The position numbers and the translations under genes are program-made. Below the pieces are notes generated by a model. That model did no database searches, was not told where the DNA came from, and saw nothing but the letters and a program-made list of their open reading frames with translations. This document shows, one piece after another, positions 1 through 64,000 of a stretch of 64,000 bases of DNA (positions are counted from its first letter, which is position 1; each line of letters starts with the position of its first letter). Origin of the DNA: Oscillospiraceae bacterium (GTDB lineage: Bacteria > Bacillota > Clostridia > Oscillospirales > CAG-272); NCBI GenBank assembly GCA_015063625.1, contig SVTT01000005.1, positions 44,979 through 108,978 of the forward strand. Direction: 5' to 3'.

Positions 1-845
1 CCGGCGTCACCGTGAATGATCGAAGCACCGGGGAAGAGCGCGCACAGCTCGTTGCAGACCTCTGCCTTTTTCTCAATGACCTTGACCTTGATGCCGGTGT
101 GGCGCAGGATCTCGCACAGGTAGTGCGTGGTGTCACCGCCGCCCGCAACCATAACATCCTTGACCGAGTGAGTCTTGTAGTTGATCTTTCCGAAGAACTC
201 ACCCGCGCTGCGAGGAGATGCGATCAGCGAAATGACATCCTTGCCCTCAAACACGAGATTGCCCTTGGCGATGTAGGCGTTTTCGCCGCGCTCTACGGTG
301 CAGATCAGCACGTTGCAGTGCAGCCTGGAGACCACGTCCTTGACGGCAAGCCCCACGAGAGGGCTTTGCTCGGGCAGACGGAATTTTAACAGCTCGACCT
401 GCCCTCCTGCAAAGGTGTCGATCTTCATAGCGGAGGGGAAGCGGAGCACGCGTGCGATCTCCTCGGCGGCGGCATGCTCGGGATTGATGACCATACCAAG
501 CCCCAGCTCGTCCTTGAAGTAGGCGGCATCGGTGCTGTATTCGGGGTGCTTGACACGCGCAATGGTCTGGCAATCGTGGCTCTTTTTGGCGATCAGACAG
601 CAAAGCAGATTCAGCTCATCCGAGCCGGTAACGGCGATCAGCAGATCGGCGGATGCAATGCCCGCCTCCTGTTGGATGGCATGGGTCGCACCGTTTCCCA
701 CCACCCCCATGATATCTAAGCGCGCCGAAACCTCCTTCACCGTTACGGGGGAGGAGTCAATGACTGTGATATTGTGTCCTTGCTCGTTCAATTGCTCGGC
801 AAGATTTTGCCCAACCTTTCCGCAGCCGACGATGATGATGTTCAT
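1..845 (-). CDS. trkA: Trk-type K+ uptake NAD-binding subunit TrkA (C-terminal part runs off the left edge)
   Basis: Own minus-strand translation from the ATG (plus-strand CAT 843-845): MNIIIVGCGKVGQNLAEQLNEQGHNITVIDSS... has a Rossmann GxGxxG. A second NAD-binding repeat follows (...VMVAGGGDTTHYL...). The frame is open to the window edge, so it is absent from the ORF track. The + strand ORFs listed here are antisense shadows. Confidence 0.85.
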   Translation of the reverse strand, partial: MNIIIVGCGKVGQNLAEQLNEQGHNITVIDSSPVTVKEVSARLDIMGVVGNGATHAIQQEAGIASADLLIAVTGSDELNLLCCLIAKKSHDCQTIARVKHPEYSTDAAYFKDELGLGMVINPEHAAAEEIARVLRFPSAMKIDTFAGGQVELLKFRLPEQSPLVGLAVKDVVSRLHCNVLICTVERGENAYIAKGNLVFEGKDVISLIASPRSAGEFFGKINYKTHSVKDVMVAGGGDTTHYLCEILRHTGIKVKVIEKKAEVCNELCALFPGASIIHGDA

Positions 846-950
846 GGTATCGTCTGCCTTGGGCCTTGTGATTTTCGCCATGTTTGCGCCTGTCCTTTCA
901 CCGATTCAGAGTCTTTCCTAAAAAGCAGGGACTATATTATACATAAAAAA

Positions 951-1823
951 TTATATCTTGTCAATATCCGGATCACTTTTTTCGGAGAGCATACCGTCGG
1001 TCTCGACATCGCGCTCCCCCCCTGTAAAGACGGGAATGAATTGGGAGGCGATCCTTCCCTTGCCTCTGCGCTTGACGTAAAAATAGCCGATCAGGCTGAA
1101 GATCGTCGCCCCGATGAAGTTGACGAAAAGGTCGCCCATGGTATCGAAAAGTCCCACGTCCAACACCCCGCTGAGTGTGATGATCTCACCTCCCTCGGTG
1201 GTGATGGCAGAGCCTGTGATCTCCGTGATGTGCGTCACCCGTTCGCCGAGATCGTTGGGGATGGAGACCGTGTTAACGGTGTTTAAAAAAGCATCCTTTT
1301 GCATGTCGGTGGCAAGCACGTAATCGGCAGCAAACTCAAAAAACTCCCAAAGCACGCCGATGGTCATGGAAAAGCAAAAGGCAACCAAGGCAAGGAAAAG
1401 GGGGGAAAGTGAGAGGGACACGCGCTTGCTTTTGTTGAAGATGTCAACAAGGCAAAAGCCAAAGGCGGCAAACATAAAGCCGTTAAAGGTGTGGAGCATG
1501 GTATCCCAGAAGGGGAAGTGCACGTAAAAATTGCCGATCTCGCCAAGGATCTCTGCCGCAAATACGAACAGATAGGCAAGGATCTCCAGGGTAGTGGGCA
1601 GATCCACGTGGAGATTGCGCTCGACGATCGGGGGGATCAGCAGGAGCAGCGAGGCGAGCACACCGGTAAACACGTTTTCAAAGTGACCGCTGAAAATATT
1701 TCTGATGATGATGGCAAGGATCACGGTGTGCAGGATGATATAAACGGTATACGCCTTTTTGTCCTGCCTGATCTGTGCGTAAAGCGTGGTGACACGGCGC
1801 TTTTTCTTTGGTTTTCGGGTCAT
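951..1823 (-). CDS. polytopic membrane protein, function unknown
   Basis: Start is an internal ATG (codon 211 of track ORF 951..2453) preceded by GAGGAGG. MTRKPKKKRRV is followed by several hydrophobic helices (ILHTVILAIIIRNIF, LASLLLLIPPIV, FMFAAFGFCLV, LFLALVAFCFSMTIGVLW, FVNFIGATIFSLIGYFYV). The upstream 210 codons of the track ORF overlap the cotF-like genes on the other strand and were discarded. Confidence 0.6.
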   Translation of the reverse strand: MTRKPKKKRRVTTLYAQIRQDKKAYTVYIILHTVILAIIIRNIFSGHFENVFTGVLASLLLLIPPIVERNLHVDLPTTLEILAYLFVFAAEILGEIGNFYVHFPFWDTMLHTFNGFMFAAFGFCLVDIFNKSKRVSLSLSPLFLALVAFCFSMTIGVLWEFFEFAADYVLATDMQKDAFLNTVNTVSIPNDLGERVTHITEITGSAITTEGGEIITLSGVLDVGLFDTMGDLFVNFIGATIFSLIGYFYVKRRGKGRIASQFIPVFTGGERDVETDGMLSEKSDPDIDKI

Positions 1824-1940
1824 CGATGACTGGACCTCCTCAAAAAACGTTGTGGTGTTTTCTGTATAATATGGCACATTTTGTGTCATGATAACAGCAG
1901 TGCGGAAAGAAAAAGCTCCGCCATAGAAAGGAAAACGGTC

Positions 1941-2126
1941 ATGACAAGGATTACGGAAAAGGAATTGTCGGCGCTCGGCGATCTGATGTCGCTGGAGTGC
2001 ACCCTGAAGGCAAAGTGCGAGTCGCTTGCCGAGGGCACGGGGGATCAGGCGCTTGCCGCATGCTATCGCGATACGGCGGCACGGCACGCACATCATCTTG
2101 AAGAGCTTTTTGCAAATCTGAAATAA
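1941..2126 (+). CDS. small helical protein paired with the CotF-family gene (putatively spore-coat associated)
   Basis: ATG at 1941 inside track ORF 1881..2126 gives 61 aa (MTRITEKELSALGDLMSLECTLKAKCESLAEG...HLEELFANLK). It is co-oriented with the CotF-like ORF and ends 12 nt upstream of it. Function is inferred from context only. Confidence 0.45.
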   Translation: MTRITEKELSALGDLMSLECTLKAKCESLAEGTGDQALAACYRDTAARHAHHLEELFANLK

Positions 2127-2138
2127 GGAGAAACGAGT

Positions 2139-2417
2139 ATGGCAGACATGACAGGATATACCTTCGGCGAGAAGGAGCAGATGGCGGACCTTCTCGCCTC
2201 GGAAAAGTTTTTGGCAGGCAACTATTGCAGCTTTCTTTCGGAGTGCGCCACACCCGAGGTGGTGAGCGCGCTTAGCGAGCTGCTGATGGACACGCACCGT
2301 ATGCAGCAGCGTATTTTTGTGGAAATGAACAGCAGAGGATGGTATCCCGTGACCAAGGCACAGGAGCAAAAGATCGCCGAAGCCAAGCAGAAGTTTGGTA
2401 CAAAGATCCCGAGCTGA
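2139..2417 (+). CDS. CotF-family spore coat protein
   Basis: 92 aa. EKEQMADLLASEKFLAGNYCSFLSECATPEVVSALSELLMDTHRMQQRIFVEMNSRGWYP fits the Coat F domain pattern, ending in the RGWY motif. RBS AAGGAGAAA lies upstream. Confidence 0.75.
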   Translation: MADMTGYTFGEKEQMADLLASEKFLAGNYCSFLSECATPEVVSALSELLMDTHRMQQRIFVEMNSRGWYPVTKAQEQKIAEAKQKFGTKIPS

Positions 2418-2501
2418 CCTCAAATGCTGCTGCCATCGGGGGCAAAAATGCATAGGGCTGCTGCAAAAAAGCAGCAGCCCTGTCTATGGCACATTGGTGA
2501 C

Positions 2502-2921
2502 TTACTCTTCTTCCTTCTCGGGCTCTGCATCAGCTGTGGATGCCGTTTCGTCAACGACCTGCTCGTCGCAGACCTCTTCGGCAGCTGCATCCTCGTCGCA
2601 GGCGGTATCGCTTGTCGGCTCGTCGTTTTGCACAGCGTCCTCCTCGGCGGTGACCTTTTTCAGCTCCTCCATCTGGTCAAACAGGCCGTCGATGGTGGCA
2701 ATGATCTGCAGCTTTTCCTCCTCAAGGCTCTCCCCGGTGTGCAGATCGCGGTATACGATCTCGCCAAGCAGCTCGTACTGCTCGTCAATGCGGATCTCCA
2801 GTGCCTTGATCTTCACGCTGCGGGAGGCGGAATCGGCAAGCTCGTTTGCCTTGTCGGACACTTTCTTGACTGCGCGTTTTGCTTTGGCGCACAAACGGTT
2901 GAATGTAGACATAAGGGACAT
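2502..2921 (-). CDS. hypothetical protein: coiled-coil N-terminal part with a strongly acidic C-terminal tail
   Basis: Track ORF of 139 aa, MSLMSTFNRLCAKAKRAVKKVSDKANELADSASR...IDEQYELLGEIVYRDL, then a D/E-rich tail. RBS-like GAAAGGAG lies upstream on the minus strand. The overlapping + strand ORFs are low-complexity shadows. Confidence 0.55.
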   Translation of the reverse strand: MSLMSTFNRLCAKAKRAVKKVSDKANELADSASRSVKIKALEIRIDEQYELLGEIVYRDLHTGESLEEEKLQIIATIDGLFDQMEELKKVTAEEDAVQNDEPTSDTACDEDAAAEEVCDEQVVDETASTADAEPEKEEE

Positions 2922-3016
2922 GCTCCTTTCACATGGTTCTTCCTTTTACAGTATAGCGCATTTTGCCGCAAATGTAAAGCGTTTTTCAAATTTTCAAGCA
3001 AAAAAGGAGAGAGAAT

Positions 3017-3466
3017 ATGAATATGAACGATAAAAGCTATGCCCGTTACGTCGAGGCGCGCGCGCCGCGTTCCCCGATCCTCAAAAACTGCATGTGGGCA
3101 TTTTTGGTGGGCGGCGGGATCTGTCTGTTTGCCGAGGGCGTGGGACAGATCTTACGCAGAGTGTTCGGGATGAACGAGGAAAACAGCGGTACGGCGGTGG
3201 CAGTGCTGCTGGTGTTCATCGCGGTGCTTCTCACGGCGCTCGGACTGTTTGAGCGCATTGCCAAGTTTGCGGGGGGCGGCACGCTGGTGCCCATCACGGG
3301 CTTTGCCAACGCGGTGGCATCTCCCGCCATTGATAGCCGTTCCGAGGGCTTTGTGCTTGGCGTGGGTGCCAAGATCTTTACGGTTGCCGGCCCCGTTCTG
3401 CTTTACGGTACGGCGGCAGGCACGCTTTACGGATTGATCTATTGGCTCAGCGGGATCTTTCTGTGA
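3017..3466 (+). CDS. spoVAC: stage V sporulation protein AC
   Basis: 149 aa membrane protein. ...AFLVGGGICLFAEGVGQ...GGGTLVPITGFANAVASPAIDSRSEGFVLGVGAKIFTVAGPVLLYG is the conserved SpoVAC core. RBS AAAAGGAGAGAG lies upstream. Confidence 0.85.
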   Translation: MNMNDKSYARYVEARAPRSPILKNCMWAFLVGGGICLFAEGVGQILRRVFGMNEENSGTAVAVLLVFIAVLLTALGLFERIAKFAGGGTLVPITGFANAVASPAIDSRSEGFVLGVGAKIFTVAGPVLLYGTAAGTLYGLIYWLSGIFL

Positions 3467-3537
3467 GGAATGGGGGGCGGGGCGGAAGCCCGACCTCGCC
3501 CCCTTGAAAAAATGTACCGATTCTTCGGATTTTGCTC

Positions 3538-3566
3538 TTGACAGTTCTTTCCTCTGATGCTATAAT
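3538..3566 (+). promoter_or_regulatory. sigma-A type promoter for tRNA-Gln
   Basis: TTGACA (3538-3543), a 17-nt spacer, then TATAAT (3561-3566), 10 nt before the tRNA 5' end. Confidence 0.6.
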
Positions 3567-3576
3567 ATACGGGTAT

Positions 3577-3651
3577 TGGGATGTCGCCAAGCGGTAAGGC
3601 ACCAGACTTTGACTCTGGCATTCGTAGGTTCAAATCCTGCCATCCCAGCCA
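3577..3651 (+). tRNA. tRNA-Gln (anticodon TTG), CCA encoded
   Basis: The cloverleaf was read by hand. Acceptor TGGGATG pairs with CATCCCA. The anticodon stem is CCAGA/TCTGG and the loop is CT-TTG-AC. The T-arm has GGTTCAAATCC. Overall it resembles bacterial tRNA-Gln. Confidence 0.93.
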
Positions 3652-3687
3652 AAAAACGACAATCTTCGACAGAAGGTTGTCGTTTTT
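3652..3687 (+). terminator. intrinsic terminator after tRNA-Gln
   Basis: ACGACAATCTTC-GACA-GAAGGTTGTCGT stem-loop (one G-T pair) followed by TTTTT. Confidence 0.7.
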
Positions 3688-3855
3688 ACTTTTTCACTTT
3701 TCACTCTTCACTTTTCACTAAAACCTCTTGTCGTTTTTTGGCAAGTAATAAGTAATAAGAACCTGCTTCGCAGAACCTTGATACTCGCATTGCTCGTAAT
3801 ATGTGAATAGTGAAGAAGTAAGGCAGCTTTTCGCCAAGGCGAAAAGCATTTTTTT
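3688..3855. repeat. possible degenerate member of the word/hairpin 'zipper' element family
   Basis: Four head-to-tail (T/C)TTTCAC words occupy 3691-3718. The complementary GTGAA word occurs at 3803 and 3810. Between them are GTAATAA x2 and small hairpins (CTGC-TTC-GCAG). The segment ends in a strong terminator, GCTTTTCGCC-AA-GGCGAAAAGC plus a T-run (3826-3855). Confidence 0.35.
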
Positions 3856-3915
3856 ACGAACTTGCAATCTTACCGATTTCATGCTATACTAATCACAGAA
3901 AGGCGGTGAGCATCT

Positions 3916-4344
3916 GTGAAAAAAACAAAACAAAAACATTATGCTTTTAATACCCAACTGTTTTTTGTCATCGCCCTTTTTGCCATTTTTTTGGTTTTAT
4001 CTATATGTGCTGCAATCGAACGAGAGATTGGACTTTCAATAGGCTTTGCGATTGCCACTCTGCTTCCCATCTTTGTTTTTTTAATATCACCATTGTATAC
4101 GGCTTTTTCGGATGAAGAAATCGAAATCGTTTATATAATGGGACAAAGAGAAATTATTAAGTGGAGAAACATAAGGAGCATACGTTTAAACGGAGCTTGG
4201 ATTAGCAGAGGTGGAGGATTCCCTCACTATGAGGTTGCTTACCCAACCAATGCGAAACGTGCATTTTTTGTTCGCGGAGAAATCCCCAAAACAAGAAAAA
4301 CAAAAAAATATATCAAAATGTATTATAAGAAAGATATTATATAA
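3916..4344 (+). CDS. hypothetical small membrane protein encoded in an AT-rich islet
   Basis: GTG start at 3916 with GGCGGTGA upstream, giving 142 aa. Two N-terminal hydrophobic helices (LFFVIALFAIFLVLSICAAI, IGFAIATLLPIFVFLISPL) are followed by a K/R-rich tail. A-rich codon usage is visibly unlike the neighbouring genes. A TTGCAA-17-TATACT promoter lies at 3861-3889. Confidence 0.5.
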   Translation: MKKTKQKHYAFNTQLFFVIALFAIFLVLSICAAIEREIGLSIGFAIATLLPIFVFLISPLYTAFSDEEIEIVYIMGQREIIKWRNIRSIRLNGAWISRGGGFPHYEVAYPTNAKRAFFVRGEIPKTRKTKKYIKMYYKKDII

Positions 4345-4430
4345 ATTGGTGTTGCCTACATTGGTTAGTCCCCGTGGGAGTTCGAAACCTTATTAAAGAA
4401 CGCAAAAAATATCTTTTTCGTAGCCTTTGC

Positions 4431-4640
4431 ACAGAAAAAAGCACTTGCGTGAGCAAGTGCTTTTTTCAACGAAATCCGCCTTCTGCGGAAGAAATCCACC
4501 TGCGGTGGATGAAATCGCTTCGCGATGAAATCCGACTTCGTCGGGATAGGAGAGGCGGATTTTATTTCATCTGAGGCCGTAGGCTGAAGATTTCATCCGA
4601 GCATGCGAGGATTTCATCGTGCAGAGCACGATTCCATTTT
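4431..4640 (-). repeat. zipper element, copy E (word GATGAAATC(C) / (G)GATTTCATC)
   Basis: A terminator-like hairpin comes first (ACAGAAAAAAGCACTTGC-GTGA-GCAAGTGCTTTTTT, 4431-4466). GAAATC(C) then occurs at 4471, 4491, 4511 and 4527. Its spacers are hairpins: CCGCCTTCTGCGG, CCACCTGCGGTGG, TCGCTTCGCGA, CCGACTTCGTCGG. The complementary word GATTTCATC-type occurs at 4557-4571, 4589 and 4609, with a degenerate copy at 4630. Confidence 0.6.
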
Positions 4641-4927
4641 TCTTGCCCGGCCGAATTCGAATCGGTTCCGACTCCCCCCGGAGGGAGTTTTGGTATACCG
4701 GAGAACGGATCGATAAAGAGAATGTTGAAAGCGCGGCGAGCAGCAAAAGGGCAAAGCGATAAATTTTCAACGCACCGTGCGCTCAAAGGTCACAAAAAAT
4801 TGTTGCAAAAGGCAGGGCTTTGTGTTAAAATGAGGGTGGTCGCACAGGGCCCTGCCGATTTTGAAGGGCATACTGTCGCGGCTTCGATACGATCGAAAAC
4901 AAAATTACATATCAAAGGAGAACGATC

Positions 4928-5689
4928 ATGACCGAACTGAAGGGTAAAGTTGTCATCATTACAGGAGGCGGCAGAGGCATTGGCTTCGGGCTTTCCACCG
5001 CATTTGCTAAGGCGGGTGCAGATCTTGTGATCACTGGGCGCACCGAGTCGACACTGCTTGCCGCAAAAGAGAATCTTGAGCGCGATTACGGCTGCCGCGT
5101 GCTTGCCGTCACTGCCGACGGTGCCGATGAGGCGGCGATCAAAAACGTGATCGATCAGGCGGTTGCGACCTTTGGCAGGATCGATGCGGTCATCAACAAT
5201 GCGCAGGCATCCGCCTCGGGCAAGATGCTGATTGACCACACCAGGGAGGACCTTGACCTTGCCATTTATTCGGGCATCTATGCCACCTTCTTCTATATGC
5301 GCGAGGCGTTTCCGTATCTGAAGAAGACGGGCGGCTGTGTGATCAACTTTGCCTCGGGCGCAGGACTCTTCGGCAGAATTGCACAGTCCTCGTATGCTGC
5401 GGCAAAGGAGGGCATCAGAGGTCTTTCCCGCGTGGCTGCGACCGAGTGGGCACCCGACGGCGTGCGCGTTAATGTCATTTGTCCTCTCGCGATGACCGAG
5501 GGACTGAAGAAGTTCAAGGAGGAATACCCCGAGCGCTACGAGCAGACCATCAAGGGCGTGCCGATGGGCAGATTTGCCGATCCCGAAAAGGATGTCGGTC
5601 GCGTGTGTGTCTTCCTTTGCTCGGATGAGGCATCCTACATTACAGGCGAGACCATTACGCTCCAGGGCGGCAGCGGTCTGAGACCTTGA
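4928..5689 (+). CDS. SDR-family (short-chain dehydrogenase/reductase) oxidoreductase
   Basis: 253 aa. It has the TGGGRGIG cofactor motif, NNAQ, and the catalytic YAAAK. RBS AAAGGAGAA lies upstream. Confidence 0.85.
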   Translation: MTELKGKVVIITGGGRGIGFGLSTAFAKAGADLVITGRTESTLLAAKENLERDYGCRVLAVTADGADEAAIKNVIDQAVATFGRIDAVINNAQASASGKMLIDHTREDLDLAIYSGIYATFFYMREAFPYLKKTGGCVINFASGAGLFGRIAQSSYAAAKEGIRGLSRVAATEWAPDGVRVNVICPLAMTEGLKKFKEEYPERYEQTIKGVPMGRFADPEKDVGRVCVFLCSDEASYITGETITLQGGSGLRP

Positions 5690-5705
5690 TGGGAGGCAGC
5701 TTTTC

Positions 5706-7052
5706 ATGCAATCGCAAACGCAGCATTCGCCCCAAGCGCAGCAAAAGCCCCGCGCGAACGGCTGGGCGCTTCTTCCCATCCTGGTCTTTTTGATCCTGTA
5801 TCTCGGTGTGGGCATTCTTTTTGAGTACGTGCTGAAGGAAAGCATGGGCTTTTACATCATGTCGGTCGTGGTGGCATTCATGGTTGCCCTTGTCGTGGCG
5901 TTCTGCCAGAATCGCGGTACATCCTTCGATGAAAAGATCCGTCTTTGCGCCGAGGGGGCAGGGGACAGCAATATCATCACCATGATCTTCATCTTCCTGC
6001 TCGCAGGTGCCTTTGGCGGTCTTGCCTCGGCGGCGGGCTGTGCCGACAGCACCGCGCAGCTGCTGCTTTCGGTCATCCCCTCGCGCTTTGCCGTGCTCGG
6101 CATTTTTGTCATCGCCTGCCTGATCTCGATGGCTATGGGGACCTCCTGCGGCACCATCACTGTCATGAGCGCGCTCACGCTTTCGGTTGCCAATACCACT
6201 GGCATCTCGGTGGCGCTCTGCTTCGGCGCTCTGGTCGGCGGCTCGATGTTCGGTGATAATCTCTCCTTCATTTCGGATACCACCATTGCCGCTACCAAAA
6301 CGCAGGGGTGCGAGATGAAGGATAAGTTCAGAGAGAACTTTAAGATCGCGCTTCCCGCGGCACTTGCCACGATCGTGCTTCTTCTGATCTTCGCTCTGGT
6401 GGGCGAGAGCGCCGAGATGGCGCAGTTCACCATCACCTGGCGCACCGTGGTGCAGGCATTGCCCTATTTTTCCATTCTGATCGCCGCCATGCTCGGCGTT
6501 CAGGTCTTCCTGGTGCTGCTTGGCGGCATTGTGTTGACCGCGCTGGTAGGCTTTGCGACCTCCACGCTCGCGCCCGTTGCCATGCTCTCCTCGATGGGAA
6601 GCGGCGTGTCGGGCATGTACGAGACCGTGCTGGTCGCGCTTTTGGTGGCGTGCCTCGGGTCCCTGGTCAAGGCAAACGGCGGCTTTGAGGCGATCCTTGC
6701 CTTTGTCAGAAAGCATTTCCGCGGTGAAAAGGGCGGGCAGCTCGGCATCGCACTGCTTTCCTCGGCAATGGATGTTGCCACCGCCAATAACACGGTTGCC
6801 ATCGTGATGGCGGCGCCCATCGCCACCGAGGTGAGAGAGGAGTACGATATCTCGCCCCGTAAGACGGCATCCCTGCTGGATATCTTTACCTGTATCTTCC
6901 AGGGCATCATCCCCTACGGTGCACAGATGCTTTATGCCTCTGCTGCCGCAGGCATTGCCGCCGTGAAGATCATTCCCTATATGTTCTATCCGTATTTCCT
7001 CGCCGTCAGTGCCGTTCTCTTCATTCTGCTTGGCAAAAAGAAGACGGCGTGA
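5706..7052 (+). CDS. nhaC: Na+/H+ antiporter NhaC-family membrane transporter
   Basis: 448 aa, about 11-12 TM. ...IITMIFIFLLAGAFGGL...GGSMFGDNLSFISDTTIAATKTQG... is typical of the NhaC C-terminal domain family. The gene is 16 nt downstream of the SDR gene. Confidence 0.8.
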   Translation: MQSQTQHSPQAQQKPRANGWALLPILVFLILYLGVGILFEYVLKESMGFYIMSVVVAFMVALVVAFCQNRGTSFDEKIRLCAEGAGDSNIITMIFIFLLAGAFGGLASAAGCADSTAQLLLSVIPSRFAVLGIFVIACLISMAMGTSCGTITVMSALTLSVANTTGISVALCFGALVGGSMFGDNLSFISDTTIAATKTQGCEMKDKFRENFKIALPAALATIVLLLIFALVGESAEMAQFTITWRTVVQALPYFSILIAAMLGVQVFLVLLGGIVLTALVGFATSTLAPVAMLSSMGSGVSGMYETVLVALLVACLGSLVKANGGFEAILAFVRKHFRGEKGGQLGIALLSSAMDVATANNTVAIVMAAPIATEVREEYDISPRKTASLLDIFTCIFQGIIPYGAQMLYASAAAGIAAVKIIPYMFYPYFLAVSAVLFILLGKKKTA

Positions 7053-7093
7053 CGGTGCGATCGCCTTGGAGAGCAGGCTCTCTTTGACGATGC

Positions 7094-7133
7094 AAAGGGA
7101 GTGAGCACGCAAGCTGCGTGCTCACTCCCTTTT
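7094..7133. terminator. bidirectional intrinsic terminator between convergent nhaC and araC-type genes
   Basis: AAAGGGAGTGAGCACGC-AAGCT-GCGTGCTCACTCCCTTTT, a 14-bp GC-rich stem flanked by A and T runs. Confidence 0.7.
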
Positions 7134-7156
7134 GATATGCAGACAACGTGCTTTTG

Positions 7157-7999
7157 TCAACCGATCCCGTGTGATTTGCATCGGGTGTCCCGCCACACCG
7201 ACGGCGGTATGCCGCATTGCCGCTTAAAGACCTTTGAAAAATGCTCCGAGCAACTGAAGCCGCATTGCTCGGCGATCACCCCGGTCGGCAATGACGTTTC
7301 GCAAAGCAGACGCCTGGCGGCACAAAGACGGCGCTCGGTCAGATAGTGAAAGATCGTATCCCCATAGCGCTTGCGGAAATGCTCGGTCAGCGTGACCGTG
7401 CTGCAATGGAAGTGGAGCGACAGCGAGGAAAGGCTGACACGGTGTGCAAAATTGCGGTCAAGCCATTCCTTGGTAAGTGCCGCAAGATGCTCTCCCTCCT
7501 CGGGCAGCAAAAATCGCTCGGCAATATGCGTGGCAAGCAGACCAAGCAGGCGTCGGGCGGCAAGCAGCTCGTCCTCTTCCTTACGGCAGAGTGCGCTGAC
7601 CGCCTCTCCGATCTCATCCCTGCGCTCCTCGCCGAGCAGGGAAAGGGCAGTGCGCAGGGCGGCTCCCTCATGCTCCTTGCCCTTGCGAAGCACCTGACCC
7701 GCAAAGAGATAGCCCCTGACGGTGCCCGATTCCACAATGGGGACCAGTGCCTCGGGGATGCCGAAGGGACAATCGAAATAAAGGGGCTCACGGCTTGTTT
7801 TTACGCGCTCAAAGGCAGAGAGGTCTGAGCGAAAGCAGACGGCATAGCCCTCGCCCTTACGCTGGATCGCCGTGCAGAAGGGGACGGGGGGTGCGCCGCA
7901 GTCGGCAATGCATTGCAGCTGTGTGTTGTAAAGCGAAACGCGGATGCCCGACAGTAAATAGAAATCCTTCAGCAGTCCCTTGATCAGTGTCAGCTCCAT
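7157..7999 (-). CDS. AraC-family transcriptional regulator with N-terminal PocR-like sensor domain
   Basis: ATG at 7999 (codon 21 of the track ORF) is preceded by GGAGGA. The N-terminal part, LLKDFYLLSGIRVSLYN...CPFGIPEALVPI...GYLFAGQV, is PocR-like. The C-terminal part is an AraC double HTH (...SLSSLSLHFHCSTVTLTEHFRKRYG...IAEQCGFSCSEHFSKVFKRQCGIPPSVWR). Confidence 0.8.
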   Translation of the reverse strand: MELTLIKGLLKDFYLLSGIRVSLYNTQLQCIADCGAPPVPFCTAIQRKGEGYAVCFRSDLSAFERVKTSREPLYFDCPFGIPEALVPIVESGTVRGYLFAGQVLRKGKEHEGAALRTALSLLGEERRDEIGEAVSALCRKEEDELLAARRLLGLLATHIAERFLLPEEGEHLAALTKEWLDRNFAHRVSLSSLSLHFHCSTVTLTEHFRKRYGDTIFHYLTERRLCAARRLLCETSLPTGVIAEQCGFSCSEHFSKVFKRQCGIPPSVWRDTRCKSHGIG

Positions 8000-8180
8000 G
8001 CCATCCTCCGGTTTGGTGATTTCATAAAACATTATAAGAAAAGGCGGCGTAAATGTCAATATTTCTGTTATTTTTTATCGATTCGACAAATTGTTTTATG
8101 AAAGAGGCATAGAGAAAGCAAGCGTGCCTTGCTATAATAAAGACAACGTCGGATCGTTTTGATCCATCAAGGAGGAGCTT

Positions 8181-9239
8181 ATGGCAGGAAGAAGCTTGAA
8201 AACAGGCGTTGCCTATCACGGCAACCGCATGCCCTCGCACGTCCGTGCGGATATGGCGGAGATCGCGCGCGCAGATATGGACATCGTGGTACATATGCTC
8301 TCACACACCGACTGGGAGCGCCATAAGACGGTGATGAAGGATATCTTTGCCATCACCGAGGACGCGGGCATGGAGGTTTGGGTGGATAACTGGGGCATCG
8401 GCGGAGCACCCGGTGACAAGTCGCATTTCCTTTCCTATCATCCCGATGCACATATGTACAACAGCGACGGTACCATTCATCCTTATCAGGTCTGTCTGAA
8501 TAGCCCAGAATACCGCAAGTTCGTAAAGGAATGGCTGGATACCGTGGCGGAGATCGGGGGAAAGACGGTGTTTTGGGACGAGCCCTTTTTTCCCACGCCC
8601 AAGCCGAGCTATCCGGGTGAGGCGGTGGTCTTTACCTGCCGCTGTCCCCGCTGTCAAAGGCTTTATTTCGAGCGTTACGGAAAGGAGATGCCGACGGGGC
8701 TTTGCGCCGAGGTGGATGAATTCCGTTCGGCAACGCTGCTTGACTATTTCGGCGAGATCACGGCATACGCCGCCTCGCTCGGGCTTTATAACGCCGTTTG
8801 CGTGATGCTCAAGCCCCATTACGGCATCAGCCTCGATACGTTGGATCGGATCTGCAGTCTGCCCCATTTGCATAACGTGGGCTGTGATCCCTATTGGTAC
8901 AGTCACGGCGAGCCGGTCGATCCCTATGAGTTCGTCTATGAAAAAACAAGGAAGAATATGGAGATCGCGCGGGACTATCATAAGGACCATAACGTCTGGA
9001 TCCAGACCTATCATGTTCCGCGCGGCAGGGAGGAGGAGATCATTGAGGCGACCGCCGCCGCATACGATGCGGGCGCACGCACCCTGCTTGCATGGGGCTT
9101 CCGCGGCAGTGAATCCAACGACTACCGCGCCGAGAATCCCGAGCGGACCTGGCAGATGACCGTGGAGGCGATGCGTCGTATCCGCTCGGTCGAGCGTGAC
9201 CGCATCTGGGAGGAAAATCGAAAAAAATATATGCACTGA
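8181..9239 (+). CDS. hypothetical enzyme, possibly a TIM-barrel glycoside-hydrolase-like protein
   Basis: 352 aa with RBS AAGGAGGAG. The alternating beta/alpha-like pattern carries conserved acidic and aromatic residues (VWVDNWG, FWDEPFF, VWIQTY, LLAWGF). A CRCPRC cysteine cluster is present. I cannot place it in a named family, so the call is tentative. Confidence 0.45.
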   Translation: MAGRSLKTGVAYHGNRMPSHVRADMAEIARADMDIVVHMLSHTDWERHKTVMKDIFAITEDAGMEVWVDNWGIGGAPGDKSHFLSYHPDAHMYNSDGTIHPYQVCLNSPEYRKFVKEWLDTVAEIGGKTVFWDEPFFPTPKPSYPGEAVVFTCRCPRCQRLYFERYGKEMPTGLCAEVDEFRSATLLDYFGEITAYAASLGLYNAVCVMLKPHYGISLDTLDRICSLPHLHNVGCDPYWYSHGEPVDPYEFVYEKTRKNMEIARDYHKDHNVWIQTYHVPRGREEEIIEATAAAYDAGARTLLAWGFRGSESNDYRAENPERTWQMTVEAMRRIRSVERDRIWEENRKKYMH

Positions 9240-9269
9240 GGATCTCATGTGTAAAAAAGAGGTTTTGAT

Positions 9270-10151
9270 ATGATCAATGCATTGTCGGTCGGCATGATGG
9301 TACTGCTTTATACCATGCAATCACTTCTTTGCAAGAAGTATTCGGATCACTATCCGGGCGATCCAGAGATGGCGTCCCCCGTGTTTACGGTGGTCAGTGG
9401 GATGTTTGTGGTCCTGGTTGCCTTTTTCGTGTCGGGCTTTTCGTTTTCCTTTTCGTCGGTCACGGTCCTGCTCGGTGTGATCAACGCCGTAGCGCTCTTC
9501 GGCTACAACCGCTTCATCATTGAGGCGGCGCAAAGCGGTCCTTACTCGGTGTTGATGGTTTTTTCGATTGCGGGCGGCATCGTGATCCCCACCGCCGTTG
9601 CCCATCTGCTTTTTCAAGAATCACTCTCAATTCTTAAGATTCTTGCCCTGCTCGTTGTCTTTCTGGCTGTCTGGCTCATTTCCCGCAAGCAGGGTGAGGC
9701 AAGACCCAAAAGCGGCAAATTTTTTGTCACCTGCCTTCTTCTCGGCATCTGCAACGGTACGTACGGCTGCCTGCTTGACGTACAGCAGCGCCTCACGGGT
9801 GTAGAGGAAAAGGATGAGATGGTGGCGATCACCTATGGCGTTGCCGTCCTGCTTTCTTTTGTCGTGCTCGCAATCAAGCAGAAAAGGAGGATCGCTGCCA
9901 CCATGCGGCAGACGGGACGCTCGGCACTTTATCTTGCCGCGTGCTCGCTCGCCGTGGCGGCTGCCATCAATCTGCTCGTTTACATCATACCGCTTGTCGA
10001 CCTGACGGTGCTTTATACCCTTGACAATTCCGGCACGATGCTGCTGAGCGTCATTGCCTCGGTCATCTTTTTCCGCGAAAGGCTGTCAAGGACCAACGTG
10101 ATCGGGTGTGTGACCATGGCGGCTGCTTTGGTTGCGGTGGCGCTTCTTTGA
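9270..10151 (+). CDS. DMT-superfamily (EamA-like) 10-TM transporter
   Basis: 293 aa made of two ~140-aa hydrophobic halves of 5 TM each, which is typical of drug/metabolite transporter duplication. It lies directly downstream of the hydrolase-like gene. Confidence 0.6.
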   Translation: MINALSVGMMVLLYTMQSLLCKKYSDHYPGDPEMASPVFTVVSGMFVVLVAFFVSGFSFSFSSVTVLLGVINAVALFGYNRFIIEAAQSGPYSVLMVFSIAGGIVIPTAVAHLLFQESLSILKILALLVVFLAVWLISRKQGEARPKSGKFFVTCLLLGICNGTYGCLLDVQQRLTGVEEKDEMVAITYGVAVLLSFVVLAIKQKRRIAATMRQTGRSALYLAACSLAVAAAINLLVYIIPLVDLTVLYTLDNSGTMLLSVIASVIFFRERLSRTNVIGCVTMAAALVAVALL

Positions 10152-10254
10152 CAAAATTCCTTCTCCCCCCTTTACAATTGAGATGAAAGAGGTTATAATA
10201 ATATATTAGAGTACCGCGCGGCGTCAGCCGTTGTCGTTTTTGCAGGGAGGATCT

Positions 10255-12138
10255 ATGAAGGGGAGGACACTGTGGCTTCAAAAGGATGACAAGGGGTATC
10301 TGACCCCCACGCTCCTGACCGCCACGCTTTTCGGCGTGCTGGTGTGTGCGCTGGTCGCAGGCATTTTTGCCAATAAAAGCATGCCGCCCGCCGAGGGCTG
10401 GTATTCCTATTATGCCTATCTCATCAATGAGCAGGGCGCCGTTCCTTATGTGGATTTCGAGCTGCTCTTTCCCCCGCTTTATACCTATCTGATCGCGGTG
10501 TTCACCCGTGTGTTCGGCTATAGCATCATTGCCCTGCGCATCCTCGGCGTGGTGCTCTTTGCCGCGACCGGCGCGGTGGCTGTGCTGATTTTTGATCAGC
10601 TGACCGACAACCGTCGCTTTGCCATGCTGGCAGGTCCCCTCGCGGCGCTGGTGCTGCAAAGCGAGGTCGTGCAGGTCTTTTACGATTATATCCGCGTGAT
10701 GGATCTTCACGTCTATCTTTCGGTCTATTTCTTTCTGCGCTATTTTGCCCGTCTTGATCGGGGAGAGGAGCGTCGGTATCGCTTGGTGGACAAGCATGTC
10801 CTGCTCGGTGCGGTGTTTGCCGTTCTTGCCAGCATGTATAAGCAGAGCAGTGGACTTTTCTTCCTGCTTTTCTGCTATGCGGTCTTCCTGTTTTTGTTCA
10901 TTCTTCCCTCCCGTAAAAGGGAATATCTCCGTCACCTGCTCACGCTGCTCGGCACCACGGTGGTGCTTTACGGCACAATGCTCCTGCTCCTTGCCTCCAA
11001 GGGGGCGCTTGACGAATATTTCTATTACAACTTCAGTGCCTCGGTTTCGGCGAAGGGTGGCAGCCTGTTTGATCTGCTGTTCGGCTGGATCCTCCGTGAC
11101 GGAAAGCATCTTCTCACAGGCTCGATCGTGGCGGTGCTTTTCTTCGCCGCAGTCTTCGTGCTTTCGCATTATGCAAAGCGCTTCGAGGATACGGAAAACA
11201 AGCCCCGTTCCCACCGTTATTGGGCAATTCTGATCGGCTCGACCGTGCTGGTCGCGGGCGGTGTGATCACGCTGGGTATTCGCGTGCTGCTGCGGAACAA
11301 CTGGTACTTTTTCCGGACCTGGAAGCTGATGGCGGTACTGGTGATACTTGCGCTGGTTTTCGGGTCGCTTGCCTTCGGCATGATCCTCCGTCGCCGTCTG
11401 ACTCCTGTGCCCGACGGCTCTCGCTACCGTTATTTTTTCCTCTCGGGTTCTGCCTTTGTGCTGGCGTTTGCCGTCTGTACCTCGGGCGGCGTGACCGAGA
11501 GCCAATCGGCGCTCGGCTATCCGCTGATCGCGGCGATCCTGCTGCCGCACCTGACCTTCCGCCGTCGCGAGATCGCAGCGTGTGCGCTCTCGGTCGTGAT
11601 GCTCTTTGAGGCGGGTATTGCATGGGGGAGAAAATCGATCTGTATGTATACCTGGTGGGGGCTTGACGTCGGTGCGATCTGGGAACAGACCGAGGGGACC
11701 GACGTGCCGCTTCTGAAGGGGCTTCGCATGAAAAAGGAATATGCCCAAATGTATGAGGCGGTCTACCGTGACGTGACTGCGTTCACAACACCCGAGGATC
11801 CGATCTTCGTCTTTCCGCATATGCCGATCCTGTATCTGATGACCGAGCGCGATAAGGCGACCGATACCGCCATTCAGTGGTTTGATGTTTCCACCGATGC
11901 GGCTGTGATCGCCGATATCGACCGACTGAAGGAGCATCCTCCGAAGATGATGGTGCTCAGCACCGTGGGGGATTACGCCGTCGCCTCACACGAATCCTCC
12001 TTCAGAGGAGGAGAGCAGAGCGGGCTTGGCGCTATGCGCGATTTTCTGCCCGAATTCCGCGCCGAGCAAGGATACCGATTGCTCGGGTCTTATCAGGTCA
12101 GTGCGGATTATACCGTCACGGTCTGGATTCTTCCTTAA
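10255..12138 (+). CDS. large polytopic membrane protein, possibly a GT-C (ArnT/PMT-like) glycosyltransferase
   Basis: ATG at 10255 (codon 9 of the track ORF) follows GGGAGGA. It has about 12 TM helices. An acidic motif lies in the first external loop (PYVDFELLFPPLY). A soluble C-terminal domain of ~150 aa follows. The family assignment comes from architecture only. Confidence 0.45.
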   Translation: MKGRTLWLQKDDKGYLTPTLLTATLFGVLVCALVAGIFANKSMPPAEGWYSYYAYLINEQGAVPYVDFELLFPPLYTYLIAVFTRVFGYSIIALRILGVVLFAATGAVAVLIFDQLTDNRRFAMLAGPLAALVLQSEVVQVFYDYIRVMDLHVYLSVYFFLRYFARLDRGEERRYRLVDKHVLLGAVFAVLASMYKQSSGLFFLLFCYAVFLFLFILPSRKREYLRHLLTLLGTTVVLYGTMLLLLASKGALDEYFYYNFSASVSAKGGSLFDLLFGWILRDGKHLLTGSIVAVLFFAAVFVLSHYAKRFEDTENKPRSHRYWAILIGSTVLVAGGVITLGIRVLLRNNWYFFRTWKLMAVLVILALVFGSLAFGMILRRRLTPVPDGSRYRYFFLSGSAFVLAFAVCTSGGVTESQSALGYPLIAAILLPHLTFRRREIAACALSVVMLFEAGIAWGRKSICMYTWWGLDVGAIWEQTEGTDVPLLKGLRMKKEYAQMYEAVYRDVTAFTTPEDPIFVFPHMPILYLMTERDKATDTAIQWFDVSTDAAVIADIDRLKEHPPKMMVLSTVGDYAVASHESSFRGGEQSGLGAMRDFLPEFRAEQGYRLLGSYQVSADYTVTVWILP

Positions 12139-12145
12139 AATAAAC

Positions 12146-12190
12146 GGGGTGCGTTTGACAAAAGTGTCAGATGCACCCCTTGCTTTATTA
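12146..12190 (+). terminator. intrinsic terminator
   Basis: GGGGTGCGTTTGACA-AAAG-TGTCAGATGCACCCC followed by TTGCTTTATT. Confidence 0.65.
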
Positions 12191-12228
12191 TACAGAATGA
12201 CAAAAATGAGAAAAAGTTACAAAAGGTG

Positions 12229-12257
12229 TTGACAAATGCTTCAAATGGTGGTATGAT
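12229..12257 (+). promoter_or_regulatory. sigma-A type promoter of the amino-acid ABC operon
   Basis: TTGACA (12229-12234), a 17-nt spacer ending in TGG, then TATGAT (12252-12257). Confidence 0.55.
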
Positions 12258-12315
12258 AGTCGCGTGCTTTAGTCAAGTAAAGTGATAAAGCAAATTCAAA
12301 AATTGGAGAAATAAC

Positions 12316-13167
12316 ATGAAAAAGATTCTGACTCTCGCGCTTGCACTGCTGATGATCGTCGGCTGTGTCGCCACCTTTGCCTCCTGCGGCAAGAAGTCCG
12401 ACTGGGAGAAGGTGGAAAAGAACGGTAAGTTCATCTGCGGCATCACCATTTACGCTCCTATGAACTATTATGATGCAAACGGTGACCTGGTTGCCGACGA
12501 CAGCGGCGATCTCATCGGCTTTGATACCGAGCTTGCCAGACTGGTTGCCCAGAAGCTGGGTGTTGACGTGGAATTCCAGGTGATCGACTGGGGCAATAAG
12601 TATGCCGAGCTTCAGGCAGGCACCATCGACTGCATCTGGAACGGCTTTACCTCCAACTCTAAGGATTCCGACGGCATCGAGCGCTCGGAGAAGGTCGACT
12701 TTACTTATGCGTACCTTGATAACAAGCAGTGCGTGGTCGTTAAGACCGACCGCCTTGGTGAGTTCACCTCTGCCGCTTCGCTTTCGGGCAAGAAGGCAGG
12801 TGCCGAGAACGGCAGTGCGGGTGAGTCCTACGCCCAGAGCGCAGGCGCGACCATCGAGGCTGCAAAGTCCTCCCAGCTTGCTGTGTTTACCGACCTGAAC
12901 GCCAACACCGTTGATTTCATCGTGGTGGATAAGCTGCTTGCCGATGAGGTCGTGGGCAAGGGCGATTATGCCAACCTTTCGATCGTCAGTGCCATTGACA
13001 TCGACCCCGAGGTCTACTCTATCGGTTGCCGCAAGAACAGCGACCTTGATGAGAAGATCAACGAGGCGCTCGTTGAGCTGCTTAACGAGGGTAAGGTCGA
13101 GGAGCTCGCCGCTAAGTACGGCGTTCGCGTAACCGACTCCTTCATGGCAAAAAAGACTGCACAGTAA
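12316..13167 (+). CDS. amino-acid ABC transporter substrate-binding lipoprotein
   Basis: 283 aa. It has a signal peptide with lipobox (TFASCG). The polar amino-acid binding-protein family 3 pattern is present (GFDTELARLVAQKLGVDVEFQVIDWGNKYAELQAGTIDCIWNGFT). Confidence 0.85.
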   Translation: MKKILTLALALLMIVGCVATFASCGKKSDWEKVEKNGKFICGITIYAPMNYYDANGDLVADDSGDLIGFDTELARLVAQKLGVDVEFQVIDWGNKYAELQAGTIDCIWNGFTSNSKDSDGIERSEKVDFTYAYLDNKQCVVVKTDRLGEFTSAASLSGKKAGAENGSAGESYAQSAGATIEAAKSSQLAVFTDLNANTVDFIVVDKLLADEVVGKGDYANLSIVSAIDIDPEVYSIGCRKNSDLDEKINEALVELLNEGKVEELAAKYGVRVTDSFMAKKTAQ

Positions 13168-13176
13168 GGATCTGTA

Positions 13177-13824
13177 ATGAGGCTGTTTTTAGAAGTCACC
13201 CTAAGTCTTCTCAAGGGATTTGGAACGACGTGTTCTATTTTTGGGCTAACACTTGTGTTAGCCCTTCCTTTGGGTTTGCTCATTTCCTTCGGAACGATGT
13301 CGAAATTCCGCCCCGTCAAGGCGGTATTTAAGACCTTTGTCTGGATCATCCGCGGCGTGCCGCTGATGCTTCAGCTCTTCGTGGTGTTTTATGTACCGGG
13401 CTTCTTATTCGGCACACCCATCACCAGCCGATTTTCGGCGACCATTATTGCCTTCGTCATCAATTATGCCTGCTATTTTTCGGAGATCTACCGTGCGGGC
13501 ATCGAGGCGATCCCCACGGGGCAGACCGAGGCGGGCGAGGTGCTTGGCATGACGAAGTGGCAGATCTTTCGCAAGGTCATCTTTATGCAGGTCGTCAAGC
13601 GCATCATTCCCCCGATGGGTAATGAGATCATTACACTGGTCAAGGATACCGCCCTTGCCCGTGTGATCGCCGTGACTGAGATCATCTGGCGTGCCGAGCA
13701 GTTTACCAGCCGTGCACTCATCTGGCCTCTCTTTTACACGGCAGTTTTCTATCTCGCCTTTGTGGGTGCGCTGACCCTTCTTTTCGGCTATGCGGAAAAG
13801 AAATTAAGCTATTATAAGGTGTAG
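13177..13824 (+). CDS. amino-acid ABC transporter permease (His/Glu/Gln/Arg type)
   Basis: 215 aa, 5 TM. It has the EAA-loop-like motif [29 protein letters not shown]. Confidence 0.85.
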
Positions 13825-13825
13825 T

Positions 13826-14620
13826 ATGAGCTTTTTAACGGTTAAAAATATCAACAAATCCTTTGGCGATACCGTGGTGCTGCGCGGTATCGATTTCACA
13901 CTCGAGAAGGGTGAGGTCGTCAGCATCATCGGCTCCTCGGGCAGCGGAAAAACAACGCTGCTCCGTTGCCTGAACTTTCTTGAGATCGCCGATGAGGGCG
14001 AGATCACGGTGGGTGACGAGGTCATATTTAAGGCGGAAAAGGGGCTTCTTTTCAGTGATAAGGAGCTGCGCGAGAAGCGCTCCCGCTTCGGACTTGTTTT
14101 TCAGTCCTTCCACCTGTTTCCTCAGTATACGGCATTCGAAAATCTGATGCTGGCACCCACGCTGCGGCTTGACGAGCGTGCCAAAAAGGAGAAAATGCCC
14201 GTCGCAGAGAAGCGCGCCGAGCTGGATCGCATCCGCGACGAGGCGAAAAAGCTGCTTGCGCAGGTCGGACTTGCCGAGAAGGCGGATTTTTATCCTTGCC
14301 AGCTTTCGGGCGGTCAGCAGCAGCGTGTTGCCATTGCGAGAGCACTCATGCTCTCTCCCGACATCCTTTGCTTTGACGAGCCCACCTCGGCACTTGATCC
14401 TGAGCTGACGGGAGAGGTGCTGCGCGTGATCAAGTCGCTCAAGAATTCGGAGCGCACCATGATCATCGTGACGCACGAGATGGAGTTTGCCCGTAACGTT
14501 TCCGACCACGTGATCTTCATGGCGGATGGCGTCATCGAGGAGGAGGGAACCCCCGAGGAGGTCTTCGGCAATCCGAAGAGTGAGAAGACGAAGGCTTTTC
14601 TTTCCCCGAAGGACGCATGA
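13826..14620 (+). CDS. amino-acid ABC transporter ATP-binding protein
   Basis: 264 aa with Walker [10 protein letters not shown], signature [15 protein letters not shown], Walker [13 protein letters not shown] and an H-loop (VTHEM). It carries a ~20-aa charged insertion ([26 protein letters not shown]). Confidence 0.9.
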
Positions 14621-14626
14621 GTGGCT

Positions 14627-14930
14627 CGCCCAATCAGCGGCGCGATGCGGCGTTGCGCCTCGACTCGCGGTGCTCGGCGTAGGTAACTACGCCGTCGCCC
14701 CCCTCGCTCGGTGCGCCTTGCCTCGCTTGCGTCTTGAACGAGCGGGGAAGCTTGTACTTCGCCCAATCAGCGGCGCGATGCGGCGTTGCGCCTCGACTCG
14801 CGGTGCTCGGCGTAGGTAACTACGCCGTCGCCCCCTCGCTCGGTGCGCCTTGCCTCGCTTGCGTCTTGAACGAGCGGGGAAGCTTGTACTTCGCCCAATC
14901 AGCGGCGCGATGCGGCGTTGCGCCTCGACT
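14627..14930. repeat. GC-rich tandem repeat, 132-133-bp unit x ~2.3
   Basis: CGCCCAATCAGCGGCGCGATGCGGCGTTGCGCCTCGACT starts at 14627, 14760 and 14892. The copies are near-identical apart from one C-run length difference. The array begins 6 nt after the ABC ATPase stop codon. Confidence 0.9.
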
Positions 14931-14950
14931 TTCTTCTGCTGTGCCATAAC

Positions 14951-15003
14951 AAAAAGCAAAACAGGAGCAGATGGCTTTTGCCTTCTGCTCCTGTTTTGCT
15001 TTC
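14951..15003. terminator. bidirectional terminator between the ABC operon and convergent recG
   Basis: AAAAAGCAAAACAGGAGCAGA ... TCTGCTCCTGTTTTGCTTTC, a ~17-bp stem with A and T flanks. Confidence 0.7.
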
Positions 15004-15175
15004 GATAAATTGGTGTTGTCGCATATCAACAGGCTGTGTCATGAATTCTTGTTTTACACCCCTTGTGAATTGCACCCGATGGTCGCAGGCGATCCGTGGG
15101 GGCTACCTTCTGTTCGCGTTGCCGCAGGGCTGTAATTCACTGCGTCACATTGTCCCGTGATATCGCATATGCCGA

Positions 15176-17314
15176 TCAGCTGATGGTGTCGGTGTCAAGA
15201 GTAAACATCCGATCCACGGTGGTGCGAAGCAGAGGATGCGCGGCAAGCTCGGGATCGGCGTCGACCAGTGCCCGTGCACGGGAGAATGCGGTGGTCAGAA
15301 GTCCCGTATCGTCGCACAATGCCGCAAGACGGAACCGTACGCCTCCACTCTGCCTTATGGCGTCGTTGCCCGTGCCGGAAAGAAAATCACCCGGCCCGCG
15401 GAGTGCAAGATCCTTTTCTGCGATGGCAAAGCCGTCATAGGTGGTGCGCATGGTATCAAGGCGCCTTGCCGCAGTGGAATCTCCCTCGCGGTCGGTATCC
15501 GAAACCAGGATACAGTAGGATTTCCGCGTTCCGCGTCCGACGCGTCCGCGGAGCTGATGGAGCTGGGAAAGCCCGAAGCGCTCGGCGTTTTCCACGATCA
15601 TCAGATTGGCATTCGGTACATTCACACCCACCTCGATCACGGTGGTGGAAACAAGGACCTGGATCTCGCCTGCCGCAAAGCGCTGCATGATCTCCTCCTT
15701 CTGGCGGCTCTTCATCGAGCCGTGCACGAAGGCGACGGATAGCTCGGGCAGTGCCTCGCAAAGCTCGTCAGCATACTGTACCGCCGCCTTTAAGGGGGGA
15801 CGGTCGTCGGCAAGGGGGGCTTCCTCGCCGATCTCGGCAAGCAGGATCTCGTCGATCTCGGCGTCGCGCTCCTCGACGGCAGGGCAGACCACGTAGACCT
15901 GACCGCCTTCAAGACAGCATTTACGGATAAAGGCATTCAGACGTGCGCGATAGCTCTCGTTCACCACAAAGGTATCAACGCGCTGCCTGCCCGCGGGCAT
16001 CTCGTCGATGCGTGAGAGATCAAGATCTCCCCAAAGCGCCAGTGCGAGGGAACGGGGAATCGGCGTGGCGCTCATGACCAACATATGAGCGTGCTCATTC
16101 TTCTCCGAGAGGGTAGCGCGCTGTCTGACGCCGAAGCGGTGCTGCTCGTCTGTCACGATGATGCCGGGGGCGGCAAATTCCACCCCGTCAGAGAGAAGCG
16201 CCTGGGTGCCGATCACGATCGGAAGTCGCTTTTTTTCGTCACTCTGTGCAAGCGCCGCGCGTATACTTCGCTTTTGTGCCGCCGTTGTCGCGCCGATCAG
16301 AAGCGCCGTATCGATGCCCATGGCACCAAAGATGGGGGCAAGATCCTCGTAGTGCTGTCTGGCAAGGATCTCGGTGGGCGCCATCAGTGCCGCCTGTCTG
16401 CCGTTTTTGACGGCGATCAGCATGGCGGCTGCGGCGCAGACCGTCTTGCCGCAGCCCACGTCCCCCACGACGATGCGGCTCATCGGCGCGGTCTTTGCCA
16501 TATCGTTGCGGATCTCATCGATCACGCGCTCCTGTGCGCCCGTCAGACGGTAGGGAAGCGCGGACAGCAGATCACTGATGTCGCCGTCGGTGCAAGCCGG
16601 TGCGCCCTCGCGCTTGGCAGATCGCTTGGAGAGCGAAAGCCCCAGCGCAAAGATGAAGAATTCGTCAAAGATCAGACGCCGCTTGGCTGCAGCAAGAGCG
16701 CGGTAATCGGTGGGCTGATGGATATTACGCAGAGCAAATCCAAGGGTCGCAAGGCGCTCCTCCTCGCGGATCGCGTCGGGCAGCGGGTCCGCAAGCAGCG
16801 CGGCGGCAGAGAGCACACTTTCCACGTTTCCCGTAACCTGCTTGGACGTCAGACCTGCCGACAGACGGTAGACGGGCAGCAGATCGGGCAAGGGCTTGTT
16901 TTCCTCAAACGGCTCGGATTCGGGAGAGGTCATGACGTATTTTTTGCCCTTTTTCTGCACCTTGCCCCAAAAGCGGAAGGTTGATCCGAGCAGAAATCGG
17001 TTTTTGAGGTAATCCTGATTGAAAAAGGTGATCTCGCAAACGCCGCTTTCGTCAAAGGCGCGGAATTTCAAAAGCGACATCCTGCCTCTGATGCGGGTGC
17101 TGCGAGGCTCGGTGCCCACCGTCAGCACCAGTGCGGTTCGCGAATTTTCGGGTGCCTCGGAGAGAAGATGGACGTCGCCCCTGTTCTCGTAGGAGCGCGG
17201 AAAATGATACAGCAGATCGCCGAGCGTTTTGATGCCGAGCTTGCCGTATACGTTGATTTTGGCAGGACCGACGCCGTAAAGCCTGCCGATCCCGTCCTGA
17301 AGTTGCTCTGCCAT
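15176..17314 (-). CDS. recG: ATP-dependent DNA helicase RecG
   Basis: ATG at 17314 (codon 19 of the track ORF) follows GGGAGG. The N-terminal wedge/OB region is present. Helicase motifs are GDVGCGKT, TDEQHRFGV, MSATPIPR and QLRGRVGRG. Length 712 aa. Confidence 0.92.
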   Translation of the reverse strand: MAEQLQDGIGRLYGVGPAKINVYGKLGIKTLGDLLYHFPRSYENRGDVHLLSEAPENSRTALVLTVGTEPRSTRIRGRMSLLKFRAFDESGVCEITFFNQDYLKNRFLLGSTFRFWGKVQKKGKKYVMTSPESEPFEENKPLPDLLPVYRLSAGLTSKQVTGNVESVLSAAALLADPLPDAIREEERLATLGFALRNIHQPTDYRALAAAKRRLIFDEFFIFALGLSLSKRSAKREGAPACTDGDISDLLSALPYRLTGAQERVIDEIRNDMAKTAPMSRIVVGDVGCGKTVCAAAAMLIAVKNGRQAALMAPTEILARQHYEDLAPIFGAMGIDTALLIGATTAAQKRSIRAALAQSDEKKRLPIVIGTQALLSDGVEFAAPGIIVTDEQHRFGVRQRATLSEKNEHAHMLVMSATPIPRSLALALWGDLDLSRIDEMPAGRQRVDTFVVNESYRARLNAFIRKCCLEGGQVYVVCPAVEERDAEIDEILLAEIGEEAPLADDRPPLKAAVQYADELCEALPELSVAFVHGSMKSRQKEEIMQRFAAGEIQVLVSTTVIEVGVNVPNANLMIVENAERFGLSQLHQLRGRVGRGTRKSYCILVSDTDREGDSTAARRLDTMRTTYDGFAIAEKDLALRGPGDFLSGTGNDAIRQSGGVRFRLAALCDDTGLLTTAFSRARALVDADPELAAHPLLRTTVDRMFTLDTDTIS

Positions 17315-17439
17315 AGCCGCCTCCCAAAACAGTGTTGAAGTGTTATACACCATTATAGCAAACATCACTTCTTTTTGTCAAGAAAGCAGACGCGTGCCGC
17401 GGCGCTTTTCAAAAAAAATGGGCATTGTCGGTTTTTCTC

Positions 17440-17468
17440 TTGACAGGCTTCAAAATTTAGGTTATAAT
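17440..17468 (+). promoter_or_regulatory. sigma-A type promoter of the LRR lipoprotein gene
   Basis: TTGACA (17440-17445), a 17-nt spacer, then TATAAT (17463-17468). Confidence 0.55.
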
Positions 17469-17522
17469 ATCCATATAATGAATTCGTGTGGCATGCTTGC
17501 CGCACAGGCGGAGGAACCTTAC

Positions 17523-18311
17523 ATGAAAAGAATCTTAGCGCTGATGATGGCACTTTTGCTTGCCTGCTCGCTCCTTGCCTGCTCCAAGGATAAGGATGGA
17601 GAAGATGAGGACGATGTGGATCTGACCGTTTCGACAGGTGATCAGTATTATGATGCCGGCGGCGAGTACGGTGACCGCTTTATGTATGAGATCGTCAACG
17701 GTGATGAGATCGCGATCACGGGTTTCTCTGCAAGCTATATTCCCCATGCGATCACCATTCCCTCTGTGATCAGTGACAGAAGCGTGACCACCATTGCAAA
17801 GAGCGCGTTTTATCAGATGTCCAACATCACCTCTGTGGTGATTCCCGAGGGTGTTGTCGTGATTGAGGATACCGCGTTTGCAGGCTGTGCTCAGTTGACC
17901 TCGGTCACGCTGCCCTCCACGCTGGGGACCATTGGCTCGGGCGCCTTCGCAGGCTGCACCGGCATTACCGCCATTTCGCTTCCCTCGGGGCTTACCGAGA
18001 TTGCCGATAAGGCTTTCTTCGGCTGTGTCAAGCTCGCGGCGATCGCTCTGCCCGAGGGTGTGACCGAGATCGGTGCACAAACCTTTATGAACTGTGAGGA
18101 GCTGGAAACCGTCACAAGCAGTGCCGATATCACCAAGATCGGTGATTACGCCTTCTTCGGTTGCGGCGCTCTTAATGCCATGCCCTTCCCCTCCTCGCTT
18201 GAGGAGATCGGCGATTACGCCTTCACCAACTGCGGCAACCTTACCAAGCCCACGCTCGATGAGAGCGTCGTGGTCGGTCTGAATGCCTTCTACGTCAATC
18301 TCGCAGCATGA
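17523..18311 (+). CDS. surface lipoprotein with BspA-type leucine-rich repeats
   Basis: ATG at 17523 (codon 62 of the track ORF). Signal peptide and lipobox LLACS are present. Repeated ~23-aa units follow (IPEGVVVIEDTAFAGCAQLTSVTLPSTLGTIGSGAFAGCTGITAISLPSGLTEIADKAFFGC...). Confidence 0.75.
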   Translation: MKRILALMMALLLACSLLACSKDKDGEDEDDVDLTVSTGDQYYDAGGEYGDRFMYEIVNGDEIAITGFSASYIPHAITIPSVISDRSVTTIAKSAFYQMSNITSVVIPEGVVVIEDTAFAGCAQLTSVTLPSTLGTIGSGAFAGCTGITAISLPSGLTEIADKAFFGCVKLAAIALPEGVTEIGAQTFMNCEELETVTSSADITKIGDYAFFGCGALNAMPFPSSLEEIGDYAFTNCGNLTKPTLDESVVVGLNAFYVNLAA

Positions 18312-18325
18312 TCTGCTGATTCGGG

Positions 18326-18361
18326 AAAGCCCCGTGTGCCGTCGGCACGCGGGGCTTTTTG
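18326..18361. terminator. bidirectional terminator
   Basis: AAAGCCCCGTGTGCC-GTC-GGCACGCGGGGCTTTTT between convergent genes. Confidence 0.7.
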
Positions 18362-18368
18362 TCTTGCA

Positions 18369-19466
18369 CTACAAAAAACTGCCGCCGCAAAGCGTTTGGA
18401 TGCCGCAGAGCACCAGACATGTGTCTGCCGTCTCGGTCAGCGCAAGGAGCGTTTTTCGGTCACAATATCTCGGATCTGCCGCGAGGATGCGATAGTGCTG
18501 TGCAAGAAAGGGAATGATCGCGTTGCCAAAGCTGTCCTTGATGATAAGAAGCGTGGGTCTGCTGTCCTCCTCTTCCCGTGTGATCTCAACGATGGCGGCG
18601 TTTCCTCCGAGAAATACGGCATAGCCGTCGTTGCCGCATGCCTTTTCAAGGTCGTAGACGCCGCGAAAGGAAACGGCTTGTCCGTCGCGCTTGAGGCAAA
18701 GCTCCGTATCAAGCGCGTGCCGCAGAAGTGTGATCCGATCGGGCGGAGCCGTCGGTATGCCCGCCGCCGCATAGCTGGTACCGTAAAAGCTTTCGCTGAC
18801 CGTTACGGCGTGAAATTCCTCCCGCGGTATGGGCGTGTAGCCGAGCATTTCCCCAAGAGCGCAGTAGACCGAAAAGGCGCCGCTTGCCGTCAGATGGTGA
18901 TCGGTGCAAAACCAATCATTCTCGCCCGTCAGCCCCTCAAAAAGGTGCGCGTCGGGTAAGGCGACTTGCAGGGTCCGATAGATTTCCTGCTCACGGGTTC
19001 CCTTATAATGCGCGGGCAGAACCTGGGCGCGCCCCTCGATGCGTCTGGGGATCACGCCCACGTGACATGCCTGTCCCGTTGCCCTCTTTGATAACAGCTT
19101 TTGCAGTGCGCGCAGATTCTTTTGGTATGCGGCGTCCTTCACCTCGGTGTGCCGTGCAAGGCTTCGGTCCCTGCAAAAAATCACCCCATTGACCTCTCTT
19201 TTGCCGAGAGCAAGCTCGGTGAGTGCGGCAAGCGACCGCAGTCCGTTCCGGGCGGGAAAGCGCTCGGTGGCATAGTGATCCAGCCGAGTGGCAAGCGCAC
19301 CGCTTTTGAGTGCGTCAAGCGTGAAGGTGGGTTTGTCCTCCAGCAGGCGGTTTTCGCGTGCCGAAAAACGGGGGGCGGGGAAGAGGAGGATCGCCAATGC
19401 TCCCGCGAGCAGCAGGGCGGATATGCAAAAAAGCAAAGCTGTGTCCCGCTTTGCGTGCTGTTCCAT
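18369..19466 (-). CDS. DHHW-family / AlgX-AlgJ-like membrane-anchored protein (putative SGNH-type acyl-transfer accessory protein)
   Basis: ATG at 19466 (codon 32 of the track ORF). It has an N-terminal anchor helix (LLFCISALLLAGALAILLF). The motif TDHHLT sits at the position of the family's DHHW signature. The C-terminal part has IKDSFGNAIIPFL. Confidence 0.65.
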   Translation of the reverse strand: MEQHAKRDTALLFCISALLLAGALAILLFPAPRFSARENRLLEDKPTFTLDALKSGALATRLDHYATERFPARNGLRSLAALTELALGKREVNGVIFCRDRSLARHTEVKDAAYQKNLRALQKLLSKRATGQACHVGVIPRRIEGRAQVLPAHYKGTREQEIYRTLQVALPDAHLFEGLTGENDWFCTDHHLTASGAFSVYCALGEMLGYTPIPREEFHAVTVSESFYGTSYAAAGIPTAPPDRITLLRHALDTELCLKRDGQAVSFRGVYDLEKACGNDGYAVFLGGNAAIVEITREEEDSRPTLLIIKDSFGNAIIPFLAQHYRILAADPRYCDRKTLLALTETADTCLVLCGIQTLCGGSFL

Positions 19467-19529
19467 GAGAAAGACTCCTTTCCACGTTTTTTCAACCATA
19501 GATTTTGCAAGCGGAAACGCATCTATACC

Positions 19530-19575
19530 AAACAAAAGAAGGCAATGCGCCGCGCGCATTGCCTTCTTTGTTGTT
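19530..19575 (-). terminator. intrinsic terminator after pnp
   Basis: Minus strand reads AAAGAAGGCAATGCGC-GCG-GCGCATTGCCTTCTTTTGTTT. Confidence 0.65.
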
Positions 19576-19590
19576 AAAACCGATCAAGGA

Positions 19591-21714
19591 TCAGTCAATG
19601 GCGTCCTTCATCGAGAATTCCATGCGGCCCTTCTTCTGATCGAAGCCCATGTACTTGACCTTCACGATGTCGCCCATCTTGAGCACGTCCTCCACCTTGT
19701 CGATACGGGTCTTGGCGATCTTGGAGATGTGGACCATGCACTCCTTGCCGGGGGCATACTCCACGAATGCACCGAAGTCCTTGATGCCCGTGACCTTACC
19801 GGTAAACACCGTGCCGACCTCGGGATCGTAGGCGATGGAAGCGATGGCAGCTCTTGCCTTCTCGGCGCTGTCGCCGTTCACGGCAGCGATGTGAATGGTG
19901 CCGTCATCCTCAATGTCGATCTTGGCACCCGACTCTGCGGTGATCTTCTGGATCACGGCGCCGCCCTTGCCGATGACCTCGCGGATCTTGTCGGGGTCGA
20001 TCTTCATGGTGGTCATCTTGGGTGCGTAGCGAGAAACCTCCTTGCGGGGAGCAGGGATTGCCTTCAGCAGGACCTCGTCGATGATATAATCGCGGCCCTT
20101 GTGGGTCATGGCGAGTGCAGCACGGATGATCTCGGGCGTCAAACCGTCAACCTTCAGATCCATCTGGATCGAGGTGATGCCCTTATGAGTGCCCGCGACC
20201 TTGAAGTCCATGTCGCCGTAGAAGTCCTCAAGACCCTGAATGTCCATCATGACGTCCCAGGAGCCGTCCTCTGCGGTGATCAGACCGCAGGAGATGCCTG
20301 CAACGGGAGCCTTGATCGGGACACCTGCATCCATCAGAGCAAGGGTGGAGCCACAGACAGAGCCCTGAGAGGTCGAGCCGTTGGAGGAAACGACATCCGA
20401 AACCAGACGGATCGCATAGGGGAACTCGTCCTCGGAGGGGAGCACGGGGATAAGCGAGCGCTCTGCCAGTGCACCGTGACCGATCTCGCGGCGGCCGGGG
20501 CTACGGGTGGACTTTGCCTCGCCGGTCGAGAAGCCGGGCATGTTGTAGTGATGCATATAGCGCTTGCTGGTCTCACTGTCGATGCCGTCAAGCATCTGAG
20601 CCTCGCCGAGCGTGCCGAGCGTGGCGGCAGTCAGCACCTGGGTCTGACCGCGGGTGAAAAGGCCCGTGCCGTGTACGCGGGGCAGAAGACCGACCTCTGC
20701 ACCGAGGGGACGGATCTCGTCCATGCGGCGACCGTCAACACGCTTCTTGTCAACCAGCAGCCAGCGGCGAACGATCTTCTTCTGCATCTTATAAAGGAGC
20801 TCCTCCATCTGACCCTGCAGATCGGGGTACTTCTCGGAGAACTTCTCCACGATGGCGTCGTAAATGGGAGCTACGCGTGCGTCGCGCACGTTCTTGTCGT
20901 CGGTGTCAAGCGCCACCATCAGATCCTTCTCGCAGAAAGCAAAGATCTCGTCAAACATGTCGTGATCCAGCTCGCAGGAGGGATAGGCGAACTTGGGCTT
21001 GCCGATCTCATCAACGATGGCATTGATAAAGACGAGCAGGTCCTTGATCTCGCGGTGAGCGAGCATAATGGCGTCATACATCGTGTCGTCATCCACCTCG
21101 TTGGCACCTGCCTCGATCATGACGACCTTCTTGGTGGAGGCGGCAACAGTCAGCTGAAGATCGCTCTTCTGCTGCTCCTCATAGGTGGGGTTGATGACCA
21201 GCTTGCCGTCCACAAGACCGACAAGTGCGCCGCCGATCGGGCCGTTCCACGGAATATCCGAGATGGAAAGGGCGATCGAGGCACCGATCATTGCGGTGAT
21301 CTCGGGAGAGCAGTCGGGGTCGACCGACATGACGGTCAGGGTGAGCGCCACGTCGTTGCGCAGATCCTTGGGGAAGAGGGGACGGATGGGACGGTCGATC
21401 ACGCGAGAGGTGAGGACAGCCTTCTCCGAGGGCTTACCCTCGCGCTTGAGGTAACCGCCGGGGATCTTACCTGCCGCATACATTCTTTCGTCGTAGTCGA
21501 CCGAAAGAGGCAGGAAGTCGATGCCGTCACGGGGACGGACAGAGGCGGTGGCACAGCAAAGGATCGCGGTTTCACCGTAGCGAACGAGGCAGGAGCCGTT
21601 TGCAAGGCCTGCCATTTTTCCGGTTTCCACTACCAGCGGACGGCCCGCAAGCGTGTAACGGAAGGTCTTGTAGTTTTTAAACACCATAGGGGTGCTTACT
21701 GCATGCTCGGACAT
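19591..21714 (-). CDS. pnp: polyribonucleotide nucleotidyltransferase (PNPase)
   Basis: 707 aa. It has two RNase PH-like domains, then KH (IGKGGAVIQKI) and S1 (GTVFTGKVTGIKDFGAFVEY) domains. It lies downstream of rpsO, as in most bacteria. Confidence 0.95.
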   Translation of the reverse strand: MSEHAVSTPMVFKNYKTFRYTLAGRPLVVETGKMAGLANGSCLVRYGETAILCCATASVRPRDGIDFLPLSVDYDERMYAAGKIPGGYLKREGKPSEKAVLTSRVIDRPIRPLFPKDLRNDVALTLTVMSVDPDCSPEITAMIGASIALSISDIPWNGPIGGALVGLVDGKLVINPTYEEQQKSDLQLTVAASTKKVVMIEAGANEVDDDTMYDAIMLAHREIKDLLVFINAIVDEIGKPKFAYPSCELDHDMFDEIFAFCEKDLMVALDTDDKNVRDARVAPIYDAIVEKFSEKYPDLQGQMEELLYKMQKKIVRRWLLVDKKRVDGRRMDEIRPLGAEVGLLPRVHGTGLFTRGQTQVLTAATLGTLGEAQMLDGIDSETSKRYMHHYNMPGFSTGEAKSTRSPGRREIGHGALAERSLIPVLPSEDEFPYAIRLVSDVVSSNGSTSQGSVCGSTLALMDAGVPIKAPVAGISCGLITAEDGSWDVMMDIQGLEDFYGDMDFKVAGTHKGITSIQMDLKVDGLTPEIIRAALAMTHKGRDYIIDEVLLKAIPAPRKEVSRYAPKMTTMKIDPDKIREVIGKGGAVIQKITAESGAKIDIEDDGTIHIAAVNGDSAEKARAAIASIAYDPEVGTVFTGKVTGIKDFGAFVEYAPGKECMVHISKIAKTRIDKVEDVLKMGDIVKVKYMGFDQKKGRMEFSMKDAID

Positions 21715-21881
21715 TATTGTTTCCTCCGTGTTTTTATATTTTCACCCGCAGAGGTTTAACAATTAGATACGCGTCCCTCGCCGAGAGGCGCATATTTAAC
21801 TGCTAAGCCGTACTGCGGGAGAATGTCGGGAACGAAAAGGGGGAGCGGAGAGGGCGGAGCCCATCCCCACTCCCGTCTGCA

Positions 21882-22145
21882 TTACTTGCGCAGGTTCAGC
21901 TTCTCGATGATCGCACGGTAACGGGCGATATCGTTCTTCTGAAGATAACCGAGAAGGTTTCTTCTGTGACCGATCATTTTCAGCATGCCGCGGCGGCTGT
22001 GATGGTCCTTGTGGTTTGCCTTGAGGTGCTCGGTCAGAGCGTTGATGCGATGGGTAAGGATCGCGATCTGAACCTCAGGGGAGCCGGTGTCACCCTCGTG
22101 GGTCTTGTACTGCTCGATAATGGCTTGTTTTTCGTCTTTCAGCAT
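21882..22145 (-). CDS. rpsO: 30S ribosomal protein S15
   Basis: 87 aa; ...[53 protein letters not shown].... Confidence 0.95.
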
Positions 22146-22320
22146 GGTCTTTTCACCTTTCTTTTACTATGCGTCAACTCAGCGGAGGGCTGGTGAAAAC
22201 CGCAGATGCGGACTTGATCCCGCCACCGGGTAGACGTCATGCCCGAGTATTATAGCATATTTACCCAACCGTGTAAAGAGGTTTTATGAAAAAAATATTT
22301 AATAAATTATGAAGAACGGA

Positions 22321-22674
22321 TCATTTTTTTCCGGAAAGCAAGCCGAGCGAACCGGCGGCAATGAGCAGAAAGCCGAACAGACGGCGCAGGATCGCCTGTG
22401 GGAGCAGGGGCGCAAGAAATCCGCCGAGCAGACTGCCAAGCACTCCCGTGGGCAGGAGCAGCAGTACGGCGCCCCAGAGGGGGGGCGTGCGGAAGAGGTG
22501 CACCGGCAGTGCCACGCCCGAGGAGCAAAGAAAAAAGATCAGGTTCATCCCCTGTGCCGTGATCTGCGGCATACCCTCTATAAGAGTCAGCCAGGTGACA
22601 AGCAGTCCCGCACTGCCGACACCCAGCCCCGAGAGGATGGCGATGAAAAAGCTGACGATCGGAAGCAAGAGCAT
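22321..22674 (-). CDS. TauE/SafE-family anion exporter, C-terminal half-size subunit
   Basis: 117 aa, 4 TM. It directly follows the other half-size gene with a 1-nt gap. The split TauE arrangement is common in sporeformers. Confidence 0.65.
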   Translation of the reverse strand: MLLLPIVSFFIAILSGLGVGSAGLLVTWLTLIEGMPQITAQGMNLIFFLCSSGVALPVHLFRTPPLWGAVLLLLPTGVLGSLLGGFLAPLLPQAILRRLFGFLLIAAGSLGLLSGKK

Positions 22675-22675
22675 A

Positions 22676-23050
22676 TTACACCGCCAGCAAAATGCCCGAG
22701 ATCAGCACGACCGCAGCGAAGATACGGTTGAGCACGCGTGGTGCCATGCGGGAGAGGAGCATGGCACCCACGAGTCCTCCTGCGAGGGCGGGAAATACAA
22801 GGGGAAGCACGGATGCGTCAAGCAGGTGTCCACCCTTGGCGTATTGCCATGCGGAGAGTGCCGAAAGCGGAAGCATGACGGCGAGAGCGGTGGGGTAAAA
22901 AGCACGCCCGTTTGCCACCTTTTTTGAAAAAATGCCACGCAGCGCGTAGACGATGAGGATACCGCCGCCGGCACCGAGCAGACCGTTCAGAAGTCCCGCG
23001 CCAAGCCCCGTGGCAAGCAGGGGAAGGCATCTGTTTTGATAGCGTTTCAT
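22676..23050 (-). CDS. TauE/SafE-family anion exporter, N-terminal half-size subunit
   Basis: 124 aa. A glycine-rich first helix (LLATGLGAGLLNGLLGAGGGILIV) is typical of TauE/SafE. Confidence 0.65.
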   Translation of the reverse strand: MKRYQNRCLPLLATGLGAGLLNGLLGAGGGILIVYALRGIFSKKVANGRAFYPTALAVMLPLSALSAWQYAKGGHLLDASVLPLVFPALAGGLVGAMLLSRMAPRVLNRIFAAVVLISGILLAV

Positions 23051-23235
23051 GAAAGTTCTCCCGAAAAAGCTTCGTTATATCAGTTTTTGCATTAAAATCA
23101 GTCCTTGTAATAAAGAAATAAAAGTGTTATAATATATATTGGATTTTTGGATTTTCGCTGCAAACACGGCAAAAATAGTATAGACAGAACGCACGGGGCA
23201 TCATACGGTGCGCCACGGTGCGTTTTTTGGAAAGG

Positions 23236-26200
23236 ATGGCAAAAATGCGGGAAAAGGATAAGCAGCGTGCTCGCGAAAAGGAGCGCGTGACCCGCCGCGG
23301 CGTGACTGCCGTTCCCGATCGCAGAGATCGGGAGCGCGTGCGCAACGCCTCTCGGCGTATGCATGAGTTTGACGACTATATGAATGACGCCCCCGAGGAC
23401 TCCCGTCGCAAGGAGCAGGAAAGGGGAGCTCCGCGCGAGGGACATGAGCCCGAGAGAGGATCCGGAGCTGAGGAAAAACGCCCTGCGCAGGGCGAGGTGC
23501 GTCGCGCCGAGGGTCGCCGTGAGAATGCCAAAAGGGTGCTGGAGCCCACCGCTGAAAAGGCACCCGTGAGTGAGGGGAATCCCGAGCGTTTTCTGCACCA
23601 GATCGTACCTTACGTGATGTTCTGGGTGGCGCTGTTTGCCGGTGTCAGCTTTTTGCTTCGCGATATTTTCAATATGGACGGCTCGGCAGGAGCCTTCGGC
23701 ACGTGGCTTGCCAACGTGCTTTGCGGTCTGCTCGGCGTCGCGGCATATCTTTTGCCTGCCATGCTTGTGGCGCTTTCACTGAAGTGGCGTCGCTTCGTCA
23801 AGGAGGGGCAGCTGGCAAAGCGTCTGATGCTTTCGTTTGCCTTCATGCTGCTGCTCTCCTCGATCATCCACGTGTTCACCGACCCCGATAACGTGCGCAA
23901 GGTCACCGCGCTCAGTGTGCTTTATGCAGGTGGTATCGCCGGAAGCGGCGGCGGTGTGCTCGGCGGCTTTTTCGGGGAATGGATCGGCTTTTTTCTGCGC
24001 AAGATCGGCACGGGACTCCTGATGATCCCACTGCTACTGATCGTGAGCATCTATCTGGTGGGACTGACACCCGAGGAGCTCTGGCAGCGTGCCGAGAGCA
24101 AATGGAGGATCATGAAGCAGCAGCGGCGCGAGAGCCGTTTGCAAAAGGAGGAGCGTGCGAGCGTCAAGCACGCCGAAAAGGAGGAAGAGCGCGCACTGCG
24201 CGAGCAGGAAAAGGAAGAAAAGCAGGAGCGTCGGGAGCAGGAAAAGAAGGAGGGGAAGGACTCCTCCGAATGGCGTGAGCCAAGACCTCTCAAGCGCTCG
24301 GGCGGAACCATGTATCGCTTCCGCGAGGATGAGCCCGACGTGGATGCCGAGCCGCCCCGACATAAGCCGCGTGAGGACCGTGACGAGGAGGTGGAGGCGC
24401 CCGAGGAGCCCCGTGAGGAGCGTACCGAACCTCGCCGCAGAAGTAACATCGATGCCGCCTTCGGTGGCGGTGTTGAGGATTACGGCAGGGATGAGCCGAT
24501 GACCGCACCCACGGGTAGCGGCAATGAGCTATTGGATATTCCCGATGACGAGCCCGAGATCACCGAGCCGAGCGAGGGTGCGAGGGCAATTTTAGACCAG
24601 GCGGGTCAGGGAGGCAACCCGGGCGACCGCATTGAAACCATTCTCAACGATATGTTTGCTACCCCGGCACCCACACCTTCGCCGCAGACGCCCAAGGAGG
24701 ACAACGCCAATTATTACGCGCCCTTTGCGCTACCTGTCCGTCCCGAGCCAAGACGCGATAAAGGGGATGCTGCAGCAGCCTCGCGTATTGTGATCACTCC
24801 CAAGGACCGGAGCGTGGCTCCTGCGGAGCCGACGGGCGAGCGCTACGGCACTGTGCCCCCCTCGGCTGTCGATGCGCCGCGTGGAGAGGAACGGCTGGGA
24901 AGCCCCGCTTCTCAGGGCGGCACCTATCAGCCCGCGGCTCGTCCCGCACCCCGTGATGAGTATGCATACGGGGAGAGAAAAAAGCCAAACGACCCTGCGG
25001 CGTACCGCTGGGATGTTCCCGCACGCCATGATGACACACCTGCGGCAGCCGAGCCGCGCTACGGCGTGACTCCTTCCACCGAGCAACCCTACCGTACGCC
25101 TGCGGCAGCCGAGCCGCGCTACGGCAGTGCCACTCCCACTGAGCAGCCCTACCGTACGCCTGCGGCAGCCGAGCCCTGCTATGGCAGTACCACTCCCACC
25201 GAGCAACCCTACCGTACGCCTGCGGCAGCCGAGCCGCGCTATGGCAGTACCACTCCCACCGAGCAGCCCTACCGTACGCCTGCGGCAGCCGAGCCGCGCT
25301 ACGGCGTGACTCCTTCCACCGAGCAGCCCTACCGTACACCTGCGGCAGCCGAGCCCCGCTATGGCGTGACTCCTCCCGCCGCAAGACCCGACGGAGATCA
25401 CACCTTCGGCTTTGCCGAGGATCCTCTTGACGGTGTTTCGGAGGTGTCGGATGTCACTGTCACGCGCGATGCACCGCAGCAACCCTACGACGACCCCGAT
25501 GTCGATACCTTCAGCGAGTTTCTTGGTGAGCTGGAGGATGACCTTGACGGGGAGGGCAACGTTTCCGAGATCGTCACACCCACGCCTGCCGTGCGTGCGA
25601 CCTACGAGCCTGTGCCTCCCCTGTCCGCGCAGACACCCTCGCGTACCGCGACCCCCTTTGCGCCGCGCGGCGAGGAGGAAGCACCTCGCTTCGCCGCTCC
25701 CACAGAGCAGCCCCGTCGCACCCCTGCGGAGGGCACGCCCCGTTATGAGAGACCTGTCCCCGCAGAGCCTGCGCGTGCCCCTGAGGCACCCCGTTACGGC
25801 ACTGCCGTTCCCGTTCTGTCCCGTACCGAGCCCGTAGAGGATAAGCCCCCCGTGCAGCCTCCTGTGATCGAGGAATATAAGTTCCCTCCGATCACTCTGC
25901 TCAACGAGGATAAAAACGAGAAGAACCGTGATTTCTATGAGGAGATCGAGGACACCAAGGAGGTTCTCCGCAGCACGCTTGCCAGCTTTAACATTCACAT
26001 TCAGGATGAGGTGGCATGCTCGCACGGACCTTCGATCACGCGCTATGAGCTTCGCCCCGTCGCGGGAACCAGCGTGCGCTCGGTAACCAACCGTATCGAC
26101 GATATCTCGCTGAATCTGGCAGCGTCGGTGCGTATCGAGGCGCCCATTCCGGGCAAGCCCGCGATCGGCATCGAGGTACCCAACAAGGTGCGGGAAACCG

Positions 26201-27396
26201 TTTATATGCGCACCATGCTGGAGTCCGAGACCTTCAAGCGATCAACCAAGCCCTTTGAGGTGCCTCTCGGTCTTGATGTCGGCGGCGGGGTACGCCTTTG
26301 CGACATCACCGCCATGCCCCACCTGCTGGTAGCGGGTACGACCGGCTCGGGTAAATCGGTTTGTATCAATTCGATCCTGGTCAGCCTGCTGTACAAGACC
26401 TCGCCCGAGGATCTGCGGCTGATCCTGATCGACCCGAAGCAGATCGAATTTGCGCCCTACGAGCATATTCCGCATCTGTATATGCCCATCGTCACCGATA
26501 TGCAGCGTGCCGCAGGCGCACTTGCCTGTGCGGTGCAGGAGATGGAGCGTCGCTTCTCGCTCATTAAGGATGTGGGTGTACGCGACATCAAGGCGTATAA
26601 CGAGGCGGTGAAGAATGACCCTGACCGTGAGCACCTGCCCCGCATCATCATCGTGATCGACGAGTTTGCCGATCTCAAGATGAGCTGCACCAATAACGAT
26701 CCCGAAAACTTTACCTGTCGTATCGCCCAGAAGGCACGTGCCGCAGGCATCCATCTGATCATCGGTACGCAGCGCCCCTCGGTGGACGTCATTACGGGTA
26801 AGCTGAAGACCAATATCGCATCCCGTATCGCGTTTATGGTCAAGCAGCAGGTCGATTCCCGTACCATTCTGGACGTCAACGGTGCAGAGTCGCTGACGGG
26901 TAAGGGTGATATGCTGTATATGCCTGCCAATTCGCAGGATAAGCAGCCCTGCCGCATTCAGGGCGCCTTCGTTTCGGACGGGGAGCTTGAGCGCGTGGTA
27001 TCCTACGTGCGCGACCATAATCCGCCCGTGCAGTATAACCGCGAGTTCATGAACCAGATCGAGATCGAGATGGCAAAGGCGGCAAATACGGGTCGTAAGA
27101 ACGGTGAGGACATTGAGGAGGAGGATGCCGATGGCAGCGAGGATCCGAAGTTCCTTGAGGCTGTCGAGCTGGCGGTCGAAACGCAGAAGATCGCGACCTC
27201 GCTTCTTCAGCGTCGCCTTGGTGTAGGCTACGGACGTGCCGCTAAGATCATTGACCGTATGGAGGATCTCGGGCTGGTCAGTGCCCCCGACGGCAATAAG
27301 GCGCGTAAGGTGCTTCCCGCCGCGCAAGGATATCTCAATCATATGGCGGCAGAGGGGGATGAGGGTGACGTCGACGATTTCGGCGATTATACCTGA
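23236..27396 (+). CDS. ftsK: DNA translocase FtsK/SpoIIIE with a very long low-complexity linker
   Basis: The N-terminus is charged, followed by 4 TM helices and a ~650-aa P/E/A/R-rich linker. The motor has Walker A GTTGSGKSV and Walker B IIIVIDEFADL, and the gamma wHTH is LLQRRLGVGYGRAAKIIDRMEDLG. The start is uncertain between ATG 23218, 23236 and 23245. Confidence 0.9.
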   Translation: MAKMREKDKQRAREKERVTRRGVTAVPDRRDRERVRNASRRMHEFDDYMNDAPEDSRRKEQERGAPREGHEPERGSGAEEKRPAQGEVRRAEGRRENAKRVLEPTAEKAPVSEGNPERFLHQIVPYVMFWVALFAGVSFLLRDIFNMDGSAGAFGTWLANVLCGLLGVAAYLLPAMLVALSLKWRRFVKEGQLAKRLMLSFAFMLLLSSIIHVFTDPDNVRKVTALSVLYAGGIAGSGGGVLGGFFGEWIGFFLRKIGTGLLMIPLLLIVSIYLVGLTPEELWQRAESKWRIMKQQRRESRLQKEERASVKHAEKEEERALREQEKEEKQERREQEKKEGKDSSEWREPRPLKRSGGTMYRFREDEPDVDAEPPRHKPREDRDEEVEAPEEPREERTEPRRRSNIDAAFGGGVEDYGRDEPMTAPTGSGNELLDIPDDEPEITEPSEGARAILDQAGQGGNPGDRIETILNDMFATPAPTPSPQTPKEDNANYYAPFALPVRPEPRRDKGDAAAASRIVITPKDRSVAPAEPTGERYGTVPPSAVDAPRGEERLGSPASQGGTYQPAARPAPRDEYAYGERKKPNDPAAYRWDVPARHDDTPAAAEPRYGVTPSTEQPYRTPAAAEPRYGSATPTEQPYRTPAAAEPCYGSTTPTEQPYRTPAAAEPRYGSTTPTEQPYRTPAAAEPRYGVTPSTEQPYRTPAAAEPRYGVTPPAARPDGDHTFGFAEDPLDGVSEVSDVTVTRDAPQQPYDDPDVDTFSEFLGELEDDLDGEGNVSEIVTPTPAVRATYEPVPPLSAQTPSRTATPFAPRGEEEAPRFAAPTEQPRRTPAEGTPRYERPVPAEPARAPEAPRYGTAVPVLSRTEPVEDKPPVQPPVIEEYKFPPITLLNEDKNEKNRDFYEEIEDTKEVLRSTLASFNIHIQDEVACSHGPSITRYELRPVAGTSVRSVTNRIDDISLNLAASVRIEAPIPGKPAIGIEVPNKVRETVYMRTMLESETFKRSTKPFEVPLGLDVGGGVRLCDITAMPHLLVAGTTGSGKSVCINSILVSLLYKTSPEDLRLILIDPKQIEFAPYEHIPHLYMPIVTDMQRAAGALACAVQEMERRFSLIKDVGVRDIKAYNEAVKNDPDREHLPRIIIVIDEFADLKMSCTNNDPENFTCRIAQKARAAGIHLIIGTQRPSVDVITGKLKTNIASRIAFMVKQQVDSRTILDVNGAESLTGKGDMLYMPANSQDKQPCRIQGAFVSDGELERVVSYVRDHNPPVQYNREFMNQIEIEMAKAANTGRKNGEDIEEEDADGSEDPKFLEAVELAVETQKIATSLLQRRLGVGYGRAAKIIDRMEDLGLVSAPDGNKARKVLPAAQGYLNHMAAEGDEGDVDDFGDYT
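25036..25380 (+). repeat. in-frame 60-bp tandem repeat (x ~5.7) inside ftsK
   Basis: The unit is ACNCCTGCGGCAGCCGAGCCNNGCTAYGGC...GAGCARCCCTACCGT, encoding TPAAAEPRYG(V/S)(T/A)(P/T)(S/P)TEQPYR. Copies start at 25036, 25096, 25156, 25216, 25276 and 25336. Confidence 0.9.
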
Positions 27397-27416
27397 CCTC
27401 AGAAGCCGTTTGAAAG

Positions 27417-27817
27417 AAAAAAGCACTTGTGGCATAGCGTGATGTCCTTAACGGACAAATCACGCTAACTAAGTTTGCCCTTGCGGGCAAGTGAAGTTTA
27501 CTTCGTAAGTGAAGTTATCCTGCGGATAGTGAAGTTTTGCCTTCGGCAAAGTGGGCAAACTTAACTTCACTGCGAGCTTTGGTGAGCAACTTCACTGTGT
27601 ATCACACAACTTCACTTTTGCGGCAGCAAAAACTTCACTGACAGAAAAAGAGCAAACATACAAGATTTTTGTCTTGCGTGTTTGCTCTTTCTGTTTGTGA
27701 TATGGGTTTGGGCTTAGCCCATAGAGTATTTGACTAGTCAAATGCGATGCTCGCACTTAGCGGTATTTTTCAATTTCTCCGCTAAGGACATCGCCCAATA
27801 GCCGCAAGTGCTTTTTT
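27417..27817. repeat. ~39-bp imperfect inverted repeat (split terminator stem) bracketing a ~325-bp hairpin-rich segment
   Basis: The left arm is AAAAAAGCACTTGTGGCATAGCGTGATGTCCTTAACGG (27417-27454). The right arm is CCGCTAAGGACATCGCCCAATAGCCGCAAGTGCTTTTTT (27779-27817). The outer 17 bp differ at one base and match the stem of the intact terminator at 4435-4466. Confidence 0.7.
27437..27694 (+). repeat. zipper element, copy A (word GTGAAGTT / AACTTCAC)
   Basis: GTGAAGTT occurs at 27491, 27509 and 27529. AACTTCAC occurs at 27563, 27588, 27608 and 27631. Every spacer is self-complementary. The central hairpin is TTTGCC-TTCG-GGCAAA. Capping hairpins lie at 27437-27465 and 27641-27694. Confidence 0.75.
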
Positions 27818-27884
27818 CAGGTCACAGGGTCACCCGCAGTCCCCCTGTATAAAAAAGGAAAAAAGTGTCTATTCTCATTTTTGA

Positions 27885-27928
27885 GGGGCGCGAAAGATCC
27901 CCCGAGAGCGCGATGCTCTCGGGGGATC
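27885..27928 (-). terminator. terminator hairpin after RNase P RNA
   Basis: Minus strand reads GATCCCCCGAGAGC-ATCGC-GCTCTCGGGGGATC followed by TTTCG. The 14-bp stem is perfect but the T-run is weak. Confidence 0.55.
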
Positions 27929-28285
27929 TGAACCTTGCCGATAAGCCGGGTTCTGTCGTGAACGGCCATCTATCTGCGCCCTGCGTCGCCGCAGGGCTTC
28001 GGGATCGCTCCCGTGCCACCCGGGGGAATACGTCGGGCAAACATCCCCCATACGGTGTTGCTTCGGATAGGGTTTACAGCAAACCTATGTTACCATAGGA
28101 GTGGGTGAGCTCTTACCTCGCCTTTCCATCCTTACCCCTCTCTGAAAGGGGCGGTTTATTTCTGTTGCACTTTCCCGGCAGTCGCCTGCGGCTGACGTTA
28201 TCAGCTATCCTGCCCTTTGAAGCCCGGACTTTCCTCACGGTAATACCTTTCGGCAACATACCGCGCGGCCGTTTGGTAAGGTTAC
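27929..28285 (-). ncRNA. rnpB: RNase P RNA, bacterial type A
   Basis: The minus strand contains GAGGAAAGTCCGGGC, AGTGCAACAGAAATAAACCGCC, GGTAAGGATGGAAAGGCGAGGTAAGAGCTCACC and AGATAGATGGCCGTTCACGACAGAACCCGGCTTATCGG. P1 pairs AACCTTACC with GGCAAGGTT. A TATAAT lies at 28292-28297 (minus). Ends are approximate. Confidence 0.93.
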
Positions 28286-28340
28286 GGGCACATTATAGCA
28301 TGCGAAGGGCGATTTGTCAAGTGAAAAGAAGGAGAGGAAT

Positions 28341-29156
28341 ATGGATGCACTGTTCGTCTATTTCATTCGGCTGTGGTTTTCCTTTTCGGGGGTGTTCGTC
28401 ATGATGGGGCTTCTCGGCGAGGGGGTCAACCGTCTTTTCTGCCGCGCCGCGGGGATGAGAGAGGGACGCCGCTTTGCACTTTTGTCCTTTGCGCTCTATA
28501 CGCCGCTAAGGGAGCTCGGTCACCTGGTGGCGGCAGTGATATTCGGACACCGTGTGGGGGATTATTGCCTGCTGAATCTCTATGACCCAAAGGGTGAGCT
28601 TGGATTTGTCGAGCATTCCTACCGCCCTCATAGCCTGATCGCTAACCTTGGAAATTATTTTTTTGCCCTGATGCCCCTTTTGTTTTCGCTGTTTTCCGTG
28701 TTCTTGCTGCTCTGCGGCTTTTTTCGCGGGGAGGCAGGGGAGCTGCTTTCGTCGGTGCGCACGCATTCGGTGTCGGGTGCGGGGATCCTTGCTTATGCAA
28801 GGGAGGCGCTCACGCTGCTTGGCTCCCTGCTGCGTTTTCGCCTTTCGGATTTCTTTCGGCGAAGCCTTGGGTTGCTATTGCTTCTTCTCCTCTCACCCGG
28901 GGTCTATCTCTCGTTTGCGGAGCTGAAGGATGCACTGTGCGGCTTTTCGATATTTTTATTCGGCGTTTTGCTTTTCGCTTTTCTGAGCGAGGCGCGCTTT
29001 GGAAAGGAGGGAAGCCCGCTGACGGTTTTTTGCTCCTTTCTGGTCGGCATAACGCTCTCTCTTTTCTTCCTATCCTTTCTGCTTGCGGTGTCAAGCAGCC
29101 TCCTTGTCGCACTTGCCGCTTTGGCATCGCGTGGCTTGCGGGGATCTCAAAAATAA
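28341..29156 (+). CDS. hypothetical polytopic membrane protein
   Basis: ATG at 28341 (codon 10 of the track ORF) follows AAGGAGAGG; about 7 TM. It contains LRELGHLVAAVIFGH, which resembles a degenerate HExxH membrane-zincin motif with R in place of the first H. Confidence 0.5.
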   Translation: MDALFVYFIRLWFSFSGVFVMMGLLGEGVNRLFCRAAGMREGRRFALLSFALYTPLRELGHLVAAVIFGHRVGDYCLLNLYDPKGELGFVEHSYRPHSLIANLGNYFFALMPLLFSLFSVFLLLCGFFRGEAGELLSSVRTHSVSGAGILAYAREALTLLGSLLRFRLSDFFRRSLGLLLLLLLSPGVYLSFAELKDALCGFSIFLFGVLLFAFLSEARFGKEGSPLTVFCSFLVGITLSLFFLSFLLAVSSSLLVALAALASRGLRGSQK

Positions 29157-29251
29157 TTTTCGACAGGACTTGCAAAAACGGCTTTTTCGCGGTATAATAA
29201 GGTATCTGGGTTTGGTTTCGATTTCGTTGCTTCCAAGAAAAGGAGAGCCTT

Positions 29252-29896
29252 ATGCAAAAACTGATGAAAAATTGGATCTTCACGCTGATCACCTGCATCC
29301 TGCTGGCACTGCTTGCCGTGATCATGCTGTTGGGCGCCTTTGAGGTTGACGGCTTCACGCTTGCCCGTGATCTGCTGCACCTTCTCGTCGCCGTGATCCT
29401 GTCGCTCTACATTATTTTCGCACTGATCCCCATGGTCGTTCAATACCGCGGCAAGGTCAAAATGTTTGTTGTTGCCGAGATTGCGATCCTCATTCTCACC
29501 GTGATCGGACAGGCGTGCGTGCAGTTCGTCAACATCCCGATCCTCTCGGGGCTTCAGGCGTGCTCCGTGCTCGGACTTGCCATCTGGCTTCGCGGCGTGG
29601 TGGAAACCGTGCATGCGTATCTTCTGCGGGGCACCGAAAGCAAGAAGAAGATCCCACTTTGGGGGCTTTGCTGCTATATCGGTCTGAGTGCCTTCGGCAT
29701 GTGGCAGATCGCAAGACCCACCATTGCCGATAAGCATTTTCTGTTCGCCATCGGTGCGATCAGCTTGATCATGGCAGCCATCTTCGGTTACGCCACCGCG
29801 CAGAACCGCAAGGGCAAGGGCGAGGGCAAGAAGGTAAAGAAGAAAAAGAAAGAAGAGAAGGAAGAGAAAGAGCCCGAGCAGAAGCAGGAGGCTTGA
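29252..29896 (+). CDS. hypothetical membrane protein with K/E-rich C-terminal tail
   Basis: 214 aa, 6 TM. The tail is NRKGKGEGKKVKKKKKEEKEEKEPEQKQEA. RBS AAAGGAGAG lies upstream, and a TTGCAA-17-TATAAT promoter lies at 29170-29198. Confidence 0.55.
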   Translation: MQKLMKNWIFTLITCILLALLAVIMLLGAFEVDGFTLARDLLHLLVAVILSLYIIFALIPMVVQYRGKVKMFVVAEIAILILTVIGQACVQFVNIPILSGLQACSVLGLAIWLRGVVETVHAYLLRGTESKKKIPLWGLCCYIGLSAFGMWQIARPTIADKHFLFAIGAISLIMAAIFGYATAQNRKGKGEGKKVKKKKKEEKEEKEPEQKQEA

Positions 29897-29912
29897 TCTC
29901 AAGGAGAACAGA

Positions 29913-30635
29913 GTGAAAGAACCCAAGGCGCTCTGTGCGCAACCAAAAAACACCTATGTGCGAGCGTGCGCCCGTGACAGCCTGCCGAGGCGCTTTTGCA
30001 AGCGCCTCGGCGACGTCCTGCTTGCCCTTCCTCTTACGGTGTTTTTTGCCCCGTTAATGCTTGTTTTGACCGTCTTGATCTTTTTAAAGGATCCGGGAAA
30101 TCCCTTTTTCGTGCAGACGCGCACGGGCAGGAATGGCAAGCCCATCAAAATTCTCAAATTCCGTACCATGCGTCGGCATTCCGATGCACTGGAAACCATG
30201 CTGACGCCAGAGGAGCTGGCGTTGTATCGGCAGGAATATAAGCTGAATGACGATCCTCGCCTGCTCGGATACCGCAAGTCGGGCGACGGCAGACGGTGCT
30301 TTGGCGCGATCCTGCGCCGCACCTCGGTCGATGAGCTGCCTCAGATCCTCTTTAATGTGCTGCTTTGCGGCAATATGTCCATGGTCGGTCCCCGTCCCAT
30401 TCTCAGTGAGGAGCTGGAAAAGCATTATAGCCCCGAGGAGCAGCAGCTCTTTTTGTCGGCGAAGCCGGGACTTACCGGTTACTGGCAGGCGTATGCTCGC
30501 AATACCGCCTGCTATACCGACGGCAGACGGCAGGAGATGGAGCTTTATTATGCCGAGCACCGTAGCGCTTGGTTGGATATCCGCATCCTTTTCCGTACCG
30601 TTGTGGCGGTATTTTCAAAGGTGGGTGCGAAATAG
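29913..30635 (+). CDS. undecaprenyl-phosphate sugar phosphotransferase (bacterial sugar transferase family, WbaP/EpsL-like small form)
   Basis: GTG start follows GGAGAA. It has one TM helix, then PFFVQTRTGRNGKPIKILKFRTMR...DELPQILFNVLLCGNMSMVGPRP...KPGLTGYWQ. Confidence 0.85.
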   Translation: MKEPKALCAQPKNTYVRACARDSLPRRFCKRLGDVLLALPLTVFFAPLMLVLTVLIFLKDPGNPFFVQTRTGRNGKPIKILKFRTMRRHSDALETMLTPEELALYRQEYKLNDDPRLLGYRKSGDGRRCFGAILRRTSVDELPQILFNVLLCGNMSMVGPRPILSEELEKHYSPEEQQLFLSAKPGLTGYWQAYARNTACYTDGRRQEMELYYAEHRSAWLDIRILFRTVVAVFSKVGAK

Positions 30636-30702
30636 TTGCATCTGAACAAAGAGGGGAGCTGCCGCGTTTTTGCAGACTTAAAACACAAGATACAAAAGAA
30701 GA

Positions 30703-30748
30703 AGAAACCGCCTATGCGATCAAAAATGATTGCATAGGCGGTTTTTTT
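30703..30748. terminator. bidirectional terminator
   Basis: AAACCGCCTATGC...GCATAGGCGGTTTTTTT between convergent genes. Confidence 0.7.
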
Positions 30749-30866
30749 GGTGGAAATTAAAACAAATTTCGGCTTTTGTGTGCGCGTTTTCGGGCGCGAC
30801 CCCGACACGATAGCGTCGGGATCACGCCTGTTGCATCTCGGTGCGACAGCCCCTTGCTTTACTCGG

Positions 30867-32567
30867 TCAGGAGCCGAATTCCCAATCGGTCAGCTGATAG
30901 ATGCGCTCGGTTTCGGTTTCCTTGAAGCTTGCACAGAGCGTGTCGCCCACGGCGATCAGCATGAGCGCCTCGTCGTCGGCAACGCGCATTTTAAACACAC
31001 AGGCCCTTTCGTTGTAGTCGGCGGTGATGTAAAGCAGGCTTTCGCCGCCCGTGGTAATGATGCGCAGATCGCTGACCGCAAGGTCTGCCGTCAGCGTGGG
31101 CGCAGGCGCGGGCAGAGCGCCCTCGTCGATCATGCCCTCCTGCAACAGGAGCTGCTTGTAGTCTGCCATTGCCTCCTCTTGGGTCGTTCCCGTGGCGACG
31201 ATGCTGTATTTTTCCACGTTGACAAGCGCGTAAAGCTTGACAAGTCCGCCCGCATCCTTGAGGACCATGATGTAGGTGGCGCGTCCCGAGATATTGACCA
31301 GTGCAGGGAAGGATGCAATGTATTCCTTTTCCTGAACCTCGCCCTCGGCAGCCGCCATGGCGGAGTGCTCCTCGGCACCGATAACGGGGAAGAACTTGTA
31401 TTCGCCCGTGCGTGCGTTGGAGAGGATAAAGCCGATGTTGCTCTTGTCACTGTTGACGGAGGTCACACCCGTGTAGTACCACACGTCATCCTCGATGACC
31501 ACGTAGCCGAAATCGTCGGTGGTCTGCTTGCAGTCCTTGTTGCCGATGATGCTGTTGATGTAGCCGCCCGACAAAAGGCCCTTCCAGTCGTATTTTTCGC
31601 AGGCAAGATAGCCGTCATAGACGCCGTCGATCCATGCGGGGGTTTCGGCAACCGCATAGATCTCAGATTCACCGTTGACGGGATTAAAGAGGATGACCTC
31701 GCTCACGTCCTCGGCACCGAAGATGAGAACGCGAGGGCGGTAGCAGGGCACGACAAACATGGGATCGCCCTCGTCATTGACCTCAAAGCGAGGCTCGCCG
31801 AGGATCTTGGTGGGGTAGGAGAAGCGGAGCTTTCTCATCAGATCGTCCCCGAAAAAGCCGCTTTGCACATAACGGAGCGCCTTGTCAAGCTCCTGATAGG
31901 TCGCTGTGTTGTTGACAGGGTCGACCATCACGTAGCCGGGAATGCCGTTTGCGCGGTTGCCGATCCACTTAAAAAAGCCCGCATATTCAAGGTTTGACAC
32001 CTTTTTGGGGGTGCGCTGATAGTTGATCTGGTTGTAGGTGTCCGATACCTCATACTGTGACACAACGTGAGAAAGCGAGCCGAGGGTGCGGCTGCCGATG
32101 ATCCTTGCCGTATCGGTATCCATGAGTGCAATGTTGGTAATGCGCTCGGTCTCAGGCATGTCGTCCGAAAAATTTCCCTCGGTCACCGAGATCACGTCGG
32201 CGTAGGAGCGTGCGTTAAAAACGGCGGATGAGAAAATGCTGCCCACGATCAGGACAAAAAGCATGAGCGCAGCGGGCAAGAGAGGAAGCAGATGCGATTT
32301 CTTCATCGGGACGTGATATGCGCTCTTTGTCTTGAGGCGTACGTGGTTGCCTGCCTTGATTCGCTCAACAAGCGTCTTTGTGCCGTTGCCAAGCAACAGC
32401 AGGGGCAGGGCACCGAGCAAGGAAAGAAAGAGCAAATAGCCCCAGAACGCTTTGCTTTGCGGATTCATGGGTGGAAGAGCGATGTAATAGGTGAGAAAGG
32501 CGATCAGTGCCATCACCGTATACGCCACGCTGTACTTAAGGATTTTTTGCTTTTTGACGGTATCCAT
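30867..32567 (-). CDS. conserved-looking hypothetical protein, N-terminally membrane-anchored (3 TM) with a large extracytoplasmic domain
   Basis: 566 aa track ORF with RBS AAAGGAGG. TM helices lie at the N-terminus, followed by a ~450-aa soluble region. I could recognise no motif. Confidence 0.6.
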   Translation of the reverse strand: MDTVKKQKILKYSVAYTVMALIAFLTYYIALPPMNPQSKAFWGYLLFLSLLGALPLLLLGNGTKTLVERIKAGNHVRLKTKSAYHVPMKKSHLLPLLPAALMLFVLIVGSIFSSAVFNARSYADVISVTEGNFSDDMPETERITNIALMDTDTARIIGSRTLGSLSHVVSQYEVSDTYNQINYQRTPKKVSNLEYAGFFKWIGNRANGIPGYVMVDPVNNTATYQELDKALRYVQSGFFGDDLMRKLRFSYPTKILGEPRFEVNDEGDPMFVVPCYRPRVLIFGAEDVSEVILFNPVNGESEIYAVAETPAWIDGVYDGYLACEKYDWKGLLSGGYINSIIGNKDCKQTTDDFGYVVIEDDVWYYTGVTSVNSDKSNIGFILSNARTGEYKFFPVIGAEEHSAMAAAEGEVQEKEYIASFPALVNISGRATYIMVLKDAGGLVKLYALVNVEKYSIVATGTTQEEAMADYKQLLLQEGMIDEGALPAPAPTLTADLAVSDLRIITTGGESLLYITADYNERACVFKMRVADDEALMLIAVGDTLCASFKETETERIYQLTDWEFGS

Positions 32568-32663
32568 AAAGGACCTCCTTTGGCTGTAAAGCTTATCAGC
32601 TTGATTTCCTCTTGTCTATTATTATAGCGAGAGGCGGCGAATTTGTCAATGAAAAAGCACCCC

Positions 32664-32955
32664 TTGGGCGACCTACGGTAAAGCAGGTCGCCCAACTAAG
32701 TTTGCCCATTCGGGCAAGTGAAGTTTACTGCGTAAGTGAAGTTATCCTGCGGATAGTGAAGTTTTGCCTTCGGCAAAGTGGGCAAACTTAACTTCACTTG
32801 TGCGAAGCACAAACATCACTGCAAAGCAACTTCACTTTCACGTTAGTGAAAACTTCACCTATTACCTCCCGAAAAACGCAAATGTAACACACCATACTTG
32901 CAGAGCAAGAAGTGTGAAAAGGAGTACAGGCAAAATGCCCGTACTCCTTTTTGTT
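32664..32955 (+). repeat. zipper element, copy B
   Basis: GTGAAGTT occurs at 32718, 32736 and 32756. AACTTCAC occurs at 32790, 32828 and 32851, and AACATCAC at 32812. The left ~100 nt are almost identical to copy A. The capping hairpins are TTGGGCGACCT..AGGTCGCCCAA (32664-32695) and AAAAGGAGTAC..GTACTCCTTTT (32917-32951). Confidence 0.75.
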
Positions 32956-33142
32956 GTATTGGCGGTTGCCAAAACCTGCTTTATCGCAGGTCGCCGTTGC
33001 GTGGGGCTTTTGGTGTCCTGTGTTTCCGAATCGCTTTTGAGCGCTCTGCCCTTCGGGAATATTTGATCGCAATGCACCGTGCGCGAAAAAAGACCGCCCT
33101 GCCGATATTCGGCAGGGCGGTCTGCTGTAAAATGCGCTCGGA

Positions 33143-35767
33143 TCAGTCCTTGAGGGCTGCCTGAGCAGCGGCAAGGCGTGCGATCGGAACACGGAAGGGA
33201 GAGCAGGAAACGTAGGTGAGACCAACCTTGTGGCAGAACTCCACGGAGGAGGGGTCGCCGCCGTGCTCGCCGCAGATACCAAGCTTGATGTCGGGACGGG
33301 TCTTGCGGCCGAGGGTCGCAGCCATCTCAACCAGCTTGCCAACACCGGTCTGGTCGAGCTTCGCAAAGGGATCGTTCTCGTAGATCTTGGTGTCGTAGTA
33401 AGCGTCGAGGAACTTGCCGGCATCATCACGGGAGAAGCCGAAGGTCATCTGGGTAAGGTCGTTGGTGCCGAAGGAGAAGAACTCTGCCTCCTTGGCGATC
33501 TCGTCAGCGGTGAGAGCTGCACGGGGAATCTCGATCATGGTGCCGACCTTGTACTTGAGGTCAGAGCCTGCTGCCTTGATCTCGGCATCGGCGGTGGTCA
33601 CAACTGCCTTCTTGACGAAAGCAAGCTCCTTGATCTCGCCGACCAGAGGGATCATGATCTCGGGGACGATCTCCCAATCGGGATGAGCCTTCTTGACGTT
33701 CAGAGCAGCGCGGATGACTGCCTTGGTCTGCATCACGGCGATCTCGGGGTAGGTGACAGCGAGGCGGCAGCCACGGTGACCCATCATGGGGTTGAACTCG
33801 TGCAGGCCTGCGATGATGTTCTTGACCTCAGCAACTGTCTTGCCGGTGTTCTTGGCGAGCAGAGCGATGTCAGCCTCCTCGGTGGGAACAAACTCGTGCA
33901 GAGGCGGATCAAGGAAGCGGATGGTAACGGGGTTGCCCTCGAGAGCCTCGTAGAGAGCCTCAAAGTCGCCCTGCTGCATGGGAAGGATCTTGGCAAGAGC
34001 CTTCTCGCGACCCTCAACGGTGTCGGAGCAGATCATCTCGCGGATGGCGGCGATACGGTCAGCCTCAAAGAACATGTGCTCGGTGCGGCAAAGGCCGATG
34101 CCCTCAGCGCCAAGCTCACGAGCCTTCTTTGCATCGGTGGGCGTGTCGGCATTGGTGCGGACCTGAAGCTTGCGGTACTTGTCAGCCCAGCCCATGATGA
34201 TGCCGAAGTTGCCGGAGATCTCGGCATCAACGGTGGGAATGATACCGTCGTAGATCTTACCGGTGGAGCCGTCGATCGAGATATAGTCGCCCTCGGTGAA
34301 GGTCTTGCCTGCGAGGGTGAACTTCTTGTTTTCCTCATCCATTGCGATCTCGCCGCAACCGGAAACGCAGCACTTACCCATGCCGCGTGCAACGACTGCT
34401 GCATGAGAGGTCATACCGCCGCGAACGGTGAGAATGCCCTGTGCAGCCTTCATGCCGGTGATGTCCTCGGGAGAGGTCTCAAGACGGACGAGAATGACCT
34501 TCTTGCCTGCCTGGTTCCAAGCGTCGGCGTCGTCAGCGGTGAAGACGACCTGACCGCAAGCGGCACCGGGAGAAGCGCCAAGGCCCTTGCCCATGGGGGT
34601 AGCAGCCTTGAGAGCCTTGGTGTCGAACTGGGGATGGAGCAGGGTGTCGAGATTACGGGGGTCGATCATGAGAACGGCCTCCTGCTCGGTCTTGTGGCCC
34701 TCGGCAACGAGGTCAACGGCGATCTGGAGAGCAGCCTGTGCGGTGCGCTTGCCGTTACGGGTCTGGAGCATATAGAGCTTGCCGTGCTCAACGGTGAACT
34801 CCATGTCCTGCATATCGTGGTAGTGGTTCTCGAGGATGCCGCAGACCTTGACGAACTGTGCATAGGCCTCGGGGAACTTTTCAGCCATCTGTGCGATGGG
34901 CATCGGCGTACGAACGCCTGCCACAACGTCCTCACCCTGTGCGTTGGTAAGGAACTCGCCCATCATCTTCTTCTCGCCGGTGGCGGGGTCGCGGGTGAAG
35001 GCAACACCGGTGCCGCAGTCGTCACCCATGTTACCGAATGCCATTGCCTGCACGTTGACGGCAGTACCCCAGCTGTAGGGAATGTCGTTGTCGCGGCGGT
35101 AAACGTTTGCACGGGGGTTGTCCCAGGAACGGAACACTGCCTTGATGGCGCCCATCAGCTGGACCTTGGGATCGGTGGGGAAGTCCTCGCCGATCTTGGA
35201 TTTGTACTCGGCCTTGAACTGCTCTGCAAGCTCCTTGAGGTCGGCAGCGGTGAGGTCCACGTCCTGCTCGACACCCTTTTCTTCCTTCATCTTGTCGATG
35301 AGCTCCTCGAAGTACTTCTTGCCGACCTCCATGACGACGTCGGAATACATCTGGATAAAGCGGCGGTAGCAGTCCCAAGCCCAGCGTGCGTTGCCGGATT
35401 TTTCAGCCATCACGTTGACGACCTCTTCGTTCAGACCGAGGTTGAGGATGGTATCCATCATGCCGGGCATGGATGCGCGTGCGCCCGAGCGGACCGAAAC
35501 GAGAAGGGGATTCTCAAGGTCACCGAACTTCTTGCCGGTGATCTCCTCCATCTTAACGATGTATTCGTTGATCTCTGCCTGAATACCGTCGTTGATCTGT
35601 CTGCCGTCCTCATAGTACTGAGTGCATGCCTCGGTGCTGATGGTGAAGCCCTGGGGAACGGGAAGACCGATGTTGGTCATTTCAGCAAGGTTTGCACCCT
35701 TACCGCCCAGAAGCTCACGCATGTTGGCATTGCCTTCGGTAAACAAGTAGCAATACTTCTTTGCCAT
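33143..35767 (-). CDS. ppdK: pyruvate, phosphate dikinase
   Basis: ATG at 35767 inside track ORF 33143..36121, giving 874 aa. MAKKYCYLFTEGNANMRELLGGKGANLAEM is the N-terminus. The phospho-His loop is GGMTSHAAVVARGMG, and the C-terminal PEP-utilising motif is ICGEHGGDP. Confidence 0.95.
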   Translation of the reverse strand: MAKKYCYLFTEGNANMRELLGGKGANLAEMTNIGLPVPQGFTISTEACTQYYEDGRQINDGIQAEINEYIVKMEEITGKKFGDLENPLLVSVRSGARASMPGMMDTILNLGLNEEVVNVMAEKSGNARWAWDCYRRFIQMYSDVVMEVGKKYFEELIDKMKEEKGVEQDVDLTAADLKELAEQFKAEYKSKIGEDFPTDPKVQLMGAIKAVFRSWDNPRANVYRRDNDIPYSWGTAVNVQAMAFGNMGDDCGTGVAFTRDPATGEKKMMGEFLTNAQGEDVVAGVRTPMPIAQMAEKFPEAYAQFVKVCGILENHYHDMQDMEFTVEHGKLYMLQTRNGKRTAQAALQIAVDLVAEGHKTEQEAVLMIDPRNLDTLLHPQFDTKALKAATPMGKGLGASPGAACGQVVFTADDADAWNQAGKKVILVRLETSPEDITGMKAAQGILTVRGGMTSHAAVVARGMGKCCVSGCGEIAMDEENKKFTLAGKTFTEGDYISIDGSTGKIYDGIIPTVDAEISGNFGIIMGWADKYRKLQVRTNADTPTDAKKARELGAEGIGLCRTEHMFFEADRIAAIREMICSDTVEGREKALAKILPMQQGDFEALYEALEGNPVTIRFLDPPLHEFVPTEEADIALLAKNTGKTVAEVKNIIAGLHEFNPMMGHRGCRLAVTYPEIAVMQTKAVIRAALNVKKAHPDWEIVPEIMIPLVGEIKELAFVKKAVVTTADAEIKAAGSDLKYKVGTMIEIPRAALTADEIAKEAEFFSFGTNDLTQMTFGFSRDDAGKFLDAYYDTKIYENDPFAKLDQTGVGKLVEMAATLGRKTRPDIKLGICGEHGGDPSSVEFCHKVGLTYVSCSPFRVPIARLAAAQAALKD

Positions 35768-35984
35768 GTGTAAAAACCTCCAAAAATATATAAGATAAAC
35801 AAAAATGAAGCGACGTGTGCGGGACAAGATCACGGGAGCCTGTCCTCTCCTGCACACAGCGCTAATTATTATAACATAAATATGCAAAAAGAGCAAGAAC
35901 TTTATGCCGAAATGTTTCCTTGTTTGTGCGTAAACTTTTTTTGAATACTGATATTTTTTTATCAAACTTTGCGACAAAAAGCAT

Positions 35985-36013
35985 TTGACAAACAAGGGGG
36001 CATCATGTATAAT
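35985..36013 (+). promoter_or_regulatory. sigma-A type promoter of pth-mfd
   Basis: TTGACA (35985-35990), a 17-nt spacer, then TATAAT (36008-36013). Confidence 0.55.
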
Positions 36014-36114
36014 AATAAGCGGTGACGGGCACCGTGCCCGTCGGTGTGAACGAATTTCGTCGGCGCGTGCATTCGCGGCGGCGTTTCTGTGCTGTATTCT
36101 GAAAGTGAGGCGCC

Positions 36115-36756
36115 ATGGCAAGCATTTTTGATCTCTTTAAAAAAATCGAGGGTGAAAGGGCAACGCCCGCAGGCCCCCCTGCCTATCTGCTGGTGGGGCT
36201 CGGCAATCCCGGGGACAAGTATACCTACACCCGACACAACGTGGGCTTTCTTGCACTGGACAGCCTTGCCGAGCTCTACGGTGTCCGTATTGACCGTGCC
36301 CGCTTTAAGGCGATGGTGGGGGAGGCAACGCTGGAGGGACACCGCGTGCTTTTGATGAAGCCCCAGACCTTTATGAATCTTTCCGGAACTGCCGTGCGCG
36401 AGGCGGCGTCCTTTTACAACATCCCCCCCGAGCACATTATCGTGATCTATGATGACGTCAATCTCGACGTCGCACGGCTTCGGGTGCGGGGCAAGGGGAG
36501 CGACGGGGGGCACAACGGCATCAAGAGCATCGTTGCCGAGCTCGGGTCGGATGCCTTTCCCCGTATCCGCATCGGTGTGGGTAAAAAGCCCCATCCCGAC
36601 TACGATCTTGCCGATTGGGTGCTCTCCGAGCTGCACCGCGAGGAAAGGGAGCTGCTGGCAAAGACGGTGCCCACCGTCCGCGAGGGCGTTTCGCTGCTGC
36701 TGAAGGGAGAGCTTTCTGCGGCAATGAGCCGCTGTAACGGAGCACTGCCATGCTGA
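36115..36756 (+). CDS. pth: peptidyl-tRNA hydrolase
   Basis: 213 aa with LLVGLGNPGDKYTYTRHNVGF, QTFMNLSG and GSDGGHNGIKS. It has a ~20-aa N-terminal extension relative to the core. Confidence 0.92.
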   Translation: MASIFDLFKKIEGERATPAGPPAYLLVGLGNPGDKYTYTRHNVGFLALDSLAELYGVRIDRARFKAMVGEATLEGHRVLLMKPQTFMNLSGTAVREAASFYNIPPEHIIVIYDDVNLDVARLRVRGKGSDGGHNGIKSIVAELGSDAFPRIRIGVGKKPHPDYDLADWVLSELHREERELLAKTVPTVREGVSLLLKGELSAAMSRCNGALPC

Positions 36757-39700
36757 GTGTTGAGGCACTGCGCCTTGACGGGGAATACCGTCAGCTCTGC
36801 GCGGATGCGTGCGCCGCGCTCGGCACGCGATCCTTGCCCTTTGCCGTCTGCGGCCTTTGCGACGGCGCCGCCGATGCCATGCTGGCGGCGCTCCTCGAGG
36901 ATACGGCAGGAGCGCGTCGCTCTGCGGCGCTGCTGCTCTTGCCCGAGGAGAAGGAATGCGTGCGGTTGCAGAAATATCTGACCGCATGTGGGCTGCGTGC
37001 CGCCTTTTTCACGGCACGTGACCTGACCTTTTACAATATTACGGCTTCGCATGAGTACGAATATGAGCGCCTTGGCGTGCTTTGGGGACTTATGGGAGGC
37101 GATTTTGACGTGGTGCTGACCACGCCCGATGCAGCGCTTGGCTTTACGGTGTCAAGAGAACGGCTGAAGAAGGCGACACTGACGGTGGACACCGCATCAA
37201 GACTGGAGCCTGCCGAGCTTTCTTCGGCGCTTGTTGCCGCAGGCTACGTCCGTGTCGATCTTGTGGAGGGTGCGGGGCAGTTTGCCCTGCGCGGCGGCAT
37301 CATCGACGTCTTTCCTCCCAATCTGCGCGCTCTGACGACGGATGGGCAGCTGATCACGGCTCCCGCGCCCCTGCGTATTGAGCTTTTCGGGGACGAGGTG
37401 GACCGTATGGGGCTCTTTGACGTGGAGAACCAGCGACTTCATACGGGCGTGGTAAGCTGTGAGCTGCCCCCTGCCCGTGAGGTGCTGATCGACGCCGAGG
37501 TGCGCGAGGCTTTGAAGCGTGCGGTGCGCGAGCAGCTTTCGAGATGCCAAAGCAGGGAAGCGAGTGAGGAGCTCCAAAAGGAGCTTGCCGAGCTTGATGT
37601 GGGCATCGATGTGCGCTTTGCCGATAAATATCTTTCGCTGATCGACCCCGCACGAGAGTGCCTGCTTTCCTATTTTACCCCCAAAACGGTGGCGATTTTG
37701 CGCGGAACCAACGCCATTCGCGACCGCCTGAAGGCAGCGATCTGGCACCGTGACGAGAGCGTGAAGGAGCTGGTTGAGGGGGGGACGGTGCACCCTCGCT
37801 ATGCAGAGTACGGACATCCCGCGTCGGTGCTTGAGAGCTTCCTTGACGGGGCGCTGACGCTTCACGTCGATTCGATCGCCGAGGGGCTTTCGGGAAAGCG
37901 CCTCGGTGGGCTTTACAGCTTTCGCAGCAAGCATACGGTGGCATACGGGGATCAGCTTTCGCTCCTGGAGGAGGATCTGCAAAGCTACGTTGCCACGGGA
38001 AGGCGCATCGTCATTGCCGCTGAGAGCGAGGTGTCTGCCAGGGGTATCCTTTCCTATCTCGGGGATCGGGGCTATCTCGTGACCCCTGCCGAGAGTGGCT
38101 CGGATCTCCCACAAGAGGGAGAGATCGCAGTGGTGGCGAAGGAGCCAACCCTCGGCTTTGAGCTTGCGGGTGCGGGGATCGTGGTGCTCTCGCTTGCCGA
38201 GGAGGGGCGTGTCGGCGGTCTTTCGATGACGGGGCGCGTGCGTACCGCGAAAAAGAAAAAGGATGCGCGACGTGCCGTGCTTTCCTATGCCGATCTGCAG
38301 GTTGGCGATCTCGTGGTACACGAATCCCACGGCATCGGCAGATATATGGGACTTGAAACACTGACCATCGACGGAGTGACCCGTGATTACGTCAGCATTC
38401 AGTATGCGGGCTCGGATAAACTCTTTTTGCCCTGCGACCGTCTTGACGCCGTGTCGAAATATATCGGTGCACACGCCGACGACGGCATGGTCAAGCTCTC
38501 GCGCTTTGGGGGCGGAGAATGGAAAAAGGCGAAGGCTCGCGCCAAGGCGGCGGTCAAGGATATGGCAAAGGATCTCATACGCCTGTATGCCGAGCGCGAG
38601 CGCCGACCGGGCTTTGCCTTTCCGCCCGACGATGCCGATCAGCAGGATTTTGAGGCGGCATTTGATTATACCGAAACCGAGGGGCAGATCGCGGCGGCGG
38701 ATGAGATCAAGGAGGATATGATGCGTGCCGCCCCCATGGATCGCTTGCTTTGCGGTGATGTAGGCTTCGGAAAGACCGAGGTGGCACTGCGCGCCGCTTA
38801 TAAGGCGGTGCTCGCGGGCAAGCAGGTCGCGATCCTTGTGCCCACCACCATTCTGGCATTGCAGCATTTTCAGACCATCCAGTCCCGTATGCGCGCCTTT
38901 GCGGTCAGCGTGGATATGCTCTCGCGCTTCCGTACAGCAAAGCAGCAGCAGGAAACGCTGCGCCGCCTGGCACGGGGCGATATTGATATCATCGTGGGCA
39001 CGCACCGCCTTGTTTCCAAGGACGTGAGGTTCCGCGATCTTGGGTTGCTCATTGTGGACGAGGAGCAGCGCTTCGGCGTGGCGCAAAAGGAAAAGCTCAA
39101 AAGCCTTGCGGGCAACGTCGACGTGCTGACCCTGACGGCAACGCCCATTCCGCGCACACTCAATATGGCAATGAGTGGCATCCGAGACATTTCGGTTCTG
39201 GACGAGGCGCCGGGTGACCGCCTGCCCGTGCAGACCTACGTGCTGGAGGATGATCCCCTCATCATCCATGAGGCGATCCGCAGAGAGCTGCGGCGGGGCG
39301 GTCAGGTCTTTTATCTGCACAACGCGGTCGAGGATATCCACGCCACAGCGGCAAGGCTGTCGGCGGCGATCCCCGAGGCGTCGATCACCGTGGCACACGG
39401 ACAGATGGATAAGGATGCACTGGAGCGCATCTGGCGTGATATGATCGAGGGTAAGATCGACATCCTGGTCAGCACCACCATCATCGAAACCGGCATCGAC
39501 GTGCCCAACGCCAATACGCTCATTGTGGATCACGCACACCGTCTGGGGCTTTCCCAGCTGCATCAGATCCGCGGCAGGGTGGGACGCTCTCCCCGCCGCG
39601 CCTATGCCTACTTCACCTATCCCGCGGGGCGGGCGCTCGGTGACGTCCAGCGCAAGCGCCTTGAGGCGATCCGTGAGTTTGCGGAGTTCGGTGCGGGCTT

Positions 39701-40304
39701 CCGCATCGCGCTGCGCGATCTTGAGCTGCGCGGCGCGGGCAATCTGCTCGGTGCGGAGCAGCACGGGCATCTTGATGCGGTGGGCTACGATCTGTATATC
39801 AAGCTGCTCAATGAGGCGGTTCTGGAGGAACGGGGAGAGGCGGTCAAGGAAAGGACCGAGTGTGTGGTCACGCTCTCCTATGATGCCTGCCTGCCCGAGC
39901 GCTACGTGGCCTCCTCCTCACAGCGCATGGCGCTTTACAAGCGCATCTCGCTCATTGCAAGCGAGGAGGATCGCACAGATATGACCGACGAGCTGTTGGA
40001 TCGCTACGGAGATCTGCCGCGTGCCGCCGAGAATCTGCTTTCGGTGGCGCTGGTTCGCTCGCTTGCCGAGCGCGCGGGCATCACGCAGATCAGGCAGGAC
40101 GGCAGGGAGATCGCCATTCATGCGCCCGATTTCGATATCGATGCGTGGATGGAGGTCGCCGCCCTATACAGCGGAAAGCTGCGGATGATGATGTCTGCCA
40201 CACCCTATATCCGCTACCGCCCCGCCTCGCAGGGGGCGGCGCTTGAGGAGCTGAAGCGGATTCTTTTGCTGCTCCTTGATAAGAAAGGGGTAGACAAAGC
40301 GTAA
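36750..40304 (+). CDS. mfd: transcription-repair coupling factor
   Basis: 1184 aa. The N-terminus is UvrB-like, followed by a CarD-like RID domain (VHESHGIGRY). Helicase motifs are GDVGFGKTEVA and DEEQRFGV, and a TRCF C-terminal domain is present. It overlaps the pth stop by 7 nt. Confidence 0.95.
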   Translation: MLSVEALRLDGEYRQLCADACAALGTRSLPFAVCGLCDGAADAMLAALLEDTAGARRSAALLLLPEEKECVRLQKYLTACGLRAAFFTARDLTFYNITASHEYEYERLGVLWGLMGGDFDVVLTTPDAALGFTVSRERLKKATLTVDTASRLEPAELSSALVAAGYVRVDLVEGAGQFALRGGIIDVFPPNLRALTTDGQLITAPAPLRIELFGDEVDRMGLFDVENQRLHTGVVSCELPPAREVLIDAEVREALKRAVREQLSRCQSREASEELQKELAELDVGIDVRFADKYLSLIDPARECLLSYFTPKTVAILRGTNAIRDRLKAAIWHRDESVKELVEGGTVHPRYAEYGHPASVLESFLDGALTLHVDSIAEGLSGKRLGGLYSFRSKHTVAYGDQLSLLEEDLQSYVATGRRIVIAAESEVSARGILSYLGDRGYLVTPAESGSDLPQEGEIAVVAKEPTLGFELAGAGIVVLSLAEEGRVGGLSMTGRVRTAKKKKDARRAVLSYADLQVGDLVVHESHGIGRYMGLETLTIDGVTRDYVSIQYAGSDKLFLPCDRLDAVSKYIGAHADDGMVKLSRFGGGEWKKAKARAKAAVKDMAKDLIRLYAERERRPGFAFPPDDADQQDFEAAFDYTETEGQIAAADEIKEDMMRAAPMDRLLCGDVGFGKTEVALRAAYKAVLAGKQVAILVPTTILALQHFQTIQSRMRAFAVSVDMLSRFRTAKQQQETLRRLARGDIDIIVGTHRLVSKDVRFRDLGLLIVDEEQRFGVAQKEKLKSLAGNVDVLTLTATPIPRTLNMAMSGIRDISVLDEAPGDRLPVQTYVLEDDPLIIHEAIRRELRRGGQVFYLHNAVEDIHATAARLSAAIPEASITVAHGQMDKDALERIWRDMIEGKIDILVSTTIIETGIDVPNANTLIVDHAHRLGLSQLHQIRGRVGRSPRRAYAYFTYPAGRALGDVQRKRLEAIREFAEFGAGFRIALRDLELRGAGNLLGAEQHGHLDAVGYDLYIKLLNEAVLEERGEAVKERTECVVTLSYDACLPERYVASSSQRMALYKRISLIASEEDRTDMTDELLDRYGDLPRAAENLLSVALVRSLAERAGITQIRQDGREIAIHAPDFDIDAWMEVAALYSGKLRMMMSATPYIRYRPASQGAALEELKRILLLLLDKKGVDKA

Positions 40305-40369
40305 AAAATGCGTTATACTTTAAGCATGGCGCTTCTGTGTACAATCGAAAAAAGGATCGAAAACCGAAC

Positions 40370-41653
40370 ATGAAAAAAACATTTTGCGCGCTGCTTGCGC
40401 TTCTGCTCACGCTCACCGTGCTTCTCTCGGGCTGTGCCACGAGAGGTGAGACTCTCCTGAAGGCGGGGGGAGAGGAGATCTCGGTCGACGTGTTTCAGCT
40501 CTATCTCTCCCGCTTCAAGGGCTCGCTTGCCACGGCAGGCTACGACGTCGATTCGGAGAGCTTCTGGAAGACCTATATCGGCACTGACAACACCACCACC
40601 TCCGAGTACTATACGAAGCAGGTCTTTGAGGGGCTGCGTCACATTGCTGCGGCAATGATCATTTACGACGAGCTGGGGCTTTCGCTTGACAAGGACACCG
40701 AGCAGTCGATCGAGGATTGGATCGATGCGCTGATCGAGGAGATGGGAGAGGGCTCCAAGAGCCATCTCAATTCCATCCTGTTCCCCTACGGTGCCAACGT
40801 CACCACCCTGCGCGATGCCGCGCTCATTGAGGCAAAGCTTTCAGCGCTCAAGGTGTATCTTTACGGCGAGGGGGGATCTCTGATCGGTGATACCGCCATC
40901 GAATCCTATTACCAGCAGACCTATTATCGCGGCTACCAGATGCAGCTTGCCAACTATTATTATGACCGCGAGAAGGATGACGACGGGCTGACGGTGTTCT
41001 ATACCGATGAGGAATTTAAGCACATTGCCTACGATACCGACGGAGAGGGCGTGACCAAAAGCGGCACGAAGGACAAATTCGGCGATGACGTCTACGTGCG
41101 CACGGTGGACGAAAAGGAGGTCGTCGCCTACGACACCGAAAAGGGCTTCCCCAAATACAAATACGATTCTAACGGCGAGATGATCGTCAAGCAGTACACC
41201 GAGGCGGAGATGGCGCTGCGTCTTGAGCGCGCCGAGGAGATCGCCGAGCAGTGCATCGATAACGAGGCACTGTTCCTGCAGTGCATGAAGGATTATTCGG
41301 ATAACAGCAGGTTCAATGAAACTTACGCCCCTAACGGGATGTATTTTTCGGTTGGCTCGTATACGACCGATGCGATCTTTACCACCTTTTCCAATGAGCT
41401 TGCCAAGCTGGAGATCGGTCAGCTTGCCGTGCTGAATTCCGATTCCGGCTACTACATCCTGATGCGTGCGGAGCTGGATAAGGGTGCGTGGCAAAACGAG
41501 GCGAACAGTCGCTGGTTCTCTACGCTGCGCGGTCTTACGCTGGAGTATATGCTGCAGCAGCGTACCGCCGAGTATCTTGACCGCGTCGAGGTGAACGAGG
41601 AGCTGCTTGCCACGGTGAATATCACCATGGTCGGCAAAAATTTTTACTATTGA
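40370..41653 (+). CDS. PrsA/SurA-like foldase lipoprotein (SurA-N-like region plus a degenerate parvulin-type segment)
   Basis: ATG at 40370 (codon 12 of the track ORF). The lipobox is LLSGC. The C-terminal part, FSNELAKLEIGQLAVLNSDSGYYILMRAE, resembles the parvulin G-(Y/H)-H-I-I region. The position after mfd is typical for prsA-like genes in Clostridia. Confidence 0.6.
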   Translation: MKKTFCALLALLLTLTVLLSGCATRGETLLKAGGEEISVDVFQLYLSRFKGSLATAGYDVDSESFWKTYIGTDNTTTSEYYTKQVFEGLRHIAAAMIIYDELGLSLDKDTEQSIEDWIDALIEEMGEGSKSHLNSILFPYGANVTTLRDAALIEAKLSALKVYLYGEGGSLIGDTAIESYYQQTYYRGYQMQLANYYYDREKDDDGLTVFYTDEEFKHIAYDTDGEGVTKSGTKDKFGDDVYVRTVDEKEVVAYDTEKGFPKYKYDSNGEMIVKQYTEAEMALRLERAEEIAEQCIDNEALFLQCMKDYSDNSRFNETYAPNGMYFSVGSYTTDAIFTTFSNELAKLEIGQLAVLNSDSGYYILMRAELDKGAWQNEANSRWFSTLRGLTLEYMLQQRTAEYLDRVEVNEELLATVNITMVGKNFYY

Positions 41654-41664
41654 TCAAGCGGGGC

Positions 41665-41693
41665 TTGACAAGCCTTTGCCTTTGTGCTACACT
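41665..41693 (+). promoter_or_regulatory. sigma-A type promoter driving the TPP riboswitch
   Basis: TTGACA (41665-41670), a 17-nt spacer, then TACACT (41688-41693). Confidence 0.5.
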
Positions 41694-41699
41694 GTAAAA

Positions 41700-41810
41700 A
41701 ACCGCATAGAAATCGGGGGTGCTGCCAAACAGGGCGGCTGAGATGGGCAATGCCCAAACCCTTAAACCTGATACGGATAATGCCGGCGTAGGGAAGAGAT
41801 CGAGTATTCT
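41700..41810 (+). ncRNA. TPP (THI-box) riboswitch aptamer
   Basis: CGGGGGTGCTGCC...GGCGGCTGAGA...AACCCTTAAACCTGATACGGATAATGCCGGCGTAGGGAAG matches the THI element consensus (GGGGTGC / CTGAGA / ACCCTTTGAACCTGATCTGGATAATGCCAGCGTAGGGAA). Confidence 0.9.
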
Positions 41811-41846
41811 GTTACCGCACGGAGATTTTCGTGCGGTAATTTTATA
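41811..41846 (+). terminator. riboswitch expression-platform terminator
   Basis: TTACCGCACG-GAGATTTT-CGTGCGGTAA followed by TTTTAT, 18 nt before the thiT RBS. Confidence 0.7.
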
Positions 41847-41863
41847 TTCGAGGAGGATCTTTT

Positions 41864-42691
41864 ATGCAACATTCAACAAAGACCAAGGCACTGGTGGAGA
41901 GTGCACTGCTCGTCGCCTTTGCCACCGTTCTCTCGGTCCTGCCCGTGGCACAGCTGCCCTACGGTGGCTCGATCACGGTGGCATCCATGCTTCCCATTGT
42001 GATCATCTCTTACCGTAACGGTGTTGGAATGGGACTGGGTGCGGGGCTTGTATTCGGTGTGATCCAGCAGCTGCTGGGTCTGAACAATCTTACCTATTTT
42101 ACCACGTGGCAGTCGATCGTCGCCATCATTTTGCTGGATTATCTGGTGGCGTTTGCCGTCACAGGGCTTGGCGGTATCTTCCGCAGGGGGTTGAAGAGCC
42201 AGCCGCTTGCGCTTTGCGCGGGTGCCCTTCTTGTGTCGGTGCTGCGCTATGCCTGCCACGTGATCTCGGGTGCCACCGTCTGGGCGGGGCTTTCGATCCC
42301 CACCACTGCGGCACTCGCCTATTCCTTGATCTACAACGCCACGTATATGGTGCCGGAAGCAGTCGTTCTGCTGCTGGCGGCGGGCTATCTCGGCTCGGTG
42401 CTTGACTTTCGGGGGGAGCAGCTCGGGCGTATGGTGCGCTCGGAGAAGAAGACGCTCCGTCCTGCGCATATCGGGGGCAGTCTTGCGGGACTGCTTGCCG
42501 TCGGTGCGGTGGCGTTTGACACCGTGATGATCTTTTCGCACATGCAGGATCCCGAAAGCGGAGAATTCGCCGTGGCAGGGCTGCTTGCTGAGCCCTTTGC
42601 CGAAAGCTTCTGGCTGCCCGTCGTCATCGCTACCGCCGCGGCGGCGGTGCTGGCAGCGATCTCGGTGCTGCTGCTTCGTCCGCGCCGGTGA
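41864..42691 (+). CDS. thiT: ECF-type thiamine transporter S component ThiT with a C-terminal ~90-aa two-helix extension
   Basis: It lies downstream of the TPP riboswitch. The N-terminal ~185 aa have the six-helix ThiT pattern (LVESALLVAFATVLS...GGSITVASMLPIVIISYRNG...YACHVISGATVWA...YSLIYNATYMVPE). The total of 275 aa is longer than typical ThiT. Confidence 0.75.
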   Translation: MQHSTKTKALVESALLVAFATVLSVLPVAQLPYGGSITVASMLPIVIISYRNGVGMGLGAGLVFGVIQQLLGLNNLTYFTTWQSIVAIILLDYLVAFAVTGLGGIFRRGLKSQPLALCAGALLVSVLRYACHVISGATVWAGLSIPTTAALAYSLIYNATYMVPEAVVLLLAAGYLGSVLDFRGEQLGRMVRSEKKTLRPAHIGGSLAGLLAVGAVAFDTVMIFSHMQDPESGEFAVAGLLAEPFAESFWLPVVIATAAAAVLAAISVLLLRPRR

Positions 42692-42764
42692 TTCTTTCAT
42701 CGTCCTCTCTTGTCCCTGGCAAAGTGCAAGCATCGCATTTGACCCAACAAATGCAAATGGGCTA

Positions 42765-43217
42765 GGCAAGAGGGAGTGATCTGAACCCGCCCAAAAGCCC
42801 TGATTCCGATAGGGGGCGGCGCCTTCGACGACCCGTTTTTCGGCACCCTCGCGGCACGTTCGGATACGATCAAACCGGTAGGGGTCGGCGCCTTCGACGA
42901 CCCGTCTTTCGGCGCCCTCGGCGACTCATTCTTGGTTGCCGTTCGTTTGTAACGGGCTGCCGTGGGCGTTAGCCCCTACCATGTATGATATCACCCGAGC
43001 TTCGAGGGAACAGATTTTTGCGGCAGCATGGGCGGACATCTGCCACCAAAATCATCTTAAAATCAAGGCTTTGAGGGTCATCCGAGTTTTGAGAGAGCAA
43101 ATGTTTGCAGACGCAAGGGAAATTCTTGCAGTCATATGCGGATATGACAAGGGAATTCCCCGATGCGGATGCGGATATCTGCCTCTCAAAACCGAGTTCA
43201 GATCACTCCCTCTTGCC
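42765..43217. mobile_element. MITE copy 1 (453 bp) with 17-bp terminal inverted repeats, flanked by TA
   Basis: The TIRs are GGCAAGAGGGAGTGATC (42765-42781) and GATCACTCCCTCTTGCC (43201-43217), a perfect pair. TA lies at 42763-42764 and 43218-43219. There is no ORF of its own. Confidence 0.7.
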
Positions 43218-43219
43218 TA

Positions 43220-43493
43220 GGCAAGAGGGAGTGATCCAAACCCGCCCAAAAGCCCTGATTTTCAGCGCTTTCGGCGGCAAGTGCGCTTGTAAAGTCCGCA
43301 CTTGACTTCGCGCCCTTGCCACCAAAATCATCTTAAAATCAAGGCTTTGAGGGTCATTCGAGTTTTGAGAGAGCAAATATTTGCAGACGCAAGGGAAATT
43401 CTTGCAGTCATATACGGATATGACAAGGGAATTCCCCGATGCGGATGCGGATATCTGCCTCTCAAAACCGAGTTCAGATCGCTCCCTCTTGTC
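43220..43493. mobile_element. MITE copy 2 (274 bp), same family, abutting copy 1
   Basis: The TIRs are GGCAAGAGGGAGTGATC (43220-43236) and GATCGCTCCCTCTTGTC (43477-43493). TA flanks lie at 43218-43219 and 43494-43495. The 176-bp core 43318-43493 matches 43042-43217 with 5 substitutions. Confidence 0.7.
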
Positions 43494-43539
43494 TAAATTC
43501 CCTAAAGCTCTGCTTCACTTCGGGGATCCCTACGCAAGC

Positions 43540-43796
43540 ACAGAGAGCAGACACGCAAGACGCTTCGTCTTGCGTGTCTGCTCTTCTGTTAGTGATGTTT
43601 TTGCTATCGCAAAAGTGATGTTATTCGCTTCGCTCATCATGATGTTGCTCGCCAAGGCTCGCAGTGATGTGATGTTTGCCCACTGTGCCGAAGGCACAAC
43701 ATCATTCACGCAGTGAACATCACAAGGCGAAGCCGACATCACTTGCCCATAAGGGCAAACATCGTTTCGCGTGATACTCCGTTAAGAGTATCACGC
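43540..43796 (-). repeat. zipper element, copy D (word GTGATGTT / AACATCAC)
   Basis: Hairpin B is ACAGAGAGCAGACACGCAAGAC-GCTT-CGTCTTGCGTGTCTGCTCTTCTGT (43540-43589). GTGATGTT-type words lie at 43592, 43615, 43639 and 43664. AACATCA(C/T) lies at 43698, 43716 and 43735. Hairpin A is GCGTGATACTC..GAGTATCACGC (43769-43796). Confidence 0.75.
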
Positions 43797-43895
43797 TGTG
43801 CCGTCGGGTCTTTTTATGCTTTTCCCGATCGCTTTTTCTTGACAGAGCGCACAATTTGTGATATCATAATATGAGTTATAAGAAAGGCTGATGCT

Positions 43896-45242
43896 ATGAA
43901 GATCGGATTTGTTTCCCTCGGCTGTCCCAAAAACCAGCTGGATACCGAGGTCATGCTGCACGAGCTGGTCAGTGCGGGCTATGAGATCACGCCCGACGAA
44001 ACCGAGGCGGACGTGGTGGTCATCAACACCTGTGCCTTCATCGAAAGCGCAAAAAAAGAGGCGATCGACAATATTCTGGACGTTGCCTGGCTCAAAAAGC
44101 ACCGTTCGCTGAAGGGGATCGTGGTCACGGGCTGCCTTGCCGAGCGATACCGCGAGGAGATCCTTGCGGAGCTGCCCGAGGTGGATGCACTGCTCGGTGT
44201 GGGCAGCATCCATCATATCGTGGAGGCGGTGGAGAGCATTGCCGCACGCAAAAAGAACAAAAAAACACCCAAGTATACCTCCTTTGAGGATAAAAATACG
44301 GTGGCACTCGGCGGTGACCGCGTGCTGACCACCCCCGAGTATTACTCTTACTTAAAGATCGCCGAGGGCTGTGACAACCGCTGTACCTACTGTGCGATCC
44401 CCTCGATCAGAGGCAGATTTCGCTCCCGTCCGATGGATGAGCTGGTCGAGGAGGCAAAGCAGCTTGAGGCGCTTGGCGTGAAGGAGCTGAACATCGTGGC
44501 GCAGGATACCACGCGCTACGGCAAGGACCTTTACGGGGAATACAAGCTTCATGAGCTCTTGCATCGCATCACCGAGGCAACCTCGATTCCCTGGATCCGT
44601 CTGCTTTATTGCTATCCCGATAAGATCACCGACGAGCTGATCGCCGAGATCAGGGATAACGACCGCATCGTCAAATATATCGATCTGCCCCTTCAGCACA
44701 TCAGTGACCGCATGCTGAAGGCAATGAACCGCCACGGCGATGGCGCCATGATCCGAGGGGTCATCGAAAAGCTGCGCCGCGAGGTCAAGGATATTACCAT
44801 CCGTACCACCTTCATCGTGGGCTTCCCCGGCGAGAGCGAGGCTGATTTTGAGGAGCTTTGCACCTTTGTTGACAGCGCGCGCTTTGAGCATATGGGCGTC
44901 TTTACCTACTCGCCCGAGGAGGGAACGCCTGCCGCAGAGATGACGGATCAGATCGACGAGCAGGTCAAGCAGGATCGCATGGACATCCTCATGAAGCAGC
45001 AAATGGCACTGAACGCTACCGAAAACGGGAAAAAGGTGGGCAGCACGGTGCGTGTGCTGGTCGAGGACTTTGACCCCGTCAGCGAGGCGCATTTCGGCAG
45101 ATCGGCTGCCGATGCCCCCGATATTGACGGCAAGGTATATTTCAAGGCAGCCCGTCGCATTGCCCCGGGCAGTATGATCGATGTTAAAATCAGAGAAGTG
45201 GTGGATTACGATCTTTACGGTCGCGCCATTCTCTCCAAGTGA
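43896..45242 (+). CDS. rimO: ribosomal protein S12 methylthiotransferase RimO
   Basis: 448 aa. It has the MTTase N-domain (MKIGFVSLGCPKNQLDTE...VVINTCAFI), a radical-SAM CDNRCTYCAIP motif and a C-terminal TRAM domain. Confidence 0.9.
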   Translation: MKIGFVSLGCPKNQLDTEVMLHELVSAGYEITPDETEADVVVINTCAFIESAKKEAIDNILDVAWLKKHRSLKGIVVTGCLAERYREEILAELPEVDALLGVGSIHHIVEAVESIAARKKNKKTPKYTSFEDKNTVALGGDRVLTTPEYYSYLKIAEGCDNRCTYCAIPSIRGRFRSRPMDELVEEAKQLEALGVKELNIVAQDTTRYGKDLYGEYKLHELLHRITEATSIPWIRLLYCYPDKITDELIAEIRDNDRIVKYIDLPLQHISDRMLKAMNRHGDGAMIRGVIEKLRREVKDITIRTTFIVGFPGESEADFEELCTFVDSARFEHMGVFTYSPEEGTPAAEMTDQIDEQVKQDRMDILMKQQMALNATENGKKVGSTVRVLVEDFDPVSEAHFGRSAADAPDIDGKVYFKAARRIAPGSMIDVKIREVVDYDLYGRAILSK

Positions 45243-45256
45243 TAAGGAGAACTGTG

Positions 45257-45904
45257 ATGAGTAAAATGAATCTTCCCAATCGCCTCACCATGCTTCGTCT
45301 GGCACTGGTGCCCGTTGTGATGGTGCTGCTCCTGCTGCCCGCCTCGATCATCCGCTGGGAGATCGCTTACGGCGTGGGTGTGGTGCTGTTTGCACTGACG
45401 GCACTGACCGATATGCTGGACGGAAAGATCGCACGTGCGCGCAATCTTATTACCAACTTCGGTAAGTTTATGGATCCCGTTGCCGATAAATTCATGGTCA
45501 TCGGTACGCTGATGGCACTGCTGTTCCGTATGCTGCGTCCCGATATCTACGGACTTTCGTACAGCAGCACCTTCACGGTGGTGTTTTTCGTCGCGGTGGT
45601 CATGATCATCTTCCGTGAGCTTGCCATCACCTCGCTGCGCCTGGTGCTGGTCAACAGCACGGGTCAGGTGGTTGCCGCCAAAATGCTCGGCAAGATCAAG
45701 ACCGTGTCGCAGATCCTTTGCATCTGTGCGCTGATGATCGAGCCTCTTGTCGACCGTCTGATCTGCCACTTCGCGCCCAATTACTTTTTTGCAAGCGTCT
45801 ATCCGCTTTCCTGGCTGTTGGTTGCCGTCATGCTGGTCTTTACGGTCTGGTCGGGTGCCGACTATATCAAGGGCGGCTGGAGATCGATCGCCACCGATTG
45901 GTAA
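45257..45904 (+). CDS. pgsA: CDP-diacylglycerol--glycerol-3-phosphate 3-phosphatidyltransferase
   Basis: ATG at 45257 follows AAGGAGAA. The CDP-alcohol phosphatidyltransferase motif DMLDGKIARARNLITNFGKFMDPVADK is present. Confidence 0.88.
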   Translation: MSKMNLPNRLTMLRLALVPVVMVLLLLPASIIRWEIAYGVGVVLFALTALTDMLDGKIARARNLITNFGKFMDPVADKFMVIGTLMALLFRMLRPDIYGLSYSSTFTVVFFVAVVMIIFRELAITSLRLVLVNSTGQVVAAKMLGKIKTVSQILCICALMIEPLVDRLICHFAPNYFFASVYPLSWLLVAVMLVFTVWSGADYIKGGWRSIATDW

Positions 45905-45916
45905 TTGCTCGCAGAC

Positions 45917-45966
45917 AAAAGGACCGCTTTTGCACCCCGTTTGGGGGCAAAAGCGGTTCTTTTATT
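45917..45966. terminator. bidirectional terminator
   Basis: AAAAGGACCGCTTTTGCACCCC-GTTT-GGGGGCAAAAGCGGTTCTTTTATT between convergent pgsA and the asparaginase gene. Confidence 0.7.
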
Positions 45967-45969
45967 GCA

Positions 45970-46956
45970 TTACGCCATATCTCCGCCAAGCGGAAGGGGA
46001 AGGATCTCGTATGGATCAAGCCCTGCGCCCACGGTAAGTGCCAGCTTCATGTAGGCGGCGATGGGGGACATACGGGGCAGCGGCGTCAGACCAAGCTCTC
46101 CAAAGGGGGCGGCGCTCTCATAGGTCGCCTCGCCCGTGATCCCCACAAGAAAGACGGGGATGCCCGCTGCCCTTGTGCGGTGGGCAAAAGCGGCAAGGGG
46201 CGCCCATGCGGTGGGAAGCGTGCCGCTGTGGTAGGTCTCGATCAGTACGGCGGCGGTTCGGCTGTCTGCGACAGGAAGCTGCATGCCGGGATGTGCTCTT
46301 AAAAAGAGCACACGCTGCTCGGCGCTGCAGAGCCCCTCGGGGGAGAGGGGGAGAATGGCGTCGGCTTTTTCGGTGTGGCAAAGAGGGGTGAGAGCCCCTT
46401 GCTGCCACAATGCCACTGCGCCGTCAAGTGAATAGACCTCGTCGGTGGGGGAAAGATGTGAAAAAAGGCGGGAGGCGCGGTGGATGACGCAGGGAGAGCC
46501 GCTGTTTCGGTAGCTGACGTAAACGCCCCTCGCGTCGGGCGTGGCACGGAGGAAGTCGATGGCGGCGCGCAGATTGGTCACGCCGTTTGCGCGCGGATCC
46601 GAGAGGATATAGTTGCTGGAAACCAGTACGACGGGGACTCTGCATAGCCCCAGAATATAGGAAAGAGCCGTGGCGGTATAGGGTAGGGTGTCAGTACCGT
46701 GCGTGACGATCAGGGCATCCGCGTGCGCGCTTTCCTGCCTGATCGAATCGGCAAGGCTCTTGAGATGAGAAAGGGTAAGATTCTCACTCAGAATGCGGTA
46801 GGGCTCGGCGGTGTGAAAGTCGGTTCGGTCACCGCTTTGCTCGCGGTATAGGGCAAGCAGCTCGCGCACGGCGCTCTCCTCGGTGCCGATGCCGCTTTCG
46901 CGGCGTACGCTGCCGATGGTTCCACCGGTGAAAATGATGCGGATATTCAAGCGCAC
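45970..46956 (-). CDS. ansA: L-asparaginase (type I-like)
   Basis: GTG at 46956 (codon 17 of the track ORF) follows AAAGGAGG. It has IRIIFTGGTIGS (catalytic Thr) and VTHGTDTLPYTA. Confidence 0.8.
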   Translation of the reverse strand: MRLNIRIIFTGGTIGSVRRESGIGTEESAVRELLALYREQSGDRTDFHTAEPYRILSENLTLSHLKSLADSIRQESAHADALIVTHGTDTLPYTATALSYILGLCRVPVVLVSSNYILSDPRANGVTNLRAAIDFLRATPDARGVYVSYRNSGSPCVIHRASRLFSHLSPTDEVYSLDGAVALWQQGALTPLCHTEKADAILPLSPEGLCSAEQRVLFLRAHPGMQLPVADSRTAAVLIETYHSGTLPTAWAPLAAFAHRTRAAGIPVFLVGITGEATYESAAPFGELGLTPLPRMSPIAAYMKLALTVGAGLDPYEILPLPLGGDMA

Positions 46957-47025
46957 ATCGCCTCCTTTACTGTTGACAGCTTTGCCCGTGTGCCGCTGCG
47001 GCACACGGGCAAAAGATATTTTACA

Positions 47026-48027
47026 TTATTTTACCTGTACGAAGCCGAGCTTTCTCTGTACCTTCGACAGGGTCTTGCGTGCGTAGTAGGCAGCCTCCTC
47101 GGCGCCCCTTTTCATCTGTGCTTCAAGCCCTGCCTTGTCGGCAAGCAGCTCCTTGAAGCGTTGCTGAACGGGTGCCAGTGCGTCGGCGCAGACCTCACCC
47201 ACGGCAAGCTTGAAGTCGCCGTAGCCGCGACCGTCAAATTCACGCTCGATCTCCTCGACGGTCTTGCCCGTAAAGCAGGAATAGATGGTGATGAGATTGT
47301 TGATGCCGTCCTTACCCTCGGCGAAGCGCACGACGGTGTCGGAGTCGGTCACGGCGCGGCGGAATTTGCGGATGACGGTGTCGCGGTCGTCAAGGATGTA
47401 GACCACGGCATTTTGATTCTCGTCTGACTTGCTCATTTTTTTGGTGGGCTCCGCAAGCGACATGATCTTTTTGCCCTGCTTCGAGATCATGGGCTCGGGC
47501 ACGGTAAAGGTGTCGGGGTAGATCTGATTGAAGCGCTCTGCAATGTTGCGGCAAAGCTCCACGTGCTGCTTCTGGTCGATGCCAACGGGCACGACGTCGG
47601 TCTGGTACAGCAGGATGTCTGCCGCCATCAGCGTGGGGTAGGTGAAAAGACCCGCATTGACGTTGTCGGCATGGCGCGCGCTCTTGTCTTTGAACTGGGT
47701 CATACGGGAGAGCTCACCGAACATGGTGTAGCAGTTGAGGATCCAGCCGAGCTCGGCGTGTGCGGGCACGTGCGATTGCACGTAGAGCGTGTTTTTTTCA
47801 GGGTCAAGACCGCACGCCATGTAAAGGGCAAGTGTTTCGTAGGTGCGGCGGCGGAGCTCGGCGGGCACCTGCCGTACGGTGATGGCATGCTGATCCACCA
47901 CGCAGTAAAAGCACTTGTAGGCGTCACTGTATGCGGAAAAGTTTTTTATGGCACCAAGGTAGTTGCCGATGGTCAGGTTGCCGCTGGGCTGGACGCCCGA
48001 GAAGCAGATTTTACGGTCGTTGATCAT
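47026..48027 (-). CDS. trpS: tryptophan--tRNA ligase
   Basis: 333 aa. SGVQPSGNLTIGNYLGA is the HIGH-type region, and KMSKS is present (KKMSKSDEN). Confidence 0.93.
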   Translation of the reverse strand: MINDRKICFSGVQPSGNLTIGNYLGAIKNFSAYSDAYKCFYCVVDQHAITVRQVPAELRRRTYETLALYMACGLDPEKNTLYVQSHVPAHAELGWILNCYTMFGELSRMTQFKDKSARHADNVNAGLFTYPTLMAADILLYQTDVVPVGIDQKQHVELCRNIAERFNQIYPDTFTVPEPMISKQGKKIMSLAEPTKKMSKSDENQNAVVYILDDRDTVIRKFRRAVTDSDTVVRFAEGKDGINNLITIYSCFTGKTVEEIEREFDGRGYGDFKLAVGEVCADALAPVQQRFKELLADKAGLEAQMKRGAEEAAYYARKTLSKVQRKLGFVQVK

Positions 48028-48038
48028 GTCGGTTCCTT

Positions 48039-49250
48039 TCAGTGGATGAATTCTCGTGCAGCCTCGCCAAGGCGCTTGACGCCTTCCACGATCTGCTCGT
48101 CCGAGGGGGTGGAATAGTTAAGACGGAAGGAAAGCGAGGGTGCGTCGGTGTCGCAGTTGAAGGTGGTGCCGGGCACGACCGCAACCTTCTTTTCAAGCGC
48201 CTTTTTCACAAAGGCACTCATGTCCGAGCCCTCGGGCAGCGTGCACCAGATGAAAAGACCTCCCTCGGGTCTGGTGAATTTGACCGAGGAGGGGAGCTCT
48301 CTTTCAAGCTCGCCGAGCATCAGCTCACATTTATGTCTGTAGAGCGCACGGATGGCTTGGATGTGACCGTCAAGATCGCTCTTTGTCATAAAGCGGTGGC
48401 AGAGCATCTGGAAAAAGATGTTGGTGTGCACGTCCTCGCTCTGCTTTGCCACCACCATTTTGGTGGCAATGGGCTCGGGCGCGACCACAAAGCCTACGCG
48501 CATGCCTGCCGAAAGGATCTTCGAGAAGGAGGAGCAGTAGATGACAAGTCCCCCGTCGTCCATGCTCTTGATGGTGGGGAGCTCCTCACCTGCAAAGCGC
48601 AGCTCCCCATAGGGGTTATCCTCGAGGATGGGAAGGGAATGGCGCTTGGCGATCTCGTAGATGCGGCGGCGCTTTTTCTCGCTCGTGGTGATGCCGGAGG
48701 GGTTGTGGAAGGTGGGGATGAGGTAGATCATTTTTGCGCGGGGATTCTCGCTGATCACGCGCTCCAGATCATCGGGATCAATGCCGTCCTCCTCCATCTC
48801 CACGCCCACGGTCACGGCGCCGCAGGAGCGAAAGGCGTTGAGCGCACCGATGAAGCTGGGGTTCTCGCAGATCACCACGTCCCCCTCGTTGCAAAGCGCC
48901 TTGCAGGCAAGCTCAATGCCCTGCTGGCCGCCCGAAACGATGACCGTCATGTCATCAAAGGTGTCGCCCGCCGCAAGTGATCTTCCGATGCCGAAGATCT
49001 CCTTCTGGCGCTTGGCAACCGCCTCGCGCAAGGGGGGGAAGCCGTCGGTGATGTTGTATTGAAGCGCGGCAGTCGCGCATTCTGCAAAAATGTCGGCGGA
49101 GTGTGCCGCCAGCTCCTCGACGGGAAAGGACTCTGCCGCAGGGTTTCCTGCCGCAAAGGAGATGATGGTGGGGTCGGTCAGGCTCTTGAAGATCTCGCGA
49201 ATGGCAGAGGGCTTCAGTGCCGCCAGCTTGTCCGAAAATTGATAATTCAT
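48039..49250 (-). CDS. PLP-dependent aminotransferase, class I/II fold
   Basis: ATG at 49250 (codon 23 of the track ORF). It has LKPSAIREIF...ISFAAGNP, and SSFSKILSAGMRVG carries the PLP lysine. It is 11 nt upstream of trpS on the same strand. Confidence 0.8.
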   Translation of the reverse strand: MNYQFSDKLAALKPSAIREIFKSLTDPTIISFAAGNPAAESFPVEELAAHSADIFAECATAALQYNITDGFPPLREAVAKRQKEIFGIGRSLAAGDTFDDMTVIVSGGQQGIELACKALCNEGDVVICENPSFIGALNAFRSCGAVTVGVEMEEDGIDPDDLERVISENPRAKMIYLIPTFHNPSGITTSEKKRRRIYEIAKRHSLPILEDNPYGELRFAGEELPTIKSMDDGGLVIYCSSFSKILSAGMRVGFVVAPEPIATKMVVAKQSEDVHTNIFFQMLCHRFMTKSDLDGHIQAIRALYRHKCELMLGELERELPSSVKFTRPEGGLFIWCTLPEGSDMSAFVKKALEKKVAVVPGTTFNCDTDAPSLSFRLNYSTPSDEQIVEGVKRLGEAAREFIH

Positions 49251-49332
49251 ATCCACGTACCTCTGAGAACAGATAAACAGATAACATATTGTATCATATA
49301 TCGCGCGCGAATGCAAGGGCTTGCGGCAAAAG

Positions 49333-50067
49333 TCAATGAGATTTTTTGTATTGCATGGGCGTGTAGCCGGTTCGCTTCTTGAAGACGCGGGAGAGATAAT
49401 TGGAGTCGCCGAAGCCGGTCAGCTCGGCGATCTCGTTCAGGCTGTGCGTGCCTGCTAAGATCAGCTTCTTCGCTTCGCTCACGCGCAGCTCCAGCAGGTA
49501 GTCGATGATCGAGCGCCCCATCTCCTTTTTAAACACCGTATCGCAGTATACGGGGGAGAAAAAGGTCAGCCTTCCGATCTCTTCAAGCGTGATCCGTTCC
49601 CCCAAATGCTCACCAAGAAAGGAGAGGATCTGCTCGGTGAGGGGAGAGTGCTTGCGGCGCGTCGCCTCCCTCAGCAGCAGCAGGATGGCGTGGAGCACAG
49701 GGGCACTGATCTCCTCGCCTGCCGCAGGGCGGCTGCGTCGGATCGTATCAAGCGTGGAGATGAGCAGCTTGATCTCGCGGTCAACGGTGCCGCGCATCAC
49801 GGCGGGCAGGGAAAGATCTCCGTTGACGTAAAAATTAAAGCTGACGTAGTCGGTGCGACAGTCGGCGGGACAGCGCTCGCGCAGATCGCCCGGTACAAAG
49901 AGGATGGCGTCCCCCGCAAGAAGGGTGACGTCTCGCCCGTTCAGACGGTAGTGAAACTCCCCTTCCAAAACAAGCGTCAGGTCAAAAAACTGAATCGCCT
50001 TGGCGCGGATGGGGGGAGGCTGAATTTCTTTGTTGTGTCGCAGATAAAAAACCGAGATTTCGTTCAT
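49333..50067 (-). CDS. AraC-family transcriptional regulator (cupin sensor plus HTH)
   Basis: ATG at 50067 (codon 57 of the track ORF). The cupin-like N-terminus is FDLTLVLEGEFHYRLNGRDVTLLAGDAILFVPGD. The C-terminal HTH is IAELTGFGDSNYLSRVFKKRTGYTPMQYK. It is divergent from the sugar-isomerase genes. Confidence 0.8.
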   Translation of the reverse strand: MNEISVFYLRHNKEIQPPPIRAKAIQFFDLTLVLEGEFHYRLNGRDVTLLAGDAILFVPGDLRERCPADCRTDYVSFNFYVNGDLSLPAVMRGTVDREIKLLISTLDTIRRSRPAAGEEISAPVLHAILLLLREATRRKHSPLTEQILSFLGEHLGERITLEEIGRLTFFSPVYCDTVFKKEMGRSIIDYLLELRVSEAKKLILAGTHSLNEIAELTGFGDSNYLSRVFKKRTGYTPMQYKKSH

Positions 50068-50183
50068 GTTAAGATCGTCCTGTTTTCTTTGTGTTGGAAT
50101 AAGATATTGCATTGATATCGATGCCGATCGTGCTAAAATAATAGTAGCACAACCCGAAAAGCAAGTCAAGAGGAGGAAAGAAA

Positions 50184-51056
50184 ATGATTCGCCTTTGTGC
50201 CTTTGCCGATGAGGCGGGAAGGTCGCTTTCTGCACAGCTGGATGCCCTTCATGCGCACGGTATCTCTTTGCTGGAGCTTCGCAGCATTGACGGTAAGGAT
50301 ATTGCCGATTTTACCGACGCTGAGGCGTACCGCTACAAGGAAATATTGGATGAAAACCGTATCGCGGTCCACTCGCTCGGCTCTCCCCTTGGCAAGGTGG
50401 AGATTGCCGATGCGCAAAAGCATATGGAGGCCGTGCGGCGCGTCTGTGAGCTTGCCCGTATCTTTGACACCGATAAGATCCGCGTGTTCAGCTTTTTTGG
50501 GGCGTATGGGGAGGCGGAACGCGTCAAGGAGCATCTGCGGAGGATGGTCGGGATCGCAAGCGAGTACGGCGTGCGCCTGTATCACGAAAATGAAAAGAAG
50601 GTGTACGGCGACACGGGCGACCGCGTGTTGGAGCTGATGCGCGATGTACAGGGACTCGGGTTCGTGTTCGATCCTGCCAATTACATTCAGTGCGGCGAGC
50701 CGGTGGCACCCCTTCTCGACTGCCTTTTCGATCGCACAGACTATTTTCACATCAAGGACGTTTGCGTCGCTACGGATGAGCTCGTGCCTGCGGGAGAGGG
50801 GGACGGAGAAATTCCCCTGCTCATCGATCGCATTGCCGCCTCGGGACGCGATGCCGTTCTAACGCTCGAGCCGCACCTGAAGATCTTTGACGGATATGCC
50901 GCCATTGATGACAGTCAAATGAATCACAGGTTCCGCTATCCCACAAATGAAGCAAGCTTTGCGGCAGCAGTCAATGCGCTGAAGGCGCTTTTGCTGGAGG
51001 CGGGTTACGCCGCGCAAGCACAAAAAGATCACACGGTAGGATGGGTAAAACGGTGA
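50184..51056 (+). CDS. sugar phosphate isomerase/epimerase (xylose-isomerase-like TIM barrel)
   Basis: 290 aa with the motifs RVFSFF, YHENEKKVYGDT, FDPANY, HIKD and LEPHL. Confidence 0.75.
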   Translation: MIRLCAFADEAGRSLSAQLDALHAHGISLLELRSIDGKDIADFTDAEAYRYKEILDENRIAVHSLGSPLGKVEIADAQKHMEAVRRVCELARIFDTDKIRVFSFFGAYGEAERVKEHLRRMVGIASEYGVRLYHENEKKVYGDTGDRVLELMRDVQGLGFVFDPANYIQCGEPVAPLLDCLFDRTDYFHIKDVCVATDELVPAGEGDGEIPLLIDRIAASGRDAVLTLEPHLKIFDGYAAIDDSQMNHRFRYPTNEASFAAAVNALKALLLEAGYAAQAQKDHTVGWVKR

Positions 51057-51814
51057 AATTTGGATTAAATCTGTTTTCGCTGCGCAAGCAGATCGCCACG
51101 AAGGAGGCGTTTTACGCCACAGCCTGCCGCCTTGCCGACATGGGGTATGATTATCTGCAATTTTCGGGTGAACCCTTTGATCCCGAGACGATCGAGGAGG
51201 TCAGCCGCCGTGCGGGACTCCCCGTGCTGCTGACGCACGTTCCCCTTGACCGGATCCTGCACGATACGAAGGCACTGGTTGCCGAGCACGCCGTGTTCGG
51301 CTGCGCTCGGGTGGGGCTTGGCAGTATGCCCTTCAAGAATCTGCCCGAGCAGGAGATGCTTGACAATATTGTAACGCTTCGCACCGCGACCGAGCGCTTG
51401 CGCGAGGAGGGCGCAGCCTTCTTTTATCACAACCATCAGCACGAGTTCATCAAGCTTTCAAGCGGCAAAACCGTTTTTGATGCGCTGATCGAGGAGATCC
51501 CCGCGCTCAATTTCACGCTGGATACCCATTGGCTCCAGCTGGGCGGCGTGTCGATCCTTGAATATATCGAACGGTGCAAGGGGCGCATTGAGTGTGTTCA
51601 CTTAAAGGATTATCTCCCCACCTTTCCCGATGGGAAATTCAAGCCGAAATTCGCGCCCGTCGGCGACGGCAACATCAACTGGCACGACGTTATTCCGAAA
51701 TTCCTTGCGTCGGGCACGCGCTATTTCTTCGTTGAGCAGGACGATGCCACCGATGCCGAGGATCCCTTTGCCGAGGTCGGACGCAGCATCAGATACCTGA
51801 AGGAGCATTTTTAA
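51041..51814 (+). CDS. sugar phosphate isomerase/epimerase (xylose-isomerase-like TIM barrel), second paralogue
   Basis: 257 aa with the motifs YHNHQHEF, LDTHWL, VHLKD and FVEQD. It overlaps the upstream gene by 16 nt. Confidence 0.75.
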   Translation: MGKTVKFGLNLFSLRKQIATKEAFYATACRLADMGYDYLQFSGEPFDPETIEEVSRRAGLPVLLTHVPLDRILHDTKALVAEHAVFGCARVGLGSMPFKNLPEQEMLDNIVTLRTATERLREEGAAFFYHNHQHEFIKLSSGKTVFDALIEEIPALNFTLDTHWLQLGGVSILEYIERCKGRIECVHLKDYLPTFPDGKFKPKFAPVGDGNINWHDVIPKFLASGTRYFFVEQDDATDAEDPFAEVGRSIRYLKEHF

Positions 51815-51835
51815 AGAAAAAAGAGGAGAGATTTT

Positions 51836-52834
51836 ATGAAAACAGTCAGATACGGTGTGATAGGCCTTGGTAACCAGGGCAAAAAATACATCGAAAGCTA
51901 TTTTATGAAGGACATGGTGCCCGATGCAAGCCTTGTCGCCGTATGCGACACCGATCCCGCCGCCGTAAAGGGGGTGGTGGAAGCGCTTGGCTTTGAGGGG
52001 GCCGTCTTTTCGGATTACCGCGAGATGATCGACAGCGGCATGGTCGATGCCGTCATGATCGAAACACCGCATTACGATCACCCCGAGATGACCGTATATG
52101 GTCTTACACACGGTGTGCACGTGCTCTGCGAGAAGCCGCTTTGTATCAAGGAGGAGGATATTGATCGCATCCTTGCGGCAGAAGGGGCGTCAGACGCCAT
52201 GCTGGGTGTCTGCCATCAGAATCGGTACAATCCTGCCAACCTGTTTGTCAAGCAATATCTGCAGGAGCACGGCGTGCGCGCTGCGCACGGCACCGTGGCA
52301 TGGCACAGAGATGCCGCCTAATACGCCGCAGGCGCGTGGCGCGGCAAATGGGGGACCGAGGGGGGCGGCGTGATGATCAATCAAGCGCTGCATACGCTTG
52401 ATCTGCTTTGCTGGCTTCTTGGAATGGGTGAGCGCGTGCGCGCCACACTTTCCAACCTGACACTGAGGGGTGTCATCGAGGTGGAGGACACCGCCTTTGC
52501 TGCCTTCAAGGCTCACGTGCCCTATACCTTTTTTGCCACCAATGCGGCGGGTGCAAGCCTGCCCGTGGAGATCAGCCTTCGCATGGAGGGCGGAACGCAT
52601 CTTCTTCTGCTCCCCTTGTCGGTGCAGATCGACGGTGAGGTGGTGTTTCGGGATGAGGATAGCGGCGAGGTGGTCAAGGCGTGCTACGGTGTGAGCCACG
52701 TCCGCCTGATCCGTGATTTTCACCGTGCTGCGGCAAACGGTACGCACTTTCCCATCGACGGCAAGGAGGCGGCAAAGGTCGTCCGTATGATCCTTGCCAT
52801 GTATCGGAGCAGGGGTGAGGAGATCGAGGTGTGA
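51836..52834 (+). pseudogene. Gfo/Idh/MocA-family oxidoreductase interrupted by one in-frame TAA
   Basis: Track ORFs 51836..52321 and 52370..52834 are in the same frame. Read through, the sequence is ...GTVAWHRDAA*YAAGAWRGKWGTEGGGVMINQALHTLDLL.... The N-terminus is a Rossmann fold (VRYGVIGLGNQGKKY) and EKPL is present. The stop at 52319-52321 sits where I expect a Tyr codon (TAY). Confidence 0.75.
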
Positions 52835-52849
52835 TCCAAAGCGCATAAA

Positions 52850-52892
52850 GCGGTGGACCGCGTGCCGATTCGGCACGCGGTCTGCTTTTATT
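52850..52892 (+). terminator. intrinsic terminator
   Basis: GACCGCGTGCC-GATT-CGGCACGCGGTC followed by TGCTTTTATT. Confidence 0.65.
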
Positions 52893-52967
52893 GCCGCCAT
52901 TCTCCACTTTACAAATGACACACGGTGTGCTACAATGAGGTAACACTCTAAAAAAGGAGATGGATGG

Positions 52968-54290
52968 ATGTCACGCCTGTTCGGAAAAAGACACTGGCTG
53001 ATCCTGCTGCTCTTCGGTCTTGTGGGGCAGATCGCATGGTCGGTCGAAAATATGTATTTCAATCTCTTTGTGTTTGAAACCATCGCGCCCGATCTCGATA
53101 CCGTCACTCTGATGGTGCAGTGCTCGGGCGTGGTCGCGACCCTGGTCACGCTGGTGGCAGGCACGCTTTCGGATAAGCTCGGAAACCGTCGTGCGCTGAT
53201 CTCGTGGGGGTATCTCATCTGGGGTGTCACGGTGGCTTTTTTCGGCATGATCAGCACGGAGCGCGTGGCTGCAATGACGGGCACGGTGGGGGCAAGAGCA
53301 CTCGGCATCACGCTTGGTCTGGTGGTGGTTGCCGACTGCGTAATGACGGTGTTCGGCTCTACTGCCAACGATGCTGCGTTTAACGCTTGGGTCACCGACA
53401 ATACCGAGGAGGCATATCGCGGAAAGGTGGAGAGCGTGCTTTCGGTGCTTCCTCTGATCGCCATGCTGATCGTGGCGGGCGGATTCGGCATGCTGGTGGA
53501 GGGCATCGGCTACCGCGGTCTTTTCCTTCTGCTCGGCGTCTTCATTTCGCTTTGCGGTGCGGTGGGCATTCGGCTGATCAAGGATCGCGAAACGCTGGTC
53601 AAAAGCGGCACGCTGCTCGATATGAGCTTTGGCTTTCGCCCCTGTGTGATCCGCGAAAACCCCGCCTTTTATCTCACGCTCTGCATCATCGGCGTTTACG
53701 GCGTTGCCTGCCAGATCTTTATGCCCTATCTCATCATTTACATGAAAACCTATCTCGGCTTCACTACGGTCGAATACAGCGTGGTGTTCGGTGCCGCCAT
53801 CGTGCTCGGCGCGATCGTGAATGTATTCCTTGGCGGTGTCAGCGACCGCATGGACAAAACCGGTCTTCTGTATGCCGCAACGGGTGTGATGGCAATCGGG
53901 CTTTTCGGGATGTTTCTTGCAAAGGAGGGGAGTAAGACCCTTCTGCTTCTGCTGTTCGGGCTCGCGGGCTTTGTGATGATCACGGGATATATTCTGGTGT
54001 CGGCGCTCTGCGGCGCCTTGGTGCGCGACTATACACCCGAGGCTGCGGCGGGCAAGCTTCAGGGTGTTCGTATGATCTTTGCGGTGTTGATCCCGATGGT
54101 GGTGGGCCCCATGATCGGTAACGCCATCAACAGGGCGGCGGCGATCCCGCTTCCCGATCTCGGCAGTGCCGATACCATGACCACACAGTACATCCCCGCC
54201 CCCGCCATCTTCTTGGTGGGTGCGGCAGTCACGCTTTTGATGCTTGTGTTGATCCCGTTTCTCCGTCGGGTCACGCGAAAGGAGAGCTGA
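52968..54290 (+). CDS. MFS-type sugar/glycoside transporter
   Basis: 440 aa, 12 TM. The N-terminus, WLILLLFGLVGQIAWSVENMYFNLFVF, resembles the GPH/MFS glycoside transporter type. A TTTACA-17-TACAAT promoter lies at 52908-52936. Confidence 0.7.
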   Translation: MSRLFGKRHWLILLLFGLVGQIAWSVENMYFNLFVFETIAPDLDTVTLMVQCSGVVATLVTLVAGTLSDKLGNRRALISWGYLIWGVTVAFFGMISTERVAAMTGTVGARALGITLGLVVVADCVMTVFGSTANDAAFNAWVTDNTEEAYRGKVESVLSVLPLIAMLIVAGGFGMLVEGIGYRGLFLLLGVFISLCGAVGIRLIKDRETLVKSGTLLDMSFGFRPCVIRENPAFYLTLCIIGVYGVACQIFMPYLIIYMKTYLGFTTVEYSVVFGAAIVLGAIVNVFLGGVSDRMDKTGLLYAATGVMAIGLFGMFLAKEGSKTLLLLLFGLAGFVMITGYILVSALCGALVRDYTPEAAAGKLQGVRMIFAVLIPMVVGPMIGNAINRAAAIPLPDLGSADTMTTQYIPAPAIFLVGAAVTLLMLVLIPFLRRVTRKES

Positions 54291-54293
54291 GCC

Positions 54294-56030
54294 ATGCATT
54301 TGTCGACCGATTATTTGATCAAGGATATCCCACACAGCGAGCATCCCATGCCCCAGGCAATGCGCGAGAACTGGCTTTGCCTCAATGGCATATGGAAGCT
54401 TAAGAAGCATAACGGGGCGGGAAAATGCGTATTTGAGGGTGAGGTTCTCGTGCCATTTTCGCCCGAGACTCTCAATAGCGGCGTGCCCGAGGGCTTTGTG
54501 CTTTACGCGGGCGAAACGCTCCTGTACGAGCGCTCCTTCGTGCTGGACAAGCGTCTGCTCGGCGGCAGGACGGTGTTGCATTTCGGCGCGGTGGACAGCG
54601 AGTGCGAGGTCTTTTTTAACGGCGAGCGCGTGGGAGCGCACAAGGGGGGCTTTACCGCCTTTTCCTTTGACGTGACGGCGCTTGCCAAAAAGGGAGAGAA
54701 CAAGGTCCTGCTGACTGTCAGGGACGAGGCGCTGCGCACCGGCATGGGCAGAGGCAAGCAGAGTGAGCGCCGCGGCGGTATCTGGTACACGCCGCAAAGC
54801 GGCATCTGGCAGACGGTTTGGATCGAGAGCATGCCGAAAACGCCCATCGAGGGCCTGCGGATCACTCCCGATGCCGAGAAAAAGGAGGTTCTTGTCGAGG
54901 CGCACAGCGGCGGGCTTTTGCAGACCGTGACCGTGCTTGACGAGGGCAAGGAGATCCTCTCGATGCGTTTTGCCGAGTCGGTCACGCTTCGCTACGATTT
55001 CACCCTTTGGTCCCCCGAATGCCCCAAGCTTTACGATATGGTGATCACCAACGAGGCAGGGGATAGCGTTCGCTCCTATTTCGGCGTGCGTTCCTTCGGG
55101 ATCGTCAGGGACGGTATGGGAAAACAGCGCCTTTCACTCAACGGCAAGCCCTATTTCTTCAGCGGCGTTCTCGATCAGGGCTACTGGTCTGACGGAATGC
55201 TGACCTATCCGACCGACGAGGCGGCGTATGAGGAGCTTTTCCTCTTGAAGCAGATGGGCTTTAATATGGTGAGAAAGCACATCAAGCTGGAGCCGATGCG
55301 TTGGTACTACCACTGTGACCGCCTGGGTCTGGTGGTCTGGCAGGATTTTGTCAACGGCGGCGGGAATTACCGCTTTACGCACGTGGCGGCATTCCCCTTT
55401 CTCGGCTTTCATCACAGGGATGACGATTACGCCTATTTCGCACGCGAGGATCAAGCGGGAAGAGAAGCGTTTGAGCGCGAGGCGGAGGAAACGGTAGATC
55501 AGCTTTATAACACGGTTTCGGTCGGTCTTTGGGTTCCCTTCAACGAGGGCTGGGGGCAGTTTGACTCGGCGCGCATCACTGCATGGCTCCGTCAAAAGGA
55601 CCCCACCCGTGTCATTGATTCGGTCAGCGGCTGGCACGACCAGGGGGTGGAGAAGACCGCGCTCAGGAGTCTTCATACCTATTACACTCCTTTGCGTGTG
55701 CCGAAGGATCCGCGCCCTGTGGTGCTCAGCGAATTCGGGGGCTATTCGATGAAGGTGTCGGGGCACGTGTTTGACCCCGACAAGGAATTTGGTTATAAGA
55801 GGTTTAAAGCACAAGGCGCGCTGGTCGCGGCGCTCGACGAGCTGTATCTTGAAAAGCTGCTTCCCCTGATCGGCAAAGGACTTTCGGCATCGGTCTATAC
55901 GCAGGTCTCGGACGTGGAGGAGGAGATCAACGGGCTTGTTACCTATGACAGAAAGGTGGTCAAGGTGCCCGTGGCAGCCATGCGACGGTTGAACGACGCT
56001 TTGCTTGAGGAAGCGAAAAAAATTCAGTAA
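54294..56030 (+). CDS. glycoside hydrolase family 2 enzyme (beta-galactosidase/glucuronidase-like)
   Basis: 578 aa. The sugar-binding N-domain has VFFNGERVGAHKGGFTAFSFDVT. It also has GIWQTVWIES. The TIM barrel has GFNMVRKHIKLEP..WYYHCDRLGLVVWQDF and NEGWGQ. Confidence 0.85.
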   Translation: MHLSTDYLIKDIPHSEHPMPQAMRENWLCLNGIWKLKKHNGAGKCVFEGEVLVPFSPETLNSGVPEGFVLYAGETLLYERSFVLDKRLLGGRTVLHFGAVDSECEVFFNGERVGAHKGGFTAFSFDVTALAKKGENKVLLTVRDEALRTGMGRGKQSERRGGIWYTPQSGIWQTVWIESMPKTPIEGLRITPDAEKKEVLVEAHSGGLLQTVTVLDEGKEILSMRFAESVTLRYDFTLWSPECPKLYDMVITNEAGDSVRSYFGVRSFGIVRDGMGKQRLSLNGKPYFFSGVLDQGYWSDGMLTYPTDEAAYEELFLLKQMGFNMVRKHIKLEPMRWYYHCDRLGLVVWQDFVNGGGNYRFTHVAAFPFLGFHHRDDDYAYFAREDQAGREAFEREAEETVDQLYNTVSVGLWVPFNEGWGQFDSARITAWLRQKDPTRVIDSVSGWHDQGVEKTALRSLHTYYTPLRVPKDPRPVVLSEFGGYSMKVSGHVFDPDKEFGYKRFKAQGALVAALDELYLEKLLPLIGKGLSASVYTQVSDVEEEINGLVTYDRKVVKVPVAAMRRLNDALLEEAKKIQ

Positions 56031-56034
56031 AAGG

Positions 56035-56076
56035 AAAGCCCCGTTGCGGCAAATGCCGCAACGGGGCGTGTTTTTT
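56035..56076 (+). terminator. bidirectional terminator
   Basis: GCCCCGTTGCGGC-AAAT-GCCGCAACGGGGC followed by GTGTTTTTT. Confidence 0.7.
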
Positions 56077-57050
56077 CAGTTGGATCTCGGTGGGGCAGTG
56101 GTCTTGCGTATCATCAGTTTTCCCGCAACGGCGATCTGACGGAGCACCGTGTAATGCCGCTTTTCCATCTTTTCCTTGAGAAGATCCCATGCGATCTCCA
56201 TCGCCTCGGTGGTGCCGAAGGAGATCGAGGTGAGGGGCTTTTCCATATAGGAGGAGGCGGTGATGTCGTCCATGCCGATCACCGATATGTCGTCGGGCAC
56301 CCGCAAGCCCCTGTCGCCGAAGTGCTTGATGGCGCCTGCGGCAATGTAGTCGTAGGCGGCAATGACGGCGGTGGTCTCGGGCGCGGCGGCAAGCAGACGT
56401 GACGCACCCTCCTCGCCCGCCTTTTCAAAGCGGCTGCTTGAAACGATCATCGCCTTCTCGTCCACGGGAAGCCCACAGCGCGCCATTGCGCGGCGGAAGG
56501 CCACCTCCTTGGTGTCGGTCAGTGACTCGCCGATAAAGCCGATATGGTGATGACCGAGCGAGGCAAGATGGGAAACGGCGTCAAGGATGGATGACTCTGT
56601 GTCAACGTAAACGTGATCCACGTGCAGATTGCGGTTGCCGAGCAGTGAAACAATGGGGATGTCAAAACCCTTTTTCGGAGGTGTCTCCAGCCCAAATACG
56701 AGAATGCCGTCGACCGCGAGGTAGGAGGCATAGTATTCCAGCAGCTCGTTGCGTGCCGTTCGGGAAAAACGGTCGGTGGAGATCAGCGCAAGACCGCCGT
56801 CGCGCTCGATCATGCTCTGCAGGCGCTCGATGGCGGAGGCGTAAAAGTCGCTTCGCAGCTCGGGGCAGATCAGCGCAACGATCTTCTTTTGATATTTCTC
56901 CCTGTGGTACTTCAGATAGCAGCCCTGCTCCTTGGCGATCCGCAGGATCTCCTCCTTGGTTTCCTTACTCACGTCGGGTGCGTCGTGGAAGGCCTTGGAT
57001 ACCGTGGACACCGAATAGTTTGTCAGCCTGGCAAGCTCGCGCAGCGTCAT
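56076..57050 (-). CDS. LacI-family transcriptional regulator
   Basis: 324 aa. The N-terminal HTH is MTLRELARLTNYSVSTVSKAF, followed by a periplasmic-binding-protein-like sugar-binding core. Confidence 0.88.
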   Translation of the reverse strand: MTLRELARLTNYSVSTVSKAFHDAPDVSKETKEEILRIAKEQGCYLKYHREKYQKKIVALICPELRSDFYASAIERLQSMIERDGGLALISTDRFSRTARNELLEYYASYLAVDGILVFGLETPPKKGFDIPIVSLLGNRNLHVDHVYVDTESSILDAVSHLASLGHHHIGFIGESLTDTKEVAFRRAMARCGLPVDEKAMIVSSSRFEKAGEEGASRLLAAAPETTAVIAAYDYIAAGAIKHFGDRGLRVPDDISVIGMDDITASSYMEKPLTSISFGTTEAMEIAWDLLKEKMEKRHYTVLRQIAVAGKLMIRKTTAPPRSN

Positions 57051-57310
57051 GTCGCTTCTCCTTTCACAGTGTGTGAGGATGCACGCTTATTTTAGCATGA
57101 AAACGGTCGAAAATCAAGTGATTCGAAAAAAATTCGTTCCATGTTTCGCTGCCCCTGAGTGCGTGTTCACAAAAAGCGAGGATTCGGGAGGATTTTGAAG
57201 GATTCGGGAGAATGAGAGAGTTTTTTTGGCTTTAAATCGGAAAAACCCCGTTCTTTTCGGGCAGATTGCGCGAGATTTCGCCTATTTGCGATTTTTTTAT
57301 GAGAAAACTA

Positions 57311-57339
57311 TTGCAATTTTTTTCTGTTTCTGCTACAAT
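57311..57339 (+). promoter_or_regulatory. sigma-A type promoter of potABCD
   Basis: TTGCAA (57311-57316), a 17-nt spacer, then TACAAT (57334-57339). Confidence 0.5.
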
Positions 57340-57428
57340 ATCGCTTGTGATACAGGGCGTGGCTCGGCGGGCTCTTTCTTCCGCGGTGTCCCCCTCCCAT
57401 CTTTGCCTTCAAGGAGTATTTATGCGGA

Positions 57429-58565
57429 ATGAAAAACAAGCTGATCGAACTGAGGTCCATCAGTAAATCTTTTGATGGTGAGCAGGTGCTTTGCGGCATC
57501 GATCTCGACATTCATGACAAAGAATTTATCACCCTGCTCGGCCCCTCGGGCTGCGGCAAGACCACCACGCTTCGCATCATCGGCGGCTTTGAAACGCCCG
57601 ACGGGGGAGATGTGTTTTTTGACGGCAAGCGCATCAACGACGTCCCCCCCTATCAGCGTCAGGTCAATACCGTGTTTCAGAAATATGCGCTTTTCCCCCA
57701 TCTCAACGTTTACGACAACGTGGCGTTCGGGCTTCGCCTGCAGAAGGTCAAGGAGGAGGAGATCCTCGAGCGCGTGCGCGAGATGCTCGCGATGACGGGA
57801 CTTCGCGGCTTTGAGAACCGCCGCACGACCACCCTGTCGGGCGGTCAGCAGCAGCGTGTTGCCATCGCGCGTGCGCTGATCAACCGTCCGCGCGTTCTGC
57901 TGCTTGATGAGCCCCTCGGTGCACTGGATCTGAAGCTGCGCAAGGACATGCAAAATGAGCTCAAGCGCATTCAGCACGCCACGGGCATTACCTTTATTTA
58001 CGTCACGCATGACCAGGAGGAGGCGCTCTCCATGTCGGATACCGTTGTTGTTATGGCAAACGGTAAGATCCAGCAGATCGGCTCCCCCACCGATATTTAC
58101 AACGAGCCGGTCAATGCCTTTGTTGCCGACTTTATCGGTGAATCCAACATCATCGATGGCATCATGCTTTCCGATCGCAGGGCTCGCTTCGCGGGGCACA
58201 CCTTCGAGTGCGTTGACAGCGGCTTTTCGCCCAACGAGTCGGTGGATATCGTCATCCGTCCCGAGGACGTGGACGTGGTGCCGGTGGAGAAGGGCATGCT
58301 CGCGGGCAAGGTCACCTCTGTCACCTTCAAGGGCGATTATTACGAGATCATCGTGGACGTGTGCGGCTTCAAATGGATGATCGAAACCTCGGATTACGTT
58401 GCTCCCGAGGCAAAGATCGGTATTCATATCGAGCCCGATGCCATCCACGTGATGAAGAAGTCCGAGTATTCGGGCATGTTCGGCGACTACTCCACCTTCT
58501 CGGAGGAGATGGATCATCTCTCGGATCCCGATGCCGAGGTGGAGAGCGAGGAGGGCGAGGAATGA
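57429..58565 (+). CDS. potA: spermidine/putrescine ABC transporter ATP-binding protein
   Basis: 378 aa with Walker [25 protein letters not shown] and [13 protein letters not shown]-terminal TOBE-like regulatory domain is present. Confidence 0.9.
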
Positions 58566-59389
58566 AGCAGAAGCGCTCGCTTTTGGAACGGGCGGCTGCC
58601 GTTCCCCATATGCTTTGGGCAGTGCTGTTTATCATCGGCCCGCTTTTGTTCGTCCTCTATTTTGCTTTTACCGATACCAAGGGAGAATTCTCGTTTTCCA
58701 ATATCGAGCTGCTCTCCTCGTATTCGCACATCTTTTTTTTGTCGATCTGCTTTTCGCTGGTGGCGACCGCGTTTTGCCTGTTGATCGGCTATCCGCTTGC
58801 CTTCGTGATGTCGCGCGCCAAGCCATCCACGCAAAAGCTGCTTACCGTTCTTTTGATGCTGCCGATGTGGATCAGCCTGCTCATCCGTACCTATTCGCTG
58901 ATGACGCTGCTTGATAACGGAGGACTGGTCAATTCCTTGCTCACCTCGATGGGGCTTGCCCCCGTGACCATCGTTGGCACGGGAGGTGCGGTCATTCTGG
59001 GCATGATCTATGATTTTCTGCCTTATATGGTGCTGCCCATTTACACCTCCATGAGCAAGCTGGACGGGCGCTATCTGGAGGCGGCGGCGGATCTCGGCTG
59101 TAACGGCTTTCAGACGCTGTTTCGCGTGATACTGCCCCTGACGGTGCCGGGCATCGTGTCGGGCGTCACTATGGTTTTTGTGCCCTCGATCTCTACCTTC
59201 TATATTTCGCAAAAGCTGGGCGGCGGTAACTTTGACCTGATCGGCGATACCATTGAGCGTCAGTTTAAGTTTACCTCAACCTATCACGTCGGTGCGGCGC
59301 TCTCTTTGGTGATGATGATCCTGATCCTCATCTCGATCGCCGTCATGAACCGATTTTCGGATTCTGATGGGGAGGACATGCCGATATGA
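58562..59389 (+). CDS. potB: spermidine/putrescine ABC transporter permease
   Basis: ATG at 58562 (codon 68 of the track ORF) overlaps the potA stop (ATGA). It has 6 TM and the EAA loop [26 protein letters not shown]. Confidence 0.88.
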
Positions 59390-60192
59390 AGATCCTTTCC
59401 CGTACTTATATGTGGGTGGTGTTCGCTCTGCTCTATGCCCCCATCCTGGTCCTTGTGATCTTTTCCTTCAATGACGGTGGCTCGCTTGCGTCGTACACGG
59501 GCTTTTCCTTCCGTTGGTACGGAGAGCTGTTTCATGACAGCGTGGCATTGCAGTCGCTGAAGAATTCGCTTTTTCTTGCCGTGTCCTCGTCCCTGCTTGC
59601 CACGCTGATCGGCACCTTTGCGGCGCTCGGGCTTGACCGCATGCGCAACCGCTATGTCAAGGGCGCCGTGAATGCCGTGACCAATATCCCCATGATGAAT
59701 CCCGATATCGTCACGGGCGTTTCGCTGATGCTGCTCTTTGTGGCGGTGGGCGGTATACTGGGGCTCTCGGAGATCCTTGGCAGATGGACCATGCTGATGG
59801 CGCACACGACCTTCAGCCTGCCTTACGTGATCCTGTCGGTCCTGCCCCGATTCCGTCAGTTTGACAGGACGTTGCGTGAGGCGGCACTCGATCTTGGCTG
59901 TACCCCCTGGCAGAGCTTTTATAAGGTAGAGCTGCCCGCGATCCTACCGGGCGTGTTCTCGGGGCTTGTGATGGCGTTCACGCTCTCGCTTGACGATTTC
60001 GTGATCAGCCATTTTGTCAGCTCGCCCGATTTCCAGACCCTGCCTCTTTACATCTATAACCAGACTGCGCACAATGTCAAGTACAGCATGTACGCGCTTT
60101 GTACGCTCATCATCTTCACCATCCTCGCGCTGCTCCTGGTCATCAACTTTGCGGGGAGCATCGGCAAGCGCAGAAAGGAGGGGGCAAAATGA
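59386..60192 (+). CDS. potC: spermidine/putrescine ABC transporter permease
   Basis: 268 aa with the EAA loop REAALDLGCTPWQSFYKVELPAILPG. It overlaps the potB stop. Confidence 0.88.
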   Translation: MKILSRTYMWVVFALLYAPILVLVIFSFNDGGSLASYTGFSFRWYGELFHDSVALQSLKNSLFLAVSSSLLATLIGTFAALGLDRMRNRYVKGAVNAVTNIPMMNPDIVTGVSLMLLFVAVGGILGLSEILGRWTMLMAHTTFSLPYVILSVLPRFRQFDRTLREAALDLGCTPWQSFYKVELPAILPGVFSGLVMAFTLSLDDFVISHFVSSPDFQTLPLYIYNQTAHNVKYSMYALCTLIIFTILALLLVINFAGSIGKRRKEGAK

Positions 60193-61427
60193 AAAAAACC
60201 GTGACCGTATGCCTGCTTCTTGCGTTGCTTCTGATGCTCATCCCCCAGCTTGCATCCTGCAAAAAAGGGGGAGTCACCACCCTTTACGTTTATAACTGGG
60301 GAGAGTATATCTCGGATGGCTCGGAGGGCACAATGGATGTCAATGCCGCCTTTGAGGAATGGTATTTCGACACCTATGGCGAGCGCGTCGAGGTCAATTA
60401 TTCCACCTATTCCTCCAATGAGGATATGTATGCCAAGCTGAGCAGCGGTGCGTCGGAGTACGACATCGTCATTCCGTCCGATTACATGATCGCCCGTATG
60501 ATCGAGGAGGAGCTATTAAGACCGCTTGATTTCTCCAACATCCCCAATTCGGTATATATCGACCTTGAGGCGATGTTTGGCGCCGAGGCGCCCTATTACG
60601 ATCCCACGCAGTCCTATTCGGTTCCGTACACCTACGGCACCATCGGCATCATTTATAATAAGACCATGGTGGACGAGGCGGATCTCGGCTCTTGGGATAT
60701 CATGTGGAACGAGAAGTATACGGGCAACATTCTGCAATTCAACAACTCGCGTGACGCCTTTGCCACCGCACTGTTCAAGCTTGGCTACAGTGTCAATACT
60801 GACAGCGAGGCGGAGTGGCAGGAGGCGCTGGCGCTGCTCAAGTCGCAAAAGCCCATTGTGCAGGGCTACGTCATGGATGAGATCTTCAATAAGATGGAGA
60901 ACGGCTCTGCCGCCATCGCGCCCTATTATGCGGGAGATTTCTTCACCATGTACGGGGATAATGAGGATCTCGGCTTCTTCTATCCAAGCGAGGGGACCAA
61001 CGTGTTTGTGGATGCCATGTGCATTCCCACCACCAGTAAGAACCCCGAGATCGCAGAGCGTTATATCAACTTCATGCTTTCAAAGGAGGCGGCGATCGCC
61101 AATGCGGAGTATATGTGCTACGCCTCTCCGAACCGACTTGTCACCGAGGATGCCGACTACCGCGCCGCGATGGAGGAGCTTCATCCCGACGCGATGGAGA
61201 TCCTTTACGGCACAGGAGAGATGAGGCTGGAGTTCTATGAAAATCTGCCCGAGCAGAAGCTGATGATGCTCAGTCATCTTTGGGAGGACCTGAAGATCGA
61301 AAGCCCCATCAATACCTCCATCATCGTGATGGCAGGCGTGATCGCAGGAGGGCTGTGCACTGCCTTCGTGTTCTTTGCGATACGCCGCTATCGCCGAAAA
61401 AAGCTGCTTGTAAGGCTGTGGCAATAA
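60189..61427 (+). CDS. potD: spermidine/putrescine-binding lipoprotein with an extra C-terminal TM helix
   Basis: ATG at 60189 (codon 31 of the track ORF). The lipobox is QLASC. The PotD-like core has LYVYNWGEYI and DIVIPSDYMI. The C-terminal hydrophobic segment is IIVMAGVIAGGLCTAFVFFAI, followed by RRYRRKK. Confidence 0.85.
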   Translation: MKKTVTVCLLLALLLMLIPQLASCKKGGVTTLYVYNWGEYISDGSEGTMDVNAAFEEWYFDTYGERVEVNYSTYSSNEDMYAKLSSGASEYDIVIPSDYMIARMIEEELLRPLDFSNIPNSVYIDLEAMFGAEAPYYDPTQSYSVPYTYGTIGIIYNKTMVDEADLGSWDIMWNEKYTGNILQFNNSRDAFATALFKLGYSVNTDSEAEWQEALALLKSQKPIVQGYVMDEIFNKMENGSAAIAPYYAGDFFTMYGDNEDLGFFYPSEGTNVFVDAMCIPTTSKNPEIAERYINFMLSKEAAIANAEYMCYASPNRLVTEDADYRAAMEELHPDAMEILYGTGEMRLEFYENLPEQKLMMLSHLWEDLKIESPINTSIIVMAGVIAGGLCTAFVFFAIRRYRRKKLLVRLWQ

Positions 61428-61473
61428 AAACGACCCCGTTCGGGCAAAGGATCAGCCCGAACGGGGTCTTTTC
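61426..61473 (+). terminator. intrinsic terminator after potD
   Basis: GACCCCGTTCGGGC-AAAGGATCA-GCCCGAACGGGGTC followed by TTTTC. Confidence 0.7.
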
Positions 61474-61501
61474 ATAAAGCAGGTTTTACAACCGCAAAAA
61501 C

Positions 61502-61794
61502 AAAAGGAGTACGAACATTTGTTTGTACTCTTTTTCACACGCCTTGCCTGCAAGGTATAGTGTGTTACATTATACTTTTGTTTTTTGGGTGGTAAAAGGT
61601 GAAGTTTTCGCTATCGCGAAAGTGAAGTTGCTATGCAGTGAAGTTTGTGCTGCGCACAAGTGAAGTTAAGTTTGCCCACTTTGCCGAAGGCAAAACTTCA
61701 CTATCCGCAGGATAACTTCACTTACGCAGTAAACTTCACTTGCCCCTTGGGGCAAACTTAGTTGGGGCACCTGCAATATCGCAGGTGTCCCAAC
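61502..61794 (-). repeat. zipper element, copy C (inverted orientation)
   Basis: On the plus strand, GTGAAGTT occurs at 61599, 61622, 61638 and 61660, and AACTTCAC at 61694, 61714 and 61732. Its reverse complement aligns with copy B at roughly 85-90% by eye. The capping hairpins lie at 61502-61535 and 61761-61794. Confidence 0.75.
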
Positions 61795-61803
61795 GGGGTT
61801 CCT

Positions 61804-62361
61804 TCATTTCAAAAACTGCCTGGCAAAAAGAGAGGCGGTCAGAACGGTCAGCGCAAGATTTTGACCGAAGCGCAGAAGCATGCAGGAGGATAGGGCGAAC
61901 AGGAGGAGCAGCGTGAGGTAGGTGGTCACGGAAAGGATCTCTTCAGCGACCGTGATCCCAAAGAGGCGCGCCAGCAGGCAGTAAAGGATGCGTCCTCCGT
62001 CAAAGCCGGCAATGGGTGCACTGTTAAACAGTGCAAATGAGAGCGTGGCGGTGAGGACAAGACGGGCAAAGGGGAACGCATGGGGCAGTAGAAGCAGCCC
62101 GAGCAGGAGGGAAAAGGCGGGGCCTGCCGCCGCCAGCAGCAGCTCTGCACGGTAGGATGGGATCTGGGCGGCGGGATAGATCCTTGCGCCAAAGAGATCC
62201 AATTCAATGGAGCGTAGGCGGATCGAGAGCAGCCTTGCCGCCAGTAGATGACCGCACTCATGGAATAGGGCGGCAAGCGTTGCGGCAAGGAAGAGCTGCT
62301 TTTGCGTGATCGCCATGACAGCGTAAAATAAAACGGTTTCGGGAGAAATTCTGATCTTCAT
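61804..62361 (-). CDS. M50-family (site-2 protease type) membrane metalloprotease, short form
   Basis: ATG at 62361 inside track ORF 61804..62703, giving 185 aa. The HExxH motif is within ALFHECGHLLAA. The second motif, NSAPIAGFDGG, is the NxxPxxxxDG type. It has 5 TM. The rest of the track ORF is antisense to tRNA-Leu. Confidence 0.75.
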   Translation of the reverse strand: MKIRISPETVLFYAVMAITQKQLFLAATLAALFHECGHLLAARLLSIRLRSIELDLFGARIYPAAQIPSYRAELLLAAAGPAFSLLLGLLLLPHAFPFARLVLTATLSFALFNSAPIAGFDGGRILYCLLARLFGITVAEEILSVTTYLTLLLLFALSSCMLLRFGQNLALTVLTASLFARQFLK

Positions 62362-62527
62362 AGGCACCCCTTTCCTGATACGGCATATTCTATGCGGTAT
62401 CGGCATGTCCCGAAAACCGATTTTTTTGGGGAGGTGCTTTGCTGACCTGTCGCGATAAGATCTTTCGTGGGGTGAGAGCCTCGTGGCGGTGCGATAAAAA
62501 AACTTCCAAAAACTTTTCAAAAAGGGC

Positions 62528-62556
62528 TTGACAATCCACCCCTTGTTCGGTATAAT
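62528..62556 (+). promoter_or_regulatory. sigma-A type promoter for tRNA-Leu
   Basis: TTGACA (62528-62533), a 17-nt spacer, then TATAAT (62551-62556). Confidence 0.6.
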
Positions 62557-62570
62557 AATAACGTTGCCAT

Positions 62571-62655
62571 GCGAGAGTGGCGGAACTGGCAGACGCGCAC
62601 GTTTGAGGGGCGTGTGATTTCCATCGTACGGGTTCAAGTCCCGTCTCTCGCACCA
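62571..62655 (+). tRNA. tRNA-Leu (anticodon GAG), class II with long variable arm, CCA encoded
   Basis: Acceptor GCGAGAG pairs with CTCTCGC. The anticodon stem is CACGT/GCGTG with loop TT-GAG-GG. The variable arm is TGATTTCCATCGTAC and the T-arm is ACGGG-TTCAAGT-CCCGT. Length 85 nt. Confidence 0.92.
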
Positions 62656-63102
62656 ACAAAGAAAAGGGCACCCAATTGGGTGTCCTTTTCTTTGTTGGTA
62701 CAAGGGCTCGCGGATGCGAGCCCTTGCCGCCTTCGCTTGCCTTCCTTCTTATACCGTACGAAACGGCGGCAGAGAAGAACGCCGATTATTGCAGGGCAAA
62801 ATGGCGGCGTTACCGCCAAGGCGTTCTTCAGACGTGCAGGGCAAAGCCCTGCTAAGTGGTTCAACGTCCCGTCTCTCGCACCAACAAAGAAAAGGGCACC
62901 CGATCGGGTGCCCTTTTCTTTGTTGGTACAAGGGCTCGCGGATGCGAGCCCTTGCCGCCTTCGCTTGCCTTCCTTCTTATACCGTACGAAACGGCGGCAG
63001 AGAAGAACGCCGTTTTTTGCTTGCAAAATGATAGCGTTCAGCCGTCAAGGCGTTCTTCAGACGTGCAGGGCAAAGCCCTGCTAAGTGGTTCAACGTCCCG
63101 TC
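62631..63102 (+). repeat. tandem duplication (227-229-bp unit x 2 plus 16 nt) that begins inside the tRNA-Leu T-arm
   Basis: GGTTCAA(C)GTCCCGTC occurs at 62631, 62858 and 63087. The following TCTCTCGCACCAACAAAGAAAAGGGCACCC... is repeated at 62646 and 62874. The two units are near-identical except for one internal ~35-nt segment. Confidence 0.9.
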
Positions 63103-63134
63103 AAGGCCTCCCGGTCGGGTGAGGCTTCTTTTTT
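63103..63134 (+). terminator. intrinsic terminator closing the tRNA-Leu/repeat locus
   Basis: AAGGCCTC-CCGGTCGGGT-GAGGCTTC followed by TTTTTT. Confidence 0.65.
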
Positions 63135-63319
63135 GCCGATGCTCTAAACGGGATAGCCTTGAAGGCAAGTCCTTCCATGCTTCGGGCTGAAAAATGCGTT
63201 GCGTTCACAAGATGTTAATCGTTTCTTCACATCCCCTTGACAGATTCACCTGTTCGTGGTATAATGAAACAAACCGAGGGTTAGGTTTGTTAAAATTTGA
63301 ACCGGAAAGGAGAACGATT

Positions 63320-64000
63320 ATGAAGAAAATCATATCGCTTTTGTTGGTCGTATGCTGCCTGCTTCTTTGCCTTACATCCTGCGCAAATCCCGAAACGCTT
63401 GTAACAGAAGCAATGGCAAATACACAGGCCCTTGATGCTTACGAGGCTGAGCTGAAAATGGATATCACAATGACCGTCGGGGATGAGGAAATTGAGATGC
63501 CCATTGTTATGGATATGAAGATCAAGGGCGCTACCACCGATCATCCTGTCGTTTATATGAAGTCAACGGTCGAGATGATGGGCGAGAAGGTTGAGAGCGA
63601 GATCTATATGGACAGCGAGTGGGTATATATGCTCCAGGATGGCGTCGGCTATAAGATGAGCGTTGACGATGCGGGCGAGGACGGTGACGTGTCCGATACT
63701 CTTGACGATATGTTCCAGGATATGCCGGAATCGGTATACGAGGATGTGAAGGCGGTCAAGAACGGTGACGGCTCCAAGACGGTTTCTCTCAGCATTCCCG
63801 ACAGTATGTTTGAAGAGGTCTTCAGTGAGGTCATCGAATCGATGAAAGACAGCATTGCCCAGGGCGTTCAGGTTTCCGATGTGATCGTGAGCAACGCGAA
63901 GGTGAACATTACGGTGAAGGATAAGTATATCTCTGCTTATGAGATCATGTTTGATATGGCGATGCAGATCTCGGGAGTGGGTGTTACCGCAACCGCAAAG
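63320..64000 (+). CDS. hypothetical lipoprotein (3' end beyond the window)
   Basis: Own translation from ATG 63320 after AAAGGAGAA gives MKKIISLLLVVCCLLLCLTSCANPETLVTEAMANTQALDAYEAELKMDITM..., with lipobox LTSC. The frame is open to the window edge. A TTGACA-17-TATAAT promoter lies at 63237-63265. Confidence 0.6.
   Translation, partial: MKKIISLLLVVCCLLLCLTSCANPETLVTEAMANTQALDAYEAELKMDITMTVGDEEIEMPIVMDMKIKGATTDHPVVYMKSTVEMMGEKVESEIYMDSEWVYMLQDGVGYKMSVDDAGEDGDVSDTLDDMFQDMPESVYEDVKAVKNGDGSKTVSLSIPDSMFEEVFSEVIESMKDSIAQGVQVSDVIVSNAKVNITVKDKYISAYEIMFDMAMQISGVGVTATAK

What the first reader, a model, noticed from the sequence alone, without database searches (positions are those of the whole stretch)
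61502..61794. Copy C: inverted orientation, wedged between the potD terminator and the stop codon of the M50 protease gene
This copy belongs to the same subfamily as copy B but is on the opposite strand. It carries 4 GTGAAGTT and 3 AACTTCAC words. It starts 29 nt after potD's own terminator (61426-61473) and ends 10 nt before the convergent gene's stop codon (61804). The locus therefore carries stacked terminator-like hairpins in both directions. Occurrence in both orientations and always outside coding sequence fits either a mobile element with a preference for inter-terminator space or a bidirectional insulator.
Basis: seen in the sequence. Interest (0 to 1): 0.6.

Follow-up and report, generated by a model that had tools for sequence, protein, structure and literature searches.

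The report
Mobile hairpin-array repeat (Gut-1 family)
Copy C is one of at least five copies in this uncultured gut Ruminococcaceae bacterium of a ~330-nt non-coding, self-folding repeat, whose left third is the orphan Rfam 'Gut-1 RNA' motif, and it was gained beside the terminator between potD and a protease gene, so it is a dispersed, apparently mobile element rather than a regulator specific to this locus.

Summary
Copy C carries 4 GTGAAGTT and 3 AACTTCAC words (20 in the window vs 1.5 expected) and is the inverted counterpart of copy B.

It belongs to a known orphan family. Rfam Gut-1 (RF01706) hits all three copies, on the minus strand in C, but covers only 75 nt of a ~165-nt core.

The core is a 5' hairpin, a half-word box, three forward words and four reverse words. 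Mini-hairpins lie between the words.

The hairpins covary strongly and are almost purely Watson-Crick (817 WC, 8 G.U). Their loop classes mirror each other (UNC on the left, GNA on the right), so both strands fold alike.

A fourth copy (D, 43592-43765) has every word and box switched in concert to GTGATGTT/AACATCAC. A fifth (E) lies just beyond the window.

Mobility is supported:
- A relative keeps potD and M50 44-48 nt apart with one terminator, an empty site.
- Copy C is flanked by a 21-nt imperfect direct repeat.
- A-type copies sit in the loops of four different host terminators.
- The ends are inverted repeats.

The expressed strand, the function and the mobilising enzyme remain unknown. 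The verdict is a new variant of a known kind, of moderate interest.

The parts
61425..61427 (+). potD (ABC-transporter substrate-binding protein) stop codon TAA
   Evidence: the same C-terminus ...LWQ* and TAA occur in relative L140
61432..61468 (.). potD-proximal bidirectional terminator hairpin: 14-bp perfect stem GACCCCGTTCGGGC/GCCCGAACGGGGTC with a 9-nt loop. Its arm resembles the outer terminal repeat of copies B and E.
   Evidence: -31.3 kcal/mol on +, -34.6 on -; z about -8; alignment
61455..61475 (.). Direct repeat copy 1, GCCCGAACGGGGTCTTTTCAT. It contains a TCA that corresponds to the M50 stop codon.
   Evidence: read; 16/21 identical to 61787-61807; (ACCCCGTTGGG/ACCCCGTTCGG)
61474..61499 (-). 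Right-end tail of the element (...GCGGTTGTAAAACCTGCTTTAT on the - strand). It is an inverted copy of hp0's ATAAAGCAGGT and serves as the inner terminal inverted repeat.
61502..61535 (.). Element-internal terminator hairpin, shared with copies B and E. It is stronger on the + strand, where it uses two G.U pairs.
   Evidence: + strand -17.4 kcal/mol, z -4.7; - strand -12.4, z -1.7; homologous in B and E
61534..61561 (+). Promoter-like boxes TTCACA-16-TATAGT that point into the core. They are conserved in position in B, L085, L071 and L037.
   Evidence: function not shown
61599..61763 (-). Core of the element, read 5'->3' on the - strand:
- half-word box AACTAAGTTTGCCC and hp1: 61740-61763
- L1: 61732-61739
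- hp2
- L2: 61714-61721
- hp3
- L3: 61694-61701
- hp4: 61680-61693
- central box GGGCAAACTT: 61668-61677
- R1: 61660-61667
- hp5
- R2: 61638-61645
- hp6
- R3: 61622-61629
- hp7
- R4: 61599-61606
   Evidence: nhmmer E=6e-45 on -, 4.6e-15 on +
61690..61764 (-). Match to Rfam RF01706 Gut-1 RNA, covering the box and hp1-hp3 only
   Evidence: 50.4 bits; gathering score 50
61762..61793 (.). hp0, a 13-bp hairpin immediately 5' of the box on the - strand. It is variable in sequence between copies but always present.
   Evidence: -25.5 kcal/mol on +, -20.9 on -
61787..61807 (.). Direct repeat copy 2, GTCCCAACGGGGTTCCTTCAT. It includes the M50 stop codon (61804-61806) and a small hairpin with a U-rich tail on the + strand (61787-61799).
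61804..62361 (-). M50-family (site-2-protease-like) gene, 185 aa, with the HExxH motif
   Evidence: (PF02163, 1.8e-12)
27434..27802 (+). Copy A, an A-type composite: hp0, core 27467-27638, a terminator hairpin and module X. It is nested in the loop of a split host terminator (27418-27433 / 27803-27820).
32648..33013 (+). Copy B, of the B/C/E type (core 32694-32858), with imperfect terminal inverted repeats of about 40 nt
43536..43800 (-). Copy D (core 43592-43765). Every word and box is switched in concert to GTGATGTT/AACATCAC, GATGTTTGCCC and GGGCAAACATC.
   Evidence: E=2e-24

Best explanation
Copy C is one insertion of a dispersed, non-coding, pseudo-palindromic repeat family of gut Clostridia. 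The left third of this repeat is the orphan Rfam motif Gut-1.

**The element.** The unit is a string of seven or eight mini-hairpins joined by identical 8-nt words. Three forward words are followed by four reverse words, and a half-word box sits at the 5' end.

**How it folds.** As a single strand it folds into a rod. The hairpins form locally, and the forward words then zip onto the reverse words. Both strands give the same kind of rod, because the stems are pure Watson-Crick and the loop classes of the two halves are reverse complements of each other.

**How it spreads.** The family moves like a MITE/REPIN/BOX-type element. It has terminal inverted repeats and lands in or next to intrinsic-terminator hairpins, mostly between convergent genes.

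**At this locus.** The element was gained next to the single bidirectional terminator that originally separated potD from the M50 gene. It brought a second terminator hairpin. As a result the M50 transcript (- strand), any potD read-through, and any element-promoted + strand transcript all run into a very stable folded block.

**Shown:** family membership, anatomy, hairpin covariation, strand symmetry, copy number, the empty site, split terminators and inverted ends.

**Inferred:** word-to-word zippering, mobility as an ongoing process, and any host role such as termination backup, 3'-end protection or insulation.

**Unknown:** the mobilising enzyme and the expressed strand.
For: **Identity.** Rfam Gut-1 hits A, B and C at 55.7, 53.3 and 50.4 bits against a gathering score of 50.

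**Recurrence.** The layout of three forward then four reverse words recurs in 40 parsed copies from dozens of Clostridia MAGs. It also occurs in a prophage structural module.

**Structure.**
- 97.7 % of cells are paired.
- 15 pairs carry double compensatory changes, against 7.2 +/- 1.4 in shuffles (0/500) and 2-6 in slid controls. All 15 are in local hairpins.

**Strand symmetry.**
- Stems count 817 Watson-Crick, 8 G.U and 3 A.C pairs.
- Left-half loops are U..C in 113/160 cases. Right-half loops are G..A or A..A in 75/120.
- Each copy also matches the same nhmmer profile on its opposite strand, at E 1e-13 to 1e-15.

**Zippering.**
- Mean MFE is -64 kcal/mol, against -34 when the words are blocked.
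- The word, its reverse word, the 5' box and the central box switch together in copy D. They also switch together in published Gut-1 members that use GUGAUAUU/AAUAUCAC.

**Mobility.**
- L138 (PotD 80 % identical) has a 48-nt potD-M50 gap with one terminator and no element.
- L140 has an unrelated filler.
- A 16/21 direct repeat flanks copy C. Removing the insert leaves a 44-nt gap that folds as one terminator.
- Copies A, L114, L116 and L057 lie in the loops of four different A-run/stem/T-run hairpins. L114 and L116 come from one MAG. When rejoined, these hairpins fold at -23 to -28.5 kcal/mol with z from -6.8 to -9.6.
- B and E are near-identical at unrelated loci.
- The ends are inverted repeats.
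- There are 5 copies in about 67 kb.
Against: - No transposase or other dedicated enzyme was found next to any copy.
- No clean target-site duplication was found. C has a 21-nt imperfect repeat, while A-type junctions show only TA/TTA-like bases.
- All same-species contigs carry copy C, so no recent movement is documented. The empty site is in a relative that is only 80 % identical in PotD.
- Single word mutations are never compensated within the family. L:R pairing therefore rests on between-subfamily switching and on energy alone, and a sequence-reading factor would explain the same data.
- Long-term hairpin covariation and conservation across genera are more than a decaying selfish MITE would show.
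- Orientation relative to neighbouring transcription is mixed: A, C and E are sense, B and D antisense.
- Promoter and terminator signals exist on the strand opposite to the Rfam hit.
- G.U depletion could partly reflect the need for stability in 3-6-bp stems.
Confidence: 0.55

Rival explanations
1. A strand-specific, trans-acting small RNA gene, as Rfam files Gut-1. The repeated 8-nt words would be binding sites that titrate a protein or RNA, and the copies would be paralogous sRNA genes. For the B/C/E type the RNA would come from the strand opposite to the Rfam hit: about 235 nt, from about 61568 to about 61805 on the + strand in copy C.
For: - Conserved promoter-like boxes lie just after the internal terminator: C has TTCACA-16-TATAGT, B has TTCACA-16-TATGGT, and the same positions are occupied in L085, L071 and L037.
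- A far-end hairpin with a U tract is present in B and C.
- The internal terminator is stronger on that strand, where it uses G.U pairs.
- The left half is nearly identical between copies of one genome, while right-half hairpins differ.
- All seven words in an element are kept identical, as expected for a read motif.
- Weinberg et al. rated the motif 'certainly RNA'.
Against: - A-type copies (A, D) have no such promoter between the terminator and the core.
- Many copies start 0-90 nt after a stop codon, or overlap it.
- The reverse words would sequester the forward words by pairing.
- Near-absence of G.U pairs and mirrored loop classes are unexpected for a one-strand RNA.
- Insertion into terminator loops and the inverted ends are features of a mobile element.
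Confidence: 0.2
2. A DNA-level element. The folded single-stranded DNA (or an extruded, two-fold symmetric cruciform) is the substrate of a sequence-specific enzyme that reads 'word + hairpin' units, such as an HUH/Y1 RAYT-like nuclease. Alternatively, the array is a site for a topology or nucleoid protein at convergent gene ends. Transcription would be incidental.
For: - The stems are Watson-Crick only.
- On each half, the strand that reads AACTTCAC carries C-GNA-G / GC-GNA-GC loops. From my own knowledge, the d(GCGNAGC) mini-hairpins are exceptionally stable in DNA but are not special loops in RNA.
- Orientation relative to transcription is mixed.
- Words switch in concert, as in REP/RAYT co-evolution.
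- Targets are the single-stranded loops of hairpins.
- All four A-type left junctions read (A/T)TAG before CG(T/C)G.
Against: - No Y1/HUH gene or any other recurrent neighbour was seen in the loci in hand.
- Two word types and hybrids coexist in one genome.
- Word spacing varies from 16 to 34 bp, which argues against cooperative binding to double-stranded DNA.
- Elements carry terminators with U tracts, and in one subtype promoter-like boxes. These only make sense for RNA.
Confidence: 0.18
3. A vertically inherited cis-acting 3'-UTR or terminator structure of the M50 gene, not mobile. It would have been lost in the relatives that lack it.
For: - The element starts 10 nt after the M50 stop codon and is co-oriented with the Rfam strand.
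- It is fixed in all same-species contigs.
- At rlmD loci, hp0 covaries with lineage-specific codons. This indicates long vertical maintenance at that site.
Against: - The same block (87-99 % identical) sits at unrelated loci next to ppdK, ksgA and ftsK.
- Direct repeats flank C, and split terminators flank other copies.
- Two relatives with the same synteny lack it.
Confidence: 0.05

Closest known systems
Rfam RF01706, Gut-1 RNA motif (Weinberg et al. 2010, Genome Biol 11:R31; PMC2864571)
   Same: - The covariance model scores above its gathering threshold on A, B and C.
- The layout is the same: three small hairpins separated by GUGAA(A/G)U linkers.
- The source is the same: uncultured gut bacteria.
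- Raw alignments in the paper's supplement show the same reverse-word half in some members.
   Different: - The published motif is 77 nt and is filed as an sRNA gene of unknown function.
- Here it is only the left third of a ~165-nt pseudo-palindromic core, embedded in 330-370-nt units with inverted ends.
- The word here is GTGAAGTT or GTGATGTT rather than GUGAAAU.
- Evidence for mobility and strand symmetry is new as far as my searches reach.
REP / REPIN elements with RAYT transposases (Enterobacteria, Pseudomonas)
   Same: - Both are short conserved tags next to palindromes, arranged as inverted sets that fold into a long hairpin.
- Both are extragenic, often sit at 3' ends between convergent genes, and occur in many copies.
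- Both persist over the long term with their structure conserved.
   Different: - This element has seven units (3+4) with variable hairpin sequences and a constant 8-nt word. A REPIN has two near-identical REPs.
- No RAYT gene has been identified.
- It has terminal inverted repeats and inserts into terminator loops.
BOX elements of Streptococcus pneumoniae and Correia/NEMIS elements of Neisseria (structured MITE-like repeats)
   Same: - Both are modular, non-coding, transcribed-region repeats that fold into stable rods.
- Both have a variable number of internal modules and inverted ends.
- Both can carry promoter or terminator activity.
- Both lie in intergenic regions.
   Different: - The sequences and host taxa are unrelated.
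- Neither has an array of identical 8-nt words with mirrored loop classes.
- Correia elements have clear TA duplications and an IHF site.
Bidirectional intrinsic terminators
   Same: - The outer inverted repeats of B and E, and the hairpins at 61432-61468 and 61502-61535, have an A-run, a GC stem and a T-run.
- The element sits where such terminators sit.
   Different: - The core itself has no U tracts after its hairpins.
- It is ten times larger than a terminator.

Membership tests
Rfam RF01706 Gut-1 RNA | Covariance-model score at or above the curated gathering score (50 bits) | tested here: met
   C scores 50.4, A 55.7 and B 53.3 bits, each over the full model 1-77. C is borderline. D is not reported at the gathering threshold.
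Rfam RF01706 Gut-1 RNA | Three consecutive hairpins separated by a conserved GUGAAxU linker, supported by covariation | tested here: met
   alignment. hp1-hp3 show double compensatory changes, for example columns 33:42 with AU15/UA12/GC9.
Rfam RF01706 Gut-1 RNA | Expressed as an independent small RNA (Rfam type 'Gene; sRNA') | not testable with these tools
   No expression data are available. Promoter and terminator consensus signals are ambiguous and lie partly on the opposite strand.
MITE (miniature inverted-repeat transposable element) | Small, non-coding, multiple copies per genome | tested here: met
   Units are 330-370 nt. There are 4 copies in the window plus 1 just outside it. No conserved ORF was found; the tiny MKF.. 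ORFs are not conserved.
MITE (miniature inverted-repeat transposable element) | Terminal inverted repeats | tested here: met
   - A-type: GCGTGATGTCCTTAACGGA vs the reverse complement GGGCGATGTCCTTAGCGGA, 16/19.
- B and E: about 40 nt, imperfect.
- C: inner repeat of 11-13 nt.
MITE (miniature inverted-repeat transposable element) | Target-site duplication of fixed length | tested here: inconclusive
   - C: 21-nt imperfect direct repeat (16/21).
- L071: 15 nt.
- L086: 16 nt.
- A-type junctions: only TA/TTA/ATAGC-like bases.
MITE (miniature inverted-repeat transposable element) | Presence/absence polymorphism at orthologous sites | tested here: met
   An empty 48-nt site in L138 and a different filler in L140. 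This holds only between genera or species; within the species the copy is fixed.
MITE (miniature inverted-repeat transposable element) | A related autonomous element that encodes the transposase | tested here: not met
   None was seen in the window or in about 220 fetched loci by inspection of bracketed genes. The test is not exhaustive, because whole genomes were not available.
REP/REPIN-RAYT system | Cognate RAYT (Y1 HUH) gene flanked by the repeats | not tested
   Whole-genome context is not available. No such gene was seen between paired elements in L036, L173 or L130.
REP/REPIN-RAYT system | Inverted pair of tag-plus-palindrome units that folds into one long hairpin | tested here: inconclusive
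   The forward and reverse word arrays are analogous, and zippering is favoured by about 30 kcal/mol. However, this element has 7 units and variable palindromes.
Bidirectional intrinsic terminator | GC-rich hairpin followed by a U tract on both strands | tested here: met
   - 61432-61468: -31.3 and -34.6 kcal/mol, with tails CUUUUC and GUUUUUAU.
- 61502-61535: good on + (-17.4) and weak on - (-12.4, z -1.7).

The most novel reading that the evidence does not exclude
The Gut-1 core is a new class of strand-symmetric nucleic-acid module. It is a 'zipper' of identical 8-nt words carrying mini-hairpins, which can fold in two registers on either strand. An as yet unknown sequence-specific factor reads it. 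That factor would be either an HUH/RAYT-like enzyme that mobilises the element into the loops of intrinsic terminators, or an RNA-binding protein. Word identity (AAG, ATG, ATA, AAA variants) would define co-evolving specificity groups. On this reading, an orphan 'sRNA' family is really a multi-unit, REPIN-like mobile element that targets terminators.
Probability: 0.2. Interest if true: 0.75.

Novelty: new variant of a known kind. Interest (0 to 1): 0.55.

Why it matters
Gut-1 has been an orphan 'certainly RNA' motif since 2010, with no organism, context or function attached. This analysis adds four things:
- It places the motif in Ruminococcaceae, Oscillospiraceae, Acutalibacteraceae and Christensenellaceae genomes and in a prophage.
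- It shows that the published motif is one third of a larger pseudo-palindromic unit.
- It shows that both strands are constrained.
- It shows that the unit behaves like a mobile element that lands in terminator hairpins.

If confirmed, three consequences follow:
- The Rfam family should be redefined.
- Annotators should expect covariation-supported 'RNA motifs' that are really structured mobile DNA.
- Gut Clostridia would gain a tractable REPIN/BOX-like system for studying how selfish hairpin elements coexist with, or supply, transcription terminators between convergent genes.

For annotating this locus it also matters that the 376-nt potD-M50 gap is an insertion, not an ancestral regulatory region.

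Tried and rejected
1. **Orientation statistic.** I first read 'upstream ORF co-oriented 27/33, downstream convergent 25/35' as a strand preference. This was wrong. In a convergent gene pair it holds for either orientation, so it shows only a preference for convergent gaps. The real polarity signal is weaker: in about 14 of 18 convergent cases the box side is nearer a stop codon.
2. **Within-family compensation between forward and reverse words.** None was found; single mismatches stay uncompensated.
3. **G.U versus A.C counts to pick the folding strand.** There were too few of either (8 vs 3). That scarcity turned out to be informative in itself.
4. **Metagenome scan with the 42-nt centre of this genome's variant.** It gave only one hit.
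5. **Viral scan.** Hits were mostly unrelated one-orientation arrays. Only L173 carries true elements.
6. **Literature.** There were no hits for 'Gut-1 RNA' beyond the 2010 paper, and the word strings match only primers.
7. **Ideas considered and dropped.**
   - parS half-site resemblance (GTGAAAC): the geometry is wrong.
   - Tn7/Mu-like 3+4 transposase-site arrays: only 8 bp are constant and the spacing varies.
   - K-turn or C/D-box resemblance of GUGAUG: the words pair perfectly.
   - Chained GUG/UGA mini-ORFs: the spacings are not in frame and the peptides are not conserved.
   - A conserved rnpB-linked locus for copy A: the same right flank occurs twice in one MAG (L114, L116), so it is part of the repeat.
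8. **M50 truncation.** I first thought the element truncates M50. The stop codon lies in the duplicated segment, so the C-terminus need not have changed.
Full report
**1. Observation**

GTGAAGTT and its reverse complement occur 20 times in the window. Shuffles give 1.48 +/- 1.11 (0/100 reach 20). All 20 fall in three clusters.

In copy C the four + strand words are at 61599, 61622, 61638 and 61660. The three - strand words are at 61694, 61714 and 61732.

C is the inverted counterpart of B: 239 nt at 87 % complementarity. Its central 105 nt are 95-97 % identical to A.

The stated distances are correct: 29 nt after 61473 and 10 nt before the stop codon at 61804-61806. Homology with other copies, however, runs further on both sides.

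**2. What family it is**

Rfam's Gut-1 RNA (RF01706) hits all three copies above its gathering score:
- A at 27466-27540 (+), 55.7 bits
- B at 32693-32767 (+), 53.3 bits
- C at 61690-61764 (-), 50.4 bits

The source paper says only that Gut-1 has 43 members, is found solely in human-gut metagenomes, is rated 'certainly RNA' by covariation, is not cis-regulatory, and has no known function (PMC2864571).

The Rfam model is 77 nt. It covers only the first three hairpins of a much larger conserved unit.

**3. Anatomy**

I define the sense strand as the Rfam strand. On it, 40 parsed copies from the window and from Clostridia MAGs share one plan:
- a sequence-variable hairpin, hp0
- AAC-TAAGTTTGCCC-loop-GGGCAA (a half-word box plus hp1)
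- L1, hp2, L2, hp3, L3, hp4, where L is GTGAAGTT
- AGTG-GGGCAAACTT (the central box)
- R1, hp5, R2, hp6, R3, hp7, R4, where R is AACTTCAC
- usually a terminator hairpin after that

The 3-versus-4 word asymmetry is conserved. The 5' box is complementary both to hp1's 3' arm and to the central box. In L032 and L099 all three change together (TAAGTTCGCC / GGCGA / GGGCGAACTT).

**4. Structure**

On a 37-sequence alignment of the core:
- 97.7 % of cells are paired.
- 15 of 43 pairs show double compensatory changes. Shuffles give 7.2 +/- 1.4 (0/500 reach 15), and slid controls give 2-6.
- All covarying pairs lie in the local hairpins.
- The three word helices predicted by RNAalifold (L1:R4, L2:R3, L3:R1) are invariant, so the alignment says nothing for or against them.

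Thermodynamically, word zippering roughly doubles stability: mean MFE is -64 kcal/mol against -34 with the words blocked. Two registers one word apart are about equally frequent.

**5. Both strands are constrained**

Counting each distinct hairpin once, stems contain 817 Watson-Crick, 8 G.U and 3 A.C pairs. That is far fewer wobbles than I would expect for a one-strand RNA (own knowledge). Very short stems may also disfavour G.U.

Loop classes mirror each other. Left-half loops are U..C in 113/160 cases (UUC, UGC, UAC, UGAC, UUGC). Right-half loops are G..A or A..A in 75/120 (GUA, AUA, GAUA, GAA). These two classes are reverse complements of each other.

As a result, either strand reads the same way: GTGAAGTT words with UNC-loop hairpins, then AACTTCAC words with GNA-loop hairpins. 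Copies A, B and C each match the same nhmmer profile on both strands, at E about 1e-44 sense and 1e-13 to 1e-15 antisense.

C-GNA-G / GC-GNA-GC loops are the classic hyper-stable DNA mini-hairpins (own knowledge). This is a lead towards a DNA-level role, not a test of one.

**6. Words switch in concert**

In D every word is GTGATGT(T)/AACATCAC, the 5' box is GATGTTTGCCC and the central box is GGGCAAACATC.

Published Gut-1 members use GUGAUAUU/AAUAUCAC with boxes UAUAUUCGCC/GGCGAAUAUA. So the forward word, reverse word and both boxes co-vary between subfamilies, even within one genome.

Hybrids exist: window B at R2, and L033, L057 and L040 at R4.

This pattern fits two explanations. One is intramolecular L:R pairing with homogenisation of the words. 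The other is a factor that reads the word. The data do not separate them.

**7. Distribution**

The source is an uncultured 'Ruminococcaceae bacterium' MAG.

Elements occur in Oscillospiraceae, Acutalibacteraceae, Christensenellaceae, 'Scatosoma' and other Clostridia MAGs from human and animal guts. They also occur in two intergenic gaps of a prophage structural module.

In this species there are at least five copies in about 67 kb:

| Copy | Neighbours |
|---|---|
| A | after ftsK, facing rnpB |
| B | between ppdK and an unknown gene |
| D | between thiT and a MiaB/RimO-like gene |
| C | between potD and M50 |
| E | between ksgA and DUF6612, just beyond the window; seen in L130 |

**8. Evidence of gain and mobility**

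All contigs that encode identical PotD/M50 proteins keep the same 376-nt gap and an identical element. These come from at least 8 samples.

The closest relatives with the same convergent synteny differ:
- L138 (PotD 80 % identical) has a 48-nt gap holding one bidirectional terminator and no element.
- L140 (76 %) has an unrelated 279-nt filler.

In the window, 61455-61475 (GCCCGAACGGGGTCTTTTCAT) and 61787-61807 (GTCCCAACGGGGTTCCTTCAT) are a 16/21 direct repeat bracketing 311 nt. The second copy contains the M50 stop codon. Deleting the insert and one repeat leaves a 44-nt gap that folds as a single terminator.

A-type copies are each nested in a different, locus-specific inverted repeat of 13-21 nt, against at most 13 in shuffles. 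These copies are window A, L114 and L116 (from one MAG) and L057. Rejoined, these repeats are textbook A-run/stem/T-run terminators: -23 to -28.5 kcal/mol, z from -6.8 to -9.6. The insert therefore sits in the terminator loop.

The element ends are inverted repeats:
- A-type: 16/19.
- B and E: about 40 nt, resembling the two arms of a terminator.
- C: the inner repeat is ATAAAGCAGGT.

B and E are near-identical over about 340 nt with unrelated flanks.

The potD terminator arm resembles the outer repeat of B and E. Either B and E descend from a copy that carried flanking sequence away from this locus, or that hairpin is itself derived from an element. I cannot tell which.

**9. Expression**

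Orientation relative to neighbouring transcription is mixed. A, C and E are sense to the upstream gene. B and D are antisense to co-directional neighbours.

On the Rfam strand, copy C would be the 3' tail of the M50 mRNA. It starts 10 nt after the stop codon and ends at the hairpin at 61535-61502 with the tail UUUUGUUUUU.

On the opposite strand, the B/C/E type carries four signals:
- An internal terminator that is stronger on that strand (-17.4 vs -12.4 kcal/mol).
- Conserved promoter-like boxes just after it: C has TTCACA-16-TATAGT at 61534-61561 and B has TTCACA-16-TATGGT. The same positions are occupied in L085, L071 and L037.
- A far-end hairpin with a U tract.
- In B, this strand is co-directional with both neighbouring genes.

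A-type copies lack such a promoter. Sequence alone cannot decide which strand is expressed.

**10. Best explanation and rivals**

The best-supported account is a dispersed, apparently mobile, strand-symmetric hairpin-array element (an extended Gut-1). It lands in terminator hairpins, and here it converted a 44-48-nt single-terminator junction into a 376-nt block with two terminator hairpins and a very stable rod (-132 to -142 kcal/mol over 330 nt, z about -9 to -10 on both strands).

Any host benefit is inferred by analogy with REP, BOX and Correia elements (own knowledge). Candidates are backup termination, 3'-end protection, or insulation of convergent genes.

The rivals are:
- a one-strand trans-acting sRNA
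- a purely DNA-level substrate or site
- a vertically inherited 3'-UTR structure

Each has evidence for and against, set out in its own section.

**11. Novelty**

Copy C is a member of a known Rfam family. The following were not in the one paper that describes Gut-1, nor elsewhere in the searched literature:
- the extended pseudo-palindromic architecture
- constraint on both strands
- concerted word switching
- inverted ends
- insertion into terminator loops
- taxonomic placement

I rate it a new variant of a known kind.

**12. Limits**

- No expression data were available.
- Whole genomes were not available, so neither true copy number nor an associated enzyme could be established.
- The empty site is in a fairly distant relative.
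- Many of the 40 parsed copies may be orthologous to one another, so counts are not independent events.

Noticed in passing
window 43536-43800 (core 43592-43765, - strand): A fourth copy (D) in which all words and both boxes are switched to GTGATGTT/AACATCAC, GATGTTTGCCC and GGGCAAACATC. It has the A-type hp0 and terminator.
   Followed up: yes
L130 1125-1500 (same species; just beyond the window's right edge): A fifth copy (E), about 99 % identical to B, between a ksgA-like (RrnaAD) gene and a DUF6612 gene.
   Followed up: yes
window 42719-43500: About 740 nt of other nested repeats lie between copy D's terminator and its 'module X'. They include a 276-nt tandem duplication (43041-43219 / 43317-43495, 97 %) and direct and inverted copies of CTAGGCAAGAGGGAGTGATC (42762, 43200, 43217). 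This looks like a second repeat family inserted into the first.
   Followed up: partly
window 27723-27800 and 42719-42752: 'Module X' of the A-type composite holds a perfect 14-bp palindrome TTTGACTAGTCAAA followed by TGCGATGCTCGCACTT. It recurs inverted at 42732-42751 and in L057, L114, L116 and L120. It looks like an operator, but its function is unknown.
   Followed up: partly
window 62571-63102: tRNA-Leu(GAG) at 62571-62655 is followed by 229-nt tandem repeats that begin with the tRNA 3' end plus a terminator (62638-62792 / 62866-63020, 97 %). The DUF6612-M50 gap is 959 nt in L128 and 731 nt in L130, so the repeat number varies between samples. These may be att-like remnants of an element that integrates at the tRNA.
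   Followed up: partly
L032, L036 (497-1050), L069, L099: At these loci the element follows an rlmD/TrmA-type methyltransferase gene. hp0's 3' arm is complementary to the lineage-specific last codons, and the stop codon lies in AACTAAG. R4 is followed within about 20 nt by the RBS and start codon of a 23S_rRNA_IVP (four-helix-bundle) gene (PF05635, 5.9e-25), then by a T5orf172/HTH gene.
   Followed up: partly
L138 3754-3760: The empty potD-M50 site of the relative carries a single ACTTCAC 7-mer immediately 5' of its terminator hairpin. This could be chance or a relic.
   Followed up: no
window 14626-14930: A 132-nt tandem repeat, 2.3 copies at 99 % identity, rich in GC hairpin-like segments.
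   Followed up: no
window 25039-25381: A 60-nt repeat with 5.7 copies inside the ftsK/spoIIIE ORF (23218-27396), presumably a repetitive linker region of the protein.
   Followed up: no
window 61590-61625 (+), 32858-32885 (-): On the strand opposite to the Rfam hit, an SD-like GGGAGG/GGGTGG lies 7-8 nt before the first GTG word. This gives tiny ORFs (MKFSLT*, MKFSLSRK*). They are not conserved beyond the part encoded by the word and are probably not translated.
   Followed up: partly
L089 2638-3178; L067; L101: Rare loci have the two half-arrays in the reverse (divergent) order, or separated by about 375 nt. They could be rearranged or composite elements.
   Followed up: no
window 27926-28284 (-), 41705-41812 (+): RNase P RNA (class A, 245 bits) lies convergent to copy A. 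A TPP riboswitch lies upstream of the thiT-like gene that precedes copy D.
   Followed up: no

What the first reader, a model, noticed from the sequence alone, without database searches (positions are those of the whole stretch)
62631..63102. ~228-bp tandem duplication that starts inside tRNA-Leu(GAG): an att-like triplication of the T-arm/acceptor 3' segment
GGTTCAA(C)GTCCCGTC occurs three times (62631, 62858, 63087) and bounds two ~212-bp non-coding modules. Each module begins with the tRNA 3' end TCTCTCGCACCA. It continues into a 22-bp-stem hairpin that uses the ACCA end (ACCAACAAAGAAAAGGGCACCC / GGGTG.CCTTTTCTTTGTTGGT). Next comes CAAGGGCTCGC-GGAT-GCGAGCCCTTG, followed by nested stems. The two modules differ mainly in one internal segment (about 62784-62819 versus 63012-63048) and in a G-T to G-C change in the first hairpin. 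The downstream pseudo T-arm copies carry an extra C and have no 5' partner, so they are not tRNAs. The pattern resembles tandem site-specific integration of a tiny non-coding circle at a tRNA att site, mobilised in trans. However, the third repeat lacks the acceptor 3' strand, which does not fit the classical model. Replication slippage or a tRNA-linked processing cassette are alternatives.
Basis: partly seen in the sequence, partly recalled or inferred. Interest (0 to 1): 0.6.

Follow-up and report, generated by a model that had tools for sequence, protein, structure and literature searches.

The report
Duplicated conserved trailer element after tRNA-Leu
A 228-base stretch just after a leucine tRNA gene is present twice in a row; a single copy of the same hairpin-rich non-coding element follows this tRNA in three related gut or rumen bacteria, so this is most likely a local duplication of a conserved, probably RNA-level element and not a tiny mobile DNA circle.

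Summary
tRNA-Leu(GAG) lies at 62571-62655. It is followed by two head-to-tail units of 228/229 bp, bounded by GGTTCAA(C)GTCCCGTC at 62631, 62858 and 63087, and then by a terminator.

The units are not a recent att scar. Three other uncultured Clostridia species (M50 neighbour 60-64% identical) carry a single unit with the same layout: consensus promoter, tRNA-Leu, terminator hairpin, multi-hairpin element, degenerate T-arm copy, second terminator. One of them has the same extra C. Fifteen base pairs of the element show compensatory changes.

Near-clonal metagenome contigs of the window's species carry either two units or one. There are two different one-unit forms. Each can be derived from the two-unit form by a single homologous crossover, in the 101-nt or the 57-nt identical run, not at the cores.

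I found no integrase, no other copies and no displaced acceptor strand. The T-loop "overlap" differs by one base between the tRNA and the copies.

Best reading (about 0.5): unequal recombination between the tRNA T-arm and the element's own T-arm-like end duplicated a conserved tRNA trailer element. That element is probably an RNA made by read-through of the first terminator.

An ancient or non-autonomous integrative mini-element remains possible (about 0.25). Interest is moderate, and lies in the unannotated conserved element rather than in the duplication.

The parts
62528..62556 (+). Consensus sigma-70-type promoter of the tRNA-Leu unit (TTGACA-17-TATAAT, 12/12)
   Evidence: The same 12/12 promoter precedes the orthologous tRNA in L031, L032 and L173.
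62571..62655 (+). tRNA-Leu(GAG), CCA encoded
   Evidence: ARAGORN; Rfam RF00005 at 48 bits.
62631..62645 (+). Repeat copy 1: GGTTCAAGTCCCGTC. This is the genuine T-arm of the tRNA, from the last two G of the 5' T-stem strand to the base after the 3' strand.
62646..62857 (+). Unit 1 body (212 nt): acceptor 3' strand plus CCA; hp1, a bidirectional terminator-like 22-bp hairpin (62652-62699); hp2 (62701-62726); hp3 (62724-62731 / 62765-62772); hp4 stem (62774-62783 / 62820-62829) enclosing the variable apical hairpins A and B (62784-62819); hp5 (62836-62852); linker TAAGT.
   Evidence: Folds; consensus structure and pair counts; covariance model R1 hit at 62724-62873, 165.9 bits.
62858..62873 (+). 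Repeat copy 2: GGTTCAACGTCCCGTC (pseudo-T-arm with an extra C). It is the junction between unit 1 and unit 2.
62874..63086 (+). Unit 2 body (213 nt): same layout. Here hp1 is a perfect palindrome (loop GATC, G-C instead of G.T) and the apical segment 63012-63048 is the second variant.
   Evidence: R1 hit at 62952-63102, 165.8 bits.
63087..63102 (+). Repeat copy 3: GGTTCAACGTCCCGTC. This is the natural 3' end of the element and is not followed by an acceptor strand.
   Evidence: The equivalent motif ends the single unit in L031 (GGTTCAACGTCCCATC), L032 (GGGGCAAGTCCCAT) and L173 (AGGTTCA[20-nt hairpin]AATCCTT).
63103..63135 (+). Second intrinsic-terminator-like hairpin (AAGGCCTCCCGGTCGGGTGAGGCTTCTTTTTTG), which closes the locus on the tRNA strand.
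   Evidence: Sequence; fold. A terminator occupies the same position in L031, L032 and L173.

Best explanation
The repeat is a genuine tandem duplication (2.07 units) of a lineage-conserved, hairpin-rich non-coding trailer element of the tRNA-Leu gene.

The ancestral, single-unit locus reads: consensus promoter, tRNA-Leu, terminator hairpin hp1, a structured element of about 150 nt (hp3, hp4 with two apical hairpins, hp5), a degenerate copy of the tRNA's T-arm, and a second terminator. The element therefore sits between two direct repeats of 15/16 nt, the real T-arm and the pseudo-T-arm.

Unequal recombination or template switching between these two repeats produced the two-unit form. The middle repeat carries the extra C of the pseudo-T-arm, followed by the tRNA-type acceptor strand.

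The two copies then diverged by a few hairpin-local complex changes. Homologous recombination between the copies gives back one-unit forms.

Shown: the duplication and its boundaries; conservation of the single unit in other species; compensatory base changes; two different one-unit forms, each derivable from the two-unit form by one crossover.

Inferred: the recombination mechanism. Also inferred is that the element works as an RNA, transcribed by read-through of hp1 from the very strong tRNA promoter and ended by the second terminator. Its T-arm-like 3' hairpin may make it a substrate or decoy for tRNA-handling enzymes; this last point is speculative.
For: 1. Homologous single units follow the orthologous tRNA-Leu in L031 (GAG) and in L032/L033 and L173 (AAG). 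blastn gives E=3e-23 over 146 nt to L031; sequences are; tRNAs; alignment. L031 has the same GGTTCAAC-GTCCC motif with the extra C, so the motif predates the duplication.
2. Only the part from hp3 onward is alignable by BLAST. hp1/hp2 keep their position but not their sequence. This indicates long vertical divergence with constraint on the element.
3. The consensus structure has 45 pairs, 15 of them with changes on both sides. 91% of cells are paired, against 37-50% when the 3' partners are slid. Double changes number 15, against 0-4 in the slid controls, and 0 of 500 shuffles reach the observed values.
4. The element shows no coding signal: no conserved ORF and no Pfam hit.
5. All four species have a 12/12 consensus promoter before the tRNA, no internal promoter, and a terminator right after the element on the tRNA strand.
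6. The species has three forms on nearly identical flanks (0-1 SNP per kb, apart from L004, whose left flank is 98.8% identical). Two units: window, L001, L004, L010. One unit identical to unit 1: L155 and L156, on a distinct SNP background. One unit with the hp1 of unit 1 and the apical segment of unit 2: L002, L003, L006, and partially L008 and L009.
7. The perfectly identical runs between the units are 36, 101 and 57 nt. The two one-unit forms correspond to crossovers in the 101-nt and 57-nt runs.
8. Each apical variant keeps one ancestral-looking hairpin and has one derived hairpin (hairpin A in unit 1, hairpin B in unit 2, judged against L031 and L173). The hp1 differences are symmetric (AATT to GATC) or perfect the palindrome. 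Changes of this kind arise by hairpin-templated mutation.
Against: - There are no expression data.
- hp1 looks like a strong terminator between the promoter and the element, so the RNA reading needs read-through.
- Only 4 species (5 sequences) support the structure, and the structure was predicted from those same sequences.
- The G.U versus A.C count (10 versus 4) is biased towards the strand that was folded.
- The pseudo-T-arm tracks the T-arm of each species' own tRNA (AATCCTT in L173, GTCCCAT in L032, GTCCCGTC here). A pure RNA-gene model does not explain this without concerted evolution through repeated duplication and deletion.
- Distribution is patchy: L171 has the tRNA without the element, and L190 has neither.
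- A 15/16-nt repeat is short for RecA-dependent recombination.
- The one-unit contigs with the hybrid unit could in part be assembly collapse of the two-unit form.
Confidence: 0.5

Rival explanations
1. The unit is, or descends from, a non-autonomous integrative mini-element (CIME-like). It would be bounded by att cores in the tRNA T-loop, would carry the replacement tRNA 3' end plus terminator as tRNA-targeting elements do, and would be moved or accreted in tandem by an integrase supplied in trans. The two-unit form would then be an accretion of two alleles.
For: - The repeat edge lies in the T-loop, within 3 nt of where the identity block of phages integrating in this same tRNA begins (L024/L027/L028, with a Phage_integrase ORF).
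- The unit starts with the acceptor strand, CCA and a terminator.
- The pseudo-T-arm matches each host's own T-arm.
- Irregularities sit exactly in the T-loop: +C here and in L031, and a 20-nt hairpin in L173.
- Distribution among relatives is patchy.
- L031 has a second, truncated relic with its own T-like motif.
- The tRNA is a variable site in this near-clonal species (L005, L007).
- The two units differ in a clustered way.
- Tandem accretion and CIMEs are documented for other att sites (PMC5704250; PMC3146451).
Against: - No species has the displaced acceptor strand after the last repeat. The reconstructed attB would therefore be a dead tRNA.
- The would-be overlap differs by an indel between the tRNA and the copies (TTCAAGT versus TTCAACGT).
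- No integrase lies within about 10 kb to the left (in the window) or 6 kb to the right (on same-species contigs), and tblastn of the window with the L027 integrase finds nothing.
- No copy was found in phage or plasmid records, viral contigs, 185,579 species genomes (exact 28-mer) or elsewhere in the window.
- The locus is syntenic (tRNA-synthetase gene, then tRNA-Leu, then the element) in two clades, and hp1 has diverged beyond alignment while the element has not. That pattern fits vertical descent, not recent transfer.
- The hybrid one-unit form has its crossover in the unit body.
- A 212-228 bp circle is very small for Int-type excision (general knowledge).
Confidence: 0.25
2. The whole region is selectively neutral debris of repeated rearrangements at a highly transcribed, hairpin-rich tRNA locus. 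These would be slippage, template switching and old integration scars. The apparent compensatory changes would be produced mechanically by hairpin-templated mutation, not by selection.
For: - All differences between the two units lie in hairpin loops or apical stems, and they keep or perfect the palindromes.
- L173 has an independent tandem array at the 5' edge of the same tRNA.
- L031 has an extra truncated relic.
- No Rfam family matches.
- There is no internal promoter.
Against: - Neutral intergenic DNA should not stay alignable (E=3e-23) between species whose neighbouring M50 protein is 63% identical, while the adjacent hp1 region is no longer alignable.
- Unpaired blocks such as GCGGCGGCAGAGAAGA and CAAGG are conserved.
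- A second terminator is retained after the element in all four species.
Confidence: 0.12
3. The 3' part of each unit is a decayed second tRNA-Leu gene, and the duplication arose by recombination between the T-arms of two neighbouring tRNA genes. In other Clostridia, tRNA-Leu(GAG) is followed by tRNA-Leu(CAG).
For: - L029 and L159 have tRNA-Leu(GAG) followed by tRNA-Leu(CAG).
- The T-arm of that second tRNA lies 160-215 nt after the first tRNA. The pseudo-T-arm lies about 200 nt after it here.
- hp5 sits where a class II variable arm would be.
Against: - The tRNA covariance model finds nothing in the unit, even at E<=10 in a 181-nt search or at E<=0.5 in the relatives.
- The 75 nt before the pseudo-T-arm align to tRNA-Leu 5' parts no better than shuffled sequence does.
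- The stretch that would form the anticodon arm is instead paired in the covarying hp4 stem.
Confidence: 0.05

Closest known systems
att repeats, tandem accretion and cis-mobilizable elements (CIMEs) at tRNA/tmRNA genes (ICESt1-type elements; Dehalococcoides ssrA islands)
   Same: Direct repeats of the 3' part of a tRNA-type gene bound successive units downstream of the gene. The junction lies in the T-loop. [quoted passage not shown] Elements without an integrase that keep attL/attR are defined as CIMEs, and tandem arrays arise by accretion (PMC5704250).
   Different: The units here are 212 nt and gene-free. The last repeat lacks the rest of the tRNA 3' end. No integrase and no other copies were found. 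The single unit is conserved with compensatory changes across species at a syntenic locus. The observed copy-number change maps to homologous crossovers inside the unit.
Tandem duplication and deletion by unequal recombination or slippage between short direct repeats (general bacterial genetics; own knowledge)
   Same: The copies are head-to-tail. A short repeat pre-exists at both ends of the single unit in relatives. The middle junction is a hybrid of the two end repeats. One-unit derivatives have crossovers in the longest identical runs.
   Different: One of the two end repeats is the functional T-arm of an expressed tRNA. The duplicated segment is itself a conserved structured element, not arbitrary sequence.
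Functional tRNA trailers such as the 3' external transcribed spacer of leuZ in E. coli (sRNA sponge; concept as cited in papers listed; details from own knowledge)
   Same: Non-coding sequence directly 3' of a tRNA-Leu gene, transcribed from the tRNA promoter and including the terminator hairpin, has a function of its own as RNA.
   Different: There is no sequence relationship. Here the conserved part lies beyond a first terminator, is much larger (about 150 nt, five hairpins) and ends in a T-arm mimic. Expression has not been tested.
Partial-tRNA repeat ladders left by tRNA-targeting elements (tycheposons of Prochlorococcus; bioRxiv 10.1101/2020.12.28.424599, listed)
   Same: There are repeated partial tRNA segments downstream of an intact tRNA in a variable region.
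   Different: Those repeats bound kilobase-scale, gene-carrying islands that encode integrases. They are not a 212-nt conserved hairpin array.

Membership tests
Site-specific integrative element at a tRNA gene (attL/attR; CIME if gene-free) | Direct repeats identical to a segment of the tRNA flank the element | tested here: met
   The 15/16-nt repeat GGTTCAA(C)GTCCCGTC occurs at 62631, 62858 and 63087.
Site-specific integrative element at a tRNA gene (attL/attR; CIME if gene-free) | The distal repeat (attR) carries the displaced native tRNA 3' end (rest of T-arm, acceptor strand), so that attB reconstructs a functional tRNA | tested here: not met
   After 63102 the sequence is AAGGCCTCCC..., which is not complementary to GCGAGAG. 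No acceptor strand follows the terminal motif in L031, L032 or L173 either.
Site-specific integrative element at a tRNA gene (attL/attR; CIME if gene-free) | Identical overlap (strand-exchange) sequence in the recombining sites | tested here: not met
   The T-loop is TTCAAGT in the tRNA and TTCAACGT in copies 2 and 3. Copies 2 and 3 are identical to each other.
Site-specific integrative element at a tRNA gene (attL/attR; CIME if gene-free) | A cognate integrase in the element or elsewhere in the genome | tested here: inconclusive
   None within about 10 kb to the left (in the window) or 6 kb to the right (on same-species contigs). tblastn of one tRNA-Leu-specific integrase against the window is negative. 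The rest of the genome is not available. L005 and L007 hint at other elements at this tRNA.
Site-specific integrative element at a tRNA gene (attL/attR; CIME if gene-free) | Presence/absence polymorphism with a precise empty site, or copies at other sites or in other genomes | tested here: not met
   No zero-unit contig of the species was seen. No copy was found in phages, plasmids, viral contigs, GTDB species genomes (exact 28-mer) or the window. The metagenome scan was uninformative.
Tandem duplication by recombination between short flanking direct repeats | Head-to-tail copies whose junction is a hybrid of repeats that already flank the single-copy state | tested here: met
   The single-copy state with a terminal T-arm-like repeat occurs in L031, L032 and L173 and in L155/L156. 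Junction copy 2 consists of the pseudo-T-arm left part (with the C) followed by the tRNA-type acceptor strand.
Tandem duplication by recombination between short flanking direct repeats | Copy-number variants explained by homologous crossovers within the units | tested here: met
   The hybrid unit (hp1 of unit 1 plus the apical segment of unit 2) requires a crossover in the 101-nt identical run. The unit-1-only form requires a crossover in the 57-nt run. Caveat: the hybrid could be assembly collapse.
Structured non-coding RNA gene or motif | Secondary structure conserved with compensatory substitutions across species | tested here: met
   15 of 45 pairs have both-sided changes. 91% of cells are paired, against 37-50% in the slid controls, and 0 of 500 shuffles reach the observed values. 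Only 4 species are available.
Structured non-coding RNA gene or motif | Evidence of transcription (promoter, terminator, RNA reads) | tested here: inconclusive
   A terminator follows the element in all four species. The only promoter is the tRNA promoter, upstream of a terminator-like hp1. RNA data cannot be obtained with these tools.
Any Rfam family (release 15) | Match at or above the family gathering score | tested here: not met
   In the units and their homologues only hairpin-type sub-threshold hits appear (microRNA precursor models and similar).
tRNA gene or pseudogene (second tRNA-Leu) | Cloverleaf detectable by tRNA models, or sequence similarity to tRNA 5' parts | tested here: not met
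   ARAGORN finds one tRNA only. There is no RF00005 hit at E<=10. Alignment to tRNA 5' parts is no better than with shuffled sequence.

The most novel reading that the evidence does not exclude
The unit is an undescribed class of tRNA-linked structured RNA. It would be transcribed by read-through from the tRNA-Leu promoter, and its conserved three-way-junction body and terminal T-arm mimic would let it engage tRNA-processing or tRNA-binding factors. Alternatively, and equally unexcluded, it is the smallest kind of att-flanked hitch-hiker, a gene-free element of about 200 bp that has become part of the tRNA gene it occupies. In either case its T-arm-like end makes the locus prone to copy-number change.
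Probability: 0.3. Interest if true: 0.6.

Novelty: new member of a known kind. Interest (0 to 1): 0.4.

Why it matters
The duplication itself is ordinary genome plasticity. It shows how a functional tRNA T-arm and a look-alike 200 nt downstream can drive copy-number change without any recombinase. That is a useful caution against reading every partial-tRNA repeat as an att scar.

The more valuable by-product is an unannotated non-coding element of about 150 nt with compensatory base-pair changes. It is fixed behind tRNA-Leu in several uncultured rumen or gut Clostridia and matches no Rfam family. If it is expressed, it would add a structured tRNA-trailer RNA with a T-arm mimic to the short list of functional tRNA spacers.

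Tried and rejected
1. Metagenome scan with the hp2 pattern AAGGGCTCGCNNNNGCGAGCCCTT. None contained the rest of the unit. The only metagenome scan was therefore wasted.
2. Genome-collection scans. The 28-mer at the unit end gave 0 hits. The architecture pattern (tRNA 3' end, then 188-218 nt, then the T-loop) gave one hit, RUG714, which is simply two adjacent tRNA-Leu genes.
3. Viral-contig scans. hp2 gave 0 hits. The 16-mer pseudo-core gave 13 chance hits inside genes. The L007 and L005 variant sequences gave 0 hits. The conserved-block pattern gave 14 chance hits in coding sequence.
4. Phage and plasmid BLAST of the units found no match.
5. Decayed second tRNA: rejected.
6. Homology between the final terminator and hp1, which would have made copy 3 a truncated third unit: not significant (228 of 2000 shuffles score as high).
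7. Coding potential. ORFs run through the units because 228 is a multiple of 3, but they have no Pfam match and there is no ORF conserved between species.
8. Diversity-generating retroelement as the source of the variable segment. The differences are not adenine-specific, and no reverse transcriptase gene was seen among the neighbouring genes examined (sequence inspection).
9. An antisense promoter at the pseudo-T-arm. There is a weak 9/12 match in L032 only, and it is not conserved.
10. An empty site in close relatives. The M50 and KsgA neighbourhoods are rearranged in relatives, so no precise empty site could be defined.
11. The right-hand (attR-side) junction in the L005 and L007 strains could not be reached.
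Full report
**1. Observation**

The window carries one tRNA-Leu(GAG) at 62571-62655 (ARAGORN; Rfam 48 bits). It lies behind a perfect TTGACA-17-TATAAT promoter at 62528-62556.

From the T-arm onward the sequence is repeated head to tail. The repeat finder gives 62638-62792 / 62866-63020 (155 nt, 97%, spacing 228) and 62813-62873 / 63042-63102 (61 nt, 98%, spacing 229) (alignment). GGTTCAACGTCCCGTC occurs at 62858 and 63087 and nowhere else in 64 kb; 0.03 matches are expected by chance. The tRNA's own T-arm at 62631 is the same sequence without the C.

Each unit contains, in order:
- the acceptor 3' strand and CCA;
- a 22-bp hairpin that includes ACCA and has A- and T-tracts (a bidirectional terminator shape);
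- CAAGGGCTCGC-GGAT-GCGAGCCCTTG;
- three further hairpins.

The region as a whole folds far better than shuffled sequence (z = -13.6 for the whole, -9.0 and -8.0 per unit).

The units differ only at 62674, 62677 and 62683 (hp1 loop AATT/GATC and one G.T to G-C), in 62784-62819 versus 63012-63048, and at one further base, 62816 (C) versus 63045 (T). After the third repeat comes a terminator-like hairpin (63103-63135), and then the promoter and start of a DUF6612 lipoprotein gene. The same two-unit arrangement is seen in three independent metagenome contigs (L001, L004, L010).

**2. Surroundings**

- To the left lies an M50-family peptidase gene (61804-62361, minus strand), followed by an ABC sugar transporter, a LacI-type regulator, a GH2 glycosidase and an MFS transporter.
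- To the right lie DUF6612 and then ksgA.
- No integrase lies within about 10 kb on the left (in the window) or about 6 kb on the right (on same-species contigs). tblastn of the window with a tRNA-Leu-specific phage integrase is negative.
- The ORFs that run through the units exist because 228 is divisible by 3. They have no Pfam family.
- Source names attached to homologous proteins indicate an uncultured Clostridia bacterium, near "Ruminococcaceae/Oscillospiraceae" MAGs from animal guts.

**3. Is this tRNA an integration site?**

Yes, in general. Viral contigs hold a textbook set for the same tRNA-Leu(GAG):
- L024 is the tRNA followed by a phage arm.
- L028 is phage arm, ACGGGTTCAAGTCCCGTCTCTCGCACCA, and the same right arm as L024.
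- L027 is the same left arm as L028, followed by a bacterial terminator, with a Phage_integrase ORF 866 nt away.

The identity block starts 3 nt to the left of where the window's pseudo-T-arm starts.

Within the window's own species, two contigs show other states. Their M50 protein is 100% identical and their left flanks have no differences over 2.7-3.1 kb.
- L007 diverges right after ACCAACAAA into a different set of hairpins.
- L005 diverges from the variable arm onward. L005 could be an inter-species assembly chimera through the conserved tRNA 5' half. L007 keeps the lineage-specific variable arm, so it is more convincing.

**4. The turning point: the unit is old and conserved**

These were L031 (E = 3e-23, 76% over 146 nt) and L032/L033 (71%); L173 was recognised afterwards.

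In each of these species, on the tRNA strand, the order is:
- a 12/12 consensus promoter;
- tRNA-Leu (GAG in L031, AAG in L032 and L173);
- a long A/T-tract terminator hairpin of unrelated sequence;
- a homologous element, CTGCCGCC ... GCGGCGGCAGAGAAGA ... [two small apical hairpins] ... TTCTTCA ... hairpin ... AAAGY;
- a degenerate T-arm: GGTTCAACGTCCCATC in L031 (the same extra C), GGGGCAAGTCCCAT in L032, and AGGTTCA-[20-nt hairpin]-AATCCTT in L173;
- a second terminator.

The one-unit locus with its terminal pseudo-T-arm is therefore ancestral to species whose M50 proteins are only 60-64% identical. The hp1/hp2 part is no longer alignable by BLAST, while the element from hp3 onward still is. 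This pattern means constraint on the element, not recent transfer.

Other relatives lack the element:
- L171 has the tRNA followed by a plain terminator.
- L190 has no tRNA at the syntenic place.

**5. Structure**

RNAalifold on the five distinct sequences (two window units, L031, L032, L173) gives 45 pairs, 15 of them with changes on both sides.

Counting on that structure gives the following:
- 91% of cells are paired, against 37-50% when the 3' partners are slid by 1-3 columns.
- 15 pairs have double changes, against 0-4 in the slid controls.
- 0 of 500 shuffles reach the observed values.
- The hp4 stem has four covarying positions in 10 bp. hp5 is replaced wholesale in L032 and L173 but stays a hairpin.

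Caveats: only four species are available, and the structure was derived from the same sequences.

G.U pairs outnumber A.C on the tRNA strand by 10 to 4, but this count is biased by the strand that was folded.

Further checks:
- No Rfam family reaches its threshold in any of the four species.
- No ORF is conserved.
- A covariance model built from the alignment (R1) finds only these copies in 285 kb of held sequence.

**6. Copy-number variation in the species**

On almost identical flanks there are three forms:
- (a) Two units, m1+m2: the window, L001, L004, and L010 (at least two units).
- (b) One unit identical to m1: L155 and L156. These also differ by a DUF6612 V175 variant and one flank SNP, so they come from a distinct strain.
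- (c) One hybrid unit with the hp1 of m1 and the apical segment of m2: L002, L003, L006, and partially L008 and L009.

The perfectly identical runs between m1 and m2 are 36 nt (head), 101 nt (body) and 57 nt (tail). Form (c) needs a crossover in the body and form (b) a crossover in the tail. Both are single homologous deletions from form (a), and the more frequent form uses the longer run.

Form (c) is also what an assembler would produce by collapsing form (a), so I treat it as probable but not proven. Form (b) cannot be produced that way at k = 141, and it sits on its own SNP background.

A crossover at the cores, as site-specific recombination predicts, is not required by any of the forms. 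The hybrid form contradicts it.

**7. How the two units came to differ**

The clustered differences first looked like two old alleles. Comparison with the relatives shows otherwise:
- m1 keeps the ancestral apical hairpin A (TTGC-AGG-GCAA, as in L173 and L031) but has a derived hairpin B.
- m2 keeps the ancestral hairpin B (GTTCAG loop, as in L031 and L173) but has a derived hairpin A.
- The hp1 differences are symmetric (AATT to GATC) or perfect the palindrome.

A few hairpin-templated complex mutations in each copy after an in-situ duplication are enough to account for this. That mechanism comes from established knowledge and is an inference here.

**8. Explanation adopted (about 0.5)**

The element is natively flanked by the real T-arm and its own T-arm-like end. 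Unequal recombination or template switching between these 15/16-nt repeats duplicated [acceptor strand, hp1 ... hp5, pseudo-T-arm]. This gives exactly the observed 2.07 units, with a middle repeat that has the extra C followed by the acceptor strand. Homologous recombination then removes a unit again.

I take the element itself to be an RNA, for these reasons:
- it is constrained in structure;
- it always lies on the tRNA strand;
- it has no promoter of its own;
- it sits behind a very strong tRNA promoter and is followed by its own terminator in all four species.

This requires read-through of hp1 and is untested. What the RNA does is unknown. The T-arm mimic next to hp5 suggests interaction with tRNA-handling enzymes, but that is speculation.

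**9. Rivals**

- (i) A non-autonomous or ancient integrative mini-element (0.25). For it: the T-loop boundary; the element-borne tRNA 3' end; the pseudo-T-arm tracking each host's own T-arm (most strikingly AATCCTT in L173); irregularities exactly in the T-loop; patchy distribution; an extra truncated relic in L031. Against it: no displaced acceptor strand in any species; a non-identical overlap; no integrase; no other copies; synteny; the body crossover. Concerted evolution through repeated duplication and deletion cycles can also explain why the pseudo-T-arm tracks the T-arm.
- (ii) Neutral debris with mechanically produced "compensation" (0.12). This is contradicted by alignability at this divergence and by conserved unpaired blocks.
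- (iii) A decayed second tRNA-Leu (0.05). This was tested and not supported.

**10. Comparison with known systems**

The architecture resembles att ladders and CIME accretion at tRNA/tmRNA genes (PMC5704250; PMC3146451). The resemblance includes a base that distinguishes the gene from all its repeats. It fails the defining tests, however: the distal repeat does not restore the tRNA, the overlap is not identical, and there is no integrase and no evidence of mobility.

It meets the tests for a short-repeat-mediated tandem duplication. It provisionally meets the tests for a conserved structured RNA motif that is not in Rfam. Functional tRNA trailers (the leuZ 3' external transcribed spacer) are the nearest functional analogy, with no sequence relationship.

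**11. Verdict**

- The "tiny circle integrated in tandem" reading is not supported, though a remote integrative origin is not excluded.
- The duplication is ordinary.
- The conserved tRNA-Leu trailer element is a modestly interesting, apparently undescribed motif.
- Interest is 0.4.

Noticed in passing
window 61473-61799, 32648-32991, 27467-27571; L160/L162 between ksgA and DUF6612: A dispersed repeat family of about 330-345 bp carries the Gut-1 RNA motif (RF01706; 50.4 bits at 61690-61764, minus strand). It has at least three copies in the window and one beyond its right end (86-98% identity). Metagenome contigs of the species break inside these repeats.
   Followed up: partly
L173 2690-2940 (minus strand), between the promoter and tRNA-Leu(AAG): A tandem array of at least 4 units of about 46 nt, interrupted by an N gap. 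Each unit starts with the tRNA's own first 9 nt (GCGGGCGTG) and contains CCGCCACACCC, which is nearly complementary to the tRNA 5' part. This is a 5'-side counterpart of the 3'-side repeat in the window.
   Followed up: no
L031 40-110 (minus strand): Two T-arm-like motifs lie in a row after the element: GGTTCAACGTCCCATC, then a hairpin, AAAGC and GGGGCAAGTCCCATCA (the L032 type). They look like the relic of a second, truncated unit in another species.
   Followed up: partly
L007 1-137 and L005 1-54 (same species as the window; reverse strand): Both contigs have a left flank with no differences from the window. L007 switches after ACCAACAAA to a different terminator hairpin plus a 30-bp-stem palindrome. 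L005 has a different tRNA 3' half from the variable arm onward (T-loop CTCAAGT). They are either other elements at this tRNA or, for L005, an assembly chimera. Both contigs end too soon to tell.
   Followed up: partly
L160 7200-12864 (JGI 3300032167): After ksgA and the Gut-1-type repeat, this contig diverges from L162 exactly at the DUF6612 stop codon. It continues into an HTH/Peptidase_S24 repressor-like gene, a pseudouridine synthase gene and a radical-SAM gene. This is either a strain rearrangement or a chimeric join through the repeat.
   Followed up: no
L032 60-110 and L173 2290-2330 (minus strand): A conserved hairpin, TTGCCTTAATAGATGCAGGCAA, lies between the pseudo-T-arm and the final terminator in two species. 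It is absent from the window.
   Followed up: no
L031-L034, L170-L175 versus window 61804-62571: In relatives, a Lactamase_B gene and a class I tRNA-synthetase (tRNA-synt_1c) gene lie between M50 and tRNA-Leu. In the window's species they are missing, so the tRNA promoter directly abuts the M50 gene start. There is a synteny break at this locus.
   Followed up: partly
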